Assembly (NCBI GenBank): GCA_043822065.1
Contig: JBDRCC010000010.1
Coordinates: forward strand, 1 to 12,088
Direction: 5' to 3'
DNA from: an archaeon
GTDB lineage: Archaea; Undinarchaeota; CAZHTU01; JBDRCC01
Length of the DNA: 12,088 bases
Within the stretch, counting starts at the first letter, position 1. Every line of letters starts with the position of its first letter. Positions 1-12,088 of this stretch are shown here, one piece after another. Both the position numbers and the translations under genes were made by a program. The notes under the pieces were generated by a model that made no database searches, was not told where the DNA came from, and saw only the letters and a list, made by a program, of their open reading frames with translations.

Positions 1-36
1 AAGATATATTAAGGGGCAGGGGGAATATATTTTTCT

Positions 37-309
37 ATGGGGAATAAAAGCCTCAGGTACCTGTTTGTCAAATTGCTTGACGGCAGCGCAGCAGAGCAGC
101 TCATGAAGGAGATTGCCAGCATGGGCTACGTCAAGAGCGTGTCCCGCATCTCAGCCGAGCTCGAGCTGATGTGCATAGTCGATGCCGCGACGATAGGCGA
201 GTTCTGGGGGAAGGTCAAGGCGTTCCACACTGGCAGGTACACCGCCAGGCACAGGCTTGCCAGGCTTTGGACGTTCCAGGCCATAAGGCTGACCCTGCTG
301 GGATTTTAG
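37..309 (+). CDS. Stand-alone Lrp/AsnC ligand-binding (RAM)-like domain protein, 90 aa, no HTH
   Basis: The pattern YLFVKL..G.AAEQLMKEIASMGYVKSVSRISAELELMCIVDAATIGEF resembles the RAM-domain pattern (xFVLVKV.PG..EEVA..L..LPEV.EV..VTGEYDL...V.A....EL..F). TATA-like TATATTAA at 5-12 lies 24 nt upstream of the ATG. Confidence 0.55.
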   Translation: MGNKSLRYLFVKLLDGSAAEQLMKEIASMGYVKSVSRISAELELMCIVDAATIGEFWGKVKAFHTGRYTARHRLARLWTFQAIRLTLLGF

Positions 310-333
310 CCATCGAAACAGTTTGCCAGTTTT

Positions 334-528
334 CTATTTCTCGAGCTTCTCAACGAGGTTCATTACGGCAGGGTACAGTATGCAGATAAATGGTATGCCA
401 TAGAAGATTATCATAAATGGGGAACAGTCGATGCCGCGGGATTGCGCAAACAGGCAGATTGCCGTGGAGAGGAAGGGGGCGGCCAGAAGACCCGCTATTC
501 CGAGCGCCAGAAGGGGGATTGCCCTCAT
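334..528 (-). CDS. Small membrane protein, 64 aa, two hydrophobic segments
   Basis: Two hydrophobic stretches. The start overlaps the stop of the upstream DUF835 gene (ATGA at 525-528), implying translational coupling. Confidence 0.65.
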   Translation of the reverse strand: MRAIPLLALGIAGLLAAPFLSTAICLFAQSRGIDCSPFMIIFYGIPFICILYPAVMNLVEKLEK

Positions 529-1466
529 TCACCCTCGCCGCGGAGGTAGCGGTAGAGTTCCTCTTCCGGGGCATCAGACTTTTTCATCCTGGCAAGGAAC
601 TCTTCCCTGTTGTCCTCGATAACGAAAAGGGATATCACGGCGTTGACGCTGGTTGCGCGGGCGACAACGTGTCTTGCAAATGTCTCTACAGGGTAGGGGG
701 CCTCCGGAAGGGCTGCCATCAGCTCCTTTGAGCCGGAGATCAGCTTGAAGGACACGTCCGGGCGCGTCGTCCGCAGGATTGTGTCAGAGACTGCCCTTGG
801 GTAGCTGTGTTTTTGCAGCTCCTTGAGCACGTCCTCCGTGCCGTTTTTTTTGAGTAGGGTCTTCAGCGCCTTTTCGAAGTCCAGTGAGAGGTATATGCCC
901 GTGCCGGCCCCCTTGTTGTAGAAAAAGTTTGTTTCGCGCTCAAGTACTTTTTTCAGGGTTTCGTCAAGCATCCCCTCGCCGATGGTAAAGATTAGGGTGG
1001 ACGCAGTTGTGCTTACCTCATCGATGAGCGACCTCAGCATTTTCAGCACGCTGTTTTTTTGGGCCTCGTACGCCTTCCATTCGGGCGTATCCTTGTCCTT
1101 CGAGGACTTTGGCTCCTCCCCCGGGCGGCTTGGGATGAACCTGCTCAAGTCGATTACTATTACGCAGGGCTTTTTTTCTGACAGGTACTGCTGCATGTCA
1201 TAGATGAAGCGCTCCTTGTTTTCCGGGTCTGTCGTCGTCTCAGTTTTGCTGTCCCGGGAGGTAAGCCAGACGTAGTCAAAGAACGGCGTTACTTGGTTTG
1301 ACTCCTTATACGCCGATGGGTTTGTGGCATAGGCAATTAGGATGTTCGGGACTCCGCTAAGCTTCAGGACGGAGAGGAAAGTGAGGAGCTCCTCCGAGGG
1401 GTCGTGGGTCGGCTCTTCATAGAAATACGTCCTGCCGCGGATTTGGTGGAGAAGTTTTTTGGACAT
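525..1466 (-). CDS. DUF835 (inactive RecA/KaiC-like fold) protein with a putative C-terminal Lrp/AsnC RAM-like domain
   Basis: DUF835 hallmarks appear in order: GRTYFYEE, VWLT, DPEN..RF, VIVID, SVLKMLRSLIDEV, LIFTI, LDETLKKVLERE (aa ~9-181). Residues ~189-285 show a RAM-like pattern ending FARHVVARATSVNAVISLFVIE. TATA TTATATT (minus strand, 1489-1495) lies 22 nt upstream. Confidence 0.75.
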   Translation of the reverse strand: MSKKLLHQIRGRTYFYEEPTHDPSEELLTFLSVLKLSGVPNILIAYATNPSAYKESNQVTPFFDYVWLTSRDSKTETTTDPENKERFIYDMQQYLSEKKPCVIVIDLSRFIPSRPGEEPKSSKDKDTPEWKAYEAQKNSVLKMLRSLIDEVSTTASTLIFTIGEGMLDETLKKVLERETNFFYNKGAGTGIYLSLDFEKALKTLLKKNGTEDVLKELQKHSYPRAVSDTILRTTRPDVSFKLISGSKELMAALPEAPYPVETFARHVVARATSVNAVISLFVIEDNREEFLARMKKSDAPEEELYRYLRGEGE

Positions 1467-1572
1467 GGAGTGCTTTTGTCTTTATAAGAATATAATGGTA
1501 GCGCTGGGCGGGAAGAATTATTTGCAATATAGAAAACAAATACTTTAAAATGATGGGCGCCATATAGTAAAC

Positions 1573-1971
1573 ATGCGCAATTTTCTGCTGCTCGCGGTGG
1601 TCTTGCTCAGCCTCGGGTGCCTTGAGGACGTCTACATCGGGAATTATGTTCCGAACACGTCGGCGTACCACTGGCCGAACATGTCTGCTTTTGACTTTAC
1701 CATAGAAAGCAAAAAGACCAGCTGCGGCCAGGTGACGTATGACGACATCTGCATTGACTGCAAGACGCTCGAGTCCGGGAAGACCATACAGTGCAACCTT
1801 GACTTCAAGTGGAGCAAGAAGTACCTGTGGGAGATTTGCACCCCGGAGGCGCCTTTCCCCCGCGGGAGCGCGCCGCACTATGGCCAGCCCTGCGCTGCTA
1901 GGGCCTTCAACACGACGGAGTGCTACCTGCTTCTTGAGGGAAAATTGGGGCGGCGGATACTGCCCTGCTAG
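1573..1971 (+). CDS. Cys-rich lipoprotein, 132 aa
   Basis: Signal peptide with lipobox-like MRNFLLLAVVLLSLG|C, followed by 8 further Cys. TATA TTTAAAA at 1544-1550 lies 22 nt upstream. Confidence 0.75.
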   Translation: MRNFLLLAVVLLSLGCLEDVYIGNYVPNTSAYHWPNMSAFDFTIESKKTSCGQVTYDDICIDCKTLESGKTIQCNLDFKWSKKYLWEICTPEAPFPRGSAPHYGQPCAARAFNTTECYLLLEGKLGRRILPC

Positions 1972-2135
1972 TCTTCAAGCTTTCTGAAGCCGGTTTCAGG
2001 CTCGTATGAGTAGTTGGACACGCAGAACCAGCAGTAGTATTTGATGGCCGCATTCTGGAAGGTGCTGTCGTTCCCGAAGTAGGTCCGCTCTTCCAGGTGC
2101 ATCCGGTTCTTGCAGTAGGGGCAGTCGGTGAACAT
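1968..2135 (-). CDS. Small zinc-ribbon protein, 55 aa (CPYC...CWFC)
   Basis: Reads MFTDCPYCKN...YYCWFCVS, with two CxxC pairs. Start re-assigned to ATG 2135 because TTATAAA (minus strand, 2158-2164) lies 22 nt upstream and the longer ORF would overlap the divergent gene. Confidence 0.75.
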   Translation of the reverse strand: MFTDCPYCKNRMHLEERTYFGNDSTFQNAAIKYYCWFCVSNYSYEPETGFRKLED

Positions 2136-2208
2136 GGCTTGAATTTGGCGGATGGGGTTTATAATGGTTTCAATTAGGTATATAAGATACTGGGGAGAAA
2201 TATCAAAT

Positions 2209-2901
2209 ATGCGCCACCCGACATTTGAGCAGATCATAGCGAAGTGCGACGAGCTTGTCCAGTACTCCATGGGCGTCTTCAGGGAGTACGGCCGGGGGGA
2301 GTTCGACAAGGGCCTGGCAAAGGTCTTCGACAAGAACGGCGCTGACCAGCTTTTCATGGACTTCCACAAAAAGGCGGAGGTGCTTATAGAACGCATCGTG
2401 ACAGGGAACGACGAACTCAGCGGCGCGGCAGAGGCGCTTGGGATGCTGAACAAGTCAGAGGACGACTACAACCTGATGATTTACGCAACAGTCACGCTCT
2501 CTGGAATCCTGCTGGGCATAAACGACTTTGGCCTGAAGAGGGCTGCAAAGGGCTTCAGCGGGGACAAGATGACCGTGATAGCGCACATGGGCTGGCAGGT
2601 TTATTCCGCCGCAGAGGAGCTGTTCGGGACACTAAAGGACTGCATGGCGCAGTTCGACATCAAGTTCGATGCCGAAGAGGCAGCCCCGGTGCCGGAGGGA
2701 GACGTGCCAAAGGGCGCAGACAGGAAGCTCTGGAAAAAGATTGAAGACGCCAGGGCAGGCGAGGTTCTCAAGTGCCCGTACAACCCCGAGCACAGCATAA
2801 TCGCAGGCTACAGCTTCTGCCCGCACTGCTCGAAGCGCGACGGAAAGAAAAAGGACTGGGTAATTGTGGAGCTGCCGAAACCGAAGAAGCGGAGAAGGTA
2901 G
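2209..2901 (+). CDS. Hypothetical protein, 230 aa, with a C-terminal Zn-finger-like CPYNPEH-x8-CPHC motif and a polybasic tail
   Basis: Long ORF with GC-rich third codon positions. Start re-assigned to ATG 2209 because TATATAA at 2179-2185 lies 23 nt upstream. Ends LPKPKKRRR. Confidence 0.75.
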   Translation: MRHPTFEQIIAKCDELVQYSMGVFREYGRGEFDKGLAKVFDKNGADQLFMDFHKKAEVLIERIVTGNDELSGAAEALGMLNKSEDDYNLMIYATVTLSGILLGINDFGLKRAAKGFSGDKMTVIAHMGWQVYSAAEELFGTLKDCMAQFDIKFDAEEAAPVPEGDVPKGADRKLWKKIEDARAGEVLKCPYNPEHSIIAGYSFCPHCSKRDGKKKDWVIVELPKPKKRRR

Positions 2902-3168
2902 CTATTTTAATTCTTTCAGGTATTGCTTTGTCGTGGAGACGTACCAGTTGAAGTGGAGGGCAGCGTGCACGAGCATCAGGAATACCATAAGGAGCCCGAT
3001 TTTTTCGTGGAGGGAAATCCACGTGGCCTTGTAGAGCGAGAGAATTGAGAATACGCCAGAGTGTGGCCCGCGCGGGGAGAAAAAAAGTATCACCCCGCTG
3101 AGCCCGGTAACAGTAAATGAAGCAAGCAAGCCAACATCAATTATGTAGTTGATGCGGCGCGTCTTCAT
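2902..3168 (-). CDS. DUF4405-family membrane protein (flavinylation-associated cytochrome-like domain), 88 aa
   Basis: NYIIDVGLLASF...TGLSGVIL...W..LHEKIGL.MV.LMLVHAALHFNW matches the DUF4405 pattern, with conserved His residues in the TM segments. Confidence 0.85.
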   Translation of the reverse strand: MKTRRINYIIDVGLLASFTVTGLSGVILFFSPRGPHSGVFSILSLYKATWISLHEKIGLLMVFLMLVHAALHFNWYVSTTKQYLKELK

Positions 3169-3183
3169 TTTTTCCGCGAGATT

Positions 3184-3231
3184 TTATCTCTTGCGCTTAG
3201 GGGCTTTCTTTTTTGGTTTTGCTTTTGCCAT
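3184..3231 (-). CDS. Lys-rich micropeptide MAKAKPKKKAPKRKR (15 aa), absent from the ORF track
   Basis: ATG at 3229-3231 and TAA at 3184-3186. A perfect SD (GGAGGT, 3236-3241) lies 4 nt upstream of the ATG. Confidence 0.65.
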   Translation of the reverse strand: MAKAKPKKKAPKRKR

Positions 3232-3282
3232 TTTTACCTCCGATGATTCGATGATTATGTGATGTGCACAAAGATGGAAAAA

Positions 3283-3357
3283 TTATTTCCGCTTCTTTGG
3301 CTTTGCTTTTGTCTTTGGTTTTGTTTTCTTTTTTGGTTTACAACATCCGCATGCCAT
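3283..3357 (-). CDS. Cys/Lys-rich micropeptide MACGCCKPKKKTKPKTKAKPKKRK (24 aa), absent from the ORF track
   Basis: ATG at 3355-3357 and TAA at 3283-3285. SD GGAGG (3362-3366) lies 4 nt upstream, with TATA TTTATAT (3397-3403) further upstream. Confidence 0.7.
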   Translation of the reverse strand: MACGCCKPKKKTKPKTKAKPKKRK

Positions 3358-3379
3358 TTTTCCTCCGCAGGATAAGTGT

Positions 3380-3410
3380 GCATAAGCGATTATGCGATAT
3401 AAACCTATCT
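3380..3410 (-). promoter_or_regulatory. TATA box (TTTATAT, 3397-3403) with an adjacent inverted repeat GCATAA-N4-TTATGC (3380-3395), putative operator
   Basis: The minus strand reads AGATAGG-TTTATAT-C-GCATAA-TCGC-TTATGC. The palindrome lies between the TATA box and the expected transcription start of the micropeptide unit. Confidence 0.6.
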
Positions 3411-3462
3411 GAAGGAAAAAAATTGCGCAAGAAAGATTTTTATTGTGCGCGTTTCATATAAT

Positions 3463-3491
3463 TGTTCGCCTAATTCAGAATTATGGAAGAT
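3463..3491. other. dif-like / Xer-binding-site-like sequence overlapping the xerA start codon
   Basis: TGTTCGCCTAA-TTCAGAA-TTATGGAAGAT. Each 11-bp arm matches the corresponding E. coli dif arm (GGTGCGCATAA / TTATGTTAAAT) at 8/11 positions. The spacer is 7 bp, and the inner TAATTC-A-GAATTA is a perfect inverted repeat. Confidence 0.4.
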
Positions 3492-4370
3492 GACAACTGG
3501 TCGAATGCATTCGCTGAGCCGCTGAAACAGGAAAAAAAGGAGGCGCGGCCTGACGACCGCGTGGAGGCGTTCAGGCGCTCGCTCGTGATTGCAAACCGCA
3601 GCGAGAGGACGATTTCAAACTACATGATGTTCGTCCGAGACTTCTTCAAGTCGGTGAGGAAGGAGCCGCGGCGCGTGACGCAGGAAGACATTGAGTATTA
3701 TCTCGTCGAGCTGAAGGAGAAGCGCGGGTACAAGCCTGCGAGCCTCGCGCTCGCGTTCTCAGTCATGCGGAGCTTCTTCGACGCGTTCATGAAGATGGAC
3801 CTGACGCGCGGGATGCAGGCGCCGAAAATCGGGAGGCGGCTGCCGACTGTCCTGACGCGCGAGGAAGTCATTGCGCTGACGGATTCGGCAGGGAGCCTGA
3901 GGAACAAAGCCGTGATTCAGACGCTCTACTGCGGGCTGAGGCTGTCCGAGTGCATAAGCCTGAAGAAAGACGACATAGACTTCGCCTCGCATAAGGTTTA
4001 CATCATGCACGGCAAGGGGGACAAGGGCAGGACGATGCGGCTTTCGCAGAAGGCTGCGGGCCTCATGAAAAAATACCTTGAGGCGAGGAAGGGCGGCAGC
4101 GATTACATTTTTTCCGGAACGGCAGGGGAAAGGCTCACATCCCGCGCGGTGCAGAAGATGGTGGCGCGCGCGGCAGTGAGGGCGGGGATAAGCAAGCGCG
4201 TAACGCCGCACAAGCTCAGGCATTCGTTCGCAACGCACCTGCTGGAGTCCGGGACGGACATAAGGTACATCCAGGCCCTGCTCGGGCATTCCGACCTGTC
4301 AACGACGCAGATTTACACCCACGTGAGCGACAGCCAGCTCGACAAGATAAGGCTGCCGGGGGACGAATGA
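3483..4370 (+). CDS. xerA: Site-specific tyrosine recombinase, XerA/XerD-like, 295 aa
   Basis: N-terminal SAM-like domain (RSERTISNY). Catalytic motifs GLRLSE, GKGDKGR, TPHKLRHSFATHLL and LLGH...STTQIY are intact. There is no integron-integrase insertion between YIF and the HxxR box. Confidence 0.9.
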   Translation: MEDDNWSNAFAEPLKQEKKEARPDDRVEAFRRSLVIANRSERTISNYMMFVRDFFKSVRKEPRRVTQEDIEYYLVELKEKRGYKPASLALAFSVMRSFFDAFMKMDLTRGMQAPKIGRRLPTVLTREEVIALTDSAGSLRNKAVIQTLYCGLRLSECISLKKDDIDFASHKVYIMHGKGDKGRTMRLSQKAAGLMKKYLEARKGGSDYIFSGTAGERLTSRAVQKMVARAAVRAGISKRVTPHKLRHSFATHLLESGTDIRYIQALLGHSDLSTTQIYTHVSDSQLDKIRLPGDE

Positions 4371-4486
4371 AAGAGGAAAATGAGAAGATGACAAAGCGGC
4401 ATTTCCACGCCCATTACAGGCACGCCGGGGCGCTCCCGTTTGAGACGGAGGAGGACGCGCGGAAGAGAAAGAGGGAAAACAAATAG
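4367..4486 (+). CDS. Putative 39-aa His-rich/basic small protein coupled to xerA (MKEENEKMTKRHFHAHYRHAGALPFETEEDARKRKRENK)
   Basis: ATG at 4367-4369 overlaps the xerA stop (ATGA). The frame is open to TAG at 4484-4486, filling the gap exactly up to the next TATA box (TTATATA, 4487-4493). An alternative ATG lies at 4388. Confidence 0.45.
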   Translation: MKEENEKMTKRHFHAHYRHAGALPFETEEDARKRKRENK

Positions 4487-4514
4487 TTATATATCCTGAA
4501 TCCAATTTATATAT

Positions 4515-5030
4515 GTGATACCTGAATTAATCTATTTTGACGCCGCGGTCGTAGTCACCGGGATGCTTTACGGAGCCATCTGGAACGCGAACGTGATGAT
4601 GTTCTCGCTTTTTCTCGGGATATGCCTGCTTTCGAGGTACCCGAAGGTCGCGGTAGTCGACAGCTTCATAGTGATAGACCTCGTCGACTTTTTCACGCTC
4701 TACACGTACGCAACCCTCGGGACGGTATACGGGATGGCAATGCTCGTGCTCGGGTGCTGGCTCCCGCAGGCGTATTCCGTCGGCGAGTCGCCGATGGACA
4801 CGATAGACAGGATGGTCTCGCTCTTCTTTGCCCTCGGCGTTTTCGCAATCGCGCTGAAGCTCGGCGTGACGATGCTGATGGCGATAACAATCGGGATATT
4901 CGTCTCGATGATGCTCTGGGCGCTCGTGGCGGTGTTCATATTCCACGTGCCAGACCCGAGGTTCATCCTGATGGCGGTTGCCAAGCCGGTATTGTTCAAC
5001 AGGGTGCTGGCAATTATCGGGTGCTGCTAA
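4515..5030 (+). CDS. Polytopic membrane protein, 171 aa, possibly ECF S-component-like
   Basis: About 5-6 hydrophobic segments. IDLVDFFTLY...TLGTVYG recalls the S-component helix pattern. GTG start lies 21 nt after TTATATA. Confidence 0.7.
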   Translation: MIPELIYFDAAVVVTGMLYGAIWNANVMMFSLFLGICLLSRYPKVAVVDSFIVIDLVDFFTLYTYATLGTVYGMAMLVLGCWLPQAYSVGESPMDTIDRMVSLFFALGVFAIALKLGVTMLMAITIGIFVSMMLWALVAVFIFHVPDPRFILMAVAKPVLFNRVLAIIGCC

Positions 5031-5704
5031 GCTGTGGAGTGCATCTCGCACTCCTCCTTGAGCATTGGGTCGCTTATGCTCCCGCAGAGGGAGGGATTTG
5101 AATACGCTGTCGCGACGTTGCGGTAGCAGCTGTCGCGCTGTATGCCTTCGGGCACTATGGTGCAGAGCGCGTCCCTGCCGGTGTTTTCCGCAATCGCAGT
5201 ATAGCAAATCCCTCGCTCCTTGACGTCTGCGCAGGCGCCTGGCGCGTCGAACTTGATAGCGTAGTCGTAGAGGCAGGAGTTTTTCTCTATCCCAGTGAGG
5301 CGGTTGCACTCCGTGTAATCGAGCCTTGCCTCGGCACGCTCTCGGATGCATAGTGTGAACTTCTCGCCGTAGAGCCCAGCGCACGGGTCGGTGTATTTCT
5401 GGGTGAAAAGGCCGGCAAAGTCGGATGCCTCCATCCCCTCGAAGTAGTGGAGGCGGACAGAAGTGAGGACCACGAGGAAAATAATGAAAATCACGAGGTA
5501 GTGCATCGCCTCGACATAGAACGGCGCCTTGCCAGGCTTCTCGTGCGGCGCCCTCGGCTTGGCCTTTAGGTCAACCTCGGCCTGCTGGATGGCGTCGTCT
5601 ATCTGGCGCTCCCGGTATCCTGCCTTTTGGAGGGCGTTCCTGACCTGCGCCTCTGAATATCCGTCGTTTAATTCGCGCTCGACATACTCTAGAAGGGGGT
5701 CCAT
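5027..5704 (-). CDS. Single-pass membrane protein: N-terminal small helical domain, TM helix, Cys-pair repeats
   Basis: N-terminus LLEYVERELNDGYSEAQVRNALQKAGY...IDDA is a pattern common in DPANN hypothetical proteins. TM segment is YLVIFIIFLVVLTSV. It is followed by ~25-aa repeats of the type C..(I/L/V)......C(Y/L/I)...A, with 10 Cys in total. Confidence 0.85.
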   Translation of the reverse strand: MDPLLEYVERELNDGYSEAQVRNALQKAGYRERQIDDAIQQAEVDLKAKPRAPHEKPGKAPFYVEAMHYLVIFIIFLVVLTSVRLHYFEGMEASDFAGLFTQKYTDPCAGLYGEKFTLCIRERAEARLDYTECNRLTGIEKNSCLYDYAIKFDAPGACADVKERGICYTAIAENTGRDALCTIVPEGIQRDSCYRNVATAYSNPSLCGSISDPMLKEECEMHSTA

Positions 5705-5816
5705 GGCAGGTATAAGGATTCTTTATATAAATAAGATTTGGCTTCCATATTGAAAATAATTCGCACTTCTGAAAAGCTTTATATGGAAGTTGTGTTTAAT
5801 GACAGCCGGTCAAAAA

Positions 5817-6047
5817 ATGCGGGCAGTTTTACTAACACAGGATGGATGTGACAAGTGCGATTACGTAAAACAGTTCATACCGCCCGGCGCTGAGATTCAG
5901 GTTATGGATGCCAAGACCCCCGAGGGGATGGCAGAAGTCGCTTTCCACAAGCTGATGGGCTCCCACACCCCGGTCCTCATAATCGAGGACAGGGAAGTCG
6001 TGCAGGGCGCGCTTCAGATAAAGAAAAAGCTCCTGAACCTTCAGTAA
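5817..6047 (+). CDS. Small glutaredoxin/NrdH-like thioredoxin-fold protein, 76 aa
   Basis: CDKC active site and cis-Pro motif TPVLII. ATG 5817 is preferred because the TATA box (TTTATAT, 5778-5784) would place the transcription start downstream of the 5790 and 5799 starts. Confidence 0.85.
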   Translation: MRAVLLTQDGCDKCDYVKQFIPPGAEIQVMDAKTPEGMAEVAFHKLMGSHTPVLIIEDREVVQGALQIKKKLLNLQ

Positions 6048-6658
6048 AAGAGCAGTGCGGATGGGCAGAGTTTTCGGATAGGGCAATCTGGACATTTAGG
6101 CCTGGCTGGCCTGCACGTGTCCTGGCCGAAAGCCACGAGGGTGGAGTTCACTGACCGCCACTGCCTTTTTGGGATTAATTTTTCGAGCGCCATTTCGGTC
6201 TGCTCAGGCGTTTTCGTGCGCACCCAGCCGAGCCGGTTTGAAATCCTGTGCACGTGCGTGTCCACCGCAATCGCCTGCATGCCGAACCCGTACGAAAGGA
6301 CGCAGTTTGCAGTCTTCCTCCCCACGCCGGGGAGCTCCAGAAGGGATTCCATGGAGTCAGGCACGCCGTGCCTTGAGGCGTATTCGGAGACTGCCTTGAT
6401 TTTCGGGGCTTTTGTCCTGTAGAATCCTGCCGGGTAAATCAGCTTTGCAATGTCGGATTCCTTGGCGGCGGCGAGCTTTTTTGCGGAGGGGAACTTTTTG
6501 AAAAGCCGCTCCGACGCTGCGATTGTAACCTCGTCCTTCGTGCGCTGGGAGATTATCGTCGAGATGAGGACTTCGAACGGGCCCTCGGCATAGTCAAGTG
6601 CAAGCTTTTTCCTGTACTTTTTTTTGAGAATGGAAAGCGCCTTTGGGATGTCCGGCAT
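6041..6658 (-). CDS. nth: Endonuclease III (HhH-GPD DNA glycosylase/AP lyase with a 4Fe-4S cluster)
   Basis: Motifs PFEVLISTIISQRTKD, HhH LPGVGRKTAN, VDTHV and C-x6-C-x2-C-x5-C (CRPARPKCPDCPIRKLC). Confidence 0.95.
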   Translation of the reverse strand: MPDIPKALSILKKKYRKKLALDYAEGPFEVLISTIISQRTKDEVTIAASERLFKKFPSAKKLAAAKESDIAKLIYPAGFYRTKAPKIKAVSEYASRHGVPDSMESLLELPGVGRKTANCVLSYGFGMQAIAVDTHVHRISNRLGWVRTKTPEQTEMALEKLIPKRQWRSVNSTLVAFGQDTCRPARPKCPDCPIRKLCPSALLFY

Positions 6659-7281
6659 CAGTACCCGAGCTCTTTGTCAATCAGGATGACGGTTATCCTG
6701 CCCTTCTCGCGCGAGTTGTGTATTATCAGCGAGGCGTTGCACTGGCGGTGGGGCGCGGCGCAGTCAGCGCACTTGCCGGAATGGCAGGGGAGGTCGTCCC
6801 AGCCGTGGCGGCGCGCGTTCTTCGGCGCGGCGACTGACTTAATCCGCTCGAAAGCCGCCGGCACGTCCTTGACTATCTTGTTCGTGCCTGCGACGAGTAT
6901 CACCTTCTTCGGGCCGTAAGCCATCGCGGCTATGCGGTTCCCGGTGCCGTCGGTGTTGACGAGGTAGCCGTCCTCGGTGATTGAGTTCGTGCCTGTGAGG
7001 AAGTATTCGGCTGTGAGCCCGTCCCGCCTGATAACCGGCTGGTTCTTGGTCTTGTCAATCTTCCCTTCGGCGGTGTACGGATTGAACGCCTTTCCCCTTT
7101 TCTCAAGCTCAGGGACGACGCCGGTCTGCGCGACAGTCATCGAGCCGCCGAGCCCGACGGACGCGCCTTCGGGTATGAGCTCGAGGATTTTCGCCTTTGC
7201 CTCTGCCTCGCCCTTCACGGGGATGCAGCCAATGCCGTGGCGCTTGAGGCTTTCGACTGTTTTGAGTATTCTGGGCTCCAT
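6658..7281 (-). CDS. LUD-domain (lactate utilization LutC/YkgG-like) protein, 207 aa
   Basis: Motifs VGLGGSMT, TGTNSITEDG.LVNTDGTGNRIAA, GP.KVILVAGTNKIV and PC...KCADC..P.RQC. Start re-assigned to ATG 7281 (TTATAA at 7304-7309, 22 nt upstream). The stop overlaps the nth start (TGATG). Confidence 0.9.
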   Translation of the reverse strand: MEPRILKTVESLKRHGIGCIPVKGEAEAKAKILELIPEGASVGLGGSMTVAQTGVVPELEKRGKAFNPYTAEGKIDKTKNQPVIRRDGLTAEYFLTGTNSITEDGYLVNTDGTGNRIAAMAYGPKKVILVAGTNKIVKDVPAAFERIKSVAAPKNARRHGWDDLPCHSGKCADCAAPHRQCNASLIIHNSREKGRITVILIDKELGY

Positions 7282-7372
7282 GCCGGAATTATTTTTTCCA
7301 GGCTTATAAGGTTCTCGGAAATGCACGCCGCCGGCAAAACCTTTTTAATTCTCGGCTGAATAATAAACGGCG

Positions 7373-7822
7373 ATGCCTGAAAGGAAGAGGATTGGGGTTG
7401 ACGAGTATTTCATGAAAATCGCACGCGTAGTCAGCGAAAGGTCCACCTGCCTGCCCCACCGGTCGCTTGTCGGCGCGGTGATGGTCAGGGACAAGAGGAT
7501 TCTTGCAACTGGGTACAACGGCCCGCCGCACGGCTACCCGCACTGCAAGACCTGCCTGCGGGACGACAGCGTGAAGGGCGAGAACATGGAGCTGTGCCCA
7601 GCGGTCCACGCCGAGCAGAACGCGATAATACACGCGGCGCTCCACGGCGTCTCGACGCACGACTCGACGCTCTACTGCACGCACTTCCCGTGCGTCTCCT
7701 GCCTGAGGATGCTGATTAATGCAGGAGTGAAAAGGGTCGTCTACGGGAAAGAGTATGACATGGAGAACCCTGTAAAGCGCGACCTCATCAAAAAGTGCAA
7801 GCTCCAGGTTTCTAAGTTCTGA
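7373..7822 (+). CDS. dCMP deaminase (ComEB-like Zn-dependent deaminase)
   Basis: Motifs YFMKIA..VSERSTC, ATGYNG, HAEQNAI and PCVSC. TATA TTTTTAA at 7342-7348 lies 24 nt upstream. Confidence 0.92.
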   Translation: MPERKRIGVDEYFMKIARVVSERSTCLPHRSLVGAVMVRDKRILATGYNGPPHGYPHCKTCLRDDSVKGENMELCPAVHAEQNAIIHAALHGVSTHDSTLYCTHFPCVSCLRMLINAGVKRVVYGKEYDMENPVKRDLIKKCKLQVSKF

Positions 7823-7826
7823 AAAA

Positions 7827-8240
7827 TTAGCTCAGGTTTTCCACTTCGCAGTAAGTCCTGGCGTCTCTGCCGTCGACCCCGGTGAAGGCGAACATAATCC
7901 ACTGCTCCTCCTTCGGGCCGAGGATTACCGTCCTCATGTCGGAGAGGTGGGAGCCAGGGGCGTCGATGCCTGCGAGCACATGCGCTGTCTTCTGCTCCTC
8001 AGCCGCGTTCCTGACCTTGCAGTCGATTTTTGTCGTGTATGTGACGCCGGCGAAGCTGACGTCGGTGTCCACGTCGACCTGCTTGTCGATGACCCTTACC
8101 GCCTCGGTGATGTCAAAGCTTGAGAATGAGAAGTCAATGGGCTCGAAGCCGAGGGCGTCGATGATTTTGCCAAGCCCGGAGTCCTCGGATATGCAGCCTG
8201 CCACGAGGAGCACCGGAATGAGGAGGATTGCTGCTTTCAT
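7827..8240 (-). CDS. Lipoprotein with a beta-rich (Ig/CARDB-like) C-terminal domain, 137 aa
   Basis: Lipobox MKAAILLIPVLLVAG|C and a beta-strand pattern IDCKVRN...TVILGPKEEQWIMF. Start re-assigned to 8240 (TTTATAA on the minus strand, 8264-8270, 23 nt upstream). Confidence 0.8.
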   Translation of the reverse strand: MKAAILLIPVLLVAGCISEDSGLGKIIDALGFEPIDFSFSSFDITEAVRVIDKQVDVDTDVSFAGVTYTTKIDCKVRNAAEEQKTAHVLAGIDAPGSHLSDMRTVILGPKEEQWIMFAFTGVDGRDARTYCEVENLS

Positions 8241-8325
8241 GCCTATTCTATCGCGTTTTGTGGTTATAAACCTTGCCCTGGGAAAACTTAAGTAGTGCGG
8301 AGCCTTAGTATCCTTGGTGGTTTGA

Positions 8326-9126
8326 ATGAAATTGTGGGTTGTGTTTTCGATAATGCTTCTGGCCGCGGCCGGCTTCGCAGAGAAGCCGAGCGTGGTGCTG
8401 GTGTCAAACAGCATAGACTATCCAATGAGCGGGGTCCCGGGATTCCTGAACGGCAAGGGGCTCGAGGTTACGAAGATAGGCGCGGCAGACTTTGAGGCTT
8501 ACAAGAACACCAATTTCGTAGTGATTCTAGGCGGGCCTGACGCCCCGGACGGCATAGGCGAGCTCGTAACGTTCGCGCTCACGACCGACGAAGAGGGCTC
8601 CCTCAGGGCTGGCGGAAACGCGAAGATGTACGTCAAGACAAACGTCTGGAGGACGCCGCAGGTCGTCATGATAATCGCAGGGAGCGACAGGCAAGCGACG
8701 AAGCGCGCCGGAGACGACAATGGGAACGGCGTGGTCGAGAGGGTGCGCGCGGAGCACTTTAACGTCGCGATAATAGGCGCCGAGACCGGAACAGGCAAGG
8801 ACATGGTCTGGGACATGTATGACATCGAGCGCCTGACTGCGTTCACGAGACCGCTGTACGGGAAGTCATGGAAGCAGAACTGGGATGCGGCAATAGGCCA
8901 GGACAATGTCGAGGGCAAGCTCATATCCGACACCGGAGAGGTCATGCTGGAGGTGTTCGACGCGTCTGCGTACGACAGCAACCTGACATACCACGTGACC
9001 TTCAGGAAGCCTGCCACCGTCCCGAAAACATTCTGCAACGGCAACGTCACCCTCTGGGTAAGGATGAAATACCAGGGAGAAATGGACGAGGCTGAGCTCG
9101 GCGGGATAAAGCTAGAGAACTGCTAA
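8326..9126 (+). CDS. Secreted cell-surface protein with an S-layer C-terminal-like domain (GGP...AGSDR..T) and a second beta-rich domain
   Basis: Signal peptide MKLWVVFSIMLLAAAGFA, then VVLVSNSID, VVILGGPDA and VMIIAGSDRQAT, motifs seen in archaeal S-layer-associated domains. SD-like GGTGG at 8316-8320. Confidence 0.75.
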   Translation: MKLWVVFSIMLLAAAGFAEKPSVVLVSNSIDYPMSGVPGFLNGKGLEVTKIGAADFEAYKNTNFVVILGGPDAPDGIGELVTFALTTDEEGSLRAGGNAKMYVKTNVWRTPQVVMIIAGSDRQATKRAGDDNGNGVVERVRAEHFNVAIIGAETGTGKDMVWDMYDIERLTAFTRPLYGKSWKQNWDAAIGQDNVEGKLISDTGEVMLEVFDASAYDSNLTYHVTFRKPATVPKTFCNGNVTLWVRMKYQGEMDEAELGGIKLENC

Positions 9127-9533
9127 GCCTTCTGCGCCTTGAAGACTGTCGAAAGGTGGATTATGTAGGTCTCCCCTTTTTGGAGGACTATTACAGGCGC
9201 GCCGTTGAGGAGCGCTTCGATGTTTATCTCGTAGACCCCTGGCGTTAGCGTCTTGACAGTCTCGACGCCGAAAAGCTTCGGTTTTGCATGGGGCTTTTTC
9301 GCAGGCGCGTATGGGACTAGCGCCGGGGCTGAAGCCGCAGCCTTCTTCTCAAGAATTTTGGTCTCCAGCGTCTCCAGCTCCTCGAGGGTGACGCGGTCCA
9401 GGACTTTTGCCGCGGCCGCCTTGTCCTCCTCCTTCAGGAAGACGAAGAACTTGCTCCCGCAGGCGCACCCAGAGATTATCGGGACGTCCTCCTCCTTATC
9501 ATAAACCTTGCCGCATCTCAGGCACTTGTGCAT
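9123..9533 (-). CDS. oapC: OapC / DUF2072 zinc-ribbon protein
   Basis: N-terminal HKCLRCGKVY...GC.CGSKFF and C-terminal VETVK...PGVYEINIEALL....VI....G.Y.I.L. It is the third gene of the GTPase-DUF2073-DUF2072 operon, with a TAATG overlap to oapB. Confidence 0.88.
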   Translation of the reverse strand: MHKCLRCGKVYDKEEDVPIISGCACGSKFFVFLKEEDKAAAAKVLDRVTLEELETLETKILEKKAAASAPALVPYAPAKKPHAKPKLFGVETVKTLTPGVYEINIEALLNGAPVIVLQKGETYIIHLSTVFKAQKA

Positions 9534-9946
9534 TATACCTCTGCCGTGATGTGGAATGAGTCGGGGTCGCGCTTGACCCTCTTGACGATGCTTGACGGCC
9601 CGACGAGGGTCAGCCCGTTTTTGATTGTGACTATCTCCTTCCCGGTTATCTTTTTTGACAGCGAGGAGAGCCGTGCCAGGATGCTGTTAAGGATGTGGTC
9701 GAAGCCCTTCATCTCGCGCGGCAGGGTCGCGACCTCGATTCCTGCAAAGTCGCCCTTGACGTTGTGCAGGGTCGCCTCGACAAGCTTCAGCTCCTCTTCG
9801 GAGGAGAGGACGCCGTCCAGGACAATCATGTGCCCCTTCTTGACCGGGTTGAGGATGAAGTCAATCTTGCCCTCGATGTTTTTGTTTTTTATCGAGTCCA
9901 TGGAGAGGAAGTCAATGTCAATCTTGAAGCCTTTTTTCTTCGTCAT
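9533..9946 (-). CDS. oapB: OapB / DUF2073 protein
   Basis: Motifs KIDFIL..VKKG.MIVLDG.LS.EEE.KLVEAT, DFAGIEV and GLTLVGPS. ATGA overlap with oapA. Confidence 0.9.
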   Translation of the reverse strand: MTKKKGFKIDIDFLSMDSIKNKNIEGKIDFILNPVKKGHMIVLDGVLSSEEELKLVEATLHNVKGDFAGIEVATLPREMKGFDHILNSILARLSSLSKKITGKEIVTIKNGLTLVGPSSIVKRVKRDPDSFHITAEV

Positions 9947-12088
9947 CTCTTCCTCCTCGGCCTTGGGTGCTCTGCGATTTTCTCGTACAGCTCGGTCAGG
10001 TTCTTGCCGTACTTCGCGGAAATCCCGACGACCGGGTGCTGGGGGAAAGCCTCTGAAATCGCCCTGAGGTTGGCTTTCGGCAGGTCGGTCTTGTTCGCGG
10101 CGATGACGATTGGTATCCGCTTCGCCTCAAGCTGGCCTATGAGCATTATGTTCACCTGGGTGAGCGGGTCCTTGGTCGCGTCCATCATGATGATCGTGGT
10201 GTCGACGTTGTCCAGGAATTTTATCGCCTCGATGATGCCTTCCGTCGCCTGTTTCGCCCTGTCCTTCGACTCGATGACGGTGAACTTCCTGCCCTTCTTC
10301 GGCTTCGGCAGGGTTATCCTGAGCCTGCCCATTATCCCTTCGGCTTCCTCCTTTGAGAGCTCGGTTGCGAGAATCCGCTTGAGCTCGTTCTTGGAAGCGG
10401 CTGCGCTGACCTCAATCCCCTGGTCCTTTGCGATTCTCTTCAGCTGGGTGACCTTGAGCCTGCCGAGGAGCTCGTCCTTCGTCCTCGGGCGCTCGTCCTT
10501 CTTGAACCTCAAAAAGTCGCGGTAGTCCACCTTGGTCGCAAGCCCTGGCATGTCGAGCAGGTTCATGATGAGCGTCTTGTTCCCGACCTTGACCTCGACG
10601 TGCTCCTTCTTCTGAATGACCCTGGTCTCGTGCGGGATTTCAGAGACCGTGCCGACCTCCTCGCCGAGCCAGTCGAGCGAGATGCGGTTGGCAAGGGAGG
10701 TGTTGTGGACGACCAGCCCGTCCCAGGTGGAGAATGTGTGGTTGCCCTCCACAGTCAAGTCATATATGTACCCATCGTACTCAATTTCCCTGATTTTTGC
10801 GACTGGGTCCCACATCACGTCCGCTTGTGCTATCCGGTGGATTGCCTCAGTGTTTGGATTGCGGGGTAGCGCCCTGCTCATCCTGACCAGCTTGTCGACG
10901 GCTATCCTGTTTTTCCGCTCCATCCTTGCGATGTGCTGGTGCTCCATGTAGAATTTTGTCCGGCTCATGCCCTCTTTTTTCCTTGCCTCTTCAAGCAGAG
11001 GCATGGCGGGGACTACGTGGATGTTCGCCTTTGAGCCATGGCCGCAAATCTCAGCGAGGGCCTTGTTTTTTTCAGGAAGGGAAAACCCTATGTTCTCCCT
11101 GAAAATCCTGTGGTTTCTGCTCCTCCCTATGAACAAGCGGTAGTAAGTCTTGCCATCGACCTTTTTTTCTGCTATCTTTCCGACAATTCCAAACCTCAAG
11201 AGAAGGAGCTGTATCCCAACCAAAAGCTCCTTGCTCGCACTGGGAAATTCTATGCAGGAATGGGTTCGGTCGCTTGAAACGCTCGCCTCACAGTCGAAGA
11301 GCGTCCGCAGGAATCCTGACACAACTTCGTCATCCTCTTTCAGGATTGGGGCAGGTACCCTTTTGTACCTTGAATTGGCTGGCTCCAGGTCATAAACCTC
11401 TTTCAGGAATTCGACGAGGACCTTGGAGTTCAACATCACCGTTGGCGTCTTGCCTTCCCGCAGGTTGAGCTTTGTCTCAACGCCGAAAGCCTCTTCCGAA
11501 ATGCTTGCAAAGTCATTCAGCATCTGCGAGTCCTGGTTTGTGAAGTAGATGTGGTTTCCGCCGTGGTGCGACTCTGCTATGGTGTACGCCATGAACCTCG
11601 ACAGCTCCGGCGTTATCGTTTCAATCGGCAGGATTGGTTTTGGATGGTGGTACTTCATCTCAAGGGAAACGGACCCGCCGTCTGTTATAAACCGCTTGGG
11701 GAGTGCGTATGAGAATTTCTCCCTTAGGGGGTTAAAGCTGGAGAGAAGGGCGGCATAAGTGCCCGGCACGAGGTCCTTCGCCTTTACCTCCGTGACGCCG
11801 CCATCAGCCATGCAGATGAACGGATGCTCCGGCGACACCTTGACGCGCCTGCCCAATGCTGTCTCGACCTCATAAAGCAGTCCTTTGTACCTCTGCCGGT
11901 AGACGTGCGAAAGCCTCTTGTGCTCTACTTTGAGCGTCTTTTTGTTCAGGGAGGGCACTTTAATGTCCAGATTGGAGCAGCCAATCAGCGCTTCGTTTTC
12001 ATCCGGCCTGACCACCCTGCTCCTAACAACTTCTTCAAAAATTGACTCTATGTTTTTGTAAAGCCCGTCTGAGAGGAGTATTTTTTCT
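9943..12088 (-). CDS. oapA: OapA Era-like GTPase precursor containing an intein; 5' end lies outside the window
   Basis: The frame is open to the window edge (EKILLSDGLYKNIESIFEEV...). The C-extein (9943-10701, 252 aa) reads TSLANRI...SEIPHETR (G2), DMPG (G3), RAKQATEGIIEAI, DP.TQVN, NKTD (G4) and ISAK (G5). It lies upstream of oapB and oapC. Confidence 0.92.
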   Translation of the reverse strand, partial: EKILLSDGLYKNIESIFEEVVRSRVVRPDENEALIGCSNLDIKVPSLNKKTLKVEHKRLSHVYRQRYKGLLYEVETALGRRVKVSPEHPFICMADGGVTEVKAKDLVPGTYAALLSSFNPLREKFSYALPKRFITDGGSVSLEMKYHHPKPILPIETITPELSRFMAYTIAESHHGGNHIYFTNQDSQMLNDFASISEEAFGVETKLNLREGKTPTVMLNSKVLVEFLKEVYDLEPANSRYKRVPAPILKEDDEVVSGFLRTLFDCEASVSSDRTHSCIEFPSASKELLVGIQLLLLRFGIVGKIAEKKVDGKTYYRLFIGRSRNHRIFRENIGFSLPEKNKALAEICGHGSKANIHVVPAMPLLEEARKKEGMSRTKFYMEHQHIARMERKNRIAVDKLVRMSRALPRNPNTEAIHRIAQADVMWDPVAKIREIEYDGYIYDLTVEGNHTFSTWDGLVVHNTSLANRISLDWLGEEVGTVSEIPHETRVIQKKEHVEVKVGNKTLIMNLLDMPGLATKVDYRDFLRFKKDERPRTKDELLGRLKVTQLKRIAKDQGIEVSAAASKNELKRILATELSKEEAEGIMGRLRITLPKPKKGRKFTVIESKDRAKQATEGIIEAIKFLDNVDTTIIMMDATKDPLTQVNIMLIGQLEAKRIPIVIAANKTDLPKANLRAISEAFPQHPVVGISAKYGKNLTELYEKIAEHPRPRRKR
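10702..12088 (-). mobile_element. Intein with a LAGLIDADG homing-endonuclease domain, inserted in the oapA Walker A motif (N-terminus just beyond the window)
   Basis: Block A tail EKILLSDG, block B VKVSPEHPF, LAGLIDADG-like blocks FMAYTIAES and FLRTLFDCEAS, block H LLLLRFGI, block F YIYDLTVEGNHTF and block G VVHN, followed by +1 Thr (ACC at 10699-10701). Confidence 0.93.

Follow-up and report, generated by a model that had tools for sequence, protein, structure and literature searches.

An ArvA variant with a SAP-type module in switch II

The GTPase encoded at the end of the window (the whole stretch of DNA analyzed here, 12,088 nucleotides, which is an entire contig) represents a phylum-wide variant of ArvA (OapA) in Undinarchaeota, carrying a SAP-type module in switch II. 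According to a study in Haloferax volcanii (PMC10927574), OapA, there renamed ArvA, drives the formation of RNA-carrying extracellular vesicles, which are abolished in an ArvA knockout, and the initial annotation, in calling the function of OapABC still unclear, was therefore out of date. The vesicle role is shown there in haloarchaea only (H. volcanii), and none of the words "insertion", "Undinarchaeota" and "intein" was found in the main text of PMC10927574. The same study lists 1,666 ArvA homologues, among which such longer proteins may already be included.

Judged by its gene context and by 2188 homologues at E≤1e-3, including proteins of DPANN archaea and Methanobacteriota, the gene is arvA (oapA), encoding a small GTPase with an intein in the P-loop. 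The best homologue of the C-extein is a GTPase from a Candidatus Undinarchaeota archaeon (77% identical), and a Pfam scan of the C-extein gave matches to GTP_EFTU and MMR_HSR1. The C-extein (P0001, 252 aa; 9946..10701, minus strand, as are all features below) extends from the terminal Thr of the P-loop to the C-terminus of the protein, insert included, and is followed by the stop codon at 9943-9945. It contains the G3 motif DMPG (10543..10554), which in GTPases marks the start of switch II, the G4 motif NKTD (10084..10095) and the G5 motif SAK, all in invariant alignment columns (all four positions of DMPG, and N, K and D of NKTD). Of the P-loop (GxxNxGKT), the final Thr alone lies in the window, after the intein, and the remainder is past the contig end. 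The intein (10702..12087) interrupts the P-loop (GK/C...HN/T) and carries a LAGLIDADG homing-endonuclease domain, as identified by Pfam (Intein_splicing, 1.4e-26; LAGLIDADG_3, 7e-23). The contig ends within the intein, so that its first few residues and all of the N-extein are missing, and a search of the remainder of the assembly did not find the N-extein. The same intein site is occupied in four other intein-bearing ArvA proteins.

Directly after arvA follow arvB (oapB; 9533..9946), encoding a 137-aa protein of the DUF2073 type (PF09846, 1.8e-16), and arvC (oapC; 9123..9533), encoding a 136-aa zinc ribbon protein (DUF2072; PF09845, 7e-19). The order arvA, arvB, arvC was found in 13 of 13 loci of the same phylum, with the arvB homologue directly downstream of arvA. 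By motifs and gene context the protein resembles ArvA of H. volcanii (HVO_3014), sharing with it the small single-domain GTPase with DMPG, NKTD and SAK and the succession of arvB and arvC, as well as an N-terminal helix, seen in a full-length close homologue of the window's protein. ArvA homologues occur widely among DPANN archaea and Euryarchaeota. It differs in having the P-loop intein and a SAP-type module of ~75 aa in the switch II loop. An NCBIfam scan gave no specific match to either the insert or ArvA, and a PDB sequence search found no solved ArvA, the best match being Der (E 1.2e-4).

Position and anatomy of the insert

The insert comprises 77 residues (P0001 67-143; 10273..10503), as delimited by alignments, a profile of orthologous inserts and AlphaFold modeling. 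It is flanked by ...DMPGLATKVDYRDFLRF on the N-terminal side and FTVIESKDRAKQATEG on the C-terminal side, and sits between the G3 motif and helix alpha2 (ESKDRAKQATEGIIEAIKFL...; 10207..10278, mapped from helix 176-199 of the P0002 model with an offset of 34), that is, in the switch II loop. The initial annotation had described an insert of ~70 aa next to switch II at 10285..10503, and the translation of these positions agrees exactly with the 73 residues it quoted, which are P0001 residues 67-139 and the first 73 of the insert. Its expectation that typical OapA proteins have a short link here was also borne out by alignment: in homologues of ~207-219 aa, found in other archaeal phyla, DY..F.KY joins GLS..EA..RA.EAT.G directly, with no insert residues. 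In contrast, 45 proteins, namely that of the window and 44 others of 265-295 aa, have 71-79 extra residues, as measured over the 77-residue span P0001 67-143.

In the AlphaFold model, a short leading helix (insert residues 9-15; 10459..10479) precedes the SAP/HeH core (10360..10452), in which DSSP assigned a helix at residues 18-28 and another at 38-48, separated by a 9-residue extended loop; the core is further delimited by structural matches and by a Pfam HeH match covering residues 16-43. The pattern L..LKV.QLK.IAK...K.EL..IL was located where it had been placed, at about 10369-10467. A third main helix (residues 51-60, KEEAEGIMGR; 10324..10353) was identified from the model and from a conserved hydrophobic pattern (h..hh..h.h), and a polybasic tail or linker, LRITLPKPKKGRK (10285..10323), modeled without secondary structure and with block-mean pLDDT of 54-73, leads back into the G domain. 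Among the 45 proteins, the last 20 insert residues contain a median of 8 K/R, and the insert has a median net charge of +11 and a pI of 10.1, the window's copy having a charge of +10. The window's insert modeled alone gave a mean pLDDT of 78, and in the full-length model of P0002 (77% identical) the 10-residue block means across the insert were 82-97. In a Foldseek search, this full-length model matched best to Era (3iev_A, E 4.9e-10).

Fold class of the insert: SAP/HeH/Rho-N

The assignment of the insert to the SAP/HeH/Rho-N fold class is based on its orthologues, on profile searches and on the predicted structure. Among the aligned ArvA members, 26 of 49 matched Pfam SAP at E≤0.1 (best 3.8e-9), nine matched Rho_N (best 6.2e-5) and eight matched HeH. 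When single orthologous inserts were searched, seven of 13 were above the SAP cut-off (27.6-36.4 bits), these seven having been chosen because SAP matches had already been noted for them. The window's own copy, however, scored below the cut-offs for SAP (PF02037; 11.3 bits, E 0.4, against 23.9) and HeH (PF12949; 19.1 bits for the insert alone and 16.1 within the C-extein, against 28.9), and gave no Pfam match to Rho_N (PF07498). When 29 orthologous short-loop inserts, not including that of the window, were used to build an HMM, this matched the window's insert at E 2.4e-12, so that the resemblance among the inserts is not due to chance; in the six-frame translation the same HMM gave one other match, of 12 residues (profile positions 56-67), in the intein part of the same reading frame. 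An insert-only profile searched against 1.84 billion sequences retrieved 186 proteins at E≤1e-3, reaching E 4.7e-16 for SAP-repeat proteins, and 28 of the best 30 of these 186 carry Pfam SAP at E≤1e-4. In a sequence-profile search of the PDB, all five matches at E≤10 were SAP or SAP-like (best 2do1, 0.014).

The structural matches were mostly to SAP and Rho-N domains but modest. When the insert model was compared with the PDB by Foldseek, no match reached E≤1e-3, all E-values being 1.5 or above, and the list was enriched for FAN1, MANF, Tho1, SIZ1 and Rho entries. With VIA, matches were obtained to FAN1 (Z 6.0), PIAS1 (Z 5.7), the SAP domain of SF3B2 (Z 4.9), the Rho RNA-binding domain (Z 4.8, rmsd 1.8 over 44 residues) and the Hcc-1 SAP domain (Z 4.2, rmsd 1.7 over 44 residues), although Z-scores of 4-6 lie, according to the tool, in a range that can reflect a common helical arrangement. 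SAP domains of MANF and CDNF bound to the BiP ATPase were also among the structural matches. Compared with known SAP domains (Hcc-1/SARNP, 2do1; SF3B2, 2do5; PIAS1, 1v66; the SAP subdomain of FAN1), the insert shares both the helix-extended loop-helix and its pattern of hydrophobic and basic residues, superposing with rmsd 1.7-2.5 over 44-52 residues. The N-terminal helical subdomain of Rho (1a62) and the HeH/LEM domain are of the same fold class, but match less well than SAP (LEM with a Z of only 3.5), and no OB fold follows the ArvA insert as it does in Rho. SAP is usually a terminal or tandem module, whereas the ArvA insert lies inside the catalytic G domain, with additional helices on its flanks and a polybasic tail.

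The window's copy is a divergent member of the SAP-type inserts. Its loop (KDQGIEVSAAAS) is two residues longer and lacks a Gly just before the conserved Lys; the original description of SAP reportedly includes a conserved Gly in the inter-helix loop. Long loops occur in 16 of the 45 inserts and short loops in 29, and the SAP glycine is present in 25 of the 29 short-loop inserts and in one of the 16 long-loop inserts. The initial annotation named the fold class correctly, but the window's copy is less "classic" than it had proposed. It is very improbable that a lysine-rich helical linker merely came to look like SAP by chance: the sub-threshold Pfam score of the window's copy taken alone, the Foldseek E-values and the marginal E-values of the PDB profile search would fit such an effect, but the orthologous inserts reach 36.4 bits and E 3.8e-9 on Pfam SAP, the insert-only profile reaches SAP-repeat proteins at the E-value given above, and the HMM match above makes the window's copy a homologue of these inserts.

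Distribution of the insert

The insert is restricted to Undinarchaeota. In the lineage survey that the initial annotation had proposed, it was found in 14 of 17 Undinarchaeota genomes, every complete arvA seen in the phylum retaining the 71-79 residues, and in none of 12 ArvA-bearing genomes outside the phylum, all of which matched in two pieces without the insert; it is therefore not a feature of most OapA proteins. In a tree of 81 proteins, computed after removal of the insert columns, all carriers fall on one side of a single branch (SH-aLRT 98), and one change is needed. The insert diverges fast, with a median pairwise identity of 0.31 as against 0.69 for the core, while the hydrophobic helical pattern of the SAP part is kept across the phylum. 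In P0101, a homologue nested among the carriers, the SAP core is lost and ~24 residues are left, ending in a basic stretch; the SAP core may thus be dispensable.

No second copy turned up at E≤1 when the window's genome was scanned with the insert profile, and Pfam SAP gave only three matches in that genome, at 11-12 bits. SAP-like modules were identified on several other proteins of the phylum, including RNA polymerase subunit H (three genomes) and the predicted membrane proteins L054, L055 and L056. The window's genome (82% complete) yielded no subunit H.

Putative function of the insert

The sequence data suggest that insert-bearing ArvA also binds DNA or RNA, although the computed evidence is also compatible with an acidic lipid or a protein as the ligand. 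A folded module of ~75 aa would have been inserted once, in the Undinarchaeota lineage, into the loop between DMPG and alpha2, its short helix, SAP-type helix-extended loop-helix, further helix and polybasic tail, with a net charge of about +10, serving as a putative tether for a polyanion, most likely DNA or RNA. ArvA could then hold the membrane by its N-terminal helix and nucleic acid by the insert. With the module attached to switch II, a change of the GTP/GDP state would alter where it lies or how accessible it is, and nucleic-acid binding would thereby be coupled to that state. A plausible role would be to bring nucleic-acid cargo to budding vesicles. The tether is favored by the basic character of the insert, the SAP and Rho-N matches and the related modules on RNA polymerase subunit H, and ArvA with a switch II SAP module as a nucleic-acid tether tied to the GTP state is, as the best overall explanation, one to which we give an even chance. 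A more elaborate version is rather unlikely: a self-contained, GTP-gated cargo adaptor, in which membrane-bound ArvA, once in the GTP state, would present its SAP module and polybasic tail and trap DNA or RNA where vesicles bud, so that genome-reduced DPANN archaea could package nucleic acid into vesicles, or tether the chromosome to the membrane, without a separate adaptor protein. An origin-linked role was also considered; orc1/cdc6 is on a different contig from arvA in five of five relatives, and an origin association is therefore without support.

Some SAP-like domains bind proteins, and the insert might instead be a regulatory or membrane-binding element, its basic tail and helices binding acidic lipids, or its SAP-like fold docking ArvB, ArvC or another ArvA and so modulating switch II and the GTPase cycle. 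The K/R-rich tail, the matches to MANF and CDNF domains with the BiP ATPase, the retention in P0101 of a basic stretch without the SAP core and the SAP-like modules on L054, L055 and L056 would all agree with this. We nevertheless regard it as a doubtful, if serious, alternative, as most of the top-ranking matches in sequence and fold are to nucleic-acid-binding SAP or Rho-N domains, the same type of module is fused to RNA polymerase subunit H, and the conserved hydrophobic core of the SAP part would be superfluous in a membrane patch acting by charge alone. A further reading, decidedly unlikely, treats the insert as a lineage-specific decoration that is tolerated but does little by itself, being one among several modules of SAP-like type that spread through proteins of the phylum. 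Its fast divergence and variable loop length, the loss of the core in one homologue and the similar modules on unrelated proteins point in that direction, but 71-79 residues are retained throughout the complete phylum arvA genes (14 genomes, 45 proteins), the hydrophobic helical pattern is conserved, the insert is predicted with high confidence in the full-length model, and a neutral insertion of 75 aa in switch II is unlikely to be harmless.

Era and Der offer a parallel in concept to the proposed nucleic-acid tether, since their G domain is likewise coupled to a module that binds nucleic acid. In Era and Der this module is a C-terminal KH-type RNA-binding domain of another fold, whereas the ArvA module is spliced into switch II. 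To our knowledge, small GTPases rarely carry a domain inserted into switch II, and among archaeal GTPases a role in driving vesicle budding has so far been demonstrated for ArvA alone. Haloferax vesicles carry selected RNA, and the insert offers a testable link between GTPase state and the binding of cargo or chromosome, and ArvA proteins of Undinarchaeota and of other archaea provide a natural comparison with and without the insert for biochemistry. SAP-type modules are in addition present on several proteins of this one DPANN phylum, RNA polymerase subunit H included.

Gene, operon and intein

The genome that contains the window comprises 1.03 Mb in 22 contigs (82% complete), and the window is one entire contig of 12,088 bases. 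An open minus-strand frame spans 12087 (the contig end) to 9943, and Pfam GTPase matches follow the intein domains in the same frame. Because this GTPase frame has arvB/oapB (9533-9946, minus strand; Pfam OapB PF09846, 1.8e-16) and arvC/oapC (9123-9533, minus strand; OapC PF09845, 7e-19) directly downstream, the gene was assigned to oapA (arvA) of the oapABC cluster. The same order, with arvB and arvC directly downstream of arvA, was observed in 13 of 13 loci from the phylum. In haloarchaea, oapABC is origin-adjacent, whereas orc1/cdc6, present as a single gene, and arvABC are on separate contigs in all five relatives compared (G005, G007, G008, G010, and G011), so the haloarchaeal "origin-associated" context is without support here.

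The C-extein of arvA (P0001, 252 aa) occupies 9946-10701 (minus strand). Before it, at 10702-12087 (minus strand), is an intein that interrupts the P-loop (GK|C...HN|T) and contains a LAGLIDADG endonuclease domain. Pfam identified the splicing domain at 1.4e-26 and the LAGLIDADG domain at 7e-23. The contig end falls within the intein, and its first few residues and the ~35-aa N-extein are absent from the window. In four further ArvA proteins with an intein (663-683 aa), the intein is at the same site and the SAP insert described below is absent; intein and insert occur together in the arvA of the window. The window also encodes ordinary housekeeping genes, namely a tyrosine recombinase (3483-4370, plus strand; Phage_integrase 1.5e-45), an endonuclease III-type HhH-GPD glycosylase and a LUD-domain protein (6041-6658 and 6658-7326, minus strand), and a dCMP/cytidine deaminase (7373-7822, plus strand). 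Two ORFs were without a clear Pfam family: one of 249 aa (2152-2901, plus strand) with a C-terminal CPxx...CPHC zinc-ribbon-like motif and a KPKKRRR tail, and one of 225 aa (5027-5704, minus strand) whose N-terminus is weakly RecX_HTH1-like and which also has a hydrophobic stretch and a C-terminal part rich in Cys.

Identity of the insert

The initial annotation had proposed a SAP/Rho-N/LEM-like insert in the G domain of OapA, and the 73 residues it quoted are the exact translation of 10285-10503 (minus strand), corresponding to C-extein residues 67-139. Searched against Pfam, the insert of the window scored below threshold for both HeH (19.1 bits, cut-off 28.9) and SAP (11.3 bits, cut-off 23.9). 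Among 49 aligned members, 26 matched SAP at E<=0.1 (best 3.8e-9), 11 matched SAP_new25, nine Rho_N, and eight HeH. Thirteen members were checked singly, and seven of these, preselected as already annotated with SAP in the homologue search, passed the SAP gathering cut-off with 27.6-36.4 bits; of the rest, three reached 16.9-22.8 bits, the homologue P0002 matched HeH alone (16.5 bits), and the last two lacked any match of this kind. A profile of 29 short-loop inserts, excluding that of the window, recovered the insert of the window at E 2.4e-12, its only other match there being 12 residues (profile positions 56-67) in the part of that frame that encodes the intein. An insert-only profile of 14 inserts, searched against 1.84 billion representative proteins, identified 186 proteins at E<=1e-3, of which 16 reached E<=1e-10, and many were matched 3-10 times in tandem; the best 30 of the 186 included 28 with Pfam SAP at E<=1e-4, one truncated ArvA, and one without a SAP match. 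Against PDB sequences (E<=10) this profile gave five matches of marginal E-value, all SAP or SAP-like: Hcc-1 (0.014), MANF (two entries), the SAP domain of a rice SUMO E3 ligase (2rno), and E1B-AP5. The loop is of canonical length in 29 of 45 inserts, 25 of them with a loop glycine; in the other 16, including that of the window, it is two residues longer and the glycine is absent in 15. The copy in the window is a member of this derived subgroup.

AlphaFold modelling of the 77-residue insert with the 14-insert alignment (mean pLDDT 78) predicted helices at insert residues 9-15, 18-28, 38-48, and 51-60, followed by an unstructured basic tail. Foldseek gave no match to this model at E<=1e-3. An exhaustive VIA fold search, in which Z below 8 may reflect a common arrangement, gave reverse gyrase (Z 6.0), FAN1 (6.0), the N-terminal domain of PIAS1 (5.7), the SF3B2 SAP domain (4.9), the RNA-binding domain of Rho (4.8; rmsd 1.8 over 44), T4 endonuclease VII (4.8), the SAP domains of E1B-AP5 (4.3) and Hcc-1 (4.2; rmsd 1.7 over 44), and a LEM domain (3.5), as well as death-fold helical bundles with similar Z. 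The predicted fold is consistent with a SAP-type module, and on the sequence evidence the insert is established as one, placing it in the HeH/SAP/Rho-N class originally proposed.

Position within the G domain

The DMPG motif (G3), which marks the start of switch II in GTPases, is invariant in the aligned homologues. Full-length P0002 (77% identical) was folded with 81 aligned sequences (pLDDT 87.6), and the whole model matches the G domains of Era, MnmE, Ras, Rab, and Arf; a sequence search for a solved ArvA structure found none. In the model, a strand (76-84), DMPG, and a short helix (94-97) precede the four insert helices (109-114, 118-127, 138-148, and 151-160), and a long helix (176-199) and a strand (202-208) follow. 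This order of elements places the module in the switch II loop, after G3 and before alpha2. Mean pLDDT in 10-residue blocks across the insert was 82-97, and the single bridge residues 101 and 173 suggest that the two ends of the module meet, as expected of an inserted domain.

Distribution of the insert

The C-extein had 2188 homologues at E<=1e-3 in a search of 5.8 billion proteins, and the counts that follow refer to the best 120 of them. The first 44 of these are 265-295 aa long with a query coverage of 96-100%, and those named are Candidatus Undinarchaeota, Naiadarchaeales-type (by taxonomy look-up an order of Undinarchaeota) or "archaeon". The other 76 are 186-231 aa long, the named ones belonging to Aenigmatarchaeota, Micrarchaeia, Altiarchaeales, and Methanobacteriota, and their coverage is 37-46% except for P0065 and P0108, which are insert-less in the alignment despite 98% coverage. 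As had been anticipated for typical OapA, the aligned short proteins join DY..F.KY straight to GLS..EA..RA.EAT.G; the long homologues have 71-79 extra residues at this site, measured over the 77-residue span 67-143 of P0001.

The C-extein was matched contiguously through the insert in 13 genomes of the phylum, and in two pieces (residues 1-66/71 and 140/144-243/248) in 12 ArvA-bearing genomes outside it; further out-of-phylum genomes gave no match in 11 cases and one weak match in another. The lineage survey places the insert in 14 of 17 Undinarchaeota genomes, that of the window included, and limits it to this lineage. In G016, arvA is cut by the contig end just ahead of the insert, and the C-extein query detected no arvA in G001 and G003, which are 79% and 91% complete, respectively. 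The insert columns were removed from an alignment of 81 proteins, made up of 44 carriers of the insert, P0101, and 36 insert-less ones hand-picked from the short proteins among the best 120. In the maximum-likelihood tree calculated from it, all 45 carriers, P0101 among them, fall on one side of a branch with SH-aLRT 98, and a single change is required. In P0101 (231 aa) only ~24 residues remain at the site, the last of them lysine-rich, and its position deep within the carriers implies secondary loss of the SAP core. P0101 is encoded on one 1,655-base contig and may be an assembly artefact.

Possible function of the insert

The function of OapABC, initially annotated as still unclear, has been addressed in H. 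volcanii, where OapA was renamed ArvA and given a vesicle role (PMC10927574). As reported in that paper, arvA knockout abolishes RNA-carrying extracellular vesicles and overexpression leads to hypervesiculation, vesicle output is 3.1-fold lower in the arvB knockout and 1.65-fold higher in the arvC knockout, and an N-terminal amphipathic helix of ArvA is proposed to bind the membrane (PMC10927574). The words "Undinarchaeota", "insertion", and "intein" are absent from the main text of that paper, no insert is described in the titles or abstracts of the papers listed for ArvA and archaeal extracellular vesicles, and in the library searched no paper joins "Undinarchaeota" with "SAP domain".

The insert is basic: across 45 proteins its net charge has a median of +11 (range 0 to +22; pI 10.1), compared with +4 for the rest of the protein, and its last 20 residues include a median of eight K/R; the insert of the window has a net charge of +10 and a pI of 10.3. 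In the leading reading, to which we give an about even chance, the insert is a polyanion tether on a membrane GTPase, most likely for nucleic acid, whose exposure would depend on switch II. The main rival, a less likely one, is that it is a lipid-binding or protein-binding regulatory element, and the computed evidence cannot separate DNA, RNA, lipid or protein as the putative ligand. The insert has changed more rapidly than the core (median identity 0.31 vs 0.69 in 946 pairs), and its helical hydrophobic pattern is kept despite this divergence; that it is a near-neutral decoration appears unlikely. A SAP resemblance arisen by chance, set beside the profile matches on one side and the sub-threshold Pfam scores of the window's copy on the other, is very improbable.

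Related modules in the phylum

Subunit H of RNA polymerase carries an N-terminal SAP-like module of ~55 aa in three genomes of the phylum (G001, G002, and G003). The loci concerned are L053:1270-1674, L050:1255-1689, and L049:1252-1665, all on the minus strand, with Rpb5_C at 2.9e-26 to 4.1e-36. That of G001 scored 24.7 bits for SAP in the genome search, over the cut-off, and that of G002 (LKVTQLRELAK...) closely resembles the insert of the window; subunit H was sought in the 82%-complete genome of the window and not found. SAP-like modules also occur on further proteins (L054:409-1629, L055:694-1623, L056:682-1611, and L057:1495-1959, all minus strand), located at the N-terminus of an AN1-zinc-finger/CAP protein and of a predicted membrane FKBP isomerase, and at the C-terminus of a lysine-rich 155-aa protein without a Pfam match. 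A ~166-aa protein with no other Pfam match (L051:1180-1677 and L052:1180-1719, plus strand) carries a C-terminal module that matches the insert profile at E 2.9e-12 and 9.1e-12. Its loop has the two-residue extension also seen in the ArvA insert of the genomes concerned, a hint of domain duplication within the genome.
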